Below, in pieces: positions 1 to 64,000 of a DNA stretch of 64,000 bases. The stretch's first letter is position 1. The number at the start of each line of letters is the position of its first letter. Made by a program: the position numbers and the translations under genes. The notes under the pieces were generated by a model that did not search any database, was not told the origin of the DNA, and saw nothing but the letters and a program-made list of their open reading frames with translations. Location: NCBI GenBank assembly GCA_963663385.2, contig CAXXXD010000002.1, positions 1,344,001-1,408,000 on the forward strand. The letters run 5' to 3'. Source of the stretch: Oceanispirochaeta sp. Its GTDB lineage: Bacteria > Spirochaetota > Spirochaetia > DSM-2461.

Positions 1-727
<727 letters not shown>

Positions 728-757
728 TATCATCTATTCTTATTGGAGGTGTGAATA

Positions 758-1912
758 ATGTCAGATTTTTTACCATATGGACATCAGTGGATTGATGATG
801 ATGACATCGATTCTGTTGTACGCGTTTTGAAAGCAGACTATATAGCACAGGGGCCTGAAGTTGAAAAGATGGAGAAGACAATATGTGATCTCACAGGCGC
901 AAAATACAGTGTGGTAGTATCTAATGCAACTGCAGGTCTGCATATTGCGGTAGCCGCCCTGAATCTTCCAAAGGATTCAGAAGGGATTACTTCGCCAATT
1001 ACTTTTGTTGCTTCATCCAATTGCCTTGTTTATTGCGGACTTACTCCGCGTTTTGCTGATATTGACCCAAGAACATACTGTATTGACCCAGTAGAGATTG
1101 AGAAGAAAATTACTCCACATACAAAAGTTCTCATTCCGGTCGATTTTGCAGGGCAACCGGCAGAAATGGATCGAATTAAAGAAATCGCTGATAAAAATGA
1201 CTTGCATATCATTGAAGATGCCGCACATGCTATTGGGACTCTGTACCCAGACGGTACACCTGTCGGTTCATGCAAATACTCAGATATGACAGTATTCTCT
1301 TTTCATCCGGTAAAAACAATAACCACAGGTGAAGGTGGTGCAATTACAACCAATAACAAAGCATTATACGACCATCTGGTTTTACTGCGTTCTCATGGTC
1401 TTGTGCGAGATCCCGATCAAATAGCAGATTATCCCGGTCCCTGGTATTACGAAATGAATGAATTGGGTTTCAATTATAGAATGACTGATATTCAGGCTGC
1501 TCTGGGAAATAGTCAGTTGAATAAGCTTTCGTTGTTTAAAAAACGAAGACGAGAAATTTTAACAAAATATAATGAAGCTTTTAAAGATAATAAATACCTA
1601 ACTGTTCCTTATGAAACCCCGGGGGCTGATAGCTGTTTTCATCTTTATATTTTGCAGATTGATTTTGAAGCATTGGGGAAGACTCGAAAACAAACTATTA
1701 AAGAATTAAATAGTAATGGAGTCGGTGTTCAGGTCCATTATATCCCTGTCGCTTATCAACCCTATTATAAAACCCGTTATTTTACAAAAAGAGGTGATTT
1801 CCCTGTTTCAGATCATTATTATGATAAAGCACTGAGCATTCCCCTTTATCCAAAGATGACCGATGATGATGTTCAACGGGTTATTGATACAGTATTGAAG
1901 GTTGTTCAATAA
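758..1912 (+). CDS. pseC: UDP-4-amino-4,6-dideoxy-N-acetyl-beta-L-altrosamine transaminase (DegT/DnrJ family, PseC-type)
   Basis: LPYGHQWIDDDDI N-terminus, EDAAHA, FSFHPVKTITTGEGG (PLP lysine), GFNYRMTDIQAALG; GGAGGT RBS; near pseF/pseI. Confidence 0.88.
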   Translation: MSDFLPYGHQWIDDDDIDSVVRVLKADYIAQGPEVEKMEKTICDLTGAKYSVVVSNATAGLHIAVAALNLPKDSEGITSPITFVASSNCLVYCGLTPRFADIDPRTYCIDPVEIEKKITPHTKVLIPVDFAGQPAEMDRIKEIADKNDLHIIEDAAHAIGTLYPDGTPVGSCKYSDMTVFSFHPVKTITTGEGGAITTNNKALYDHLVLLRSHGLVRDPDQIADYPGPWYYEMNELGFNYRMTDIQAALGNSQLNKLSLFKKRRREILTKYNEAFKDNKYLTVPYETPGADSCFHLYILQIDFEALGKTRKQTIKELNSNGVGVQVHYIPVAYQPYYKTRYFTKRGDFPVSDHYYDKALSIPLYPKMTDDDVQRVIDTVLKVVQ

Positions 1913-1948
1913 AATAGATTAAGTGTAATAGATATCAGGATTATAAAG

Positions 1949-2812
1949 ATGAATAAATTAGCTCTTGGAACTGTTCAGTTTGGATTGGATTATGGAATCA
2001 GTAATACCCATGGTAAAACCAGTTATACTGAGGTAGAAGCTATTCTTGGTTATGCCAGAAATGCGGGCATAAATCTACTTGATACTGCTCCAGCTTATGG
2101 AAATAGTGAAGAAGTACTTGGCCGTTACCTTAAAGAACCTGATAATAATTTTGAAATTGTTTCAAAATTGCCTGCAGATTTCAGTAGTGTTAAAGAAACA
2201 GTTATTCATTCACTTACTCAGCTGCAAACTGACAAGTTCTATGGTTACATATATCACAATTTTAATGTATTTAAAGGTAACCCCGATAGTATTTATGATC
2301 TATATGAATTACAGAATTCCGGGATAATCAGAAAGGTTGGTTTTTCTCTCTATAAGACTGAAGAACTGGACTTTTTGCTGCAAAATGAAATCAAATTTAA
2401 TATAGTACAGGTGCCTTATAGCATTTTTGATAGAAGATTTTCCAGGTATTTTGAATTACTCAAAGATATGGATGTTGAAGTACATGCTCGGTCGGCTTTC
2501 CTGCAAGGATTAGCTTTTGTTAATCCTTCAGATTTGAATACATTTTTTAAACCGGTGACTTCTCAGATTGAGGAGCTTAATGCATTATCAATCAAGTCTG
2601 GATTATCAATTGCTGATATATGTCTATTATGGTGTACCCAAAATGAATTCATTGATAAAGTAGTCATTGGAGTGAACACAAGGGATAATCTTATAGATAA
2701 TATTGAATCTGCTAAAAAGTATTTTGATTTTAAAAGTTCAACTTGGTTGAAAGGTATTGAAATACGAGATGAAAGTATTTTACTTCCTTTTTTATGGAAA
2801 AAGGGTAGGTAG
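1949..2812 (+). CDS. Aldo/keto reductase family oxidoreductase
   Basis: LALGTVQFGLDYG and DTAPAYGNSEEVLG AKR signatures. Confidence 0.88.
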   Translation: MNKLALGTVQFGLDYGISNTHGKTSYTEVEAILGYARNAGINLLDTAPAYGNSEEVLGRYLKEPDNNFEIVSKLPADFSSVKETVIHSLTQLQTDKFYGYIYHNFNVFKGNPDSIYDLYELQNSGIIRKVGFSLYKTEELDFLLQNEIKFNIVQVPYSIFDRRFSRYFELLKDMDVEVHARSAFLQGLAFVNPSDLNTFFKPVTSQIEELNALSIKSGLSIADICLLWCTQNEFIDKVVIGVNTRDNLIDNIESAKKYFDFKSSTWLKGIEIRDESILLPFLWKKGR

Positions 2813-2817
2813 TTATT

Positions 2818-3510
2818 ATGAAAAATACAATTGCTATTATAACGGCTAGAGGTGGCTCGAAAAGAATCCCCCAAAAAAATATAAAACCTTTCTTTGGTAA
2901 GCCAATGATTGGTTATGCGATTGAAGCCTGCAAAGAGGCAGGAATTTTCTCTACTATTATGGTCTCTACAGATTCGAAGGAGATTGCAGAGATTGCCAGA
3001 TCATATGGTGCGAAAATACCTTTTATGCGTTCTGATCGAACATCTTCCGATTTTGCAACAACTTATGATGTTTTGGAGGAAGTTGTTACGAACTACGAAA
3101 ATAAAGATATTTCCTTTGATTCATTATGCTGTGTGTATCCCTGTGTCCCGTTTTTAAGAGGTTCAACCTTAAAGTCAGCTTATGCACATTTCAATAAATC
3201 TACTGTGGAGGGTGTTCAGCCTGTCTGTAAATATCCAGTTCCGATAGAATGGGCAATGAAAATAGAAAATGGTATTCTTGTTCCAAATGATCATGAAGCA
3301 TTGAAGCTGCGATCACAGGATTTAACCCCAAAATACTTTGATGTCGGGATGTTTTATTTTATAAAAACAAAAGCTCTTTTAGAACAGAAAACCCTGGTTC
3401 CATCAAAAACTTTTGCCTATATTATGAACGAAAATGAAATCCAGGATATTGATACCATGGATGATTGGAATTTAGCTGAATTAAAAATGAAATTGATGAG
3501 AGGTTATTAA
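2818..3510 (+). CDS. pseF: Pseudaminic acid cytidylyltransferase (CMP-nonulosonate synthetase)
   Basis: IITARGGSKRIPQKNIK, VSTDS, QDIDTMDDW motifs; pse context. Confidence 0.88.
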   Translation: MKNTIAIITARGGSKRIPQKNIKPFFGKPMIGYAIEACKEAGIFSTIMVSTDSKEIAEIARSYGAKIPFMRSDRTSSDFATTYDVLEEVVTNYENKDISFDSLCCVYPCVPFLRGSTLKSAYAHFNKSTVEGVQPVCKYPVPIEWAMKIENGILVPNDHEALKLRSQDLTPKYFDVGMFYFIKTKALLEQKTLVPSKTFAYIMNENEIQDIDTMDDWNLAELKMKLMRGY

Positions 3511-4821
3511 ATGGGAAAAGGTCAGGATTTATACATTCGTGCTAAAGAAATTATACCTGGAGGTACTCAGCTTCTGAGCAAGCGTCCAGAGCAGTTCCTT
3601 CCGGATAATTGGCCTGCTTATTACAGTAAAGCTAAAGGGTGCAGTGTCTGGGATTTGGACGGTAATGAATATATAGATGCCAGTTTCATGGGGATCGGTG
3701 CCAATATTCTGGGATATGCAGATGAAGATGTTGACGCATCTGTTTCAAAAGCAATATCAATGGGTACCATGACAACTCTTAATCCTCCGGAAGAAGTCGA
3801 ACTCGCTGAAAAACTGATAGAAATTCATCCCTGGTCTCGAATGGTTCGATTCACAAGAACTGGTGGTGAAGCAATGACAGTCGCCGTTCGTATTGCCAGA
3901 GCTGCAACAAAAAAGGACATAGTACTGTTCTGTGGTTACCATGGATGGCACGATTGGTATATTGCAGCAAATCTCTCTGATAATTCAGCTCTGGATGGGC
4001 AGCTGTTGCCCGGACTTCAACCTGCGGGAGTTCCGCGCTTTCTTAAAGATTCTTCATTTCCATTCAGCTTTAATAGCAAGGAAGAATTTTCATCTCTGAT
4101 TGCTAAATACAAAGGTCGAATTGCTGCAGTAGTAATGGAACCAATTCGTAATGTTGAACCTGAAGAAGGTTTTTGGGAATATATTCAAACGGAAACTGAC
4201 GATAATGGAATTGCTCTCATTATTGATGAAATAACATCTGGTTGGCGTTTAAATCTTGGGGGTGCTCATCTTTTGTATGGAATAGAGCCTGATATATGTG
4301 TCTTTGCTAAAGGTATGAGCAATGGTTATCCAATGGCTGCAATTATTGGAAAAACAGAATTCATGGATGCAGCTCAGGACTCGTTTATCAGTAGTACATA
4401 CTGGACTGAACGTATTGGGCCTGTTGCAGCTTTATCTTCGATTCTGAAAATGAAAAAACACAATGTTCAGGATCATTTGATTAGTACAGGCAAAGTAATA
4501 CAAAAAGGATGGAATGAAATATCAGCTAAGCATGATATTACAATTCATGTAGGGTCAATATATCCCCTCAGCCATTTCGAGTTTAAGGCCAATGAGCCAT
4601 TAGTCTTGAAAACGTTATTTACTCAGGAAATGTTGAAGAAAGGCTTTTTAGCTACTAATTCATTCTACTGCAGTTACAGTCATACGGAACAAAAGGTTCA
4701 GAAATATCTTGAAGCCGTAGATGATGTTTTTGGAATTATTAAAAACGGACTTAGCCAGGGGAATGTAAAATCATTGCTGGATGGCCCAGTATGTCAAAGT
4801 GGTTTTAAGAGATTGAACTAA
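3511..4821 (+). CDS. Class-III PLP aminotransferase (glutamate-1-semialdehyde aminomutase-like)
   Basis: WDLDGNEYID, FTRTGGEA, GYHGWHD, DEITSGWR, FAKGMSNGYP. Confidence 0.88.
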   Translation: MGKGQDLYIRAKEIIPGGTQLLSKRPEQFLPDNWPAYYSKAKGCSVWDLDGNEYIDASFMGIGANILGYADEDVDASVSKAISMGTMTTLNPPEEVELAEKLIEIHPWSRMVRFTRTGGEAMTVAVRIARAATKKDIVLFCGYHGWHDWYIAANLSDNSALDGQLLPGLQPAGVPRFLKDSSFPFSFNSKEEFSSLIAKYKGRIAAVVMEPIRNVEPEEGFWEYIQTETDDNGIALIIDEITSGWRLNLGGAHLLYGIEPDICVFAKGMSNGYPMAAIIGKTEFMDAAQDSFISSTYWTERIGPVAALSSILKMKKHNVQDHLISTGKVIQKGWNEISAKHDITIHVGSIYPLSHFEFKANEPLVLKTLFTQEMLKKGFLATNSFYCSYSHTEQKVQKYLEAVDDVFGIIKNGLSQGNVKSLLDGPVCQSGFKRLN

Positions 4822-4841
4822 TAGTCTTATGAGGTGTTTGT

Positions 4842-5597
4842 TTGAAGATACAGTTTGGTCTTAAAGCATGGTCAACAAATATGCTTTTAATACCTGAAAC
4901 AATTAAAGCATTTGAAGAAAGGTCTTTGGATTATGTTGAACTTTTTTGTGTGCCGGGGACAGTAATGGATACCGCTCCACAATGGTCAGCAACAGGAATC
5001 CCCTTTATTGTTCATGCACCACATTCTTTAAGTGGTTTGAATTTTTCTCAAAAAGGAATGGCAGCGCAGAATAGAGAATTAGCTGAAGAGGCTTTCAAAA
5101 TGGCTGATATCCTTGCCGCGGATACTGTTATATTTCACCCGGGTACGGATGGGAATCTTGAGGAAACAATTTCTCAGGTTCAAAAGAACTATGATCCGAG
5201 AATGGTTATTGAAAATAAACCGTATTCAGGACTGGATGGTTCTATTTGTATAGGTTCAACCCCAGAAGAAATATCATCAATCAGTAAGGTATTAAATATC
5301 CCCTTTTGTCTAGATTTTGGACATGCCGTTGCATCGGCCAATTCTCATAAAATTGATCCTCTTGAATTCATAAAACAATTCATTTTATTAAGTCCGAAAA
5401 TGTATCATCTAACTGATGGAGAATATAGTAGCGAACTTGATCATCATAAGATGTATGGCACCGGAGATTTCCCAATGCGGGAATTCCTCAAACTGATTCC
5501 TGATAACTCAAAAGTAAGTAATGAGGCAGAACGTTCTGATAATAATAGTATTCGTGATTACCTAATAGATAGGGAATGGGTTGAAAGTAATGCTTAA
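4842..5597 (+). CDS. Xylose-isomerase/AP-endonuclease-2-like TIM-barrel metalloprotein
   Basis: TTG start after GAGGTG; metal-ligand pattern HAPH, FHPG, IENKP, LDFGHA, HLTDG, DHH. Confidence 0.75.
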   Translation: MKIQFGLKAWSTNMLLIPETIKAFEERSLDYVELFCVPGTVMDTAPQWSATGIPFIVHAPHSLSGLNFSQKGMAAQNRELAEEAFKMADILAADTVIFHPGTDGNLEETISQVQKNYDPRMVIENKPYSGLDGSICIGSTPEEISSISKVLNIPFCLDFGHAVASANSHKIDPLEFIKQFILLSPKMYHLTDGEYSSELDHHKMYGTGDFPMREFLKLIPDNSKVSNEAERSDNNSIRDYLIDREWVESNA

Positions 5598-6051
5598 AAT
5601 GACCAATGCAAAAATTACTGACTTGGATGCAGTATATAAGCTTTCGAATGACCCCGTTGTACGTTCCGTTTCTCTAACAACAGAACCTATCCCGTATAAG
5701 ACTCATTGTAATTGGTTTAAAAAGATACTGAAGGATACGAACTCTCTTTTTCTGGTTTTTCATGATCAGGAAAAGCTAGTAGCTCAGGTTCGATTCAATC
5801 GAATCTCTAATGATATTGCAGAAATTAGTATTAGTATATCTTCTGAATTCCGAGGGAAAGGTATAGGACAAACTGTAATGAATAACGCTATTGGGAGATT
5901 AGTTGAAACATGGCCGGTAAAAATAATACAGGCTATTACAAAGAAAGATAATCAAGTTTCTTTACGATATTTTCAAAAATGTGGTTACACCATTAAGAGC
6001 AGTCATGTATATAAAGATATTGATTGCTATTTACTAAGTTATAGTTTATAA
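5590..6051 (+). CDS. GNAT N-acetyltransferase (PseH-like)
   Basis: NDPVVRSVS..H..WF, FRGKGIG acetyl-CoA motif, SLRYFQKCGY; directly upstream of pseI; alternative TTG start at 5581. Confidence 0.75.
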   Translation: MLKMTNAKITDLDAVYKLSNDPVVRSVSLTTEPIPYKTHCNWFKKILKDTNSLFLVFHDQEKLVAQVRFNRISNDIAEISISISSEFRGKGIGQTVMNNAIGRLVETWPVKIIQAITKKDNQVSLRYFQKCGYTIKSSHVYKDIDCYLLSYSL

Positions 6052-6060
6052 GGTTCAAAG

Positions 6061-7101
6061 ATGAGTAATACGTTGATCATTGCAGAATTATCAGCTAATC
6101 ATGGAAATAAAATTCAAAATGCGATTGAAACAATTCGTGCTGCAAAAGATGCAGGGGCTGATGCAATAAAATTTCAGACTTATACGCCAGATACTTTAAC
6201 ATTGAATTGCGATAATGAATATTTTCAGATTAATCAGGGATCGCTTTGGGATGGTGAAACTTTTTACAAACTGTATCAAAAGGCCTCCACACCATGGGAA
6301 TGGCATGAAGAGTTATTTAAGTATGCCAGAAGTATTGATCTAATTCCATTTTCAACACCATTTGATGAAACAGCTGTTGATTTCCTTGAAGATTTAAATA
6401 ATCCAATTTATAAAATAGCCTCTTTTGAGATAGTTGATATTCCGTTGATTGAGTATGCGGCATCAAAAGGTAAGCCCATGATTATTTCTACGGGTATTGC
6501 AACTGAAACAGAAATCAAAGAAGCTGTTGAAGCCTGTAAAAGTCAAAAAAATACTGATATAACATTATTGAAATGTACTTCAGCATATCCAGCACCGCTA
6601 GAGGAAGCAAATTTGCTGACTATCGCTGATATGAAAGAACGGTTTAATGTAAAAGTTGGATTATCAGACCACTCTTTAGGTGATATAACAGCAATATCCG
6701 CAGTTGCCCTCGGAGCAAGTGTTGTTGAAAAACATTTTATTCTTGATCGTTCAATCGGAGGGCCGGATTCCGATTTCTCAATGATACCTGCTGATTTTGA
6801 GAATATGGTTAAAAAAATTAGATCCGTAGAAAAATGTCTGGGTAATGTAACCTATTCATTATCAGATAAAATGAAATCAAACCGTAAATTTTCCAGATCA
6901 TTATTTGCAGTTTCAGATATTAAAAAAGGAGACCTCTTTACGAAGGAGAATATTCGTTCAATACGGCCTGGCGATGGAATAAGTCCGAAGTATTTACCGC
7001 AATTACTTGGGCATTGCGCAATCAGGGATATTGAAAGAGGAACCCCTCTATTGGATACAGATTTAGATTCTATAAAAAGAGAAGAGAGTGATCAAACATG
7101 A
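6061..7101 (+). CDS. pseI: Pseudaminic acid synthase (NeuB family with C-terminal SAF domain)
   Basis: IIAELSANH, KFQTYTPDT, YKIASFE, LLKCTSAYP, GLSDH, EKHF, IRPGDG. Confidence 0.9.
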   Translation: MSNTLIIAELSANHGNKIQNAIETIRAAKDAGADAIKFQTYTPDTLTLNCDNEYFQINQGSLWDGETFYKLYQKASTPWEWHEELFKYARSIDLIPFSTPFDETAVDFLEDLNNPIYKIASFEIVDIPLIEYAASKGKPMIISTGIATETEIKEAVEACKSQKNTDITLLKCTSAYPAPLEEANLLTIADMKERFNVKVGLSDHSLGDITAISAVALGASVVEKHFILDRSIGGPDSDFSMIPADFENMVKKIRSVEKCLGNVTYSLSDKMKSNRKFSRSLFAVSDIKKGDLFTKENIRSIRPGDGISPKYLPQLLGHCAIRDIERGTPLLDTDLDSIKREESDQT

Positions 7102-7850
7102 TTGAGAATAAGAAAATAGTTGCTATCATTGAAGCTAGGATGACATCTACCAGATTTCCGGGAAAGGTATTGAAGCCAATAGGTGACATTCCTGCATTGG
7201 ATTTCATGGTAAGGCGTGTAAGGGAAAGTAAATATATTGATGATGTAGTTGTTGCTTGCACTGTAAATCATGAAGATGAACCAATTAAATTGTATTGCGA
7301 TAAAAGTGGAATCTCTTATTATCGAGGAAGTGAAGATGATGTTCTGGAGAGAGTTCTTGACGCTGCAATACACTATTCAACTGATGTGATTGTAGAATTG
7401 ACTGGAGATTGTCCTTTTGTTGATCCCGATTTATTAGATCAGGTAATCTCTTTATATTTTGATAATGATGTTGATTATGCTTCAAATATAGTCAAACGTA
7501 CGTTTCCTGATGGCTGTGATATCCAGGTGTTCTCTGTAGATGCCTTAAAAAAAGTTGATAGCCTAACAGATGATCCAATCGCACGAGTTCATGTCTCTAG
7601 TTACTTCTACACAACAAAAGGAATTTTCTCTCTGGCAAATCTTGAAGCTCCTGCTGATTTTTTCTGGCCTGACTTGGGTCTCACACTAGATGAAGTTGAT
7701 GATTATAAATTCCTATGTGCTATTTTTGATAAAATTGGGAAATCAGTGGAAAGTTTCAGAATAAAAGATGTAATTGAGGTTTTAAGGAATAATCCAGATT
7801 TAATGTTAATTAATGATCATGTTAGGCGTAAATCTATTGAAGAGGGATAA
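7098..7850 (+). CDS. SpsF-like cytidylyltransferase (second CMP-transferase of the locus)
   Basis: EARMTSTRFPGKVL, RGSEDDVLER, ELTGDCPFVDP, LTLDEVDDY. Confidence 0.82.
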   Translation: MIENKKIVAIIEARMTSTRFPGKVLKPIGDIPALDFMVRRVRESKYIDDVVVACTVNHEDEPIKLYCDKSGISYYRGSEDDVLERVLDAAIHYSTDVIVELTGDCPFVDPDLLDQVISLYFDNDVDYASNIVKRTFPDGCDIQVFSVDALKKVDSLTDDPIARVHVSSYFYTTKGIFSLANLEAPADFFWPDLGLTLDEVDDYKFLCAIFDKIGKSVESFRIKDVIEVLRNNPDLMLINDHVRRKSIEEG

Positions 7851-8829
7851 GTTAAAAGCTGTAATTGTAGGATCTGGAAGAATTGGAGCGAGTTTTGATA
7901 CTCCGGATTCTGAATCCATACTGAGTCATGCACATGCATTTTCCAGTAATCAGGACATTATCTTATCAGCAATATTCGATATTGACTGTGATGCGAGCCA
8001 ATCTATGGCGGAAAGGTGGGGTTGTAGATCATATCAGGACTTTGAACTGATGATGGATACAGAGAAGCCGGATATTGTAAGTGTATGTGTTCCTGATGAA
8101 TATCACTATGAATATTTAAAGAAATTGGCTGGATACTCTCCAAGGATTATTCTGTCTGAAAAGCCCATTACAAAAAGAATCAGTGAATCTGAGGAGTTGC
8201 TGCAGTTATTCTCAGTCAGGGGAATCCCTGTTAATATAAACTATATAAGAAGATTTGATCCCTATATTATAAAAATACGTAATAACTTTACTTTAGGAAA
8301 ATTTGGTAAAGCCATTTCCGTAAATGCCGTTTATGGCAAGGGTCTGATGCATAATGGAACTCATCTTGTTGATTTCTTCAGATTCTTTTTTGGCGGTGTA
8401 CAATCTTTTAAAACCGGCTATTTCATAAACGATTATATTGATGATGATCCATCCATAGCTTTTGAAATGAAATGCGAAGTATGTGATAATATAACGGTAT
8501 CTGTTGTAGATTCTACCATCTATACAGCTTTTGAAATTCACATGTTTTTTGAAAAATGTAAAATCTCTTTATTGAAGGGTGGATTGGAAGCAGAATTCAC
8601 AGCCGTAGAGGAAGATCCGGTTTTCAATGGATATAAAGATCTTATAAATCCTAAGAAATTAAAAACCGGTTTAAATCGTTCTTTAGAGCATTATATCGAA
8701 AACTCAATTAATAGTATTACAAAAAAAGAAGTATTGAGATGTTCTATTGGGGATGCATTTGAAACACAAAAAATTTGTGATTATATATTGAATGAGTGGA
8801 GCAGAAACTATGAAAACTCTTGCAATTAA
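7813..8829 (+). CDS. Gfo/Idh/MocA family NAD(P)-dependent oxidoreductase
   Basis: VIVGSGRIG Rossmann motif, VCVPDEYH, SEKP, NYIRRF, HNGTHLVD; start may be TTG at 7837. Confidence 0.85.
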   Translation: MIMLGVNLLKRDKLKAVIVGSGRIGASFDTPDSESILSHAHAFSSNQDIILSAIFDIDCDASQSMAERWGCRSYQDFELMMDTEKPDIVSVCVPDEYHYEYLKKLAGYSPRIILSEKPITKRISESEELLQLFSVRGIPVNINYIRRFDPYIIKIRNNFTLGKFGKAISVNAVYGKGLMHNGTHLVDFFRFFFGGVQSFKTGYFINDYIDDDPSIAFEMKCEVCDNITVSVVDSTIYTAFEIHMFFEKCKISLLKGGLEAEFTAVEEDPVFNGYKDLINPKKLKTGLNRSLEHYIENSINSITKKEVLRCSIGDAFETQKICDYILNEWSRNYENSCN

Positions 8830-10123
8830 CGGAGGGAACCCGATTCGAAAAATATCCTTACCTTCGTATCAGGTCTTTAATGAAGAAGAAGCAAAATGCG
8901 CATATTATGTTGTAAAGTCAGGGATTCTTTCGGATTATCTAGGCTGTTGGGATTCGGCATTCTATGGTGGGGAACAGGTTCAGGCATTTGAAAAGGAATG
9001 GGCTGATTATTTCAAGTCAAAACATGCAGTAAGTGTTAATTCCAATACTTCGGGTATTATTACGGCACTCGGTGCTGTTGGTGTTGGACCGGGAGATGAA
9101 GTTATTGTCTCTCCATACTCAATGTCTATATCCGCTTCGGCACCTATCTTCTGGGGAGCGTTGCCTGTTTTTGCTGATATTGAACCTGATTATTTTTGTC
9201 TGAATCCAGATGATATAGAAAGAAAAATAACACCTAGAACAAAGGCAATAATTGTTGTTGATATATTCGGACAGCCATTTAATGTGGAAAGAATAAAGGA
9301 AATAGCTAAAAAGAATAATTTATATATTATTGAAGATTGCGCTCAGGCTCCTGGTGCAAAATATAATAATGAATTTGCTGGCACTTTAGGTGATATAGGT
9401 ATATTCTCCTTAAATTATCATAAGCATATCCATACAGGCGAGGGGGGGATGATCATTACGGATGATGATGATTTGGCTGTCCGGTGCCAGTTGATTCGGA
9501 ACCATGCTGAAACGGTAGTCGACGATATGGGATATCAGGGAAGTCCAGTTAACATGGTTGGCATGAATTTGCGAATGACGGAAATTGAAGCAGGGATTGG
9601 CAGAATACAGCTCTCCAAGTTGGATGGATTGCTCAAAAAAAGGCTAAATAATGTAAGGATGCTTGAAGAAGGTTTATCCGATCTGCCTTTTCTTACGATG
9701 CCGAAGATTCGGGATTCCGCGGAACATGCATACTATATTCATGTCATGAAATACGATGAGACATCGACCGGAGTTTCCAGAGCCGACTTTGTCGATGCTG
9801 TGAATTATGAATTGATGCCTGCCGGTAAAAATGACACCAGAAACAGCATGTTGTCTTGTGGATATGTCAAGCCATTATACCTGCAATCTTTGTATCAGAA
9901 TAAAACTGGGATAGGTAAGGCTTGTTATCCTTTTACAAATCCGGTATACGAAGATGTTTCATATACCAAAGGATTGTGTCCGGTAACGGAAGAGATGCAT
10001 TTTGAAAAAGTCATTATTAACGATCTGATCCATGCGTCTCTGACTGAATCCGATATGAAAGATATCATTGATGCATTTCACAAAGTTACTGATAATCTTG
10101 ATGAATTAAAACAACAGGTATAG
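8810..10123 (+). CDS. DegT/DnrJ/EryC1/StrS aminotransferase
   Basis: LAINGG N-terminus, EDCAQAPGA, FSLNYHKHIHTGEGG, NLRMTEIEA; ATG at 8810 follows GGAG. Confidence 0.88.
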   Translation: MKTLAINGGNPIRKISLPSYQVFNEEEAKCAYYVVKSGILSDYLGCWDSAFYGGEQVQAFEKEWADYFKSKHAVSVNSNTSGIITALGAVGVGPGDEVIVSPYSMSISASAPIFWGALPVFADIEPDYFCLNPDDIERKITPRTKAIIVVDIFGQPFNVERIKEIAKKNNLYIIEDCAQAPGAKYNNEFAGTLGDIGIFSLNYHKHIHTGEGGMIITDDDDLAVRCQLIRNHAETVVDDMGYQGSPVNMVGMNLRMTEIEAGIGRIQLSKLDGLLKKRLNNVRMLEEGLSDLPFLTMPKIRDSAEHAYYIHVMKYDETSTGVSRADFVDAVNYELMPAGKNDTRNSMLSCGYVKPLYLQSLYQNKTGIGKACYPFTNPVYEDVSYTKGLCPVTEEMHFEKVIINDLIHASLTESDMKDIIDAFHKVTDNLDELKQQV

Positions 10124-10132
10124 GGCAGTTTA

Positions 10133-11155
10133 TTGAGAAGAATATTTTTAGCTCATGATATAGGTGGAGCGGAACTGTTAGTCGCATATAAGGAATCAAG
10201 ATTTCCCAATGATTCATTTCTGTTTATATGTGATGGTCCCGCTGCGGAGTTGTTTTCGAACAAGAATATCCCCATATTGAGAATAGCTTCCGAAGAAGGT
10301 TTTCCTGTTACATTCAAAGAGATTGTTGAAGATTTCAGACCTCATGAAGCCTATTGCTCCACTGGATTGACGAAATATGAGACTGTCGCCATTAGAGAGT
10401 TGGTAAAACACGGCATCAAGACTACGGCTTTGGTCGAGCATTGGACGAATTATCGGGAACGATTCGGTTACCCGGCAGCGGACTGGAAAGAAAATCTGCC
10501 GGACCGTATCCTGTTTTTTGATGAACACGCGATAGAAATCGCAGAAAAGAACGGTTTTCCCAAAGACAGGATCTTTATTGAAGATAATCCATTGGTGGAA
10601 GAAAGGAAATTAATTTTCAATGGCAGACGCAGAAAGTCTAAGAATAGCGGAGAGCCCTTTGTCATTCTATACTTATCCGATTTGATTGCAGATAGTGCAT
10701 TGCAGAAGCATAACGATATCCAAGCATATGGTTTTACTGAAATCACCGTTTTTGATGATTTGATTGATGCAATAGAAGGCTGTGGACATTCGGATATAGA
10801 AATAGTCATCAGATGCCATCCCGCTGAAGAATCAGGGAAATTTGATGATTATGTCGCTGGTAATGTTGCAATTTCCAGTGATAAGGATCTGCTTGAAGAT
10901 ATTGCTAATGCCGATATTTGCGTAGGTTCATTCACTTCTGCTCTTGTTACAGCCTGTCATATGGGAACTGTATCCTGTTCATATATGCCGAATGCCAATC
11001 ATGATAATCTTCTGGAAGGAATGGATATCAGCCATTTACCCGGAATCCATGTCTTTGACAATGTAAAAGCTTTAAGGCTGTTCATAAAAGGTCAATTAAA
11101 CTTGTCCGAACAAATCGAAAATAATAATTCAAAGGGAACAGTGGAGATAAAATGA
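10133..11155 (+). CDS. Hypothetical protein, possibly GT-B-fold transferase/hydrolase
   Basis: 340-aa ORF in the operon; HDIGGA N-terminal loop, IRCHPAE, ADICVGSFTSAL resemble GT-B/capsule-transferase motifs (inference). Confidence 0.55.
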   Translation: MRRIFLAHDIGGAELLVAYKESRFPNDSFLFICDGPAAELFSNKNIPILRIASEEGFPVTFKEIVEDFRPHEAYCSTGLTKYETVAIRELVKHGIKTTALVEHWTNYRERFGYPAADWKENLPDRILFFDEHAIEIAEKNGFPKDRIFIEDNPLVEERKLIFNGRRRKSKNSGEPFVILYLSDLIADSALQKHNDIQAYGFTEITVFDDLIDAIEGCGHSDIEIVIRCHPAEESGKFDDYVAGNVAISSDKDLLEDIANADICVGSFTSALVTACHMGTVSCSYMPNANHDNLLEGMDISHLPGIHVFDNVKALRLFIKGQLNLSEQIENNNSKGTVEIK

Positions 11156-11706
11156 GTACAATTTTTATATCGGGTGATTCAGTGAATCTGTGTATCCTCG
11201 AAGAATGGGCGCTCGACGGCTCCTATGTTCATTGGTTGAACGATCCTGAGATCTGTCAATTCAATTCCCACCATGTTTTTCCGAATGAGAAGAGCCGGAT
11301 GCATGATTTTATCAAATCGCTGGAGATGAACAGAAGTCAGATCGTCCTGGCTATCTGCCTTAAAGATTCGGGACTTCATGTCGGTAATATTTCTCTTCAG
11401 GGAATAGATCTGATAACTCGTTGCGCCGAGTTTGCAATTATTTTGGGAGAGAGAAGTTCCTGGGGGAAGGGAATAGCCTCTGAAGCTTCACGACTACTGC
11501 TCAATCATGGTTTTATGGAATTGGGCCTCAATAGGATTCATTGCGGCACATCCGATAAAAACGTGGGGATGCAAAAGCTTGCTGAAGCACTGGGCATGAA
11601 GCTTGAGGGCAGAAGAAGGGAAGCATTGTTTAAGCATGGTGAATTCAACGATATCCTGGAATACGGGATCTTGAAATCTGAATACTTCGACATAAAAGGA
11701 AAATGA
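11152..11706 (+). CDS. GNAT N-acetyltransferase (RimJ/RimL-like)
   Basis: WLNDPEI, HVGNISL, WGKGIASEA, LNRIHCGT, LGMKLEGRRR. Confidence 0.85.
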   Translation: MSTIFISGDSVNLCILEEWALDGSYVHWLNDPEICQFNSHHVFPNEKSRMHDFIKSLEMNRSQIVLAICLKDSGLHVGNISLQGIDLITRCAEFAIILGERSSWGKGIASEASRLLLNHGFMELGLNRIHCGTSDKNVGMQKLAEALGMKLEGRRREALFKHGEFNDILEYGILKSEYFDIKGK

Positions 11707-11713
11707 GGCCGGC

Positions 11714-13486
11714 GTGCGATTAGTTTTTGCAAATAGATCTTTCAGCAGACATGAAATAAAAGACGATTCGGCAATCGTCCCTTTATCCGCAGGGGCGATG
11801 AAGTCGGTTATCGATAACGAACTGGATTATATCAGAATAGAGGACTATATCCGTTCGGATTATTCTGAAAAAGACAGAGAGGCATTATGGAGTATTTTCA
11901 GATCATTATTTGAAAAAGGCGATGAAATTGTCAGCATCGTTCATAAGGACGCTAGGCTGCGTCTGTTCGGCCCTTTCAGCCTTTTTGCTATGAAACTGAG
12001 AGTCAACTGGGAAACCAGAATCCACTTTTTTTGTGCTTTTCTGGATATGATTGAGCAGATCAAACCCGATAGTCTACATTTCTGGGGAGAGTGCGACGCT
12101 CAGGAGGATTACCAGCCCCATTCTCCCAATTCCAGATTCTCATCGAATATGTATGTATCTTTGCTTGCAGAGCTGGCAAAGCGATATCATATTTCTCTGG
12201 AAATTGATAATACAGCTATATTAAAGAAGGATGAAGTAGTAAAAATTTCATTGAAGCAGATCTTGATTACAAAAATGAAATATCTGTTTAAAGATATTAA
12301 AATATTAAACCGGAATAGAGTTATAATCAAGGAAACGGGTATTCCCAAAATAAAGGCGAGAGCCGTTTTTCTTCAAACCACCTGGGGAGTATATTATTAT
12401 TCACAATTCTTTAAAAAGATAAGAATAGCCAGCAAATTCAGATATTCTCCTCAAACAGAGACAGGCTTTTCATATGAATATAATTCTATGCAGCCGATCG
12501 TTAACAAATTGAATGAATTATTTTCCACAGATGTGTCTTTTATTATCTCGGAAGTCCTCAATTCTTTTTCCGGAATCATTCCTGTGGAAGTGGAAAAAGC
12601 TACTGCCATAGAAAAGAAACTTCTGTCTTTGAAAGCCGATTATTTATTCTATACGAATCCGTCGGAAGATATTCTGCCCTTATTGATGGCTGCGAAATGG
12701 AATAAAGAAATCAGGACGGTATGCAAATCTCACGGAGATAGTGTTTTTGATCTGACGCTGTGGAGGGAGAACGAATTTAAACCTGCATCGGTTTATTTGA
12801 CAGAGTTTGCCGAATTCGGAGAATATTGCGCCGATATGATTGCGCGAACTGATTATGGAACTCTGGTGTTAAGCGATGCGATACGCTTGCAGAAGAATAT
12901 TCCTTCTGATAAATCAGAAAAATCAAAACCGAGACTGATTTATGTCCCCGGTTTATTCGATACGCATCAGACGATAGATCGGACTGACATTCCCATACCC
13001 CTTTACTATAGAATTCAGTTTCAGATCCTTGAAGCACTGAATGGCTGTAAAGATTTTCAGGTCGTATATAAGTGCTTGCCCGGAGCGAATGATCATTATC
13101 ATGAACCCATTCCTGAAATCATAAATGAAAAGTTTAAAAATATTACTGTATCCAGGAACACGATGGATTTTGAACTGAAATCTGCCGATTATTGCCTCTT
13201 TGATACGCCTTCCTCGGCGATGTGGGATTCAATAAATCACCGAGTTAAGTGTAAATCGCTGTTGTGGAAAGAATTAGTGGTTAGGGAAACAGCGCTTGAG
13301 TATTATGGCGAATACATTGAACCATTCAATTCGGATCTTGATGTCGCAGAGAAAGTTAATCGTATTATCGCGGAGATGGACTTTCGCAGCATATCAGAGC
13401 ATAGTGCGGAGATATTAAAAAAAACAACGAGAGAAATCGCACTTTTTTTTAAAAATGCAGTGATTGAGAATCTCGCGTCCAAATGA
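11714..13486 (+). CDS. Hypothetical protein, putative surface-carbohydrate transferase
   Basis: 590-aa ORF (GTG start) directly upstream of wzx; SHGD and DTPSSA motifs; function inferred from context only. Confidence 0.5.
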   Translation: MRLVFANRSFSRHEIKDDSAIVPLSAGAMKSVIDNELDYIRIEDYIRSDYSEKDREALWSIFRSLFEKGDEIVSIVHKDARLRLFGPFSLFAMKLRVNWETRIHFFCAFLDMIEQIKPDSLHFWGECDAQEDYQPHSPNSRFSSNMYVSLLAELAKRYHISLEIDNTAILKKDEVVKISLKQILITKMKYLFKDIKILNRNRVIIKETGIPKIKARAVFLQTTWGVYYYSQFFKKIRIASKFRYSPQTETGFSYEYNSMQPIVNKLNELFSTDVSFIISEVLNSFSGIIPVEVEKATAIEKKLLSLKADYLFYTNPSEDILPLLMAAKWNKEIRTVCKSHGDSVFDLTLWRENEFKPASVYLTEFAEFGEYCADMIARTDYGTLVLSDAIRLQKNIPSDKSEKSKPRLIYVPGLFDTHQTIDRTDIPIPLYYRIQFQILEALNGCKDFQVVYKCLPGANDHYHEPIPEIINEKFKNITVSRNTMDFELKSADYCLFDTPSSAMWDSINHRVKCKSLLWKELVVRETALEYYGEYIEPFNSDLDVAEKVNRIIAEMDFRSISEHSAEILKKTTREIALFFKNAVIENLASK

Positions 13487-13535
13487 AAATGAATCGCGAA
13501 AAAGCCAAGTGGCAGCGATAGTCCAGGAGCATTGA

Positions 13536-15080
13536 TTGAGCATTAAAAGATCATTCTTTTCAAATTATATAAAAATTTATTTCTGGCAGGGATTGGCCAT
13601 ATTTTTCGGTTTCCTGACAATGTTTATTGTCACGCCTTTCCTTTCCAGTAATAAATCCGTGTTCGGAATCTATTCCGTATGCATCTCCGTTTCAGTTTTT
13701 CTTTCCTATGCGGATCTGGGTTTTTTAGGAGCCGGTCAGAAATTCGCCGCCGAAGAATATGCAAGAGGAAATTTAAAAAAAGAAAGGGAAATCGTCGGCT
13801 TTACAGGTTTCATTCTGTTTGTTTTTGTTATCATATGCGCTCTAACATTCTTATATCTGAGCATAAACCCGCAGATCATTCTTTCAAACATAAGTTTGAA
13901 AGAAAAGGCTATCGCATCAAAGTTACTGGGTATTTTATCGATCGCAGCATTCATTACGGTATTGCAGCGAGTGGCTCAAATGATCTACAGCATCAGAATT
14001 GAAGAATATATTTTCCAACGATTGATGATTGCGGGAAATTTTGTCAAGTTGTTATCAGTTTATTATTTTTTCCGTAAATCGAACTACGATATCGTCGGCT
14101 ATTTCGCATTCGTGCAACTCACCAATTTCACAGCAATTACCATATCATTAGTCATCGCCAATCGCAGGTACAAATATAAAGTTCTCAATTTGATTAGATC
14201 GATTAAATTCAAAAAGGATATCTTCAGTAAAACTAAGAATCTTGCATTCAGCAGTTTGTTTATGACCGTGTCCTGGCTGTTGTACAATGAATTGGACAAT
14301 TTTGTCATTGGGAAGGTTTTGGGTCCGGATAAAGTCGCTATTTATGCCCTCGGCTTATCCATGATGACTTTCTTCCGATCTTTTTTCGGCGGCTTTTTTT
14401 CTCCTTTCTTAAGCAGATTCAATCACTATATAGGAATAGATGATTCCGAAGGTTTGAAACAGACTTTCACCCAACTCGTCCAGTTCACATTTCCCGTTGT
14501 CGTTTTTACTGTGACCACCTTGTTGATACTCACTGAACCTTTGGTTTTCACATGGGTCGGTCCTGGCTATGAAATGTCCGTCGGCATAATGCGTTTTTTG
14601 ATTTCATGTAATATTTACTCTTTCATTACTTATCCCGCATCGATACTTCTTGTTTCCCAAGAGAGAATCAAGGCATTATATATCATGGGAATGGCGATGC
14701 CAGTGATTTATTGGCTGGGTATCGCTTTAACTTTTCCGATACTGGGATTAAAAGCATTTTCCTTATTCAAATTCGTCGCGGCGAGTATCACTGCTGTGAT
14801 TTATCTGTATATCATCATTAAATATCTCAATATCAGTTTGAAGAATTTTATCGAAAAAAATATCCTAAGCAGCGTTTTACCTTTGGCTGCTATGAGTTCC
14901 GTATTGCTGGCAGTCAGAGGCTTCCTGCCGATAACCAAAGGCAAATTGGAAATGCTGGCGGTCGTCGCGACCGGCGCCAGCGTGGCCGTTTTTTTCATCG
15001 TGATCACATTCTTGATCAATAAGGACTTGAGGATTAGGATTCTTGATGTCATAAGAAACAGAAAGGCTAAATCACTTTGA
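13536..15080 (+). CDS. wzx: Polysaccharide repeat-unit flippase
   Basis: About 12-14 hydrophobic segments; ADLGF, LDNFVIGKVLGPDKVAIY; AGGAG RBS, TTG start. Confidence 0.85.
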   Translation: MSIKRSFFSNYIKIYFWQGLAIFFGFLTMFIVTPFLSSNKSVFGIYSVCISVSVFLSYADLGFLGAGQKFAAEEYARGNLKKEREIVGFTGFILFVFVIICALTFLYLSINPQIILSNISLKEKAIASKLLGILSIAAFITVLQRVAQMIYSIRIEEYIFQRLMIAGNFVKLLSVYYFFRKSNYDIVGYFAFVQLTNFTAITISLVIANRRYKYKVLNLIRSIKFKKDIFSKTKNLAFSSLFMTVSWLLYNELDNFVIGKVLGPDKVAIYALGLSMMTFFRSFFGGFFSPFLSRFNHYIGIDDSEGLKQTFTQLVQFTFPVVVFTVTTLLILTEPLVFTWVGPGYEMSVGIMRFLISCNIYSFITYPASILLVSQERIKALYIMGMAMPVIYWLGIALTFPILGLKAFSLFKFVAASITAVIYLYIIIKYLNISLKNFIEKNILSSVLPLAAMSSVLLAVRGFLPITKGKLEMLAVVATGASVAVFFIVITFLINKDLRIRILDVIRNRKAKSL

Positions 15081-15121
15081 TCATAGTTCTGTTTCTAGAA
15101 AAGCTTGAGTAAGGAAGTTAC

Positions 15122-16015
15122 ATGAAAATCATTATTACAGGGTCATCTGGTTTTATCGGCTCAAACCTTGTCAAGAAATATATCGACGGCAACAGCGTCA
15201 TAGGATTCGACATTATGCCGAATCCCATATCTTCCGGGAATTTTGAACACATAGGATTCAATATCCATGATCTGGAACAGGTTATCGTCCGGTATAAGCC
15301 AGATCTTTTGATTCATTGCGCCGGCAATGCAGATATACAAAGGTCCATTTCAGATCCGCGATTCGATTTTTCAGCAAATGTGGATTTACTTTCCCAGATA
15401 TTGGATATACTGAGAAAGAATGATAGTAAAACACGCTTTATCAATTTATCCTCAGCAGCCGTCTACGGCAATCCTGAGGAACTCCCAATTAGAGAGAGCG
15501 ATACCCCCGAACCGATCAGTACATACGGTTTTCATAAGCATATCGGTGAAAAAATGTGCACCATGTACAAGCAATTATATGGACTGAGAACCTCATCCAT
15601 TCGCATCTTTTCGGTTTACGGCACGGGATTCAAAAGACAGGTCATTTGGGATATGTCAAGAAAGATTGTGAACCATGCTGATCTGGTATTATTCGGAACC
15701 GGAAACGAATCGAGGGATTTCATCCATATCGAAGATCTTGTTGATGCGATTGATCTTATTGCGAACGATCCCAACGAGGAAGACGTTTATAATGTTGGAA
15801 CGGGACAGGAAATCACGATCAGGGAGCTGACAAATCTTTTTAATGTTGCCATGGGCAAAGACTGCCGCTGGTCCTTCAATAACCAGACGAGAAAGGGTGA
15901 TCCTGTGAATTGGTGTTCTTCCATCCGGAAGATCCAAAACCTCGGATTCAAACAGAAAATAAGCATAGAGAACGGAATAAAGGAGATATATGAATGGTCG
16001 AAGACTATAAAGTAA
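15122..16015 (+). CDS. NAD-dependent epimerase/dehydratase (extended SDR)
   Basis: ITGSSGFIG, SSAAVYG, YGFHK, RDFIHIED. Confidence 0.88.
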   Translation: MKIIITGSSGFIGSNLVKKYIDGNSVIGFDIMPNPISSGNFEHIGFNIHDLEQVIVRYKPDLLIHCAGNADIQRSISDPRFDFSANVDLLSQILDILRKNDSKTRFINLSSAAVYGNPEELPIRESDTPEPISTYGFHKHIGEKMCTMYKQLYGLRTSSIRIFSVYGTGFKRQVIWDMSRKIVNHADLVLFGTGNESRDFIHIEDLVDAIDLIANDPNEEDVYNVGTGQEITIRELTNLFNVAMGKDCRWSFNNQTRKGDPVNWCSSIRKIQNLGFKQKISIENGIKEIYEWSKTIK

Positions 16016-17268
16016 CGGGAGATGAGGATACAGGAAAAATCCTGAACAATAAAATATTACTGTACTCTGATTGCATATTTTACGGCGGCTGTGAAAATAT
16101 GGTTACAATTCTGATGAACTCTAAGAGATTCGATATGGATTTTATTTACAGACAGACTGATATCTATGACAAAGGTCTGCATGAACAAGTACCGAGCAGA
16201 AACAATGTTTATCCACTGAAGATCAAAGATAGCATGACAATTATATCCAATCTTTTCGGTACTCCCCGTAATAGATTCATTCGGAATTTTATATGGATCC
16301 TTTTCTATCTGCCCCTCAGGTTTTATTGCATCACGAGTAATATCAGACCAATTTATAAGTTCATGAAAAAGAATAATTATGATCTTATCCATATAAATAA
16401 CGGTGGTTATCCCGGAGCTGAATCGGCATACAGCGCAGTCATTGCCGCTAAAATGGCAGGAATACCTAATATTACATATATGGTGAACAATCAGGCACTC
16501 GGTTATGACAGAGCTTTCAGATTCGCGGATTTTCTGTTGGATAAATTCACGGCTCGGGCTGTCACAAAATTCATTACGGCTTCCAAATCCGCGAAAAAAA
16601 TTCTATGCGATGTTCTGAAGATTCCCGCCGGACAAGTCGTCAATATATACAACGGTATCAAAATCAATGAGCCCGATGAAGACAGGAAAACCGTATTCGA
16701 TACATTAGGTTTGGATGAGAGTGTCTTTCTGGTGACTATCGTCGCTAATATTGAAACGAGAAAGGGTATCTTATTCGCTATTCAGGCCATTGAACGAATC
16801 AATAAATCCGCTAATTCAGGTAAAATCAAACTCGCGATCAGAGGAGAAGGCCCGATCAGGCCGGAAATCGAGGCTTATTTAAATACAAATGAAGTTAAAA
16901 ATGTCTTTTTCGTTGATCGGCAAAGAAACATATCCAATCTGATGGTGGCTTCAGATGTCCTTTTACTGCCTTCCATTGGCAATGAGGATTTACCGAATGT
17001 CATCTCCGAGGGAATGGGGCTTGGAAAAGTATTCATATCAACGACGGTCGCCGGGATTCCCGAACAGATCATAGATAAGGAAACTGGCTTAATTTGCCAG
17101 CCTGGTTCCGTTGATGAAATAGAGGAAGCTATATTATTTTGTTATAATAACCCTGAAAAGCTTAAGGAAATGGAAATAAAATCGAAAGAAAAATTCCTGA
17201 GTGATTTTGAGAGCCGCATCGCTGTCAGGGGATACGGTGAGTTGTTCAAGCAGCTGACGAGCGAATAA
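15994..17268 (+). CDS. Glycosyltransferase family 4
   Basis: IYNGI, RKG, EDLPNVISEGMGLGK (E-x7-E), GIPEQIIDKETG. Confidence 0.85.
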   Translation: MVEDYKVTGDEDTGKILNNKILLYSDCIFYGGCENMVTILMNSKRFDMDFIYRQTDIYDKGLHEQVPSRNNVYPLKIKDSMTIISNLFGTPRNRFIRNFIWILFYLPLRFYCITSNIRPIYKFMKKNNYDLIHINNGGYPGAESAYSAVIAAKMAGIPNITYMVNNQALGYDRAFRFADFLLDKFTARAVTKFITASKSAKKILCDVLKIPAGQVVNIYNGIKINEPDEDRKTVFDTLGLDESVFLVTIVANIETRKGILFAIQAIERINKSANSGKIKLAIRGEGPIRPEIEAYLNTNEVKNVFFVDRQRNISNLMVASDVLLLPSIGNEDLPNVISEGMGLGKVFISTTVAGIPEQIIDKETGLICQPGSVDEIEEAILFCYNNPEKLKEMEIKSKEKFLSDFESRIAVRGYGELFKQLTSE

Positions 17269-17288
17269 TTCTTTGATATGGTGAAATA

Positions 17289-17942
17289 ATGAATAAAATC
17301 AAATCAATTCTTCGAAAATATTACCATAGATATAAAGAGAGAGAAGTAAGGAAAAAACTCGAATCGAACTGTAAAATTGATAAGTCCGCGATAATCCTGC
17401 CCGGCTCGAATATCAGTTTCAGTGGTAATAAGGATGATAGAATCTATTTAGAGGTGGGAGAGAAGTCTCTGGTTTGTTTCAATGCGATCTTCGAAACCTC
17501 CAGAGGGCAAATTAAAATAGGGAATAATGTCAATATGGGCTATACCACTATTATATCCCGCAACAGTGTTACAGTTGAAGACAATGTGACTATGGCTTGG
17601 GGGATTACACTTTACGATCATAATTCCCATAGTGTCGATTGGGATGAAAGGCAGCATGATAACGAAAGGTGTTATGCCGATACGAAGAGATATGGGAATC
17701 CCATTGTCAGCAAAGATTGGAGCGTTGTCAGGGATGCCCCTGTGAGAATATGCAAAAAGGCATGGATCGGTTTTAATGTCATTGTTCTAAAAGGCGTCAC
17801 TATTGGAGAAGGGGCCGTTATCGGCGCCGGGAGCGTCGTTGCTAAGGATATACCCCCGTTTTGTATTGCCGCTGGCAATCCGGCGAAAGTAATCAGATAT
17901 TTAAATGAATCTCAAGAAATGAAGGATGGAGTGGAAAATTGA
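17289..17942 (+). CDS. Hexapeptide-repeat (LbH) acyltransferase
   Basis: [40 protein letters not shown]. Confidence 0.88.
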
Positions 17943-18721
17943 AAACAGTCATTTTGTGCGGAGGATTCGGTACCAGAATCAGAGAAGTCGAAGAGACCCT
18001 GCCGAAGCCTATGCTTCCTATTGGGAATTACCCGATAATCTGGCATATAATGAAATATTATTCATCATATGAATATAAGGATTTTATTCTATGTCTGGGC
18101 TACAAAGGTTCAGTCATCAAAGATTTCTTTCTAAATTACAAAGAAAGGATTTCAGACTTCACTTTGAAGTTGGATCAGAGTACGGATATAGAATATCATA
18201 ACCAGTTTTCAGAGGCTGATTGGTCAGTCTCATTAATCAACACGGGGCTTAACGCAATGACTGGCGCTCGTGTGAACAGAGTTCAGAAATATATCGGAGA
18301 TGATGAAACATTCATGCTGACATATGGAGACGGTGTGGGAAACATAGATATCAAACGTCTGGTTGAATTTCATAAATCTCACGGTAAAGCGCTGACCGTC
18401 ACAGGCGTCCAGCCTCCTGGTCGGTTTGGTGAACTGGAAATCGCTGACGACAATATCGTTACCGGTTTCAATGAAAAGCCCCAGAGCACAGGTGGTTATA
18501 TTAACGGAGGTTTCTTTGTTTGTAATAGAGCAATCTTTGATTTTATGGATGATCGGGAAAACCTGGTTTTTGAAAAGGATGTCATAGAAAACATTGTTAA
18601 CGCAAATGAACTAATGGTTTACAAACATGACGGATTCTGGCAGCCGATGGATACCTCAAGGGAATATCACATATTAAATGATCTTTACGATAAAGGAAAC
18701 GCGCCATGGGTAAGATGGTAA
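17939..18721 (+). CDS. rfbF: Glucose-1-phosphate cytidylyltransferase
   Basis: [40 protein letters not shown]. Confidence 0.9.
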
Positions 18722-19773
18722 GATTCGATCCTGCGTTCTATAACGGGAAAAAAGTACTGATAACTGGCGATTCCGGATTCAAAGGTTCCTGGCTTTCTTT
18801 GCTGCTCTGGCATTATGGAGCAGATGTCGTAGGCTATTCGTTACCTCCCCGAACTCCTGAAGATCATTACCATGCAATTGGGCTCGACCAAAAAATCGAC
18901 CATGTGGACGGAGATCTGGCTGATATGGGTTTATTGAAGGCAACCTTTGATTATCACAAACCCGAGATTGTGTTTCATCTGGCAGCTCAGCCTTTGGTCA
19001 GGTTATCTTACGAGGAACCTTCAAATACCTTTCTGACGAATGTTCAGGGATCGATAAATGTTTTTGAATGCGTAAGGCTGTGTTCTTCAGTAAAATCATT
19101 TATTTGCGTCACCTCAGATAAATGTTATAAGAACAAAGAGTGGATCTGGGGTTATCGAGAAACCGATGAACTGGGAGGACATGACCCTTATAGCGCATCA
19201 AAGGCAGCTTTGGAAGTAGTTTTTGAATCATACAGGTTGTCTTTTTTTGATAAAATTCCCGGTCTGGGTGTTTCTTCGGTCAGAGCAGGAAATGTTATCG
19301 GAGGCGGGGATTGGTCTCTGGACCGCATTATTCCCGATTGCGTTAAAGCAATACAAAGCGGCGAGCCTATTCTTATCAGGAGCCCTGAGGCCACCAGGCC
19401 CTGGCAGCATGTTCTTGAGCCTCTTTCAGGATATATAAGACTAGCCCAGTTTATGTATGAAGATCCTAAAGGGTATTCAGGTGCCTGGAATTTCGGACCC
19501 AATAATACATCCCACAAATCTGTGTTGGAAATGGTTAAAGAAGTAGTTGATTGCTGGGGCACCGGAGAAATCCGGATAGAGAAAAATGAAAATAATCCTC
19601 ATGAGGCGGGATTTTTACATTTGAACTGCGATAAGGCGAATAACTATCTGGATTGGAATCCGGTCTGGAATTTCAAGCAGACTATAAAAGAAACGGTCGA
19701 TTGGTACCGGGCAGTTGGAAAAGAAGACTTTTCCATCAAGCAGATAACAAATTTTTTTAACGGAGTAAAATAA
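18715..19773 (+). CDS. rfbG: CDP-glucose 4,6-dehydratase
   Basis: VLITGDSGFKGSWL, HLAAQPLV, TSDKCY, YSASK, RPWQHVLEPL; alternative start at 18706. Confidence 0.92.
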   Translation: MVRFDPAFYNGKKVLITGDSGFKGSWLSLLLWHYGADVVGYSLPPRTPEDHYHAIGLDQKIDHVDGDLADMGLLKATFDYHKPEIVFHLAAQPLVRLSYEEPSNTFLTNVQGSINVFECVRLCSSVKSFICVTSDKCYKNKEWIWGYRETDELGGHDPYSASKAALEVVFESYRLSFFDKIPGLGVSSVRAGNVIGGGDWSLDRIIPDCVKAIQSGEPILIRSPEATRPWQHVLEPLSGYIRLAQFMYEDPKGYSGAWNFGPNNTSHKSVLEMVKEVVDCWGTGEIRIEKNENNPHEAGFLHLNCDKANNYLDWNPVWNFKQTIKETVDWYRAVGKEDFSIKQITNFFNGVK

Positions 19774-20222
19774 TGATTGATGGCGTTGAGATTCACCCTT
19801 TAAAACAGATTCATGATGAACGGGGTAAAATAATGCATATGCTGAAAAGCGATTCCCCCCATTTCAGGAGTTTCGGAGAAATTTATTTCTCTTGCGTTCA
19901 TCCCCAGGCTATCAAGGGATGGCATATCCATTCCAAAATGTATTTGAATTATGCCGTCGTTCATGGCCAGATTAAATTCGTTCTATATGATGAAAGAGAA
20001 AACAGTCCTACGAAAGGAGAAATCCAGGAAATCTTTATGGGACCGGAAAATTACTGTCTCGTTACAGTACCGCCGTTTGTTTGGAATGGTTTCAAAGGTC
20101 TTGGAACTGAGCAAGCCATAGTAGCTAATTGTCCAACTATTCCGCATGATCCTGACGAAATCGATCGTTTGGATCCTTTTGATCAGAGAATCCCCTATGA
20201 TTGGAGTATTAAGCATAGATGA
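19773..20222 (+). CDS. RmlC-like cupin NDP-4-keto-6-deoxyhexose 3(,5)-epimerase
   Basis: DERG, FGEIYFS, IKGWHIH, VPPFVWNGF, HDPDEI. Confidence 0.85.
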   Translation: MIDGVEIHPLKQIHDERGKIMHMLKSDSPHFRSFGEIYFSCVHPQAIKGWHIHSKMYLNYAVVHGQIKFVLYDERENSPTKGEIQEIFMGPENYCLVTVPPFVWNGFKGLGTEQAIVANCPTIPHDPDEIDRLDPFDQRIPYDWSIKHR

Positions 20223-21148
20223 GCAGAGTTCTAGTAACAGGCGGGACGGGCTACCTCGGAGGAAGAATCGTCGACTTCCTTGCGGGGCAGGGCCATTCCG
20301 TGAAAAGCGGAACGAGACGGAAGTCATTGGCAGGCGATGGTATCCATGTCTATACAAATTTCGATGATCAAGTAGATTTAACACGATCTTTCGGAGAATT
20401 CGACGCAATCGTCCATCTGGCGGGAATGAATGAAATAGATGCCTCGACAGATCCTGAAGCTGCCATACTTACAACCGCCAACTACACCGTTCGGGCGTTG
20501 AAAGCATCTAAAGACAACGGTATCGGGAAATTCATATATTTCTCTACAGCCCACGTATACGGATCGCCTTTGCGCGGAGTTCTTGATGAGCAATCGCCAA
20601 CCTTTCCCACACACCCATACTCCATCACGCACAGGGCAAGCGAGGATTTCGTTTATGAGGCTCATGTCAAATCCGAGTTGTCGACTGTCATTTTCAGACT
20701 ATCCAATGGTTTCGGATTTCCAATGGATAAAAATGTGAACAGGTGGACTCTGCTGGTCAATGACTTATGTAAACAGCTGGCAATATCTGGAAAGATCACG
20801 CTAAAATCGCCCGGTATACAATATAGGGATTTTATCACCTTGCATGACGTTTGCAGGGCCGTAGAATTTTTTCTGGACAAGTCTAAACTTGTCAATCCAT
20901 TCTTTAATCTGGGCAGCGGGACCTCTATCAGAATTATCGATATGGCTGAAGCAATCGCGGACAGATATGAAGCGATGACCGGTCAAAAGCCGATTATGGA
21001 TATACCTGAGGCGAAAGACGATTCCGCGTCCGACTCATTTCAATTTTCCATTCAAAAACTTCTGGACGAAGGATTCGAAATCACCAATGACGGATCATTT
21101 GAAATAGATGAAATGTTAAAAAGATGTTCAGTCTGGTATTCGGATTAA
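20219..21148 (+). CDS. NAD-dependent SDR, putative CDP-4-keto-6-deoxyhexose 4-reductase
   Basis: VLVTGGTGYLG, FSTAHVYG, YSITH, RDFI; follows rfbFG and the epimerase. Confidence 0.75.
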   Translation: MSRVLVTGGTGYLGGRIVDFLAGQGHSVKSGTRRKSLAGDGIHVYTNFDDQVDLTRSFGEFDAIVHLAGMNEIDASTDPEAAILTTANYTVRALKASKDNGIGKFIYFSTAHVYGSPLRGVLDEQSPTFPTHPYSITHRASEDFVYEAHVKSELSTVIFRLSNGFGFPMDKNVNRWTLLVNDLCKQLAISGKITLKSPGIQYRDFITLHDVCRAVEFFLDKSKLVNPFFNLGSGTSIRIIDMAEAIADRYEAMTGQKPIMDIPEAKDDSASDSFQFSIQKLLDEGFEITNDGSFEIDEMLKRCSVWYSD

Positions 21149-21179
21149 GACGTTACACATTATTAGGAATCTCAGTGTT

Positions 21180-22082
21180 ATGAAAGAAAAACCATTGGTC
21201 TCGATCGTTATCCCTACATACAATAGAGCATCAGACTTAAAAAGAGCCATTCGGTCGGTAGTTGATCAAACATATAGAGAATTTGAATTGATTATTGTAG
21301 ATAACCATTCTACAGACGATACGGATGAAGTTGTCCATTCATTTGGTGATAAACGCATCAAATTGTTTAAAATTAATAATAATGGAATTATCGCCGCTTC
21401 ACGGAACATGGGAATTCAAGAAGCGAATGGGGAGATCATCGCCTTTCTTGATTCCGATGACTGGTGGGCCGGAAATAAGCTGAAACTATCAGTCGAAAAA
21501 ATTAAAGAGGGGCAGGATTTCGTCTATCATGATATGATCCTCTACAAAGATAAAAAACTGAAAAAACTGAGGAGGGCGAAAAAGAACTCCATACCGACAC
21601 CTATTTTTGAAAATCTGATGTGCAATGGCAATTCAATTTTCAATTCCAGCGTAGTCGTTAGAAAATCGACTTTGGATAAGGCGGGATATTTCGATGCGGT
21701 CGACAGTTTGATCACCATCGAAGATTTTGACTTTTGGCTTCGAATTTCTAAAGTTACGGATCGATTCTTCAAACTTGATGGGTTCCACGGGTGGTATTGG
21801 ATAGGCTCCGGGAATACCACATCCCCTTCGAAAACCATAAAGGCTCTGAATTCATTTTCAAGGAAATATCATGTGGAAATTGAGTCCTTGAATAAAAATG
21901 GAGGATTTTACTGGATTTCTCTGACTTATTGTCTCGCTTATTTCAAGTTGCGTAAGTTTTCCGATGCGAAAAGAATGAGTGACTTGGTTCTTAAAAAGAA
22001 AATACCTGTCTCTGTTTTGTTGAAAGTTTTATACATGAGAATAAACATGTCTTTAGGGTCAAGAGAAAAGGCTCATGGATAG
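21180..22082 (+). CDS. Glycosyltransferase family 2
   Basis: VSIVIPTYNR, VDNHSTD, SRNMG, FLDSDD, EDFDFWLR. Confidence 0.9.
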   Translation: MKEKPLVSIVIPTYNRASDLKRAIRSVVDQTYREFELIIVDNHSTDDTDEVVHSFGDKRIKLFKINNNGIIAASRNMGIQEANGEIIAFLDSDDWWAGNKLKLSVEKIKEGQDFVYHDMILYKDKKLKKLRRAKKNSIPTPIFENLMCNGNSIFNSSVVVRKSTLDKAGYFDAVDSLITIEDFDFWLRISKVTDRFFKLDGFHGWYWIGSGNTTSPSKTIKALNSFSRKYHVEIESLNKNGGFYWISLTYCLAYFKLRKFSDAKRMSDLVLKKKIPVSVLLKVLYMRINMSLGSREKAHG

Positions 22083-23166
22083 TAGAAATATAAATCGTTA
22101 TCTGCTTAATGAGCTCATTGTTTTTCTTATGATAATCCTTACTATTATTTTTTCTTTTTCTCAATTAAAAGCTGTACAGACATCGATAGAATTACTCTTG
22201 TTTTCATTTTTTATTTTTGTGAGTATTCAATACAGATTCAAAAAGCAGGAATTCCTTTTGGTCTTGGTATTCTGGTTTGTTACGGCGGCTTCCTTTTTTT
22301 TAAATAGCTTTTCAGTATTCTTAACCAATGCCAAAGCTCTCGGCTTAGCCATTTACACGATGTTGTATTTTACAAGAGTTCATCACCGTTCCAAGTTAAT
22401 TGATGTCACAGCAATCTGCAGTATTTGTCTGATGGTCATCAATTTCATAAATCCTTCCATATTGAGTCCCATCGTAGAGTTATCAAAATTTTCCGATTTT
22501 AATAAGTCACGCTTCGGTGGTATATTTTTCAATGCCCATTTGAATGGTTATTTCATTGCTGTTTGGCTGATTTTCATCTTGTATCAGAATAGACAGTATT
22601 TTCCCGCTTCACTTGTCGTATTGATGACGGGGTCCAAATTTGTTTTCGTTTCATACTTTTTTCAAGGCGTTCCTAAAAGAATATATAAAAAATATTTGCC
22701 TATGATCATTTTTATGACGATCATTTCATTTTTATTTTTATCCAGATGGCTGGTTCAGCTTTTCAATACTGCAAAGCTTGTCTCCCTATCTGTAATATTG
22801 TATCAGTTGTTTGACATACGTTATTATTATTATGTTTTAAGTATTTTTCCGAACGATTATGTTGAAACCATCGCCAGCGCCCCCCTGAGTGAGGATTTTT
22901 TCAATCTCGCAGGGGCAATGATTGCAAATGAAATCGGATATTTTCAATTGTTTTATCAGGCAGGTAATATACTTGCCGTCCTGTATCTGATGAGATACTT
23001 TAAACTGGCGAATGTTTATACTATTTTCATCATAATTTCGATGCTTCACTATGGTTTCATATTATCACCGATCGTCGTGTATATGATGGTTGTTTTTTCT
23101 TATATCATCAACAAACAGAACCAGTTGTCGGCGAATAATCAATACCAGGTATTACAAGGATTATGA
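22075..23166 (+). CDS. wzy: Polytopic membrane protein, putative O-antigen/EPS polymerase
   Basis: About 10 hydrophobic segments, very AT-rich, [11 protein letters not shown] loop; position in a wzx-type locus. Confidence 0.6.
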
Positions 23167-23729
23167 TAATGATATTCAAGATCTATGATTTTTTCAGGAA
23201 AGCCATCAATCGTTTATTGATGTATAGCGCAAAAAAAAATTTCAGTGATTGCGGAAAAAATGTCGTCTTCTATCCAGTGGATTCGTTTTTTTCATATGAT
23301 CATATGATTGTTGGATCAGATGTCTTCATCGGCCATAAAGCTGATTTTTCAGCTGCGAATGACGCGCAGGTGATTATCGGTAGCAAAGTCATGTTCGGAC
23401 CGTCAGTTACAATAATGTGCGGGGATCACAATATCAGGGAAGTCGGGCAATTCATGTACGATGTGAAAAATAAAAACGCTGATGATGATATATCTGTAAT
23501 TATAAAAGATGATGTCTGGATCGGCAGCAATGTTACGATACTGAAAGGAGTCAAAATTGAAGAAGGCTCTGTGATCGGTGCAGGCTCCGTCGTTACGAAA
23601 AGTATCCCACCCTATTCAATTGCCGTGGGCAACCCTGCCAGAGTTATAAAGAAAAGATGGAGCGATGACAAAATCAAGGAACATATCAGTATCGTTAAAG
23701 GCGCTTCAAATAACAGGAGTGAAGAGTGA
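23163..23729 (+). CDS. Hexapeptide-repeat (LbH) O-acyltransferase
   Basis: [38 protein letters not shown]. Confidence 0.88.
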
Positions 23730-24787
23730 GAATCTGTTTTGTAACGCCCCTTCCACCCCCGTTTGGCGGCATAAGTAACTGGGCCACACAGGTCGTTAAA
23801 TTTTTTGAAGTCGGCGGCGAAGTTGAGGTTGAAACTGTCAATATTGCCCCTGAATGGAAAAGCGTACACCAAAGGTCGAAAATCGTCAGGAGTATCGGTG
23901 GCGGACTGCAGTTGTTCAGGGATTATTTCAGATTTCTGAAAAAAATAAAAAACTCCGACTGCTGCCATCTGGCCAGCTCCGGTTCACTGGCGATGATCAG
24001 AGATTTTATGATCGCGAAGGCTTGTAATAGCAGAAAAGTGCCGCTCGTATATCATATGCATTTCGGAAGGATTCCGGAAATTGAGAAACATAATACGATG
24101 GAATGGAAGCTCTTCAGGCTCGTTTCCAGCAAATGCGCGGCGGTCGTTGTTCTGGATGAGGATTCCAGAAAAGTCGTGGCTGCGGAGTTTAATAACAAAA
24201 TTGTTGTGAAATTACCTAATCCGATTGATCTGTCTCCTATTGATGTGAAAGCTGTAAAAAAACAGGTCGTTTTTATCGGTTGGGTGTTGAAGAGCAAGGG
24301 GGTCGAAGACTTGCTTGATGCCTGGGCTCGGTTGGATGACGCGGAGTGGACGCTGACCATCGTCGGTCCCGGTGACGAGACTTATGTGTCCGGTTTGCTC
24401 GAACGATATGCCGGACCGAGGATCGACTACCGTGGCGAGCTGCCTCATGACAAAGCCATTGACGTTTTGAGAGAGTCAGCGATTCTGACGCTGCCGAGTC
24501 ATTCGGAAGGTTTTCCGATGGTTGTTCTGGAGGCCATGATGCTCGGTAAGCCTGTTATAGCCAGTTCCGTCGGCGGAATTCCTGAAATGCTCAGTTCGGG
24601 TGCGGGACTTCTTGTAGAACCAAAAAATATTGATGATTTGGTAGCCAATTTCAAAATAATGATAAATAATGAAACCCAGCGAAATCAGATGGGAATAGCA
24701 GGTCGGCAAAAAGTAGAAAGAGAGTATCAAACCTCTGTCGTAATGTCTGATTTAAAAAATATTTGGGAAATGATTAGCAATAAATAA
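23726..24787 (+). CDS. Glycosyltransferase family 4
   Basis: [38 protein letters not shown]. Confidence 0.9.
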
Positions 24788-24811
24788 CTATAAATATAAG
24801 AGGAAGAAAAT

Positions 24812-25828
24812 ATGTTTACAGGTAAAGTTTTACTCATTACAGGTGGAACCGGAAGTTTCGGAAATGCGGTGTTAAATAGATTTATAGATACTGATATCAA
24901 GGAAATTCGAATCTTCAGTCGAGACGAGAAGAAACAAGATGATATGCGTCATAGAATTCAATCTTCCAAAGTGAAGTTTTATATCGGTGATGTTAGAGAT
25001 AAACGGTCAGTCGATGATGTTATGATGGGTGTTGACTATATCTTTCATGCAGCTGCTTTAAAACAGGTGCCCTCATGTGAGTTTTTCCCCACTCAGGCAG
25101 TTAGGACTAATGTTCTGGGAACAGAAAATGTTATTGATTCTGCCATTCAGCATGGTGTAAAGAGAATGGTGGTCTTAAGTACAGATAAAGCCTGTTATCC
25201 AATCAATGCCATGGGTATTTCCAAGGCTATGATGGAAAAAGTAGCAATTGCTAAAGGACGGGCACTCGGGAAAGATGCTAAAACAACGATTTGTTGTACC
25301 CGGTATGGTAATGTTATGGCTAGTCGTGGATCAGTCATACCACTGTGGATAGATCAAATGTTATCAGGAAAGAATATTACAATAACAGATCCAAACATGA
25401 CCAGGTTTATGATGACACTTGAAGATGCTGTAGATCTGGTGATATATGCTTTTAAAAACGGTGAGAATGGGGATCTGTTTGTTCAAAAGGCACCTGCTGC
25501 AACTCTCGATATATTATCCCGGGCTTTGAAAGACATGCTTCATAGTGATGCAGAAATATCCGTAATTGGAACAAGGCATGGTGAAAAACTTTATGAATCT
25601 CTGGTAACCCGGGAGGAAATGGCAAAATCTATCGATATGGGGAATTATTATAGAATCCCATGTGATGATAGAGACTTAAACTACAATAAGTACTTTGTTG
25701 AAGGAGAGGAGGAAATTTCTCATATTGAGGATTATCATTCTCATAACACTTATCGTTTGAATATTGAGGAAATGAAAAAACTTCTTTTAAAACTGACAAT
25801 AGTGAAAGAAATTGTAGATAAGAAGTAA
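24812..25828 (+). CDS. fnlA: UDP-GlcNAc 4,6-dehydratase/5-epimerase (FnlA/CapE/WbjB)
   Basis: LITGGTGSFGNAV, HAAALKQVPSCEFFP, LSTDKA, RYGNVMASRGSVIP. Confidence 0.9.
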   Translation: MFTGKVLLITGGTGSFGNAVLNRFIDTDIKEIRIFSRDEKKQDDMRHRIQSSKVKFYIGDVRDKRSVDDVMMGVDYIFHAAALKQVPSCEFFPTQAVRTNVLGTENVIDSAIQHGVKRMVVLSTDKACYPINAMGISKAMMEKVAIAKGRALGKDAKTTICCTRYGNVMASRGSVIPLWIDQMLSGKNITITDPNMTRFMMTLEDAVDLVIYAFKNGENGDLFVQKAPAATLDILSRALKDMLHSDAEISVIGTRHGEKLYESLVTREEMAKSIDMGNYYRIPCDDRDLNYNKYFVEGEEEISHIEDYHSHNTYRLNIEEMKKLLLKLTIVKEIVDKK

Positions 25829-25830
25829 TT

Positions 25831-26979
25831 ATGTCAGAATGTAAACTTATAAAGATTGGGATAACCGGACAGTCCGGGTTTGTTGGTACAGCATTATATA
25901 ATGAAATCGGATTAAGTAAGGATAAATATGAATCCATTCCATTTAAGGATTCGTACTTTAGTGATTTCGAACTGCTGAGAAAATTTGTAAGGGATTGTGA
26001 TGTTATCGTCCATCTTGCTGCAATCAACAGGCATGAAGATCAAAATTTTTTATATGAAAAGAATATACAACTTGTGCAGCTTCTGGTTCAGGCTATTGAA
26101 ATTGAAGGTGTTCATCCTCATGTTCTGTTCTCTTCTTCTACACAGGAGAGTTTAGAGAACAATTACGGGAAATCCAAATATGAAGGAAGAAAAATATTTG
26201 AAAACTGGGCGAGAGAGTCAAATTCTTCTTTTACAGGTTTGATAGTCCCTAATGTTTTTGGTCCTTTCGGGCTTCCCAATTATAACTCTTTTATAGCGAC
26301 TTTCTGCTATAAAATTGTGAACGGTAATGTTCCAGCGATTATTGAGGATAATGATGTAAAATTAATCTTTGTAGGTTCATTATGTCGTTTTATACTGGAT
26401 GTAATTGATAAAGAAAACAAATCGGATGTTAATTCGGTAACAGTCTTACCCGTACCTCATGATTTTAAAGAGAAGGTATCAAAAATACTATCAATTCTAA
26501 ATATGTTCAAAGCTCAGTACTATGATAATGGTATTATCCCTGAGTTAAATGATAGAAATATTGTTAATCTGTTTAATACATTTCGTAGTTATATTGATCA
26601 TCAGAAACATTTTCCTGTATATCTCAATGTAAATAATGATGAACGGGGAATATTTGTTGAAACTTTTAAATTAGGTGTTGGAGGGCTTGTCTCATTTTCC
26701 ACTACAGTACCTAATATCACTAGAGGAAATCATTATCATACAAGAAAAATCGAACGATTTGTTGTAATCAGGGGAAAAGCACTCATACAACTCAGACAAA
26801 TCGGAACCAGTGAAGTGATGGATTTTGTACTCGATGGAAATAAACCGTCATATGTTGATATGCCTATCTGGTATACGCATAACATAAAAAACATAGGAGA
26901 TGATGAACTGGTAACACAATTCTGGATTAATGAATGGTATGATGAAAAAGATTCAGATACATATTTTGAGAAAGTATAG
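25831..26979 (+). CDS. fnlB: UDP-2-acetamido-2,6-dideoxy-hexulose reductase/epimerase (FnlB/CapF/WbjC)
   Basis: N-terminal ITGQSGFVG SDR domain plus C-terminal cupin RGNHYHTRKIERF..WYTHNI. Confidence 0.85.
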   Translation: MSECKLIKIGITGQSGFVGTALYNEIGLSKDKYESIPFKDSYFSDFELLRKFVRDCDVIVHLAAINRHEDQNFLYEKNIQLVQLLVQAIEIEGVHPHVLFSSSTQESLENNYGKSKYEGRKIFENWARESNSSFTGLIVPNVFGPFGLPNYNSFIATFCYKIVNGNVPAIIEDNDVKLIFVGSLCRFILDVIDKENKSDVNSVTVLPVPHDFKEKVSKILSILNMFKAQYYDNGIIPELNDRNIVNLFNTFRSYIDHQKHFPVYLNVNNDERGIFVETFKLGVGGLVSFSTTVPNITRGNHYHTRKIERFVVIRGKALIQLRQIGTSEVMDFVLDGNKPSYVDMPIWYTHNIKNIGDDELVTQFWINEWYDEKDSDTYFEKV

Positions 26980-26989
26980 GAAATAGTTA

Positions 26990-28120
26990 ATGAATAAATT
27001 GAAAGTAGTCACAGTTGTTGGAACCCGTCCTGAAATTATACGTTTGTCCTGTGTACTGAATAAATTGAATAATAGTAGTTCTATTGAACATACATTAGTA
27101 CATACAGGTCAGAACTATGATTTTGAGCTGAATGAAATTTTTTTTAAGGATCTTGAATTGAAAGAACCTGACTATTATCTGGATGCCGCAGGTAGTAATG
27201 CTGCGGAAACCGCAGGAAATATTCTTATTAAAATTGATCCGGTACTGGAAAAAATACAACCTGATGCCTTTCTGGTATTAGGAGACACGAATTCTTGTCT
27301 ATGTGCTATTGCTGCAAAGAAAAGGCATATCCCCATTTTCCATATGGAAGCCGGGAATCGCTGTTTTGATCAGCGTGTACCTGAGGAAACAAATCGGAAA
27401 ATTGTAGATCATATATCAGATATTAATCTTACTTATAGCTCTATCGCAAGAGAATATCTCCTCAAAGAGGGGCTTCCTGCTGACAGGATTATCAAGACAG
27501 GTAGCCCCATGTTTGAGGTTTTGAATGAATATTTACCAAAAGTTCAAAGCTCAGGAATTTTAGATGAGCTTAAGCTTAAAAAGAATGAATATTTTGTTGT
27601 ATCCTCTCATAGAGAAGAAAATATAAGTTCAGCAAAAAATTTCACTAATCTATGTAAATCTCTTAATCTTATTGCAGAAACCTATAATTTCCCGATTATT
27701 TTCAGCACACATCCCAGAACAAGAAATATGATAAAAAAACAGGATATTTCTTTTAACAAAAATATAAGATTGGAAAAGCCTTTTTCCTTAAGCGATTATC
27801 TTGCATTACAAATGAATTCAAGGGCTGTTTTATCTGACAGTGGTACTATCTCAGAAGAATCATCCATTTTGGGTTTCCCGGCTTTGAATATCAGGGATGC
27901 CCATGAAAGACCTGAAGCAATGGAAGAAGCTTCTGTTATGATGGTAGGTATGAATCCGGATCGTATAATGCAGGGTTTATCGCAGTTAGAGAATGAGAAA
28001 CAGATATCAGCAACTTTAAGAAATGTTTCTGATTATTCTATGCCTAATGTCTCTGATAAAGTGATCCGAATTATTCTCTCTTATATTGATTATATTAAAA
28101 GAGTTGTCTGGAATGAATGA
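26990..28120 (+). CDS. fnlC: Non-hydrolysing UDP-sugar 2-epimerase (FnlC/CapG/WbjD, WecB family)
   Basis: VVGTRPEIIRLS, HTGQNYD, HMEAGNRCFD, SDSGTISEES. Confidence 0.88.
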   Translation: MNKLKVVTVVGTRPEIIRLSCVLNKLNNSSSIEHTLVHTGQNYDFELNEIFFKDLELKEPDYYLDAAGSNAAETAGNILIKIDPVLEKIQPDAFLVLGDTNSCLCAIAAKKRHIPIFHMEAGNRCFDQRVPEETNRKIVDHISDINLTYSSIAREYLLKEGLPADRIIKTGSPMFEVLNEYLPKVQSSGILDELKLKKNEYFVVSSHREENISSAKNFTNLCKSLNLIAETYNFPIIFSTHPRTRNMIKKQDISFNKNIRLEKPFSLSDYLALQMNSRAVLSDSGTISEESSILGFPALNIRDAHERPEAMEEASVMMVGMNPDRIMQGLSQLENEKQISATLRNVSDYSMPNVSDKVIRIILSYIDYIKRVVWNE

Positions 28121-28164
28121 TTTAGTATCTGGATAATAGAAAATTATGAAAGAAAGGAAACCTT

Positions 28165-29355
28165 ATGGACTCAATACTTCAATTGATTGGTCGTACCAGT
28201 CCCTTGTTCTTAAATGATATAGAAAAGCATAATAAAGATTTATCTGAGATTATTCAGAAATCAAAATTTTTAGTAATTGGCGGAGCTGGTTCTATAGGCT
28301 CGGCTGTTACTTTGGAGATATTCAAACGTAATCCCAGTGTATTACACGTTGTAGATATCAGTGAGAATAATCTGGTTGAATTAGTGAGAACTATACGTAG
28401 TTCTTTTGGATATATTAACGGTGAGTTTGCTACTTATGCCCTTGATTGCGGTTCAGATATTTTTTCACATTTTATGAACAGTTCTCCCGGGTATGATTAT
28501 GTATTAAACCTGTCAGCTTTAAAACATGTTAGAAGTGAAAAGGATCCTTATACATTAATGAGGATGATAGATGTTAATATATTCAATACTGATTCAACAA
28601 TGCGTATGGCAAAAGACACTGGCGCACAGAAGTATTTTTGTGTCTCCACAGATAAAGCTGCCAATCCAGTGAATATGATGGGTGCTTCAAAAAGAATCAT
28701 GGAAATGTTTTTAATGAAAAGGTCTCTGGATTTACCTGTTTCTACAGCACGATTTGCTAATGTTGCTTTTTCAGAAGGCAGTTTGTTGTATGGATTCAAT
28801 AGGAGAATTGAGAAAAATCAACCACTCTCTGCTCCTAGTGATGTAAAAAGATATTTTGTTACACCAAAGGAATCCGGGGAACTCTGTCTTATGTCATGTC
28901 TGTTAGGCGGGAATCGGGACATTTTCTTTCCTAAACTTGATTATGATAAAAACTTGTTAACATTTAGCGAGATTGCTATTAAATATCTTAATAATCTTGG
29001 TTTTGAGCCTGTTGAGTGTGCTTCTGAAGAAGAGGCACGTACATCTGTACTGTCATATAAAAAAGAAAAGAAGTATCCTGTCTATTTTTTCAAGAGCGAT
29101 ACATCCGGTGAGAAGAGTTTTGAAGAATTCTATACAGAAAAGGAAACTCTTGATTTGGATAAATTTGAAGCACTTGGTGTAATAAAGAATAACGCCGTTT
29201 ATGATGAAAAAAAACTGGATTATTTTATTGATAAAATCCACGGATTGAGAAAACTGGGGAAATGGGGGAAACGGGATATTGTGGATCTGTTCAATGAAAT
29301 GATTCCTGAGTTTAATCATATTGAAACCGGAAAAAATCTAGATAATAAAATGTAG
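28165..29355 (+). CDS. Soluble NDP-GlcNAc 4,6-dehydratase (LgaA/LegB-like)
   Basis: ILQLIGR N-terminus, VIGGAGSIG, LSALKHVRSEKDP, VSTDKAANPVNMMGASK, ARFANVAFS. Confidence 0.8.
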   Translation: MDSILQLIGRTSPLFLNDIEKHNKDLSEIIQKSKFLVIGGAGSIGSAVTLEIFKRNPSVLHVVDISENNLVELVRTIRSSFGYINGEFATYALDCGSDIFSHFMNSSPGYDYVLNLSALKHVRSEKDPYTLMRMIDVNIFNTDSTMRMAKDTGAQKYFCVSTDKAANPVNMMGASKRIMEMFLMKRSLDLPVSTARFANVAFSEGSLLYGFNRRIEKNQPLSAPSDVKRYFVTPKESGELCLMSCLLGGNRDIFFPKLDYDKNLLTFSEIAIKYLNNLGFEPVECASEEEARTSVLSYKKEKKYPVYFFKSDTSGEKSFEEFYTEKETLDLDKFEALGVIKNNAVYDEKKLDYFIDKIHGLRKLGKWGKRDIVDLFNEMIPEFNHIETGKNLDNKM

Positions 29356-29367
29356 TGCCGAGGGTAT

Positions 29368-29982
29368 ATGTCAGATATGCAAGTTCGAATTAGAGCAATG
29401 GAAGAAAGTGATAAAAAAGAAGTAGCAAAAGTCCATATGAAATCTTTTAAAGGATTTTTCCTAACTGTTCTGGGAACCAGATTCCTTGAAACACTATATT
29501 CTTATTTTGTCATGGATAAATCAGGTATCGCATATATTGCTGTTGATTCCAATGATAGGGTTATTGGTTTTGTGGCTGGATCATTAGAGCCTGAAGGTTT
29601 TTATACAAGGGCACTTAAAACCAAGTTGTTTTCCTTTTGTATTGCTTCAATTTCTCCAATTCTAAAAAAACCTGGAATTATCCTTAGACTATTAAGAGCC
29701 TTCAATAAACCTGGAGAATCAAGAGAATTGGCTGGATATAGTGAATTAATGTCTATAGGAGTTCTTCCTGAAGCAATCGGGACAGGTGTAGGTCGTTTAC
29801 TGGAAGAAACTTTTTGTCAACATGTAACTAAATATGAAGGTAAATATGTCACTTTGACTACCGATAAACTTGGTAATGATCATGTGAATAATTTTTATAT
29901 ATCCTGCGGGTATCACATAATGAATGAGTTTATTACAAAAGAAAAACGGGAAATGTATCGTTATCTTAAAGAAATAAATTAG
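29368..29982 (+). CDS. GNAT N-acyltransferase
   Basis: VIGFVAG, ELMSIGVLP..GTGVGRLL, NNFYISCGY. Confidence 0.8.
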   Translation: MSDMQVRIRAMEESDKKEVAKVHMKSFKGFFLTVLGTRFLETLYSYFVMDKSGIAYIAVDSNDRVIGFVAGSLEPEGFYTRALKTKLFSFCIASISPILKKPGIILRLLRAFNKPGESRELAGYSELMSIGVLPEAIGTGVGRLLEETFCQHVTKYEGKYVTLTTDKLGNDHVNNFYISCGYHIMNEFITKEKREMYRYLKEIN

Positions 29983-29989
29983 GTATTTT

Positions 29990-31210
29990 ATGAATATAGT
30001 CTTTTTTTCGATGTGGTACACCCCCGAACCTGTTGGTAAACCGCATTCACTAGCTAAAGAACTGGTTCTTCTTGGGCATTCTGTTACAGTAGTTACAACG
30101 TTCCCTAATTATCCGGAAGGCAAAGTATATAATCAATATAAGAACTGTAAATTTATCTATAGAGAGGAATTGGACGGAGTAAAAATTATAAGGGTCCGTG
30201 CAAAAATTGACCGAAGCACAAATGCTTTTAAACGGATGATTGCCATGAGTTCTTTTTCTATTAACTCAGTCTTCGTTTCTCTTTTCCTAAAGGGGAAAAC
30301 GGATATTGTCTGGACTTATCAGATAGGGTTGCCCGGTATGCTTTATTCGATTATCAGGAGAATCCCTCATTTACATGAGATTCAGGATTTATGGCCGGCC
30401 TGGGGAGAAGGCAGTCTTAGAGGTATTTCCGGGTCTTTAGCCAAATTCCTCGTTAAATACCAGAGAATGATTTATAATCAGGCCAAACATTTAACAACGA
30501 TTTCAGAAGGTTTCTCCAAGGCTGTTTCCGAGATATATAAAATACCGGAAAATAAAATATCGATTCTACCCAACTGGGCTGACAGTCAGCAGTTTAATTG
30601 TATAAATCATAAGGATGCAACTAGAGCGCAATTTGATCTCCCTGACGGATTTCTGATCACATATGGTGGCAATATCGGTACTGCTCAGGGGCTGGATGCT
30701 TTGGTGAGCTCATCCATTGTATTGAAAGATATTCCTGATCTGTATGTTGTTATTGTTGGAGATGGAGTAGAGAAAGAGCGATTGATGAGTATTGCTTCAA
30801 AGGCAGGTAATTCGAATTTGATATTTCGTCCTAAAATCCCTGCTTCAGAAATGGGTGCTTTGCTGGCTGTTTCTGATGTCCTTTATCTAGGTTTGGGTAA
30901 GGATAAAAAATATTCGATCACAATTCCATCAAAAACTTATGCCTATTTATCTGCGGCAAAACCCATCCTTGCTGTAGCAGATCCGGAAGGAGATGTCGCT
31001 AAACTGATAAAAATGAATGATCTTGGATTTGTTGCTCCTCCTGAGGATGTTGACCGTATCGTTAAAACTATTAGGAAAATTTTAGATACTGATCCTGTGA
31101 AGATGAGAGAAATGGGTGATAAGGCCTATAAATTGATACAGACAAAATTTTCCGGACCTTATATAGCGAGGGATTATTCCAATCTGCTGGATGAAATTCA
31201 ACGTAATTAA
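29990..31210 (+). CDS. Glycosyltransferase family 4, WbuB-like (putative L-FucNAc transferase)
   Basis: YTPEP, PNYPEG, QDLWP, YGGNIGTAQGL, IPSKTYAYLSAAKPIL; downstream of fnlABC. Confidence 0.8.
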   Translation: MNIVFFSMWYTPEPVGKPHSLAKELVLLGHSVTVVTTFPNYPEGKVYNQYKNCKFIYREELDGVKIIRVRAKIDRSTNAFKRMIAMSSFSINSVFVSLFLKGKTDIVWTYQIGLPGMLYSIIRRIPHLHEIQDLWPAWGEGSLRGISGSLAKFLVKYQRMIYNQAKHLTTISEGFSKAVSEIYKIPENKISILPNWADSQQFNCINHKDATRAQFDLPDGFLITYGGNIGTAQGLDALVSSSIVLKDIPDLYVVIVGDGVEKERLMSIASKAGNSNLIFRPKIPASEMGALLAVSDVLYLGLGKDKKYSITIPSKTYAYLSAAKPILAVADPEGDVAKLIKMNDLGFVAPPEDVDRIVKTIRKILDTDPVKMREMGDKAYKLIQTKFSGPYIARDYSNLLDEIQRN

Positions 31211-31244
31211 AAAACTTTAAAATTGGAGAATTGGGAGGCTTTAA

Positions 31245-32399
31245 ATGGGTGGTAATATTGATTGGAAAGTTCAGTTTTTTAAACTAAATTATGATAAAAG
31301 AGAACTTGATGCCGTTAGGGATACTCTTGAATCTGGTTGGATAACCATGGGGCAGAGAACTATTGATTTTGAAAATGCTTATAGTTCTTATTTAGGTGAA
31401 GATGCTAAATGTCTGGCTGTCGCAAACGGCACAGCCGCATTGCATATTGCTGTGCAATCATTAGGCTTGCAACCGGATGATGAAGTGATTGTACCTTCCT
31501 ATACATTTATTGCTGATCTGAATGTTGTCAGTATCACAGGTGCAAAAATTGTATTGGCAGATATTGTTTCTAAAACTGATCTGACAATGGATCCTGATGA
31601 TATCAAAAGGAAAATTACTGAAAAAACAAAAGCTGTTTTAATTGTTCACTATGGTGGATATTCATGTGACCTAGATCCAATTTTAGAAATCTGTCGGGAA
31701 AATAAGCTTAAATTGATAGAAGATTGTGCTCATGTCCCCGGTGGGGATTATAAAGGAAGAAAACTGGGAACATTTGGTGATTTATCAGCCTGGAGTTTTT
31801 TTACAAATAAGAATCTTGCTGTTGGCGAGGGAGGTATGGTTGTCACAAGAGATCCGGAATTGTATGAGAAATGCAAGTATCTAAGATCTCATGGGATGAC
31901 CGTAGCCAGTTTTGATAGGATGAAAGGGAGAGCTGCTACCTATGATGTAGTTGCTCCTGGTTTCAATTATAGAATTGATGAAATGAGATCCGCTTTGGGT
32001 CTTGTACAATTAAATAAATTATCAGAATCTAACGAAAGCAGAAGAAAGCTAACTGAAAGATATTTTATTGAGCTTAAAAAAATGGAAAATGTAATAATCC
32101 CATTTTTGGATTACAATCTCGGGACTCCGACATATCACATTCTGCCTATCCTTTTAGATGAGAAAATCAATAGAAGTAAAGTTATTGAATTATTAAAGAA
32201 CGATGGAATTCAAACAAGTATCCATTATCCATCCATTCAATCATTTACTGCATATAAATCAATTGTTAACGATACTCCACTTGCTCAATATGTTTCAGAT
32301 CATGAAATAACTCTTCCTTTATTTCCTACTATGAGTTTTGATCAAGTGGATTTAGTATGCAATTCATTAAAAAAAGCTTTAGAAAAATCCCATATATAA
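31245..32399 (+). CDS. DegT/DnrJ/EryC1/StrS aminotransferase
   Basis: SGWITMG, NGTAALH, EDCAH, SFFTNKNLAVGEGG, GFNYRIDE; GGAGG RBS. Confidence 0.88.
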   Translation: MGGNIDWKVQFFKLNYDKRELDAVRDTLESGWITMGQRTIDFENAYSSYLGEDAKCLAVANGTAALHIAVQSLGLQPDDEVIVPSYTFIADLNVVSITGAKIVLADIVSKTDLTMDPDDIKRKITEKTKAVLIVHYGGYSCDLDPILEICRENKLKLIEDCAHVPGGDYKGRKLGTFGDLSAWSFFTNKNLAVGEGGMVVTRDPELYEKCKYLRSHGMTVASFDRMKGRAATYDVVAPGFNYRIDEMRSALGLVQLNKLSESNESRRKLTERYFIELKKMENVIIPFLDYNLGTPTYHILPILLDEKINRSKVIELLKNDGIQTSIHYPSIQSFTAYKSIVNDTPLAQYVSDHEITLPLFPTMSFDQVDLVCNSLKKALEKSHI

Positions 32400-32433
32400 A
32401 TTGATAATATAATTCGTGTATTAGGAGTTAAAA

Positions 32434-33102
32434 TTGATACGCATTCTAGATATTCTGATTTCATTTGTAGCAATAGTAATTTTGTTTCCATTTTTACTAC
32501 CGATAGTTATCCTGCTTAAATTAACCGGTGAGCATGATATATTTTATTTACAGACACGTGTCGGATATAAAGGGAAGGATTTCAAAGTTTTCAAGTTTGC
32601 AACAATGTTAAGAGATAGTCCAAATATGCCTGGAGGCGTATTAACACAGAAAAACGATCCTCGAATTTTACCATTAGGAAATTTTCTTAGAAAAACAAAA
32701 ATTAATGAACTACCACAACTGATTAATATCCTTATAGGTGATATGAGTTTTGTAGGGCCAAGACCACAAGCTCGCAGGCATTATGAACTATATTCAGATT
32801 ATATCAGATCAAGAATAGATACTGTGCGACCTGGTCTGACTGGAATTGGTTCTGTTATATTTCGAGATGAAGAATCGATCCTGAATGATATAGATAGTGA
32901 TAGGGATAAATTTCATGATACTGTAATTGCACCCTATAAAGGAATTCTTGAAGACTGGTATGTAGAGAATAAATCTGTGAGATTGTATTTACAGGTTATA
33001 TTCCTTACAGCTGTATCTGTAATAATTCCAAGAAGCAAACTGCATTTTGCTATATTAAAAGAATTACCTGATATTCCTGAAGAACTAATGGGATTTCTTT
33101 AA
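32434..33102 (+). CDS. Initiating phosphoglycosyltransferase (bacterial sugar transferase, PglC/WcaJ-type catalytic domain)
   Basis: RILDIL, FKFATM, DPRI..GNFLRKTKINELPQLIN, GDMSFVGPRP, RPGLTG. Confidence 0.9.
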   Translation: MIRILDILISFVAIVILFPFLLPIVILLKLTGEHDIFYLQTRVGYKGKDFKVFKFATMLRDSPNMPGGVLTQKNDPRILPLGNFLRKTKINELPQLINILIGDMSFVGPRPQARRHYELYSDYIRSRIDTVRPGLTGIGSVIFRDEESILNDIDSDRDKFHDTVIAPYKGILEDWYVENKSVRLYLQVIFLTAVSVIIPRSKLHFAILKELPDIPEELMGFL

Positions 33103-33314
33103 ATTGATACTGATGAAATAATCTTTGTCTTGTAAAACTATCAAATATCCCAGTAAACAGAAGATTTCTGTTCTCCCTGTTTGTTTATAGGTATGAAGTA
33201 AAAATACAACAGGGGGACTTTTGCGGCAAGTTAAGACAACACTCTATATTCAAACCTGAAGGTATTTTAAATCCTGAGAGAACTCAAAACTTTCTGAAAA
33301 ATAGTTGTTGATAA

Positions 33315-34406
33315 ATGAAAAAAATGTTCTTACTGATTTCTTTTTTAACATGTATATTATCAACTCTTTTTTCAGATATCTCTATAGATATAACTTTACC
33401 GACATTAAACGAAGAACTCTATAATTTCGGTTCGCTTGAATCTGAAGAATTTGAATCTTCCGTAATTGAAATAGAAGATGAAATAAACGAAATTCTCAAT
33501 AAACCCTTAATCTCAAAAGCAATAAGTAATGCTATAGCATTAACATCTCAAATCCCCACAACTAACCAAATTCTAAGAAACAGGGACTATTCCTTTTCTT
33601 TCGGAACATCTGCTACCGCCTATACCTATACATTTGATATTGATAGAATCGAAGATGATATAACTGATTTCAATCAAGAGGACGATATTAATCTTGGTGG
33701 TGGAGTTCATGTCATAGAGTTAAATCTAACTTTTCCAATTAATAAAATTCTTAATGAAACAAATGCTTTCCTATCAATAGCGGCTTCTCATCTAATCAAA
33801 GATGAATACTACTTTGACAATTATTTCATACAATCAGGAATAGGAAAACAGTTCTATTCAATCGTGAATGAAAATGGATTAGTGAGTTGGACTCCAGTTT
33901 TCGGACAATGTAATTTCAGCTATAACTATAATAAAGCCGGTGCCCTGATTGATATCGATCAGATTTCTATTGATATGGAGGTGGATCCTGACGGTTCCGG
34001 AATACTGCCAGCCCAGCAATTTACAATTCAAACAGATCCTGAAGTAGATGTCGGTGTCAAATCTGAAATAGTAACAGCTGCATTTTCTTTTTCATCAAGT
34101 CTATGTCTCTTTAAATCAGCACATTTATATATAGGTTCCGGTTTAGTATTTAACTGGGGGAAATCCTATGCTTATATAGATGCGTATGAAGAATTAGAAA
34201 TAGTTGAAAGTGTTCAGGATTATCTAAGTGATTCCGGATCAGTTTCAATTTCAGGACAAGCTGGTAAAGATAATCCTATTCTTGTACTTCCATTCGTATA
34301 TGGTGGTCTTCAATTCCAGTTTAGTTCGATATTCCTTAATATCCCACTTTTATATAGCTCTGATCATGGATTAGGTGCTGGATTATATCTGGGAGTATCA
34401 TTTTGA
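33315..34406 (+). CDS. Exported protein, probable outer-membrane beta-barrel
   Basis: Signal peptide MKKMFLLISFL..; amphipathic strands; C-terminal GLYLGVSF with terminal Phe. Confidence 0.55.
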   Translation: MKKMFLLISFLTCILSTLFSDISIDITLPTLNEELYNFGSLESEEFESSVIEIEDEINEILNKPLISKAISNAIALTSQIPTTNQILRNRDYSFSFGTSATAYTYTFDIDRIEDDITDFNQEDDINLGGGVHVIELNLTFPINKILNETNAFLSIAASHLIKDEYYFDNYFIQSGIGKQFYSIVNENGLVSWTPVFGQCNFSYNYNKAGALIDIDQISIDMEVDPDGSGILPAQQFTIQTDPEVDVGVKSEIVTAAFSFSSSLCLFKSAHLYIGSGLVFNWGKSYAYIDAYEELEIVESVQDYLSDSGSVSISGQAGKDNPILVLPFVYGGLQFQFSSIFLNIPLLYSSDHGLGAGLYLGVSF

Positions 34407-35674
34407 AAAAGATACTCATAATAATATTTATCTCCTTATTAATACTTCCATACCTATATTCATACGAAAGTAAAGAAGTATATCCCTGGAAGACAATAGA
34501 TCTTTCTCCTTCATTTTCCTGTATGTATCTGTCTTCTCAAAGTCGGCATATTTCTGGACAAGGTGTTATTACCGGTCTGCAAGTAGCTGATCTATATGAT
34601 GGGTTCTTACTTGGATTAAATATGGGGTATGTTTTCTTTGATACGGAACATGAATACTTTACTCCGATCCCGCTCTTAGCTTTTGATGGGGGATATTCCT
34701 TTCCCTTAAATAATTATATGAGTGCCGGACCGTATATCGGGTATTCTTTATACTATCCGGTTGAGGATTTTTCAATTGGATTTGATCGAGTCCTGTCATT
34801 AGGAGTTGAATTTAATCTACATTTGTATAACAGGAATTTCCTTACTTTAAATTCATCCTATAATGCAGCTTTTGGCAGTTATGATTTTCTATCATTTAAA
34901 GCTGGGTTAAAACATGACGTTCCGGTAATGATGAAAATGCGAAAACCGGATTTGAATCTAGGCCTCTCTCCTGTTGTGTTTTCACCAGATTCAGATGGCA
35001 AGGATGATATTCTTTATATTGAATTGGATACATCTCATAAAAGAGCTATTGATGAATGGTTTGTAACTGTTTCTGATTATACAGGTAGTCCTATTGCTTT
35101 CTGGGGAGGTGATGGTCCGCCTCCTGAACAAATTGAATGGGGCGGTCAATCATATAGTGGAAATCTTGTATTCTCAGCTTCGGATTATTATGTATCAGCT
35201 GTGTTAATTGATAAGCTTGGTAATGAGACTACAGTACACAAGCCTTTTATCACTGATATTTTTGTTCAGGAAGTTAATGGAATCGCAAAAATACGTATCC
35301 CCAATATTGTGTTTTCACCAGGGAAAGCTGACTTTTCTACATTGGAAGAGCATGAAATCAACCGAAATAGCGAGATCATTAATAAATTAACTGATTTTTT
35401 AAAAAAATTCCCCGAATATCATATTGTAATAGAGGGGCATGGGAATATTATTGCCTGGAAGGATAAAATCCTGGCAGAAAAGGAACAAGAGGAAGAGCTT
35501 ATTCCTCTTTCCCTTGATCGTGCCAGGCTGATTAAGACGATATTGATAGAAAAAGGGATTAATGCTGAACGGCTTGATGTAGCAGGAAAAGGCGGGGGGG
35601 AACCTTTAGTTGCTTTTTCTGATGAAAGTAATCGTTGGATGAATCGAAGAGTGGAATTTATTCTTATCAAATAA
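34403..35674 (+). CDS. OmpA-family protein (N-terminal barrel-like region, FSPxxDG Ig-like module, C-terminal peptidoglycan-binding domain)
   Basis: Signal peptide; VFSPDSDGKDD; IEGH, LSLDRA, NRRVEFILIK. Confidence 0.8.
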   Translation: MKKILIIIFISLLILPYLYSYESKEVYPWKTIDLSPSFSCMYLSSQSRHISGQGVITGLQVADLYDGFLLGLNMGYVFFDTEHEYFTPIPLLAFDGGYSFPLNNYMSAGPYIGYSLYYPVEDFSIGFDRVLSLGVEFNLHLYNRNFLTLNSSYNAAFGSYDFLSFKAGLKHDVPVMMKMRKPDLNLGLSPVVFSPDSDGKDDILYIELDTSHKRAIDEWFVTVSDYTGSPIAFWGGDGPPPEQIEWGGQSYSGNLVFSASDYYVSAVLIDKLGNETTVHKPFITDIFVQEVNGIAKIRIPNIVFSPGKADFSTLEEHEINRNSEIINKLTDFLKKFPEYHIVIEGHGNIIAWKDKILAEKEQEEELIPLSLDRARLIKTILIEKGINAERLDVAGKGGGEPLVAFSDESNRWMNRRVEFILIK

Positions 35675-36049
35675 GTGAGTTTAATGATGCGTAATAATTT
35701 ATTTATTCTAATTCTTATTTTATTTCATTGTTTTTCACTTGGAAGCCAGGAATATAAAACCAGACAAGACTTTGTTCCACCGGAACCTCAAGAAGAACCA
35801 ATCTTTGGGATTTTTGATGAAATTGAACCAGCTGATGGTATTGCTATTTCTTCTTTAGGAGTTATTTCCGGGATATTTATTACTGTAGGATGTGCTTACG
35901 ATATTCTCGATTCTTCAATCAATGATCCTTATAGTGTAAAACTTCAACAGAATACTATTGAAACAGGTGTAGCTTTAATAGGTACAGGGATTTTTACTTT
36001 GGCTCTGGATTTTTTTATTACAAAAGCTAAAGAATCAAATGAAAAATAG
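35675..36049 (+). CDS. Small membrane/exported hypothetical protein
   Basis: Signal-like N-terminus and two hydrophobic segments; contiguous with the ompA gene. Confidence 0.5.
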   Translation: MSLMMRNNLFILILILFHCFSLGSQEYKTRQDFVPPEPQEEPIFGIFDEIEPADGIAISSLGVISGIFITVGCAYDILDSSINDPYSVKLQQNTIETGVALIGTGIFTLALDFFITKAKESNEK

Positions 36050-36099
36050 GGTAAAAGTCATTCTGAGTTGAGATGGCATAGCCGTGTTAATTAAAACAA

Positions 36100-36108
36100 T
36101 GATACTAT
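36100..36108 (+). promoter_or_regulatory. Extended -10 box of a candidate leaderless transcript
   Basis: TG-A-TACTAT, then 6 nt, then ATG 36115; no Shine-Dalgarno. Confidence 0.45.
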
Positions 36109-36114
36109 CTATTC

Positions 36115-36933
36115 ATGCAAAATAATAAAGACCCCTTCCACTGGCGAACCGCCATCTCCTACAAAACAAAAGATGAAATCGTCGTCCGCGGTTACGACCT
36201 GAACGAACTAACCGGAAATGTGGACTTCTCCTCCATGGTACAGCTCGTATTGAAAGGGGAGCTTCCCCCGGAAAATCACAGCAAGATGCTGGACGCCATC
36301 CTGGTCAACTTCTGCGAACACGCCTTCTCCCCCTCATCAGCCTCCTGCCGCTTCGTCGCCTCCGGCGGCGTCCCCCTCAATGCGGCCGTTGCCGGAGGAA
36401 TCCTCACCATGGGAGAACGCCACGCCTCGGCGGATATCCCCGCTAAAATGTTTCAGGATGCTCTTATAACGATGACCGAAGAGAATCTCTCAATAAAAGA
36501 GATGGCCCGGAAAATGGTAGGGGAGTACCGCGCTGAAAGGAAAATCCTCAACGGTTACCACCACCCCCAGCATATAAAAGACCCGCGGGTTGTCCGTTTA
36601 ATCGAACTGGCCGGGGAATATAAAATAACAGGCCCCCATCAGGAACTGGCCCTGGCCATACAGGAGGAAACCGGCCATTTCTACAGCCGCACCCTCTACC
36701 TGAACGCCCCGGGCATTATGGCCGCCATCCTTTCTGATATGAACTTCACCCCGGGGCAGATTAAAGGTCTGGCTATCCTCTCCCGCACCGTCTCCATGGT
36801 GGCCCACACCCTGGAGGAACAGGACCGGGAAAAAGCCTGGCGCGGCTCCGGCCAGTCCGACATCACCCAGCCCCTGGACCTCTCCCTCCAGGACCCCGCC
36901 TACTACGACGGCCCCGAAAAAAGATCCTTATAA
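36115..36933 (+). CDS. Citryl-CoA lyase / citrate-synthase-like protein
   Basis: WRTAIS..IVVRGYDL, EH..SPS, AVAGGIL..GERH, GYHHP..DPRV, LYLNAPG, RTVSMVAH. Confidence 0.78.
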   Translation: MQNNKDPFHWRTAISYKTKDEIVVRGYDLNELTGNVDFSSMVQLVLKGELPPENHSKMLDAILVNFCEHAFSPSSASCRFVASGGVPLNAAVAGGILTMGERHASADIPAKMFQDALITMTEENLSIKEMARKMVGEYRAERKILNGYHHPQHIKDPRVVRLIELAGEYKITGPHQELALAIQEETGHFYSRTLYLNAPGIMAAILSDMNFTPGQIKGLAILSRTVSMVAHTLEEQDREKAWRGSGQSDITQPLDLSLQDPAYYDGPEKRSL

Positions 36934-36941
36934 TATAACAA

Positions 36942-37075
36942 CCCCTCTCCCTCTGGGAGAGGGGATTAAGGGGTGAGGGTTTAACCAGCCAGTTCCCTCT
37001 GGGAGAGGGGATTAAGGGGTGAGGGTTAACCAGCCAGTTCCCTCTGGGAGAGGGGATTAAGGGGTGAGGGTTTAA
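36942..37075 (+). repeat. Tandem array of 45-46 bp units built on a hairpin-plus-mirror (triplex-type) motif; third unit interrupted by the IS and resumes at 38753
   Basis: CCCCTCTCCC-TCT-GGGAGAGGGG-ATTAA-GGGGTGAGGG at 36942-36979; unit CCCTCTGGGAGAGGGGATTAAGGGGTGAGGGT(T)TAACCAGCCAGTT starts at 36949, 36995 and 37040. Confidence 0.92.
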
Positions 37076-38748
37076 CCCGCATTTCTCACCAGCTTTTTAA
37101 CTAAAAAAGGATTTCCCATGTTAAAGTATTTGTAGCCAAACAATTACTTTACGCTAAAAGGAAATCCTATATGAATACAAAGTGTAAATGTGAACAGCTG
37201 GAATTTCAAGGGTTCGGAAGAAGAAAAATCGTCATTAAAAATGACGGGAAGATGAACACTACCGATGGCGGTTATCTACTACTTCAGCAGATTGAGCGAA
37301 AACACGGCATAATAAGTCACTTGGCGGATTGTTTTTCAGATTCCAGAGAACAGTACCGGGTTAAGCATACTTTAAAAGGATTGTTAACACAGCGGATTTT
37401 CGGGATTTGCCAGGGGTATGAAGATCTGAATGATCATGATCATTTACGAGAAGATCCGCTGCTGCAGTATGTGTGCGGAAAGGTAAAATCTCCCGTAGCC
37501 GGCAAGAGTACTCTGAACCGACTTGAGCTTGGTCTGGAGCCGGATGAAAGTGATGATCGATACAGCAAGATCACATGGAATGAGCAAGAGATAGAGGATC
37601 TATTCTGCGACTTGTTTTTGGATAGCCTGAAAGAGGCTCCGGATTCTCTGATTCTGGATTTTGATGCTACCGATATTCCCATCCATGGAGACCAGGCCAA
37701 CAAGTTTTTTCATGGTTACTATGATCACTACTGTTACCTTCCTTTGTACGTGTTCTGTGGGGATTTTCCACTTGCTGCAAAGCTCAGGCCATCCAATATC
37801 GATGCCTGTAAAGGCACCGAAGAGATACTGGAGAGACTTGTAAGAAAAATCAGGGAACGATTTCCGAATGCAAATATCATCTTCCGTGGAGATTCAGGCT
37901 TTTGTCGCGACAGTATCCTGAATACCTGCGAGTCCCTGAATATTGAATATGTCGTTGGTATGGGAAGAAATGATCGTCTTTTGGATAAGATAACCTGGCA
38001 AATGATCGAGACATCGAGAATTTATCAAGAGACAAAAGAACCAGCACGTGTTTTCACACGGTTTCCCTATCGAACGAAGACAAGTTGGAGCTGTGAGCGT
38101 CAGGTCGTAGCCAAGGCAGAGCATCTTCCCCGAGGTCGGAATCCCCGCTTTATTGTTACGAATATTTCAGCTGAAAAATGGGATGATAAATCGCTGTATG
38201 AACAGCTATACTGTGCTCGTGGTGACATGGAGAATCGTATTAAAGATCAGCAACTGGACATGTTTGCAGACAGAACATCATCGTGGTGGATGAGTTCCAA
38301 CCAGCTTCGCCTTTGGTTCTCTGCCATTGCTTATATTTTCTTCGTATATCTGCAACAGATTATCCGCAGAGTAACAGGGGATGATATAAAACGTATACCC
38401 TCTACTATAAGGCTGAAATATCTGAAAGTTTCCGCTGCTGTAAGGATAACAGTCCGGAATGTATGGGTAAGTCTACCGGAGAGTTTCCCGTACTGGGATA
38501 TCTGGATTAAAACATCGCAGGCATTCTGAATCAAGAATAATATCCAATGTATTTCTCATCGTTATTTTGAAGGGTATTGTATGCCGGAAGAATCGGTTTA
38601 AATCAGAAAAAGTGTAAAAATATAGAACAATTCAGAAATTGAAAAGTCAAAAAAAATGATTTGTATTATGAAATGGTTATACCAGGTATAGAAGGCAACA
38701 AAAAGTCTTCATTTTTATACCCGGTTCATAGCTGGTGAGAAATGCGGG
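37076..38748 (+). mobile_element. IS1380-family insertion sequence, 1673 bp, apparently intact
   Basis: Perfect 19-bp terminal IRs CCCGCATTTCTCACCAGCT (37076-37094 and 38730-38748); TTAA target duplication (37072-37075 and 38749-38752); single transposase ORF. Confidence 0.93.
37171..38529 (+). CDS. IS1380-family DDE transposase
   Basis: TTDGG, GYEDLNDH..LREDP, LDFDATD..HGDQ, FRGDSGF, YCARGDMENRIKD. Confidence 0.92.
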   Translation: MNTKCKCEQLEFQGFGRRKIVIKNDGKMNTTDGGYLLLQQIERKHGIISHLADCFSDSREQYRVKHTLKGLLTQRIFGICQGYEDLNDHDHLREDPLLQYVCGKVKSPVAGKSTLNRLELGLEPDESDDRYSKITWNEQEIEDLFCDLFLDSLKEAPDSLILDFDATDIPIHGDQANKFFHGYYDHYCYLPLYVFCGDFPLAAKLRPSNIDACKGTEEILERLVRKIRERFPNANIIFRGDSGFCRDSILNTCESLNIEYVVGMGRNDRLLDKITWQMIETSRIYQETKEPARVFTRFPYRTKTSWSCERQVVAKAEHLPRGRNPRFIVTNISAEKWDDKSLYEQLYCARGDMENRIKDQQLDMFADRTSSWWMSSNQLRLWFSAIAYIFFVYLQQIIRRVTGDDIKRIPSTIRLKYLKVSAAVRITVRNVWVSLPESFPYWDIWIKTSQAF

Positions 38749-38778
38749 TTAACCAGCCAGCTCTCTTTGGGAGAGCAT

Positions 38779-38807
38779 TTGAATGATTCCTGTAAACAAT
38801 GTATTAT
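38779..38807 (+). promoter_or_regulatory. Sigma70-like promoter for the TA operon
   Basis: TTGAAT-N17-TATTAT, 22 nt upstream of the antitoxin ATG. Confidence 0.5.
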
Positions 38808-38829
38808 AAGGTTGAAAGGCTGGTTTTAA

Positions 38830-39048
38830 ATGATTGAGCAGAAACAGATAATGAAATTGAATATATCAGAGAAAATTCAACTAATGGAATTGCTTTGGGA
38901 TGAAATAAGCCGTGATGATGATAATCTTGAAATACCGGAATGGCATAAACAGATTCTGGATAGCAGAATGACAAAAAATGAAGGTGATAATAGTCATTAT
39001 GAAGATTGGAATTCAGCTAAAGCTGATATCCTGAAAAAAATTCAATGA
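38830..39048 (+). CDS. Putative addiction-module antitoxin component
   Basis: LNISEKIQLMELLWDEI..IPEWHKQILDSR..WNSAK pattern; ATGA overlap with the toxin. Confidence 0.82.
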   Translation: MIEQKQIMKLNISEKIQLMELLWDEISRDDDNLEIPEWHKQILDSRMTKNEGDNSHYEDWNSAKADILKKIQ

Positions 39049-39338
39049 AAATACAGATTCTTGATGAAGCCAAAGCAGATCTGATAGAAGGCTTCCTGTT
39101 CTATGAAAAAAAATCAGCAGGATTGGGGCGATATTTTCTTGATTCACTTTATTCTGATATAGATTCATTGCTCTTATATGCAGGAATCCATCGTAAAATT
39201 TACAAGTCTCACTATAGATTACTTTCAAAGAGATTTCCTTATGCAGTGTTTTATAGAATTAATGAAACGAGCATTATGGTTGATGCAGTACTTGATTGTC
39301 GAAAAAATCCGAAGTCTATAGAAAATCGATTATCTTAA
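39045..39338 (+). CDS. Type II toxin, RelE/ParE family
   Basis: ILDEAKADL..FYE..GLGRYF, RFPYAVFY, AVLDCRKNP. Confidence 0.85.
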   Translation: MKIQILDEAKADLIEGFLFYEKKSAGLGRYFLDSLYSDIDSLLLYAGIHRKIYKSHYRLLSKRFPYAVFYRINETSIMVDAVLDCRKNPKSIENRLS

Positions 39339-39498
39339 TAAATATACCGAAGACCCCCAATCCGCAGCTGAGGTCAGCTAACGCAAACAGAAAGCCGGGC
39401 CCGAAGATACCCGAGCGGAGTCGAGGGGCCGAGGCTCGACCAAATCGCAGGAATCATGTTAGATTTGAACCAATCCTTCATACAACCAGGAACGGAAA

Positions 39499-40797
39499 AT
39501 GAGCAGTAATAAAACCGTCTATGTCGCCATGAGCGCCGATCTGATCCACCCGGGTCATCTGAATATAATCCACACCGCCGTACAGTACGGCGAAGTAACC
39601 GTCGGGGTTCTGACCGATACGGCTATCGCCAGCTACAAAAGGCTGCCCTATATGGACTTTGAACAGCGAAAAGACATTGTAGCGAACCTGAAGGGGGTCA
39701 GTAACGTTATCCCCCAGGAGACCCTGGACTATGTGCCCAACCTGAAAAAACTGAAACCCGATTACGTTGTTCACGGAGACGACTGGAAGGAGGGGGTTCA
39801 GAAAGAGACCCGTCAGAGGGTTATCGATACCCTGAAAGAGTGGGGGGGAGAACTGATTGAACCCCACTATACACCTGGCATCTCTTCCACCAAGCTGAAC
39901 AACGCCCTGAAAGAGATCGGGACCACCCCGGATATCCGTCTGAGAAAACTGCGGAGGCTCCTCAATGCCAAACCTGTTGTCCGGGTTATGGAAGCCCACA
40001 GCGGTCTGACCGGACTGATTGTTGAAAAAACGAAGGTGGTTAAGGACGGCCGGACCAATGAGTTCGACGCCATGTGGCTCAGCAGTCTGACCGACTCCAC
40101 CAACAAGGGGAAACCCGATATCGAGTGTGTGGACCTCACCTCCCGTCAGCAGACGGTCAACGATATCCTGGAAGTCACCACCAAACCGATTATCTACGAC
40201 GGAGACAGCGGGGGAATCCCGGAGCACTTTGTCTTTACGGTTAAATCCCTGGAGCGCCTGGGGGTATCCGCCATTATTATTGAGGATAAAACAGGCTTGA
40301 AGCAGAACTCTCTTTTCGAGAGCGATGACCTTCAGAAGCAGGATTCCATCGAGAATATCTGCTACAAGATAAAGGTGGGGAAGGACGCCCAGGTTACCGA
40401 TGATTTTATGATTATCGCCCGGATCGAAAGCCTGAACCTCGGCAGGGGAGTCGATGACGCTCTGGAGAGAGCCAAAGCCTATATCGAAGCGGGAGCCGAC
40501 GGGATCATGATCCACTCCAAGGAGAAGGAACCGGTCAATATGTTCGCCTTCTGCGATCAGTACAAAAAACTTGAAATTAGGGTTCCCCTTGTGGCCGTAC
40601 CCAGTATGTACTCCCATATTACAGAAACGGAGCTTCAGGAGAAAGGGATCTCCATTGTCATCTATGCCAATCAGCTCCTCCGGAGCGCCTATCCCATGAT
40701 GATGAAAACGGCGGAAACCATTCTGCAGAATGAACGGGCTCTGGAAGCGGATGCCGACTGTATGCCCATTAAAGAGATTATCTCTCTCATCAAATAA
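39499..40797 (+). CDS. pepM: Phosphoenolpyruvate mutase (AepX) with N-terminal cytidylyltransferase domain
   Basis: N-terminal DLIHPGH (HxGH), HGDDW, GISST; PepM motif [10 protein letters not shown] (EDK-x5-NS); [15 protein letters not shown]. Confidence 0.95.
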
Positions 40798-40815
40798 ACA
40801 GCGGAGCCGGAAGGA

Positions 40816-41949
40816 ATGATTAAACCCACAGAATTTGTTAACGAACTGGATCAGTTTATCGATTTTTATACGGGAGTCCCCGACTCTCTTCTAAAGGATT
40901 TCTGCGCCTGTCTGAGTGATTATAAATCGGAGAGGCAGCATATTATCGCCGCCAACGAAGGGAACTCTATCGGATTGGCCGCGGGGCATTACCTGGGAAG
41001 CGGGAAACCGGCTCTGGTGTATATGCAGAATTCCGGTATCGGGAATACGGTGAACCCCCTTCTTTCCCTGACCGATTCGGATGTGTACCGTATCCCGGTT
41101 CTCCTTCTGATCGGCTGGAGAGGGGAACCCGGCAAGAAGGATGAGCCCCAGCATGTCAAACAGGGGAAGATCACAACCAGCCTTCTGGAATGCATGGGTA
41201 TTGATTATGCCGTTCTGGATGGGGACAGCGATTACAGGGATGTGATACGGAAAGCCCGTATCTGCCTGGATCAGGAACTGCCTTTTGCCATTGTTGTGAA
41301 GAAAGGAGCCTTCGAGGCTTATAAGCTGAAGAAATCCGCAGAGGATCTTTCAGCCTTTTCCCGGGAAGATGCTCTGGATGTGATCCTGGAACATACGGAA
41401 GAATCGGATTTTTTTGTTTCCACCACAGGTAAAATATCCCGGGAGCTTTTTGAGCTGCGGAAAAAGAGGAGACAGGGGCATACACGGGATTTCCTTATTG
41501 TAGGATCCATGGGGCATACCTCCCAGATTGCCGCCGGGGTGGCCCTGAGCCGTCCGGAAAAAAGAGTCTACTGTGTGGACGGGGACGGATCGGTTCTGAT
41601 GCATATGGGCTCTCTGGCGGTCAATGCCAGTGTGGCTCCTGAAAATATGGTCCATATCGTCCTGAATAACGGCTCCCATGATACGGTGGGAGGACAGCCG
41701 ACGGCAGCTTCTTTCCTCAATCTGGACAGGATAGCTTCCGAGTGCGGCTATAAAAGGTGCTTCTCCTGTTCTTCTCCGGATGAACTTGTCAAAGCGCTGG
41801 ATAGTGTGCAGAACATAGGGGCGCTCTCCCTGATTGAGGTCCGGGTGAAGAAAGGCTCCCGTAAAGAACTGGGGAGGCCGACGGTTACACCGGTTGAGTG
41901 TAAAAAAGCCTTCATGACCGCCCTTGCTGTAGAGCAGGAACAGGAGTGA
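40816..41949 (+). CDS. ppd: Phosphonopyruvate decarboxylase (AepY)
   Basis: GVPDSLLK, AANEG, YMQNSGIGN, DEPQH, GSMGH, DGDGSVLMHMG..NN (ThDP motif). Confidence 0.93.
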   Translation: MIKPTEFVNELDQFIDFYTGVPDSLLKDFCACLSDYKSERQHIIAANEGNSIGLAAGHYLGSGKPALVYMQNSGIGNTVNPLLSLTDSDVYRIPVLLLIGWRGEPGKKDEPQHVKQGKITTSLLECMGIDYAVLDGDSDYRDVIRKARICLDQELPFAIVVKKGAFEAYKLKKSAEDLSAFSREDALDVILEHTEESDFFVSTTGKISRELFELRKKRRQGHTRDFLIVGSMGHTSQIAAGVALSRPEKRVYCVDGDGSVLMHMGSLAVNASVAPENMVHIVLNNGSHDTVGGQPTAASFLNLDRIASECGYKRCFSCSSPDELVKALDSVQNIGALSLIEVRVKKGSRKELGRPTVTPVECKKAFMTALAVEQEQE

Positions 41950-41950
41950 T

Positions 41951-43075
41951 ATGCAGACCATTATTGAAAGCTCTCTGGCAGAGATGGATTTCACTGCCCT
42001 GGGGATTCAGGATCAGGTGCTCCTGGTTACCGGGAAGGGGTCTTATAGGGGCAGCGGAGCGGCTGCTGTTCTGGATGGGAAACTGCAGGGAAAGACCGTT
42101 TGCCGTTTTTCCGGTTTTGAAACCAATCCCCGTCTGGAAGATGTGGTCAAAGGTATCCGTCTGCTGGATACGGCCAAACCCTGTACCATTATGGCGGTAG
42201 GGGGCGGCAGCCCCATGGATATGGCCAAGCTGATCAAGGCTCTCTCCGGGCAGAAAGGGGAACTTGCCGATTATATCAAGGGAAAGGATAAGCCCTTACC
42301 CAATCCTCAAATCAATCTGATAGCCATCCCCACCACATCCGGTTCGGGGAGCGAATCCACTCACTTTGCGGTGGTCTATATCAATAAAGTAAAATTCTCC
42401 CTGGCCATTCCTGAACTTCTGCCTGAAACAGTCATCCTGGATCCGAATCTGACGGCCAGCATGTCTCCCTATCAGACAGCCTGTTCCGGATTTGACGCCC
42501 TGGCCCAGGCTGTAGAGTCCTACTGGTCGGTTAATGCCGGCGAAGAGTCCAGAGAGTACTCCCGGGAAGCCGTCACTCTTGTTGCAGAACACCTGGAGAG
42601 AGCTGTGAATGCTCCCGCCCCTGAGAATAGAGCAGCCATGCAGAGGGCGGCCAACCTGGCAGGCCGGGCTATAAACCTGACCAAAACCACCGCGGCTCAC
42701 GCCTTCTGCTACTTTCTGACCTCCCGTTTCGGAACACCCCATGGTCATGCCGCAGGTCTGCTGCTGGGAAAGTTCTTCATTTTCAACAGCCGGGTTTCGA
42801 AACAGGATCTCTCTGATCCCGCCTCTTCGGTGGAATCTGTCAGAAACTCCATTGATGAACTGAGCGGGATGCTGGGAGTGGAAACCGCAGAAGAGGCCGA
42901 TCACTACCTGTCAATGCTGCTGGAGAAGTGCGGCCTGGAATCGGATATCAATAAAATCATGGACCTTGACAGATATTACGATGATTTCTACAGCAGTGTT
43001 AATGTGGAACGGCTGGGGAACAATCCCCGCAGGGTTACAGACAGGGCGGAACTGCTTAAACTGCTTGAATCCTGA
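41951..43075 (+). CDS. Phosphonoacetaldehyde reductase (iron-containing alcohol dehydrogenase)
   Basis: GGGSPMDMAK, PTTSGSGSE, DALAQAVESYWS, TTAAHA, PHGHA, ERLGNNP; follows pepM-ppd. Confidence 0.85.
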   Translation: MQTIIESSLAEMDFTALGIQDQVLLVTGKGSYRGSGAAAVLDGKLQGKTVCRFSGFETNPRLEDVVKGIRLLDTAKPCTIMAVGGGSPMDMAKLIKALSGQKGELADYIKGKDKPLPNPQINLIAIPTTSGSGSESTHFAVVYINKVKFSLAIPELLPETVILDPNLTASMSPYQTACSGFDALAQAVESYWSVNAGEESREYSREAVTLVAEHLERAVNAPAPENRAAMQRAANLAGRAINLTKTTAAHAFCYFLTSRFGTPHGHAAGLLLGKFFIFNSRVSKQDLSDPASSVESVRNSIDELSGMLGVETAEEADHYLSMLLEKCGLESDINKIMDLDRYYDDFYSSVNVERLGNNPRRVTDRAELLKLLES

Positions 43076-43110
43076 TCCGGATTCAAACGGTATTAATCAA
43101 TTTCTTTCCT

Positions 43111-44760
43111 TCAGCATCTCAGGATTGTCAGACCGGCGTTTTTCATTTCCCTCTTCTCCCTGTACATCTTCCGGTCCGCTTCAGCCAGGAGTGAATGTAT
43201 TTCCTTATCATCGGAGAGGTCATTAAGCACGCAGATCCCATGGCTGAAAGATAGCATATAGTCCCTGTCCATGGTCATGTTCAACTTCTCCGTATTCTTC
43301 AGTATGCGGCTCCAGATTTCATCAAACTCCAGTTCATATGTCTGGGGGCAGATAAGAAGGAATTCATCACCTCCCATCCGAACGGCCATATCCGATCCAC
43401 GTATGGTTTTATTCAATATCCCGGCAAAATCCGTCAGCAGTTTATCTCCCGCGTTATGCCCCAGATTGTCATTTACCGACTTCAATCCGTTTATATCGAT
43501 ATAGCAGATAATCAGAGGAAGGTCAGAACGACGGTTCCGGCTCTGAATAGCCCGGAAGTACTCTTCCCAGTATGCCCTGTTATAGAGTCCGGTCAGGTCG
43601 TCCGTCTGAACCTGCTGAAGGAGGAATCTTTCCCGCATTTTTACATCCTGTATTCCCTGAGTCAGGATAAGAACACAGTCTTCCTCTCTGTCCGCGCCGG
43701 GCTGAAGGGTTAAATGGATCCTGTACCAGAGGGTTTTCCCCTCTTTATGTATCATTTTAAGATCCATGAAGGACGGGCCTTTTCTGCCTGTTACAACCTC
43801 TTCCCACAGGATGCGAACCGACGGGATAAATTCGGGGTCAACAATATGATCCATCATCCATTCCAAATCCAGCTGATACTGCCCGTGCTCATACCCCAGT
43901 GTTTCCGGCAGGAGATTGTTAAAAGCATGATCCAGTCTTCCTGATTTAATGTTAAAGGCGTATAAACCCATCTGGCCTGCATAGAGGGCATTGGTCAGTT
44001 GAAGATTGTTTACCCTCTCCTTTTCCGTAAGCCTGTGCAGGTGTTCCGTCTGGGAGTCGATAATCCTCTGCAGGTCTTTCCGGCTCAACAGCAGATGCCT
44101 TGAGGGATGGCTGTGAGCGGGATTGGAATTCGTCAGGATACTTATATAAACGATGACCAGGCAGAAACTGAAAAGGATAATCAGGCTTTTAAACCCGGTG
44201 GTGCGTACCATCAGCCTGATATAACTGGATATGGCCAGATCTATACATACAGCGTAGGGATTTCCTGCAGGGGAGTTCAGAGGGAGAATGATCGTCCGGA
44301 AATGCCCCCACTCATCCCGGTAGTTTATGAAATCCCGTTCTCCTTTCTCCAGGGCCTGATAGAATTCATTCGGGGCGGACTCGTACTCGAAAAAGTACCA
44401 GCGCTCCCGATCCAGAGCTTCCTCAGCCGAGACGGTCGGGGCTGTCATATAGAGTTTTCCCTCTTTTTCTATCAGAGTATAAACCCAGGCCAATCCGTTG
44501 TACCTGGCATAATCATTAAAAAGTTTCCGGTTCCACAGTTCTTCTTCAAAGCTGATACTGTCGGCATCTACCGCCCGGTCATGAAAATCCTTTTCCAGAA
44601 GGAGGGGAACGCTCCGGGCCAGACTCAGCAGCCACTCATCTATTCTCTTCAAATCCCTATGAAGATCAATAAGGGCAATCAGTAATACCGGGATAAGAAA
44701 AGCCGGTCCGATATAACGGAATGAGTGTTTTAGTGTTGAAATGAAATGGATTTTCCTCAA
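43111..44760 (-). CDS. Membrane-anchored sensor diguanylate cyclase (PAS-like plus GGDEF)
   Basis: Reverse complement of 44701-44760 reads TTG AGG AAA ATC CAT (MRKIH), so the gene is on the minus strand although the ORF track says +; DDLTGLYNR, DINGLKSVNDNLGHNAGD, RGSD I-site, GGDEF. Confidence 0.9.
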   Translation of the reverse strand: MRKIHFISTLKHSFRYIGPAFLIPVLLIALIDLHRDLKRIDEWLLSLARSVPLLLEKDFHDRAVDADSISFEEELWNRKLFNDYARYNGLAWVYTLIEKEGKLYMTAPTVSAEEALDRERWYFFEYESAPNEFYQALEKGERDFINYRDEWGHFRTIILPLNSPAGNPYAVCIDLAISSYIRLMVRTTGFKSLIILFSFCLVIVYISILTNSNPAHSHPSRHLLLSRKDLQRIIDSQTEHLHRLTEKERVNNLQLTNALYAGQMGLYAFNIKSGRLDHAFNNLLPETLGYEHGQYQLDLEWMMDHIVDPEFIPSVRILWEEVVTGRKGPSFMDLKMIHKEGKTLWYRIHLTLQPGADREEDCVLILTQGIQDVKMRERFLLQQVQTDDLTGLYNRAYWEEYFRAIQSRNRRSDLPLIICYIDINGLKSVNDNLGHNAGDKLLTDFAGILNKTIRGSDMAVRMGGDEFLLICPQTYELEFDEIWSRILKNTEKLNMTMDRDYMLSFSHGICVLNDLSDDKEIHSLLAEADRKMYREKREMKNAGLTILRC

Positions 44761-44962
44761 ATGATTCCTCTGGTATATAATATTACCCTATAAAATGAAC
44801 TAAAACAGCCTGAAATTCCATTATCTGAAAGATTTTACGAATAAAACACGGGTCTGTCGGGAACAGTCCGGGAGATTGGAATCCTACCTTGTCGAAATCT
44901 GTAAAATACCCTAAAATTACGCCATTATAATTTAGAAATTCACACCCGATAGGAGAACAGTT

Positions 44963-47900
44963 TTGTATACACCGGTAGATCCCAGAGTCAGCTTCCCCGA
45001 AATGGAAGAAGCCATAATGAAATTCTGGGAAGAACAGAATATTTTTGAAAAGTCCATCACCCAGCGAGACGGGGCGGAAGACTTCGTTTTTTACGACGGT
45101 CCCCCCTTTGCCACCGGGCTGCCTCATTTCGGCCACTTTGTACCGGGGACTTTAAAAGATATTATTCCCCGCTATCAGTCCATGAAAGGGAAGCGTGTTG
45201 AGCGACGCTTTGGATGGGACTGCCACGGGCTGCCTGTCGAGTATGAAATGGAAAAGGAGCTTGGAATCTCCGGTAAAACCGAAATAGAAAAGTTCGGAGT
45301 CGCCAGGTTCAATGAGTCCTGTCGTTCCATCGTTCTCCGGTTTACCGGCGAATGGCGTCAGGTCATTACCCGTATGGGACGCTGGGTCGACTTTGACAAT
45401 GACTATAAAACCATGGAAACCGACTATATGGAATCCATCTGGTGGGTGGTGAAATCTCTCTGGGATAAAGGCCTTATCTATAAAGGACACTATATCCTGC
45501 CTACCTGTCCCCGCTGTTCCACCCCCCTGTCCAACCACGAGCTGAACCTTGGCGGATACAAAGATGTTAACGATCCGGCCATTACCATTAAATTCAAACA
45601 GCTGGATGAAGAAAATACATGGTTCCTGGCCTGGACCACTACGCCCTGGACTCTGATCTCCAACCTGGCCCTGACACTGGGAGATGAGATTGACTATGTT
45701 AAAGTAAAAGACGGGGATGAGAACTATATACTCGCCAAAGAGCGCCTGTCTGCCTACTACAAGTCGGAAGAGGACTACGAAATACTCTGGACTAAAAAGG
45801 GTAAGGAACTGACCGGTCTCTCCTATGAGCCAATCTTTCCCTATTTTAAAGAGAGGGCCGAAGAGGGCGCTTTTAAAACCTTTACGGGGGAACATGTTAC
45901 AATCGAAGACGGTACGGGTATTGTTCATACCGCCAGCGGCTTCGGTGAAGAGGACTATGCCGTACTGAAAGACACCGGCATTACCGTTGTCTGCCCTGTG
46001 GATGATGAAGGGAAATTCACTAAAGAAGTACCCACCTATGAGGGACGTTTTGTTAAAGACTGCGACAAGGATATAATCGCCCGCCTGAAGGAAGAGGGAA
46101 AGCTGGTTAAACGGGATCAGATTCTTCACTCCTATCCTCACTGCTGGCGCTGTTCCAGTCCCCTTATCTACAAAGCCGTGGGAAGCTGGTTTGTAGACAT
46201 CGGTAAAGTCAAAGAGAAGATGCTCAACGCCAACAACCAGATCAACTGGGTTCCCGAGCACCTGCAGAAGGGGCGTTTCGGCAAGTGGCTGGAAAATGCC
46301 CGGGACTGGGCTATCAGCCGTAACCGTTACTGGGGGAACCCCATTCCCATCTGGGAGTGCGACGAATGCGGTAAGCAGGAGTGTATCGGCAGCCGGGCGG
46401 AACTGAAAGAAAAATCCGGTACGGAAGTGGAAGATCTTCACAAGCACTTTGTGGATGATATTACCTACCAGTGCACCTGCGGCAGGGGAACCATGAAGAG
46501 GATCCCCGAAGTTCTGGACTGCTGGTTCGAATCGGGATCCATGCCCTATGCTCAGGTTCACTATCCCTTTGAGAATAAAGAGTGGTTCGAAAAGAATTTT
46601 CCCGCCAGGTTCATCTGCGAAGGCCTTGATCAGACCAGGGGGTGGTTTTATACCCTTACCATTCTGGCGGCCTCCCTGTTTGACAGTCCGGCTTTTGAAA
46701 ATGTTGTGGTAAACGGTCTGGTACTGGCTTCGGACGGGAAAAAAATGTCCAAATCCCTCCGGAATTTTACGGACCCCATGGAAGTTATCAACAATTTCGG
46801 CGCCGATGCGCTCCGTCTCTTTCTTATGAATTCGGCGGTTGTCCGGGCGGAAGGTCTTAAATACTCCGATGATGGTGTAAAAGAAGTTCTAAAGAGTATT
46901 ATCATTCCCCTGTGGAATTCCTACAGCTTTTTTGTCACCTATGCCAATATCGATGAAGCCAAACCCGGCGAAGCGCCTGTGAATCCCGAAAATCCCCTGG
47001 ACCGCTGGATTCTTTCCGAAAGCAGCCATCTGGTGGAAGCCGTTACGGAACAGCTGGATGCCTATGATATCCAGAAAGCCATCGAACCGATTATCAATTT
47101 TATTGATCTGTTGAACAACTGGTATATCAGAAGGTCCAGACGGCGGTTCTGGAAGAGTGAAAACGACGGCGACAAAATGCAGGCTTACGGAACTCTCTGG
47201 AGTGCCCTGATGACTCTTGTTAAGGTGGCTTCTCCCTTTATCCCCTTTGTTACCGAAGAGATCTACCGTAACCTGAAAACTGACGATATGCCCGAGTCTA
47301 TCCACCTCTGCGACTATCCCGTTGCGGACGGGGATGTCCGGGACAGGATTCTGGAAAGAAAGATGGATCTGACCCAGCAGGCTGTCAGTATGGGACGGGC
47401 CCTGCGGAGCATGCACAATCTGAAAACCCGTCAGCCCCTGAAAGCCCTTCATCTGGTAACCCGGGATGTGGAAGAGAAAAAGATCCTGAAGGAAATGGCT
47501 GAAATAATAGAGGAAGAGCTGAATGTAAAGGATGTTATCTTCCGTGATAATGAAGAAGACCTGGTGGAGTACTCTGTTAAAGCCAACTTCCGTGTTCTGG
47601 GTAAACAGCTCGGCAAGGATATGAAAGCGGCGGCGGCCAAAATTGCCGAACTCTCATCGGGAGAGATTATTTCCCTTATGGACGGCAACACCCTTACGGT
47701 GGATTTTGAGGGCGCCCAGCATAAATCTGTTGAGATCACCCGGGAGAGCGTCGTGATTAACCGCTCGGAGAAGGAAAACCTTAAGGTATTGAATGAAGGT
47801 GCTCTGACAGTAGCGCTGGATCCTGAAATCACGGATGAGCTCTACAAGGAGGGGGTTGTCCGCGATGTGGTCCGGAGTATTCAGAACCTGCGGAAAGAGA

Positions 47901-48097
47901 GCGGTCTGGAAGTAACCGACCGGATCAGAATCTATCTCACCGGTTCGGAGAAGGTGAAAGAGGCTGTCGAAGCTTTTGAAGACCATCTTCTTCAGGAAAC
48001 TCTGGGGGACAAGTGGTTCTGGGAAGACAAGGCGGATGCCCTGTCTATCAGCTGCGGTGAAGATGAAAACTGTCGTCTCGCACTGGAAAAAGTTTGA
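44963..48097 (+). CDS. ileS: Isoleucine--tRNA ligase (type 2)
   Basis: DGPPFATGLPHFGH, GWDCHGLP, WTTTPWTL, WAISRNRYWG, KMSKS; AGGAGA RBS, TTG start. Confidence 0.97.
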   Translation: MYTPVDPRVSFPEMEEAIMKFWEEQNIFEKSITQRDGAEDFVFYDGPPFATGLPHFGHFVPGTLKDIIPRYQSMKGKRVERRFGWDCHGLPVEYEMEKELGISGKTEIEKFGVARFNESCRSIVLRFTGEWRQVITRMGRWVDFDNDYKTMETDYMESIWWVVKSLWDKGLIYKGHYILPTCPRCSTPLSNHELNLGGYKDVNDPAITIKFKQLDEENTWFLAWTTTPWTLISNLALTLGDEIDYVKVKDGDENYILAKERLSAYYKSEEDYEILWTKKGKELTGLSYEPIFPYFKERAEEGAFKTFTGEHVTIEDGTGIVHTASGFGEEDYAVLKDTGITVVCPVDDEGKFTKEVPTYEGRFVKDCDKDIIARLKEEGKLVKRDQILHSYPHCWRCSSPLIYKAVGSWFVDIGKVKEKMLNANNQINWVPEHLQKGRFGKWLENARDWAISRNRYWGNPIPIWECDECGKQECIGSRAELKEKSGTEVEDLHKHFVDDITYQCTCGRGTMKRIPEVLDCWFESGSMPYAQVHYPFENKEWFEKNFPARFICEGLDQTRGWFYTLTILAASLFDSPAFENVVVNGLVLASDGKKMSKSLRNFTDPMEVINNFGADALRLFLMNSAVVRAEGLKYSDDGVKEVLKSIIIPLWNSYSFFVTYANIDEAKPGEAPVNPENPLDRWILSESSHLVEAVTEQLDAYDIQKAIEPIINFIDLLNNWYIRRSRRRFWKSENDGDKMQAYGTLWSALMTLVKVASPFIPFVTEEIYRNLKTDDMPESIHLCDYPVADGDVRDRILERKMDLTQQAVSMGRALRSMHNLKTRQPLKALHLVTRDVEEKKILKEMAEIIEEELNVKDVIFRDNEEDLVEYSVKANFRVLGKQLGKDMKAAAAKIAELSSGEIISLMDGNTLTVDFEGAQHKSVEITRESVVINRSEKENLKVLNEGALTVALDPEITDELYKEGVVRDVVRSIQNLRKESGLEVTDRIRIYLTGSEKVKEAVEAFEDHLLQETLGDKWFWEDKADALSISCGEDENCRLALEKV

Positions 48098-49080
48098 ACT
48101 TGAGTAATGCGGCCCGGGGGATTTTCCTTCGGGCTTTTTTCAGCCTCTGGGCGGCTGCCCTGTTTCTGGCATCCTGTACAACCCGCCCCGTTCTGCCGGA
48201 AGATGAGGTCGATCCCACTGTATTTCTCCCTGAAGGAGAGGATTTCTATCTCTTAACCCGTCCTGCGGAGCATCGGGAGCTGATACGGGACTTTGTACGG
48301 ATTTTCGTTGAAGCTGATCCCTCCTCGCTGGACAGTGCCCTTGGTCGTACCGAGGAAGCTGTATTCAGCGGAAAGTTTTCAGATCCTGATGCAATACCCG
48401 TAGAAAACACAGATAATCCCATATTCGTGCTGGAAGATCAGTCTCTGCCGCCCCTGAGCGGTCAGGTAAGGGGCGATTTCCCGGCTTTCTTTCTCCGCTC
48501 CTCCCTGCGCGGGGAGGAGGGATGGGAAAAGGCCGGCCGCTATCGCTTTAAAGGACCGGGGGATCTGCTGGTGGATACAGCCTTTAAGGATACCCTCCTG
48601 ATCGGAACGGATACGTCCCGTCTGGAAATCTTATCAGGAAAGATCTCCGGTGAGACAAGGGCTGAGTCTTTCAGTTCCGGTCAGCTTCCGTCCGGATCAG
48701 CCGAATGGTGGGGGGGGGGGATTCCCGCCCTGATGGTGTATATCCCCGTTTTAAACTCTCTGCCCCTGCCGGACAGTCTTCCTGCTGTTCCCGAGGGTGC
48801 TTCAATGGAAGCCGTTCTTACCGAAACAGTCAGTCCGGATTTCTCACTCCGTCTCTATAATCTGGAGATGGCTCTGGAATTCCCGGATTCCCGCAGTGCG
48901 CGCCTCTGGTCTCTGGGGGTCCGTCTATTTCTGGCTGCCCGCCTTGGGCTTTCGGATGTGGAAGAGGAGCAGGCTTCCCTGCGGAATATTTCACTGAAAA
49001 CGGAAGAGAATGTTCTATATCTTAACGGATGGGTTATGAGTTCCGATACCTGGGGCAGGTTTATCGGGTCTTTCCGGTGA
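48094..49080 (+). CDS. Putative lipoprotein
   Basis: Hydrophobic N-terminus with lipobox LASC; overlaps the ileS stop; contains an in-frame G11 tract. Confidence 0.65.
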   Translation: MNLSNAARGIFLRAFFSLWAAALFLASCTTRPVLPEDEVDPTVFLPEGEDFYLLTRPAEHRELIRDFVRIFVEADPSSLDSALGRTEEAVFSGKFSDPDAIPVENTDNPIFVLEDQSLPPLSGQVRGDFPAFFLRSSLRGEEGWEKAGRYRFKGPGDLLVDTAFKDTLLIGTDTSRLEILSGKISGETRAESFSSGQLPSGSAEWWGGGIPALMVYIPVLNSLPLPDSLPAVPEGASMEAVLTETVSPDFSLRLYNLEMALEFPDSRSARLWSLGVRLFLAARLGLSDVEEEQASLRNISLKTEENVLYLNGWVMSSDTWGRFIGSFR

Positions 49081-49086
49081 CATCTC

Positions 49087-49182
49087 CCGAACCTCCCCCA
49101 TCCCCTCCTCAGGAGGGGTGCAACCTTCCAGTTACATCTCCCCTTAAGGGGAGACTGAGAGGGGTCCGGAGACCGAGAGGGG
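49087..49182. repeat. Left direct-repeat copy: doublet of two triplex-type motifs flanking the DUF559 gene
   Basis: 49087-49173 is identical (87 bp) to 49665-49751; contains CCTCCCC-CAT-CCCCTCC-TCA-GGAGGGG and TCTCCCC-TTAA-GGGGAGA-CTG-AGAGGGG. Confidence 0.93.
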
Positions 49183-49581
49183 ACTGGCCGAGGAGCTCAT
49201 ATTACTAAGTTTTCGTTCAATTCGCATTATTACAGACTTAGGATTACTGATAACATCGCTATTGGTAAATCGAATAACCTCATATCCCAGCTCATTAAGT
49301 CTTTCAGTGCGCAGCAAATCCTGTTCTCTCTGATTTCTATGGATTTCTCCATCAATTTCAATAATGAGCTGTATGCGTAGACAAACAAAATCAACTATGT
49401 ATTGATCAATAATATGTTGTCTTCTGATTCTATAGCCGCATTTCTTATTTCTTAAATATTCCCACATTATACGTTCTGCTGTAGTCGGATTTTTTCTTTG
49501 CTGCTTTTGAAGTTCTCTCAGCTGTTCGTATATGGACTTCTTTGCAGTTATATAAGGTGGCTTAACTCGTTCTTTGTACAT
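49144..49581 (-). CDS. DUF559 (Vsr-like, PD-(D/E)xK) endonuclease-domain protein
   Basis: RKNPTTAERIMWEYLR, RRQHII..YIVDF, IIEIDGEIH, DLLRTERL..GYEVIRFTN; AT-rich relative to neighbours; stop codon lies in the repeat palindrome. Confidence 0.9.
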   Translation of the reverse strand: MYKERVKPPYITAKKSIYEQLRELQKQQRKNPTTAERIMWEYLRNKKCGYRIRRQHIIDQYIVDFVCLRIQLIIEIDGEIHRNQREQDLLRTERLNELGYEVIRFTNSDVISNPKSVIMRIERKLSNMSSSASPLSVSGPLSVSP

Positions 49582-49664
49582 ATAGAATCTTACATGTAAT
49601 AATTTTTTTCTGATTCAAATATTATTGATAAAATTGCAATGTCTTGAACTGGAAATCCTTAAGG

Positions 49665-49871
49665 CCGAACCTCCCCCATCCCCTCCTCAGGAGGGGTGCA
49701 ACCTTCCAGTTACATCTCCCCTTAAGGGGAGACTGAGAGGGGTCCGGAGACTGAGAGGGGTTCGGAGACTGAGAGGGGTTCGGAGACTGAGAGGGGTCCG
49801 GAGACTGAGAGGGGTTCGGAGACTGAGAGGGGTTCGGAGACTGAGAGGGGTCCGGAGACCGAGAGGGGTCC
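49665..49871. repeat. Right direct-repeat copy plus 8 x 18-bp tandem array GGAGAC(T/C)GAGAGGGGT(T/C)C
   Basis: Units start at 49728, 49746, 49764, 49782, 49800, 49818, 49836 and 49854. Confidence 0.93.
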
Positions 49872-49932
49872 CTTGCCACCGGACAACCATTTCTATATTC
49901 TTATATGTATCTCTGAATAGAAAGGTAATAAT

Positions 49933-50538
49933 ATGATTGGTGTGGTGGATTACGAAGCGGGTAATCTGAAAAGTGTTGAGACCGCTCTGGCTTTTGTGGG
50001 TGCGGATTTCTTTATTTCATCCGATCCCGACAAACTCTCACAGGCTGATAAACTGATCTTTCCTGGTGTGGGAGAGGCTGCGGCAGCCATGAAAGTATTG
50101 AAAAACTCCGGTCTGGACCGGGTTCTGGTGGATTTCGCAGCAGCGGGAAAACCTCTTTTCGGCATCTGTCTGGGGAGTCAGATCCTCTTTGAATATTCCG
50201 AGGAATCGGATACAACCTGTCTGGGGATACTGCCCGGACAAGTCCGGCAGTTTTCTTCAGGGATGGGACTGAAAATCCCCCATATGGGATGGAATACCCT
50301 GAAACACAGCAACCACCCCCTTTTTAAAGATATACCTCAGGATAGTTCCTTCTATTTTGTCCACTCCTACTATGTGGAGGTATCTTCCCCTGACTATGTT
50401 ATAGGCACAAGTGATTACGGAATCGAATTTACAGCTGCCGTAGCCAGAGGCAATGTTATGGCCACCCAGTTTCACCCCGAAAAGAGCGGGGAGTGGGGAC
50501 TGAAAATCCTGGAAAACTTTATGGATCTGGAGGTATAG
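49933..50538 (+). CDS. hisH: Imidazole glycerol phosphate synthase glutaminase subunit
   Basis: [39 protein letters not shown]. Confidence 0.95.
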
Positions 50539-50540
50539 GT

Positions 50541-51305
50541 ATGCTGCAGAAAAGGATTGTCGTCTGCCTTGATGTGAGAGACGGGAAAACTACAAAGGGG
50601 ATAAAATTCAAGGGAAATATCGATATAGGCGATCCTGTGGATATGGCTGCCGAGTATTACCGTCAGGGTGTGGATGAACTCGTTTTTTACGATATTACAG
50701 CCTCTGCCGAGAAGCGGGGCATTATGATCGATGTGGTCAGGCGTGTAGCTGAAACCATCTTTATTCCTTTCTGTGTCGGCGGGGGAATTTCCACTGTGGA
50801 GGATATGCGGGCTGTCCTGCTGGCTGGTGCGGAAAAAATCAGTATTAACTCTGCGGCTGTACGTAACCCCGATATAATAGACGGAGGGGCTCGGCAGTTT
50901 GGAAATCAGTGTATTGTTTTAGGTATGGACGCTTTGGCTGATCCGGCTATGCCTTCGGGTTACAGGGTTGTGATCGACGGCGGGCGGAAGCATACGGATA
51001 AAGATGCCCTGGCCTGGGCTAAGGAAGCGGAAGCCAGAGGTGCGGGCGAAATCGTATTGAATTCCATCGACGCCGACGGCACCCGGGAAGGGTATGAGCT
51101 GACAGTTACCAGGCTGATCAGTGAAAATGTGGGTATTCCCGTGGTTGCTTCCGGCGGAGCCGGGACACCGGAGCATCTGGCATCAGTTCTGACGGAAGGA
51201 AAAGCCGATGCCGCTCTGATTGCCAGTATGGTCCATTTCGGAGACTATACGGTTCCGGGAATCAAGGATTACCTTCATAAAAAAAGCATCCCGGTCAGGC
51301 TGTAA
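50541..51305 (+). CDS. hisF: Imidazole glycerol phosphate synthase cyclase subunit
   Basis: [47 protein letters not shown] 50541 follows GGAGGT. Confidence 0.95.
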
Positions 51306-51361
51306 AGCCGTTCTGTCTGCCTTCCGGAAGTTAATTTCCCCCATAATAGGGGGATAATCGC

Positions 51362-51390
51362 TTGCCTTTGAACTTGAAAATCAGTATATT
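51362..51390 (+). promoter_or_regulatory. Sigma70-like promoter
   Basis: TTGCCT-N17-TATATT upstream of the AAGGAG RBS of the FmdB gene. Confidence 0.45.
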
Positions 51391-51440
51391 TTATTCAAAA
51401 TAATGGAATTGCCCCTCCAGAGAAAGGAGAAATTTAGAAT

Positions 51441-51722
51441 ATGCCTACATACGATTATGAATGTAAAAACTGCGGACATCTGTTTGAATATTTTCAGTCC
51501 ATGACTGATGAACCTCTGACAACATGTCCCGACTGTCAGACCGAATCTCTCAGGCGCCTTATCGGAGGTGGTATGGGGGTTATTTTCAAGGGCAGCGGGT
51601 TTTATGTAAACGATGCCAAAAAGAGTTCCAGCACCTCAAAACCCCTGACGGATAAGACAGCCAATACCGGGAATAAGGAATCCAAAGCTGATACAGGCAG
51701 TTCTAACAGCCAGACTGCGTGA
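51441..51722 (+). CDS. FmdB-family zinc-ribbon regulatory protein
   Basis: MPTYDYECKNCGH..CPDC..FKGSGFYVND. Confidence 0.9.
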   Translation: MPTYDYECKNCGHLFEYFQSMTDEPLTTCPDCQTESLRRLIGGGMGVIFKGSGFYVNDAKKSSSTSKPLTDKTANTGNKESKADTGSSNSQTA

Positions 51723-51743
51723 CTGGATCAGTAATCTAAGCCT

Positions 51744-51778
51744 AAAAAAAGGAACCGGCCGGTTCCTTTTTTTTTTTT
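51744..51778 (+). terminator. Intrinsic (probably bidirectional) terminator
   Basis: A7-GGAACCGGCCGGTTCC-T12 palindrome 21 nt after the stop. Confidence 0.85.
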
Positions 51779-51881
51779 GATGTATTTATCAGGGCAATTC
51801 TGTAGAGACGGGTTTTGAATCAAGACCCCTCTCGATCTCCTCTGGTTGCATAGGCGAGTCGGCAGCATACTCGAGCAGTAA

Positions 51882-52031
51882 ACGAAGTTTACGACCAGAG
51901 CAGGAAGCCTGCTTCCGACCAGCCCCTCATGGGGAGAGGTAGTCAAGTTTGTATTTTTCGAACCGTTATCAATCTCTACATAAGAGAGATCCAAGACATT
52001 TTCCCCTCATGAGGAGGGGATTAAGGGGAGG
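51882..52031. repeat. Composite intergenic repeat: 56-bp element plus triplex-motif doublet with a 65-bp spacer
   Basis: 51882-51937 is 54/56 identical to 59736-59791; CCCCTCA-TGA-GGAGGGG-ATTAA-GGGGAGG at 52003-52031. Confidence 0.85.
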
Positions 52032-53228
52032 TCACACCTTTGCTTCCCGCTCCACACCGTTCGCCGGGAAGAACTCTCTATCCGCCTTTTCTTCTGCCTG
52101 TTTGAGGACTTCTTTCATTCCTTCAATAGTTTTCCAGTCCTCCTGAGTCTGCTTCAGGTCGGGTTTTACTTCCGGATGAGCAGGCGAAAAGAGGGCACAG
52201 CAGTCGTCGAAGGGTTGAATCGAAGTTTCAAAGGCTCCGATCTTCCGGGATATAAGAATGGTTTCCTCCTTGTCCATTCCGATAAGGGGGCGAAAAACAG
52301 GCAGCTCTACAGAGCTGTTGGTATAGCAAAGGCTCTCCAGGGTCTGACTGGCCACCTGACTTAAGGCCTCTCCTGTTATAAGACAGAGATCATCCCGTTT
52401 CCTTGCAATAGACTGGGCTATCTTCATCATGGCCGCCCGTGAGTGCAGGGTGGTTGTCTCCGGTCTGACCGAACGGTTGATCAGCACCTGAACATCCGTA
52501 AAAGGCACAGTATAGAGTGTTATGCCGCAGCACCAGGGGGCGATAATCCGAGCCAGATCCCGTACCTTTTCCAGAGACTCGGGGCTGGTGTAGGGGGGCG
52601 TGTGGAAATAGACCGCATCCAGAGTCATCCCCCTTTTGGCCATCAGGTAACCGGCTACAGGAGAGTCGATCCCCCCCGACAGGAGGAGCATCCCTTTTCC
52701 GGCGCTGTGCACAGGGAGACCTCCCGCTCCCTTATGGGTATAACCGTAGACGTACCCCTTTTCCCGCAGCTCCACATGTACCACCCAGTCCGGGTTTTTC
52801 ACATCCACTTTTGTTTCGGGGAAAGCTTCCAGTATACGCCCTCCCAATTCGGCAGAGTAGCCGTAGTTGTCCATGGGCAGGCTCTTGTCCACCCGTCTTG
52901 TATTGACTTTAAATGTTATTCCATTACCGGCATCCAGATTCTGTTTTGCCACCAGAATGGCCTTTTCCGCCAGCTGTTCCAGCTCTTTGGCGCAGCTGTA
53001 GGAGCGGGTAAAACCGGTTATACCGAATACCTTGCTTAAACAGGATGTCACATATTCATCGCTTAACCCTTCCGTTTCCAGATAGAAACGGCCGGAGCGG
53101 ACGGTTACACGGGAGGGATGGGGCCGGAGAATCTTTTTTATATTATTTTTAAGCTGTCTTTCAAAGAGAGCCTTGTTGCCTTTTTTCAGGGCGATTTCCC
53201 CGATTTTGATCAGATATAATTCACTCAT
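52032..53228 (-). CDS. thiI: tRNA 4-thiouridine(8) synthase
   Basis: GEIALKKGN, THUMP region, GGLPV, LLLSGGIDSPVA (PP-loop), TGEALSQVASQT, RPLIGMDK, DCC. Confidence 0.93.
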   Translation of the reverse strand: MSELYLIKIGEIALKKGNKALFERQLKNNIKKILRPHPSRVTVRSGRFYLETEGLSDEYVTSCLSKVFGITGFTRSYSCAKELEQLAEKAILVAKQNLDAGNGITFKVNTRRVDKSLPMDNYGYSAELGGRILEAFPETKVDVKNPDWVVHVELREKGYVYGYTHKGAGGLPVHSAGKGMLLLSGGIDSPVAGYLMAKRGMTLDAVYFHTPPYTSPESLEKVRDLARIIAPWCCGITLYTVPFTDVQVLINRSVRPETTTLHSRAAMMKIAQSIARKRDDLCLITGEALSQVASQTLESLCYTNSSVELPVFRPLIGMDKEETILISRKIGAFETSIQPFDDCCALFSPAHPEVKPDLKQTQEDWKTIEGMKEVLKQAEEKADREFFPANGVEREAKV

Positions 53229-53235
53229 GACTGCA

Positions 53236-53264
53236 ATCCTATCAGAAAAATCAGCTTGGGTTAA
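53236..53264 (-). promoter_or_regulatory. Promoter of a candidate leaderless thiI transcript
   Basis: Minus strand: TTAACC-N17-(TGA)TAGGAT, 7 nt, ATG; no SD. Confidence 0.45.
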
Positions 53265-53276
53265 CCCTGAATGTAT

Positions 53277-54443
53277 TCAACTCCTGTAAACGGCCTGTCC
53301 CAGGGCGGCAGCCTGTTCCTTCAGGTTCGCCGTAAAGCTTTTTATCTCTTCCATGGTCGTCTCCGGCCCCTGTGAGACCCGGATGGAAGAGAAAGCCGTC
53401 TTCTGGTCCACTCCCATGGCTTCCAGGGCTCGGGTTCTGTTTTTTTTGTTGGCAGAGCAGGCTGATCCGGTGGAAATGGCAAATCCGGCCTCGTCCATAA
53501 CCCGTACCAGAACTTCACCCGGCAGAGGGGGAAGGGCAAGACTGAGTATCCAGGGCGAGTAGTGGTCCGGGTGTACAAGGCGGTCCTCCGGTATAATCCG
53601 GCAGTTTTTCATAGGGGAGAGTTCGGAAACCAGATAAGCCATCCTCTCCTTTGCTGCAATCAGGTTCTCCCTGATATTTTTATCACATTGTTCAAGGGCT
53701 TTGGTAAGGCTGGCCGCACCGGCCAGATTTTCCGTACCGGGGCGGATACCCATCTCCTGCCCGCCCCCTGTATAAAGGGGCTGTATTCTTTTCTTCAGGT
53801 AGAGCAGACCGATCCCCCGGGGACCCTGTATTTTATGGGCGCTGAAGGATGCTGAATCCAGATCCCACTCCTGCAGGTTAAAGGGAATCTTTCCGGCTGT
53901 CTGGACAAGATCTGAGTGGATATGGATGGCTCTGTCCATGCTCTTCTCCTGCTCCCTGATCAGGGCGATCAGCTCCTCCATAGGTTGAATCACACCTGTT
54001 TCGTTGTGAACAGCCATTATAATAACCATCTTTGTTTCTCTATCCAGCAGCTTTTTCAGTTTCTGCGGACTGATACGGCCGTCTGTGCCGGGGTTCAGTG
54101 CTTTTATTTCCCAGCCGTTGTTCTTCAATGCCTGAACCGGTTCCCAGAGAGAAGGGTGTTCCAGGCCGCTGATGATCAGCCGGCCTTTGTCTCTCCGTTT
54201 CAGGAGGGAGGTGACTACAAGGTTGTTGGATTCGGTTCCTCCGGAAGTAAAATAGAGCTGCTCCGCTGAACATTTCAGCAGGGTTGCACAGCGCATATGC
54301 AGTTTATGGAGCAGTTCTCCCGATTTGACACCTTCCCTGTGAAGAGAGGAGGGGTTGGCAAAGAACTCTTTTGACGTAGTCAAATATTCATCAAGCAGGC
54401 AGGGGGAGGGCGGTGTGGTCGAGGCCCAGTCAAGGTATATCAT
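53277..54443 (-). CDS. Cysteine desulfurase (IscS/NifS family)
   Basis: MIYLDWASTTP, ANPSSLH, FTSGGTESNN, SAHKIQGPRG, RPGTEN, STGSAC; adjacent to thiI. Confidence 0.92.
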   Translation of the reverse strand: MIYLDWASTTPPSPCLLDEYLTTSKEFFANPSSLHREGVKSGELLHKLHMRCATLLKCSAEQLYFTSGGTESNNLVVTSLLKRRDKGRLIISGLEHPSLWEPVQALKNNGWEIKALNPGTDGRISPQKLKKLLDRETKMVIIMAVHNETGVIQPMEELIALIREQEKSMDRAIHIHSDLVQTAGKIPFNLQEWDLDSASFSAHKIQGPRGIGLLYLKKRIQPLYTGGGQEMGIRPGTENLAGAASLTKALEQCDKNIRENLIAAKERMAYLVSELSPMKNCRIIPEDRLVHPDHYSPWILSLALPPLPGEVLVRVMDEAGFAISTGSACSANKKNRTRALEAMGVDQKTAFSSIRVSQGPETTMEEIKSFTANLKEQAAALGQAVYRS

Positions 54444-54450
54444 GACCCTA

Positions 54451-54480
54451 AGAATAACAGAAAGGAGGGGCATTTCGCAA
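54451..54480 (-). promoter_or_regulatory. Promoter of a candidate leaderless cysteine desulfurase transcript
   Basis: Minus strand: TTGCGA-N18-(TGT)TATTCT, 7 nt, ATG. Confidence 0.5.
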
Positions 54481-54507
54481 GCTGGAAGGAAATGGTGTAT
54501 ATATTGA

Positions 54508-54536
54508 TTGATTATATCCCAAGAGGATGATATTTT
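54508..54536 (+). promoter_or_regulatory. Promoter of a candidate leaderless arsR transcript
   Basis: TTGATT-N17-(TGA)TATTTT, 7 nt, ATG 54544. Confidence 0.5.
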
Positions 54537-54543
54537 ACTATAT

Positions 54544-54840
54544 ATGGAAAACAAATGTAATTGCCCTGAAGAAGTGGTCGATGATTATGCCAAAAAACTG
54601 AAAGTATGCGGACACCCGCTCCGTCTGAAGATGCTTTGCCTGATTGAAAGACAGGATTGTTGTGTTTCAGAGCTGTGGCAATGCCTTGATCAGCCTCAGC
54701 CTGTTATTTCCCAGCACCTGGCCGTCTTGAAAGACAAGGGGATTGTGGAGTCCCTGACGGAAGGGAATAAGAGGATCTACCGGATTGTTGATCCCTTTGT
54801 TAAGAATATAGTCGCCGGATTTGACGGTATAGTTGATTGA
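54544..54840 (+). CDS. ArsR/SmtB-family transcriptional regulator
   Basis: LKVCGHPLRLKML, CVSEL, QPVISQHLAVLK..GIV, GNKRIY. Confidence 0.9.
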   Translation: MENKCNCPEEVVDDYAKKLKVCGHPLRLKMLCLIERQDCCVSELWQCLDQPQPVISQHLAVLKDKGIVESLTEGNKRIYRIVDPFVKNIVAGFDGIVD

Positions 54841-54863
54841 TTTTCTACTTCGAGAAATGAAGT

Positions 54864-54899
54864 AAAAAGCCGGACAGTTAAAACTGTACCGGCTTTTTT
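54864..54899. terminator. Bidirectional intrinsic terminator between convergent genes
   Basis: AAAAAGCCGG-ACAGTT-AA-AACTGT-A-CCGGCTTTTTT. Confidence 0.82.
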
Positions 54900-54920
54900 A
54901 TTGCATGCCCGCTGCTTAAA

Positions 54921-56411
54921 TTATTGAGAAGCAGGTGTTGGGTAGTTTGTCGGCCTGTCGGCAATTTCGTTCATGTAGTTCACCAGAATAACCGCGGTTG
55001 TAATGGTAGTGGCAATAACCGCCAGATCTCCGCCGTATTTTCCTATCCAGTACATGGGGTTGTTCCGGGGGGCATAGATGACATCCTCCGGCTGCAAAAT
55101 TCGCTCGTCCTGCTTGTATTTATTGCCGTATACATCATAAATCCTGACCTTGCGGCCGATATGGTTGTCGTAGTTGAATCCCCCTGCCAGATTAACATAG
55201 TACTCCCAGTTTTTATTGACAATATAGGGATAGGAGCCGGGACTCAGAACCTGTCCGGATACAAATACATAGTACTGCCGGAAAGGAACGACGATGATAT
55301 CCCTGTCTTCCAGAACAATATCGTAGGAGGTATCCCCGCTCAGCAGAATCTCCTGAATATTGGCCGGGATGTTATCCCCGTTGGACCGGATAATATAGGC
55401 GTTTTCCAGATCAGAAACCTTTGTAAACTGGCTCTCCATCTTGCGGGCGACGGAAGAGAGCTTTTCCCCCTCAGTAATGGTTACATCCACCTTGGAGGAT
55501 ACCGAAGTCCCTTCATTTGTAGTGCCTACGGCACCCTGGAGGTATACAACAGGAAGAAACGCCGATTTGGTGGAAACTGTTACCGTATCCATATCCATGA
55601 GTTCCATAGTGGCGTCAGTTTTTTCCATATCAATATAGAAGGTGCTGCCCTCGTTGTTGCTGGCATTGAAGGGGCGTTTGATCTCCACATGCTGCTTTTC
55701 CGCAGTCTGCGTAAAACCGCCCCCCTGAAAGGAGATAACATCCTGAAGGGTTTCTCCCTCTGTCAGCTGGTAGGTGCCGGGACGGCGCACCTGGCCGCTC
55801 AGGGTAACCTGTCTGTCATAGGGGTAGAGGATGACTGTGTCCCCATAGGAGAGGTAGGGGTCCTGGCTCATATTTCCGGTACGGGTTGCTTTAAAAAGAT
55901 CCACGAACCGGGTCTCTCCATCTGCTGAAACAATCTCTACCTTTCTGGTTGTGGTATAGGAGGTTTTTACAGAGGCTATCAGGGTGCTGAGGCGTTCAAA
56001 ACTCCAGGCATCCAGTTCCTGAGCGCTCGTCACTTCCCCCTTGATCAGGACGTTAAAGATTCCTGCGCTGCTTATGGTCAATACGGGTACGCTTCCCGGG
56101 TAGATCTCCTGATAGAGCTTCTCCACCTCGCTCTTGAATTCGGAGTATTTCATTCCCGCGGCATTGATCCGTCTTAAGCCGGGAATCTGCGCCATATAGT
56201 AGCTGTCTACGATAATGGACAGGCTGCTGGTTTCGTCATCCTGGATGTAGGTCAGGGTATAGGTATCCCCCGGAGTAACCGGATAGTTCGGGTTAACAGC
56301 GGCAAATGCCGCTCTTTCACCGGCCGTGCCGGAGAGGCTCCAGCAGAAGGCCGGCAGAAAGCACAGCAGCAGAGCCAGAAATACCTTATTCATTGTTTGT
56401 GTATTGCTCAT
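54921..56411 (-). CDS. SLBB-domain polysaccharide export protein (Wza/KpsD-like)
   Basis: Signal peptide; YPVTPGD, repeated V.V.GEV/GQV..PG.Y beta-grasp units, LAGG. Confidence 0.8.
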   Translation of the reverse strand: MSNTQTMNKVFLALLLCFLPAFCWSLSGTAGERAAFAAVNPNYPVTPGDTYTLTYIQDDETSSLSIIVDSYYMAQIPGLRRINAAGMKYSEFKSEVEKLYQEIYPGSVPVLTISSAGIFNVLIKGEVTSAQELDAWSFERLSTLIASVKTSYTTTRKVEIVSADGETRFVDLFKATRTGNMSQDPYLSYGDTVILYPYDRQVTLSGQVRRPGTYQLTEGETLQDVISFQGGGFTQTAEKQHVEIKRPFNASNNEGSTFYIDMEKTDATMELMDMDTVTVSTKSAFLPVVYLQGAVGTTNEGTSVSSKVDVTITEGEKLSSVARKMESQFTKVSDLENAYIIRSNGDNIPANIQEILLSGDTSYDIVLEDRDIIVVPFRQYYVFVSGQVLSPGSYPYIVNKNWEYYVNLAGGFNYDNHIGRKVRIYDVYGNKYKQDERILQPEDVIYAPRNNPMYWIGKYGGDLAVIATTITTAVILVNYMNEIADRPTNYPTPASQ

Positions 56412-56417
56412 TGGATT

Positions 56418-57668
56418 TCAGACTTCTCCCTTTAGTTTCTTCATCCTCTCGGGATCGTTTTTCAGGTTCTGCCAGAATTCCAGCAGGAACGCTCCGAAGA
56501 GGCTAAGGAAAAATCCGGCCATCGTTACGATTACACAGAGTTTTCCCCGGCCGGGACCGGACTTTATCTCCGGAACCTCCGCCTTTTCCAGTAGCTGGAA
56601 GGTGGGACCTGTTCCCTTGTCGGTCAGTTTGGTCACTTCATACTGCTCCAGAAGCCCCTTATAGATGGCTACCTGAATTTCAACGCTCCGTTTCAGTTTC
56701 TGCTCTTCTATCAGCAGATCGGGCATCCCGTTGAGGGGGGGGAGATTGTAATCCCCCTGTTCCTCCAGGGTTTTCAGAGCCAGTTCCAGCCCCTTCTTCT
56801 CCCGTTTTTTTTCCAGTATCTTGGGGTTGACAATGCCCGACTGATTTTCCATAGCTTCAATTTCCGCATCGATAGTGATCATCTGGGACTTCAGTTCCAT
56901 GGTCGCCGAAGTGATTTCCGTAATCAGGGTTTCCATGTCGATAATTTTATTCCGGCTAAGGAAGGCAAGGTAATCCGCCTGGAGGGTATCGATCTCCATC
57001 TGCACATCCTGCAGCTTCGTTTCCAGGAGTCCTTTCTGGCTCTGATTGGAAACCTGATCGATTTTAAGAAATTCAGCATCAAGGAGATTTACCATCCGGT
57101 TGGCTATTCTGGTAGCCAGTTCGGGGTCGATATCCTCGTAACCAATAGTCATGGTTCCTGTTGTATCATCAGCTTCAAGTCTGAGCTTATCCCGGATAAT
57201 CCGTCTTAAATCCGTTTTTGGGAATTTGGACTCGGATGTGTCATAAACCAGATCCAGTTGAAATTCCTCTGCCAGAATATCTATAAAGGTATTGCTGGTA
57301 GCCAGTTTTTCCGCCAGGGCGCTGTTGCTGCTGCCGCCGCCGGAAACCCCCGCCAGAGCGGCCAGGCTGCCCAGTCCGGATGAGTCAAGCATGGAAGAGA
57401 GGCCGCCTCCGGAACTGCTGTCATTAATCTTTACAGTCGAATAGGATTTATACAGATTGGGTAGGTAGCTTTTTTCCGGAGGGAGTTTAAGGGAAATAAC
57501 AGAATAGACCAGAACAAAAACAGCGGCTAACACGGTGATGCCGATAATCAGTCTTCTGTGTTTGAAAAGAACGCCTATCAGATCCAGCAGGTCAATTTCC
57601 TCTTCGTTTATTGAAGTTTCCGGTGAAATTCCGTGACCGGAGGTCTGGGGATAATTTTCTTGATTCAT
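56418..57668 (-). CDS. Polysaccharide chain-length determinant / co-polymerase (Wzz/GumC-like, no kinase domain)
   Basis: EEEIDLLDLI, TM, coiled coil, A.VPEIKSGPGR, second TM. Confidence 0.85.
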   Translation of the reverse strand: MNQENYPQTSGHGISPETSINEEEIDLLDLIGVLFKHRRLIIGITVLAAVFVLVYSVISLKLPPEKSYLPNLYKSYSTVKINDSSSGGGLSSMLDSSGLGSLAALAGVSGGGSSNSALAEKLATSNTFIDILAEEFQLDLVYDTSESKFPKTDLRRIIRDKLRLEADDTTGTMTIGYEDIDPELATRIANRMVNLLDAEFLKIDQVSNQSQKGLLETKLQDVQMEIDTLQADYLAFLSRNKIIDMETLITEITSATMELKSQMITIDAEIEAMENQSGIVNPKILEKKREKKGLELALKTLEEQGDYNLPPLNGMPDLLIEEQKLKRSVEIQVAIYKGLLEQYEVTKLTDKGTGPTFQLLEKAEVPEIKSGPGRGKLCVIVTMAGFFLSLFGAFLLEFWQNLKNDPERMKKLKGEV

Positions 57669-57678
57669 AATGCCTCAG

Positions 57679-57707
57679 ATAGTACGGGATTTTGCAAATT
57701 CTGTAAA
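57679..57707 (-). promoter_or_regulatory. Internal sigma70-like promoter for wzz-SLBB with a very short leader
   Basis: Minus strand: TTTACA-N17-TACTAT, 10 nt, ATG. Confidence 0.45.
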
Positions 57708-57715
57708 GTTCTTCC

Positions 57716-58801
57716 TTATCCCTGGTTATCATCCCGGTGGTGTCGGTAGTGAAGGTAAAGGAAAAAGACCAGAACCAGTATCAGGGATGTCAGGATAGGC
57801 AGGAACCTCAGGATACCGGGGATGAATTCAAAAAGAAAAATACTGAAACCGGAAAACACCAGAATCCCAATAATTACAGAGAGAATCTGTCTCTCGTCAA
57901 GTCCCATATCCAGCAGCTTATGGTGCATATGGGCCCTGTCGGGGGTGAAGAAGTGGAGCCCTTGCCGTTTGCGCCGGATCATGGCGGCAAAAACATCCGC
58001 AATGGGAATGGCCAGCATGGTAACGGGCATAACAAGGGATGTCCCGCTATGGGGGGAGGCCAGCAGGGGCAGTAGGGCCAGCAGGAAACCCAGGGTCAGG
58101 CTGCCCGAATCGCCCATGAAAATCCGTGCCGGAGGAAAATTGAAAAAGAGGTAGCCGAACACGGAACCCAGCAGGGTGAAACAGATAATGGAGAGCATAT
58201 ACTGCCCGTTCAGCATGAAAACTATGGCATAGACAAAAGTCGCCATTCCGGCGATACCGGCGGATAAACCGTCCATCCCGTCAATCAGGTTTACCGCATT
58301 GGTAACGCCTACCAGCCAGAATATTGTAAGGACAGGGCCAAAATACCCCAGCTGTATTACCATATCCGTAAAAGGAACGGCAAGGGCACGGATCCCCACC
58401 CCTCCGGCCATCACCAGCAGGGCGACAGCTATCTGACCGTAGAGCTTAATACGGGCTCTTAAATCGGCAAAATCATCCAGGATCCCTATAATAAAAATCA
58501 GAAGGGAACCGGCCAGGATAAGAAGCGCATTGTGATCTTTCCCGATGGAGAAACAGATGCTTGAGTTGAGCAGTTTGGCTGTCCCCAGGGAGCTTATTAC
58601 GGTAGCGATAACCAGAGAGAGGACTATTCCGATCCCTCCCAGTCGGGAGATCTGTCCTGTATGGATTTTTCTCTCGTCGGATGCATCGTCAAACCAGTTT
58701 TTTTTATGGGAAAGGAGTATTAGAAAGGGGATAAGAAACAAATTGATGACAAATGCCAGTGTAGTTGCTGTAAATGCCAAAAGTAAACTGTTTGCTTCCA
58801 T
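57716..58801 (-). CDS. wecA: Undecaprenyl-phosphate GlcNAc-1-phosphate transferase (WecA/MraY family)
   Basis: RKIH..RLGG, GILDD, NAVNLIDGMDGL, NFPPARIFMGDSGS, DRAHMHH; about 11 TM. Confidence 0.85.
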   Translation of the reverse strand: MEANSLLLAFTATTLAFVINLFLIPFLILLSHKKNWFDDASDERKIHTGQISRLGGIGIVLSLVIATVISSLGTAKLLNSSICFSIGKDHNALLILAGSLLIFIIGILDDFADLRARIKLYGQIAVALLVMAGGVGIRALAVPFTDMVIQLGYFGPVLTIFWLVGVTNAVNLIDGMDGLSAGIAGMATFVYAIVFMLNGQYMLSIICFTLLGSVFGYLFFNFPPARIFMGDSGSLTLGFLLALLPLLASPHSGTSLVMPVTMLAIPIADVFAAMIRRKRQGLHFFTPDRAHMHHKLLDMGLDERQILSVIIGILVFSGFSIFLFEFIPGILRFLPILTSLILVLVFFLYLHYRHHRDDNQG

Positions 58802-58900
58802 GAAATCCCCATCCAATCTTCAAAATAAAAAACAGGATTCATAATACATCAGCTGATACAACTTGTCCATAAGCGTTTCTTTTAATATATTTTCCAGTAT

Positions 58901-59668
58901 ATGAACAAAAATAGAATCAGCATCTTTTTCCTTAAAGTCTTTTTATTGTTTCTTTGTCCTTTTTCCCTGTTTGCCAAAAAACCGAAACCACCGGAATGGG
59001 ACGGTGCCAACTATCTGGAAAGGGAATTGAATTATGTGGAAAGGCCTGAGCTCTCCCTTCTTCCCGATTTCGAGCTGTCCCGTCAAATACGGGAAAATCT
59101 GGTTGACTTTGATCCGTCCGGCACTGTGGAGATCCTTTACCGCATGCCGAAGCTGGAGACTCATGAGGATAATCAGATGCTCTATATTCTTAACAGGATG
59201 AGTCGAATCAGTACTATGGAAGGGATCGAATACTATTCCGGCAGCCGGAAAATGATGTATCCCTACCTGGAGGAAGCTTTTGTGGCGGAGATGAGGAAGA
59301 GTGAAACAGCTGTGGATGATCCTCATTTCGATACTCTTCCCCGGGAACCCCGGAAGATTACGGTGTATCAGAATGATACTACCTTCGGAAAAGCCTGGTA
59401 CGATGTTTATCTGGAGACTACCGGTTCGGCCATTCGCCTTTCCATGACCAATACGACTACCATGCGCTATAAAATGTTTCCTGTGATGCGTGCCGAGCGG
59501 CTGCATATTGAAATGATTATAATTCCCCGGGAGGATGATCTGCTGTTTTACGGGCTGGCATCCTTTAAGCTGGGGAATACCTTCGGGATTGAGCTTAAGC
59601 TGGATGAATCCTTTGATCACAGGATGAGTGCTTTACAGGTCTGGTTCAACAACCAGGTGTATCCGTAA
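58901..59668 (+). CDS. Exported hypothetical protein (resembles spirochaete DUF6675-type proteins)
   Basis: Signal peptide; ISTMEGIEYYSGSR, QNDTTFG; family assignment from recall only. Confidence 0.55.
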   Translation: MNKNRISIFFLKVFLLFLCPFSLFAKKPKPPEWDGANYLERELNYVERPELSLLPDFELSRQIRENLVDFDPSGTVEILYRMPKLETHEDNQMLYILNRMSRISTMEGIEYYSGSRKMMYPYLEEAFVAEMRKSETAVDDPHFDTLPREPRKITVYQNDTTFGKAWYDVYLETTGSAIRLSMTNTTTMRYKMFPVMRAERLHIEMIIIPREDDLLFYGLASFKLGNTFGIELKLDESFDHRMSALQVWFNNQVYP

Positions 59669-59735
59669 GCTGTCTTTTGCCAAATTACTGCGTTAGCTTC
59701 CTGCACTGTCTGCTCATGTAGCTCCGCTACACTCC

Positions 59736-59839
59736 ACGAAGTTTACGACCAGAGCAGGAAGCTTGCTTCCGACCAGCCCCTCAAGGGGAGAAGTCATTTA
59801 TATGACTCCCCTCCTGAGGAGGGGCAGGGGGAGGTCCGG
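59736..59839. repeat. Composite intergenic repeat: 56-bp element plus triplex-motif doublet with a 16-bp palindromic spacer
   Basis: CCCC-TCAA-GGGGAGA, AGTCAT-TTAT-ATGACT, CCCCTCC-TGA-GGAGGGG-CAG-GGGGAGG; reverse-orientation relative of the 49-kb doublet. Confidence 0.88.
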
Positions 59840-59894
59840 TAGAAGTCGCGGGTAGACTGTATCCCTTCACGGATCCCCGATCGTGGCTGGGGGT

Positions 59895-59914
59895 GGAGGG
59901 GATGGGGGAGGTTC
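59895..59914. repeat. Partial triplex-motif copy
   Basis: GGAGGGGATGGGGGAGGTTC is the exact reverse complement of 49089-49108. Confidence 0.75.
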
Positions 59915-61214
59915 AATACGAAAGGGAACTGGAAATAATTATCTCGTATTTGCCGAAGTCGCTGAAGGATTTGTCGCTGGAGAGGTCTACAGCGATGGTA
60001 CCCCGGGCATGGAGGCTGTTCAGTTTATCCAGATAGAGAATGAAGTCTGCCCCGGTACCGTAGCGGAAGTCCTTGTCCCAGTCGAAAGGGATATCCTCCC
60101 GTTTAACGACACCCATATCAAAGAAGGGCTGGCATTGGGCTTCTCCCACGCCTTCCCACTGGATTACACCTATAGTCATATCGTGGCTCATAAAGGCTCC
60201 GCTTACACCATACATGGTTTTGTCTTCAACACCGCGGATCTGTCCTCCCAGTCCGGATATTTCATCATTGAAACTGAATATGGTATAGGCTCTGTTCGTA
60301 TAGTTCAGCCTCTTATGCAGTACCTTGTAATAACAGCTGTCCAGGCTGACGGTAAATTTCATTTTATCGTCCTCTTCGGGGCGGTAAATGTAGGAAATAC
60401 TGTTTTTGGCCGTAAGGTTATAACCGTCCCGGAAGTTCTTCTTCCAGTCTACATCGTCGTAGCCGCCGCTATGGGAAAAGGAGGCGTAGTAGGGTTCTTT
60501 TTCGTAATTGAACCCTGAATATCCATAGTTCAATCCGATGGAGGGGCTGATTCTATAGAAGTAATCATTGCCAAGATCGTATTTAGTGGAAACCGAGAAG
60601 TCGCTGTTATAGTAATTCATCTCTTCAATGACTTCATCATCAGCGTCTTCTTTACTGGTTTCCTTGTACTGCTGCATGAAACCGAAATCGTATTCCTTGT
60701 TTCCAATCTTTACATTATTCAGCTGGGGATTGAAGGTCCAGTTACCGGTTTTAAGATCGCCATCTTCCATTCTCAGGTCCAGATTCATGCCAAGGTAGAA
60801 ATTATTCAGGGAACCGAAAGCGTTATCATAGAAAAACTTCATCCCCACCCGGAATCCCGTATTGGAGTCGTACTTGGGGTAGGGGAAGGGGATAATCGTC
60901 CATGTGTCTTCCAGGTTGATCCGGACCAGGTAACGGTGAGTATCCTCTTCTACCGAGATCTCTTCCTGTGTCATTTCAACTGAGTTGAAAACCCTCAGGT
61001 TGATCAACTCCTGCCGCTGGTCAGCCACTGCAGCGTTCAGTTCTTCCTGGCTGTAGAATACAGCCCCCTCTTTCAGGTCCATTTCATTAAGGAGTGCCCA
61101 CTTCTTAGTGGCTCCGTCGACACTTATTTCAAACTGGTCAATGATATGCTGTTCTTCAGCTGCCAGAGTCACTGTTGTTAAAACTGCTAGTATTTTAAGA
61201 AGTTTTTTTTTCAT
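59913..61214 (-). CDS. Omp85/BamA-TamA-family outer-membrane protein (one POTRA-like domain plus barrel)
   Basis: Signal peptide MKKKLL..; G.TK..LLNEM..G, L.NLRVFNSV, EDTWTIIP; IRGV lid motif; PFFDMG; C-terminal aromatic. Confidence 0.72.
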   Translation of the reverse strand: MKKKLLKILAVLTTVTLAAEEQHIIDQFEISVDGATKKWALLNEMDLKEGAVFYSQEELNAAVADQRQELINLRVFNSVEMTQEEISVEEDTHRYLVRINLEDTWTIIPFPYPKYDSNTGFRVGMKFFYDNAFGSLNNFYLGMNLDLRMEDGDLKTGNWTFNPQLNNVKIGNKEYDFGFMQQYKETSKEDADDEVIEEMNYYNSDFSVSTKYDLGNDYFYRISPSIGLNYGYSGFNYEKEPYYASFSHSGGYDDVDWKKNFRDGYNLTAKNSISYIYRPEEDDKMKFTVSLDSCYYKVLHKRLNYTNRAYTIFSFNDEISGLGGQIRGVEDKTMYGVSGAFMSHDMTIGVIQWEGVGEAQCQPFFDMGVVKREDIPFDWDKDFRYGTGADFILYLDKLNSLHARGTIAVDLSSDKSFSDFGKYEIIISSSLSY

Positions 61215-61220
61215 AGCCAC

Positions 61221-61249
61221 ACAGTAGCATGCCCTTTTTCTTTTCTCAA
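61221..61249 (-). promoter_or_regulatory. Promoter of a candidate leaderless Omp85 transcript
   Basis: Minus strand: TTGAGA-N17-(TGC)TACTGT, 6 nt, ATG 61214. Confidence 0.5.
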
Positions 61250-61310
61250 GTCAAAACAGGGGGGCGTTCAAGATTGTTAAGATTCTAAAAAAGGGTAGGG
61301 AAGGTGTCTC

Positions 61311-61340
61311 TTTACTATCTAACTTCAAGCCCGGTATAAT
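61311..61340 (+). promoter_or_regulatory. Promoter of a candidate leaderless aroB transcript
   Basis: TTTACT-N18-TATAAT, 6 nt, ATG 61347. Confidence 0.55.
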
Positions 61341-61346
61341 CAGGAT

Positions 61347-62357
61347 ATGGATATTATCAGAACATTTGAATTCGGCGGTTTTCCCTGTACCGCATCAATT
61401 TGCAGCAGGGATGAAGTTCTACCGGAGGATACCTCTCTTTTTGTTGCAGATGCCAACACGGTTTCTCTTGTTCCGGTTCCGGAGGAACTGCCATCGGTTA
61501 CACTCGTTCCCGGTGAAAAGGAGAAACAGTGGCCGGCGGTAGACACGATTCTTAAACTGGCCATGAAAGAAGGTCTGGCACGGGATTCCCTGATTGTCGG
61601 AGCAGGCGGGGGAGTGGTAACGGATATGACAGCCTTTGCGGCCAGCCTTTATATGAGAGGGTGCCGGGTGGTCCTTATCCCCACATCTCTCCTCGCTATG
61701 GTGGACGCCTCGTTCGGCGGAAAAACCGGTATCGATGCAGGTCCCTGTAAAAATATGATCGGTTCCTTCTACCCCGCTTCGGAAGTTCGGATCTGCCCGG
61801 ATTTTCTGAAAACCCTTCCCGACAGGGAGTTCCTGAACGGTTTGGCGGAAGTTGTTAAAACGGCCATTATCGGTGATCCGGAAATGCTGGATCTGATGAG
61901 AGAGAAGCGGGAGCGTATCCTGTATAGGGAACCGGATATTATGGCTCAGCTGATCCGCCGCTGTATCCTGGTAAAAGGAGCTCTGGTCGAAGAAGATTTA
62001 AGAGAGAAGGGCCGGCGGGCTCTGTTGAATCTGGGCCATACATTTGGTCATGCCCTGGAAGCTGTCTCGGATTTCGAATGGTCACACGGTGCTGCGGTAG
62101 CCTGGGGAATGGGCAGGGCTCTGGATGCCTCGGTCAAACTGGACCTGGCTGATCCCGCCTGGGCGCAAGAGCTCAAGCAACTGCTGACAGATTTCGGATT
62201 CCAGCTGGAAGCCTTTGTCGAAAGGGAAGATATTCTGAAAGCCATGACCATGGATAAAAAGAAGAAGGGCGGTAAACTCCGTTACATCCTCCCTGTATCC
62301 CCCGGTGATGTGCGCATCAAAACCCTGGAGGAGGATTTTGTCCGGAGTATCCTCTGA
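61347..62357 (+). CDS. aroB: 3-dehydroquinate synthase
   Basis: GEKEK, GGGVVTD, PTSLLAMVDASFGGKTG, KNMIG, LNLGHTFGHALE, HGAAV, DKK. Confidence 0.93.
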   Translation: MDIIRTFEFGGFPCTASICSRDEVLPEDTSLFVADANTVSLVPVPEELPSVTLVPGEKEKQWPAVDTILKLAMKEGLARDSLIVGAGGGVVTDMTAFAASLYMRGCRVVLIPTSLLAMVDASFGGKTGIDAGPCKNMIGSFYPASEVRICPDFLKTLPDREFLNGLAEVVKTAIIGDPEMLDLMREKRERILYREPDIMAQLIRRCILVKGALVEEDLREKGRRALLNLGHTFGHALEAVSDFEWSHGAAVAWGMGRALDASVKLDLADPAWAQELKQLLTDFGFQLEAFVEREDILKAMTMDKKKKGGKLRYILPVSPGDVRIKTLEEDFVRSIL

Positions 62358-62411
62358 TTCATTTGATTAAGGGGGTATTGCAAAAATCAGAAGGAATCCG
62401 GTTCTAACGTG

Positions 62412-62443
62412 CCCTCTCCTTTATCCTCTCCCAGGGGGAGAGG
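62412..62443. repeat. Single triplex-type motif between convergent genes
   Basis: CCCTCTCC-TTTAT-CCTCTCCC-AGG-GGGAGAGG: exact mirror plus exact hairpin. Confidence 0.85.
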
Positions 62444-62466
62444 GCATTATGTTTTAACACAGTCTG

Positions 62467-64000
62467 CTAATAGCTTATATACGAATCCACAAGGCGGTAG
62501 GCACTATTCACCTTCTCCCAGCTTTCAGCGGGCATCTCCTCGGATACTTCATCCGCCAGCACCTCGAGAGAGGCCAGTGAATCATTCACAGCAGTGGTGA
62601 ATTTCCCCACAGAACGGAACCAGTAGTGTCCCTCGCCGTCACACTGCAGGGCTATAATCCCGTAGGATTGTTTCTTGCGCTTTCCCGCAGAGGATATTTT
62701 CATCAGAATGTCCATATTATCCGCCAGTTCTTTCATATGCTGGGGATTATCGGAGCTGTAGTTTTTTTTGGGAATCCCCTGAATAATATCCTTTTTGGGA
62801 TTGATGGAGCTGATAATTTTGAAAATCATATTTACCTGAATCCCCTGCAGTATCTCCCTTCCTTCCCAGTGCAGTATTCCTTTCATTCCCTTATAGTCCG
62901 GCCATTGTTCCGGTGTCATCTGTTTCAGCTCCTTCCAGGCGCTGTTCCAGTCTACAAGGGCCATTTTCTTGCGGCCTTTTGCCGGCAATATTACGGGGAA
63001 GCGGGTTTTTCCGATGATGATCTCCTGAGAGGTATCCCGTTTTTTCTCTCTGGAACCCTTCAGTTGCGGTTCCAGCTGAAGGGCCAGGGATTCGGATGTC
63101 CGGCTTACCAGGGCCCGGGTCATGGGAGAGACGGAACGGGCGTATGTCTGGCTGGTTCGAACAACTTCACCCGCTACGATATAGGCAGGGTTCTCCCTGA
63201 ACATGGTTGAGCCGGGATGGATCAGTATCCTGTCTGCGGTCAGACTCTTGTAGGAGCCCCTGCCGCTGCTGATACAGACAAATTGGATCAATCCCCGGGC
63301 ACAGGCGCAGAGGTAGTTATCCAGCTCGCCTCCTTCCAGTACGGGAACTCCCATTTTATCGCTGACAATCTCTTCCAGTTGTCCCTGAATGTTAACGAGT
63401 TCCATCATGGTTCTCTCTTCCAGGTAGAATCGTTTACAGAAGGCTGTCCTGTCTCCGGCATTTAAAAATGCATCAAACAGCCTGAGGTAGGCCACAAAGT
63501 CTCCCCTTTTATCCCGGAAATGATGATGGGCTTTTCGGGCTTCCAACTCTTCTCCCTGGGGTAGTAGGTAGGGTGAGTTGGTAGAAAGAAAAGAAGCGGC
63601 AATAAGGGTTTCCCTCAGCACTTCCGGGTACTGCATGATTGATTCAACGATCATTCTGGCATGCCGGGGCATAAGGGGAAAGGGGGTCATCATTTTCCCG
63701 ATAGTGGTCAGGCGATTGTCATTATCCAGGGCATCCAGGAGTTTGAGTGTGTCAACAGCACCGATAATCCCCTTTCTTCCCGGAGGTGAGATAAAGTCAA
63801 AACTCTGAAAATCCCGAATCTCCAGCTCTGCCATCCGCAGGACAACTTCGGCCAGATCGGTCCGGTAGATCTCTTCCCGGGTAAACAGGGGACGTCCGGA
63901 AAAGGATTCCTTCGGGTAGAGACGGTAACAGGTTCCCGGTTGGGTTCGCCCGGCACGCCCCCTCCTCTGATTGGCCGAGGCCTGGGATATTTCCGTTTCT
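62467..64000 (-). CDS. hrpA: ATP-dependent DEAH-box RNA helicase HrpA-like (5' part outside the window)
   Basis: Frame is open to the window end: ISQASANQRRGRAGR (motif VI), GTCYRLY, EIYRTDL; HA2 region LTTIGKMM..P..PR; IHPGS. Confidence 0.85.
   Translation of the reverse strand, partial: ETEISQASANQRRGRAGRTQPGTCYRLYPKESFSGRPLFTREEIYRTDLAEVVLRMAELEIRDFQSFDFISPPGRKGIIGAVDTLKLLDALDNDNRLTTIGKMMTPFPLMPRHARMIVESIMQYPEVLRETLIAASFLSTNSPYLLPQGEELEARKAHHHFRDKRGDFVAYLRLFDAFLNAGDRTAFCKRFYLEERTMMELVNIQGQLEEIVSDKMGVPVLEGGELDNYLCACARGLIQFVCISSGRGSYKSLTADRILIHPGSTMFRENPAYIVAGEVVRTSQTYARSVSPMTRALVSRTSESLALQLEPQLKGSREKKRDTSQEIIIGKTRFPVILPAKGRKKMALVDWNSAWKELKQMTPEQWPDYKGMKGILHWEGREILQGIQVNMIFKIISSINPKKDIIQGIPKKNYSSDNPQHMKELADNMDILMKISSAGKRKKQSYGIIALQCDGEGHYWFRSVGKFTTAVNDSLASLEVLADEVSEEMPAESWEKVNSAYRLVDSYISY

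Follow-up and report, generated by a model that had tools for sequence, protein, structure and literature searches.

We propose that a small Vsr-like nuclease, DUF559, is the partner enzyme of the repeats known as triplex motifs, and that the two together form a widespread cassette that would be copied by a predicted cut followed by host recombination. We put the probability of this reading at roughly 0.45, that is, at slightly less than even odds. To our knowledge, triplex-motif repeats have been assigned neither an enzyme nor a mode of spread, and DUF559 is a very large family for which we know of no assigned role. A specific and testable pairing would explain both: if true, it would supply a function for the BoxC/TM repeats and for the DUF559 family at one stroke, and would add a nuclease-driven, transposase-free way in which repeats can spread. 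(We take PIT and BoxC to be older names of these triplex-motif repeats; the name BoxC dates to the early 1990s.) The locus in question lies in a window of 64,000 nucleotides (C2:1344001-1408000) in the 5.3-Mb genome of a spirochaete, Oceanispirochaeta sp., which is assembled in four contigs.

The DUF559 gene and its flanking doublets

The gene encodes a protein of 145 amino acids (49144-49581, minus strand) and, as the original prediction stated, runs antisense between a lipoprotein-like open reading frame (48094-49080, plus strand, no Pfam match) and hisH (49933-50538, plus strand), which is the neighbour to the right of the cassette. The protein matches PF04480 (DUF559, with a Vsr-like PD-(D/E)xK fold) at an E-value of 2.7e-32 and with 111.3 bits against a curated cut-off of 20.6, covering positions 3-108 of the 109 in the profile, and it belongs to the family by that cut-off. 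It also matches a solved structure described as an 'endonuclease-like protein' (PDB 3hrl, E 2e-17). The gene is AT-rich, again as predicted, with a GC content of 0.33-0.35 versus 0.55-0.57 in its flanks. Four residues, D64, E75, D77 and H81, are invariant in a comparison of 14 DUF559 sequences and are presumably the catalytic residues of the family, which is a predicted role; R91, R104 and N107 are also conserved.

Two direct repeats, 49087-49182 and 49665-49760, enclose the gene. These had been described as perfect 87-bp repeats lying 578 bp apart; the spacing is correct and bases 1-87 are indeed identical between the copies, but the true length is 96 bases, of which 95 are identical, with a single mismatch (49174 versus 49752). 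Read on the plus strand, each copy consists of a pyrimidine tail CCGAACCTCCCCC, hairpin A (CCCCTCC-TCA-GGAGGGG), an 18-base spacer, hairpin B (TCTCCCC-TTAA-GGGGAGA) and one or more purine mirror tails GAGAGGGG. In the left copy, the pyrimidine tail occupies 49087-49099, hairpin A 49102-49118, the spacer 49119-49136, hairpin B 49137-49154 and the purine mirror tails 49157-49164 and 49175-49182; in the right copy, hairpin A is found at 49680-49696 and hairpin B at 49715-49732. Every hairpin arm is preceded or followed by its own mirror image, and the two motifs of a doublet are opposed, with one reading CCCCTCC-TGA-GGAGGGG-AT-GGGGGAGG on the gene strand and the tail of hairpin B reading GAGAGGGG on the plus strand. 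Thus, the opposed hairpin-plus-mirror motifs of the original prediction are present, but the spacer between them, which had been called near-palindromic, is palindromic at its outer six bases only (5/6, as read from the sequence). Hairpin B, an 18-base palindrome, is found twice in the window versus 0.06 times expected, and two matches were found in 0 of 100 shuffles. When folded as single-stranded DNA, the doublet is predicted to form both hairpins but does no better than composition-matched shuffles (z -0.52).

The gene and the left repeat overlap in the way that had been noticed: the TAA stop codon corresponds to TTA at 49144-49146, inside the loop of hairpin B, and the repeat supplies about the last 12 codons, so that the protein tail PLSVSGPLSVSP is repeat-encoded. 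At the other end, the start codon lies about 85 bases from the motif. The intervening AT-rich leader (49582-49664, minus strand) contains ATATTTGAATCAGAA, as does that of the tandem copies described below, and a promoter in it can only be presumed; a scan of the locus, leader included, for promoter and terminator consensus sequences gave no convincing site. The right copy is extended by an 18-base tandem array, GGAGACTGAGAGGGGTYC, of 8.0 units (49728-49871), versus two units in the left copy. This array reiterates the purine mirror tails of hairpin B and may have arisen by slippage of these tails.

By their layout, the motifs of the doublet are G/C-rich intrastrand triplex motifs of class II of Holder 2015 (PMC4666352), an already published class that the original prediction did not recognise, although the repeat it reported is real. 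The accessible text of that paper defines class II by three blocks, with stems of 6-15 and loops of 1-6 bases. The motifs here have this layout, namely a pyrimidine arm, a loop, a complementary purine arm, a loop and a mirror purine arm, and are of triplex type by the symmetry of their sequence; the same arm-loop-arm-loop-mirror-arm plan is seen in the published motifs. According to the accessible text of Holder 2015 (PMC4666352), triplex motifs are documented in hundreds of bacterial genomes, are G/C-rich, present in many copies and mostly intergenic, often form inverted pairs, and vary between related genomes. The same text (PMC4666352) gives the pattern of the TMECO motif as CCCTCNCCC N3-6 GGGNGAGGG N3 GGGNGAGGG, with 9-base stems, and its 262 TMECO genomes are proteobacterial, unlike the spirochaete studied here. 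In the strict sense, the window's doublets are not TMECO motifs, since their stems are of 7 bases (CCCCTCC and TCTCCCC) rather than the 9 bases of CCCTCNCCC. A second motif type in the window, a tandem array of 2.8 units with a 45-base period (36942-37077), comes close to the TMECO pattern; its copies have 9-base stems, but their second loop is of 5-6 bases instead of N3. The accessible text of Holder 2015 (PMC4666352) contains neither 'DUF559' nor 'endonuclease' and names no partner enzyme, and its authors state that mobility functions were never found near the motifs. In the openly accessible literature that we searched, no paper was found to link DUF559 to triplex repeats.

Two nuclease-less relatives of the doublet, previously noted near 51.9 and 59.8 kb, are also present in the window. 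One extends over 51824-52033 and has hairpin B as CCCCTCATGGGGAGAGG, with its 5′ part interrupted by another small repeat, and hairpin A with its tail at 52003-52031. The other extends over 59777-59839 (hairpin B at 59777-59793, hairpin A and tail at 59808-59834), with a half motif, GGAGGGGATGGGGGAGGTTC, nearby at about 59895-59914.

A few other explanations of the repeats were considered and rejected. A chance origin of the repeats and motifs is ruled out by the palindrome shuffles and by the hairpin shuffle and backwards control given below. At the left boundary, TTCCGGTGACATCTCCC resembles the junction of spacer and hairpin B (15/17) to a degree that chance would give, with about 0.3 such matches expected, by our estimate, in a 2-kb self-comparison. 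Finally, an integron attC reading was dismissed on inspection of the sequence, as no integrase was seen nearby and no imperfect palindrome of attC type.

Co-occurrence of DUF559 genes and triplex motifs

DUF559 genes number five in this genome and occupy three loci. Besides the gene of the window, there is a tandem group of three at C2:527.9-529.6 kb, whose proteins are 66-68% identical to that of the window, and a single gene at C3:420 kb (46% identical). A tblastn search of the genome found no DUF559 fragments beyond these five genes. Directly upstream of all five is hairpin B followed by hairpin A, in constant order and orientation.

To compare genomes, we used the pattern CCCTCYN{2,12}RGAGGGN{1,8}GGGNGAGG, which was derived from this genome and detects G/C-rich motifs only, together with a profile built from 14 short DUF559 proteins, with which a single-protein search agrees. 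Among 31 related genomes, five are rich in motifs, namely G000 (69 matches, versus 0 for a backwards control), G012 (20), G007 (18), G003 (14) and G027 (12). The remaining 26 have three or fewer: three in G023 (backwards control, four), two in G004, one each in G008 and G026, and none in the other 22. Full-length short DUF559 proteins (E below 1e-45) were found solely in G000, G003, G007, G012 and G027; in addition, a partial domain is present in G009, inside a frame of 1181 codons, and a weak match in G030. The motif-rich set (at least 12 motifs) and the DUF559-bearing set are thus the same, five and five of the 31 genomes, although as a statistic this co-occurrence is overstated, because the genomes are kin and the pattern comes from one of their number. 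Contrary to what would be expected if the nuclease had no connection with the repeats, the repeat-rich genomes of this set do not lack DUF559. Within the genus, the distribution is patchy (3 of 11 genomes, G000 included).

A class-wide sample of 151 genomes, 20 of which match PF04480, gave a similar picture. Those with at least eight motifs are G000, G027 and G063, and all three have short DUF559 genes. G078 and G142 have one or two motifs each, directly beside a DUF559 domain. There are exceptions: G113 has two motifs and no PF04480 match; G075 has DUF559 and no pattern matches, its hairpin stems being of 5-6 bases only; and one DUF559 copy of G003, L013, which contains an internal stop, is without a nearby hairpin. 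Such absence calls hinge on sensitivity, in that the E. coli control was silent in the Pfam search, though K-12 has ycjD; either calls of 'no match' miss some genes or the control strain is without ycjD.

The association extends across phyla. We examined the best 80 of at least 588 confirmed DUF559 relatives, taking one genome per species, with a composition-blind detector of hairpins that have a pyrimidine arm and a purine arm. These 80 are mostly from Bacteroidota, with a few Anaerolineae and Nostoc, one alphaproteobacterium and one member of Desulfobacterales, and are up to 58% identical. At 69 of these best 80 (of at least 588) loci, one or more hairpins lie within 250 bases of the gene. 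In the same best 80, the 250 bases that precede the gene hold 3.8 hairpins per kb and the 250 that follow it 2.3, versus about 0.05-0.4 (about 0.1) per kb farther out to 3 kb, so that the sequence adjacent to the gene is some 40 times above background. As the original prediction had anticipated, then, the flanks of DUF559 genes are enriched in triplex-type hairpins, both at the five genes of this genome and among these distant relatives.

In the most common layout, there is one motif on each side of the gene, with mirror tails pointing outward and the motifs abutting start and stop. Motifs with outward tails are found upstream in 52, downstream in 52 and on both sides in 38 of the best 80 of at least 588 loci. 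The window has a minority form of layout, in which the gene stands between two complete doublets whose tails face it, and a whole upstream doublet is seen in 4 of these best 80 (of at least 588). One of the four, in a Prolixibacteraceae metagenome-assembled genome (L064), has the stems TCTCCCC and CCCCTCC, as in the window. On a FastTree tree of 86 proteins, 79 rows of which could be labelled with a motif class, this class changes 26 times, compared with 34-46 times in 300 shuffles. The predicted co-variation of nuclease and motif is therefore observed; the tree shows nuclease lineage and motif type to be inherited together, a signal that co-inheritance alone could explain. Plasmids and phages seem unlikely vehicles: of 72,556 plasmid records, 33 contain DUF559, most of these being very large replicons, and phage records gave no match at or below E 1e-8.

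Insertion, amplification and solo doublets

Three members of the same genus (G010, G003 and G007) keep the gene order around the locus, and in them the spacer between the lipoprotein gene and hisH is about 105, 130 and 205 bases long, respectively, and free of motifs, compared with 852 bases here; homology with G010 resumes near 49886. Thus, the empty site that the original prediction expected in relatives exists. At the level of genome comparison, the 0.8-kb block is shown to be an insertion relative to these three relatives, which are so distant (their lipoproteins are 42-54% identical) that the order of events is unreadable from them. We also searched public contigs from four runs over 48700-50300. 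These break at the repeats, and the joints found, of 49118 to 49726 and between opposite strands, are explicable by other repeat copies; no circle, excision product or cleavage product was seen among them. Contigs of X7 bridge 48729-49608. In X1, a mangrove metagenome with about 88-92% likeness, contigs cover pieces of three regions (the end of the lipoprotein gene, hairpin B together with the 3′ end of the DUF559 gene, and hisH), and none of the contigs joins these regions.

The unit had also been predicted to be amplifiable, and the locus at C2:527.9-529.6 kb bears this out. Here the doublet-plus-gene unit is present three times in tandem, with a fourth doublet closing the array, a spacing of 635-650 bases and 98-99% likeness among the units. 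In other spirochaete genomes, a DUF559 domain with flanking hairpins is found in frame within HsdS (two cases), HsdM (two), HsdR (one) and a type ISP protein (one). The in-frame insertions at these six loci split domains of the host restriction proteins. The two hsdM genes are about 90% alike outside the inserts and carry the cassette at two different places, bounded in each by the outer motif tails; at the site where one has its cassette, the other carries an insert of about 105 bases that lacks the nuclease and ends in a motif. An imperfect 12-base direct repeat (9/12) flanks one of the hsdM cassettes. The hsdM pair provides direct evidence that the cassette, with motifs as its ends, inserts as a discrete unit.

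Copies of the motif are abundant in the genome at large. There are 332 pyrimidine/purine hairpins, versus 34 in a block shuffle, and 102 oriented hairpin-plus-tail matches, which collapse to 83 loci. (The count of 332 uses a looser pattern; a stricter expression with pure arms and perfect pairing gave 49 sites only and missed most copies.) Many of the copies are doublets. Solo doublets are about 90-105 bases long and bounded by inverted ends, which are CCGRACC...GGTYCGG for the type seen here and 13 bases long in another subfamily. In one subfamily, about eight copies conserve a 14-base spacer and a 13-base outer inverted repeat, and similarity ends there. Since spacer and ends are shared and similarity stops at the ends, the doublets must have been copied as units rather than being products of independent decay. 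The common layout around DUF559 genes, minus the gene, has the form of a solo doublet. No target-site duplication was evident at six solo copies, and solo motifs are not enriched near DUF559 genes, with 4 versus 2.2 expected within 25 kb and 15 versus 17.4 within 200 kb. The solo subfamilies of ATTAAGGGAGG type and of TMECO-like type have no cognate gene in the genome. The two copies that flank the window's gene are 99% alike, compared with 88-91% for their best solo relatives, which points to recent duplication or ongoing conversion of the flanking doublets.

Rival readings, known systems and a possible mode of spread

The association of gene and motifs could also arise if DUF559 does not act on the motifs at all. 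Triplex motifs might be fragile, recombination-prone spots that trap DNA, with DUF559 as a foreign gene that was caught there and is co-transferred. The motifs have been tied to local rearrangement in E. coli in the accessible text of Holder 2015 (PMC4666352), the gene is AT-rich and foreign-looking, and its closest matches outside the genus, among those listed, are from Bacteroidota (up to 58% identity). However, the association is specific: hairpins accompany 69 of the best 80 of at least 588 DUF559 loci, and DUF559 is the sole small, AT-rich, hairpin-bracketed gene seen in this genome, open reading frames having been read in 5 of the 14 other hairpin pairs that lie 250-1500 bases apart. Moreover, the motifs hold a fixed position, with tails outward and abutting start and stop, and lineages that are just 46-68% identical all retain them. 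A pure passenger role is hard to square with this specificity and fixed geometry, and we consider it unlikely. We think it somewhat less likely again that DUF559 serves the host as a repair or defence nuclease that processes hairpins, triplexes or mismatches, with the adjoining motifs being regulatory or RNA-stabilising and the solo motifs having spread by other means. The Vsr repair nickase does have the same fold, as stated in the accessible parts of two papers (PMC1189080, PMC3424549), the nuclease domains of the anti-phage proteins ProA and Hhe give weak matches, and DUF559 domains occur within type I and type ISP restriction genes at six loci. In many cassettes, too, the purine arm GGAGG lies 11-60 bases 5′ of the start codon, but the window's motif is about 85 bases from its start codon, and a host function leaves unexplained both the confinement of solo motifs to gene-bearing genomes and the discrete insertion with motif ends.

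The locus had been likened to REP/RAYT systems, and the likeness in layout holds, in that an enzyme gene of one or few copies is flanked by inverted doublets that are scattered through the genome and patchy among relatives. Beyond layout, the two differ. A RAYT is an HUH Y1 transposase that works through covalent DNA intermediates, whereas the flanked gene here encodes DUF559, a hydrolytic PD-(D/E)xK protein, and the repeats are polypurine/polypyrimidine mirror motifs rather than REP palindromes. One could still suppose that the doublets, whose inverted hairpins resemble REPINs in layout, are moved by one of the genome's five Y1 transposases (IS200/IS605-type, PF01797), with DUF559 uninvolved, and a Y1 gene is indeed present in four of the five motif-rich genomes. 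Yet triplex hairpins are found beside 0 of the five Y1 genes, and a different inverted repeat, GGGACGGAGG, flanks two of the four Y1 loci scanned. Of the 31 related genomes, 10 have Y1 genes; G012 has 20 motifs and no Y1 match, while G008, G010, G015, G019, G021 and G025 have Y1 genes and 0-1 motifs. Y1 (RAYT-type) transposases thus fit the distribution of the motifs much worse than DUF559 does, and their involvement seems very improbable.

Two further kinds of element share features with the cassette. The homing endonuclease I-Bth0305I (PDB 3r3p) is grouped with Vsr and DUF559 in the accessible part of one study (PMC3424549), and homing endonuclease genes of the Vsr fold are likewise small nuclease genes that are present or absent at a site, for which a transposase-free spread by break and repair would be possible. 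Filled and empty alleles of one site are found here as well, with G010, G003 and G007 being empty at a lipoprotein identity of 42-54%. Unlike homing genes, however, the window's gene is in no intron or intein, it is flanked by repeats and not by the two halves of a unique target, and many nuclease-less copies exist. Solo doublets resemble MITEs, being small, carrying terminal inverted repeats and looking like the cassette minus its gene; unlike MITEs, they have no transposase from any known family to go with them, and a target-site duplication is not clear.

If DUF559 is the partner nuclease of the triplex motifs, it would cut or nick the motif, either folded or as duplex, and the host's recombination machinery would then use the break to place copies elsewhere, of the unit with the gene as well as of doublets that lack it. 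As DUF559 has a hydrolytic PD-(D/E)xK fold and belongs to a clade with the Vsr nickase and a homing endonuclease, cutting or nicking combined with host repair is likelier than the cut-and-paste chemistry of a transposase. The direct-repeat bracket would most simply have resulted from recombination between doublets, through entry of a unit of gene plus one doublet into a solo doublet or through unequal exchange, and through the same bracket the 578-base unit could be looped out and enter a different doublet, or be amplified, as in the tandem array of three. Solo doublets would be non-autonomous copies, because about eight of them keep the same 14-base spacer and terminal inverted repeats. More broadly, and as a tentative suggestion that we think has some chance of being right, DUF559 and the triplex motifs might constitute a new class of mobile element, in which a Vsr-fold nuclease would read folded polypurine/polypyrimidine DNA and break-induced copying would spread the nuclease gene and the doublets of about 100 bases inside a genome as well as from one phylum to another, with restriction-modification genes entered even in frame. 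The pairing of DUF559 with the motifs would also provide a natural protein that possibly reads DNA of non-B structure. The tandemly amplified direct-repeat form would allow a simple assay, based on the copy number and circles of the 578-base unit.

A related gene-plus-motif locus that should be usable for genetics is present in E. coli K-12, where ycjD, a DUF559 gene next to fabI, ends with its stop codon inside the loop of a CCCTCTCCC hairpin and is followed, about 160 bases downstream, by a complete TMECO motif. In contrast to the window's gene, ycjD shows no upstream motif and no direct-repeat bracket, and the window's protein scores 66.7 bits against the YcjD model NF007294, under its cut-off of 218. 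E. coli strains without ycjD by fabI have the eef operon in its place, at a junction that is uninformative on mechanism. The region is patchy in the species, with at least 80% of it present in 3346 of 5426 E. coli genomes.

DUF559 cassettes within restriction-modification genes

DUF559 cassettes, in which a Vsr-like nuclease domain (PF04480) is accompanied by flanking triplex-type hairpins, also occur within restriction-modification genes. At six loci a Pfam scan showed the DUF559 domain to lie in frame within the host gene, whose own Pfam domains are split: hsdS (L036 and L056), hsdM (L037 and L038), hsdR (L055) and a type ISP gene (L042). These loci come from genomes G055, G142, G078 and G126. 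They constitute the Pfam-scanned set of ‘long-frame’ DUF559 matches, all of which (6/6) are inside restriction-modification genes; a seventh such match, L043 in G150, lies outside this set.

The two hsdM genes (L037, 1400-2090; L038, 1420-2080, minus strand) are approximately 90% alike outside their inserts, and they carry the cassette at different codons. In L038 it follows the residues ...TYHAWR. At the corresponding place, L037 carries an insert that lacks the nuclease, measures about 105 bases and has a motif at its end. The L037 cassette is itself flanked by TCTCGCGCCGAA and TCTCGTGCCAAC, which could represent a decayed target duplication.

Solo doublets and other repeats in the Oceanispirochaeta genome

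Among the solo doublets (nuclease-less pairs of opposed hairpin motifs) of the window's own genome is one subfamily in which the 14-base spacer is conserved and an outer inverted repeat of 13 bases (CCCTCTCCCGGCC/GGCCGGGAGAGGG) is present; the resulting shape has three stems. Its copies are found at C1:98159, C1:169497, C1:203127, C2:61754, C2:407113, C2:805253, C2:1843915 and C4:402895. Of the six copies read, five have RAA at the end of the left flank, and the genome has no cognate DUF559 gene for this subfamily. Contigs C1 and C2 carry 23-24 motif loci per Mb, a density approximately 2.5 times that of C3 and C4, which carry 8.5-10 per Mb.

In both solo doublets of the window, another small repeat (…ACGAAGTTTACGACCAGAGCAGGAAGC[CT]TGCTTCCGACCAG) interrupts or precedes the 5′ part of hairpin B (51840-51925 and 59740-59776). 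A different inverted repeat, GGGACGGAGG...CCTCCGTCCC, brackets two of the four scanned loci encoding IS200/IS605-type (Y1) transposases (L021, C4:803924-804262; L022, C2:1217534-1217866), and together with the Y1 gene it looks like a separate REP/RAYT-type pair within this genome. The lipoprotein-like ORF contains a run of 11 G nucleotides (window 48706-48727; codons WWGGG), a candidate slipped-strand on/off tract.

Tandem forms in other genomes

At L060 (G078 C390, 113-913), three copies of a hairpin pair (CCTCCCCC.. and CCCTCCCC..) lie before a short DUF559 gene and one lies after it, with a copy spacing of about 105 bases. This locus resembles that of the window in that both have a direct-repeat, tandem form around DUF559. 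In E. coli K-12 (L142, 3290-3420), the stretch between the DUF559 gene ycjD and the published E. coli triplex motif (TMECO) repeats part of the 3′ end of ycjD (…GGAGACGGTGCTGGAGAATATTC…), which is suggestive of a duplicated unit that later decayed.
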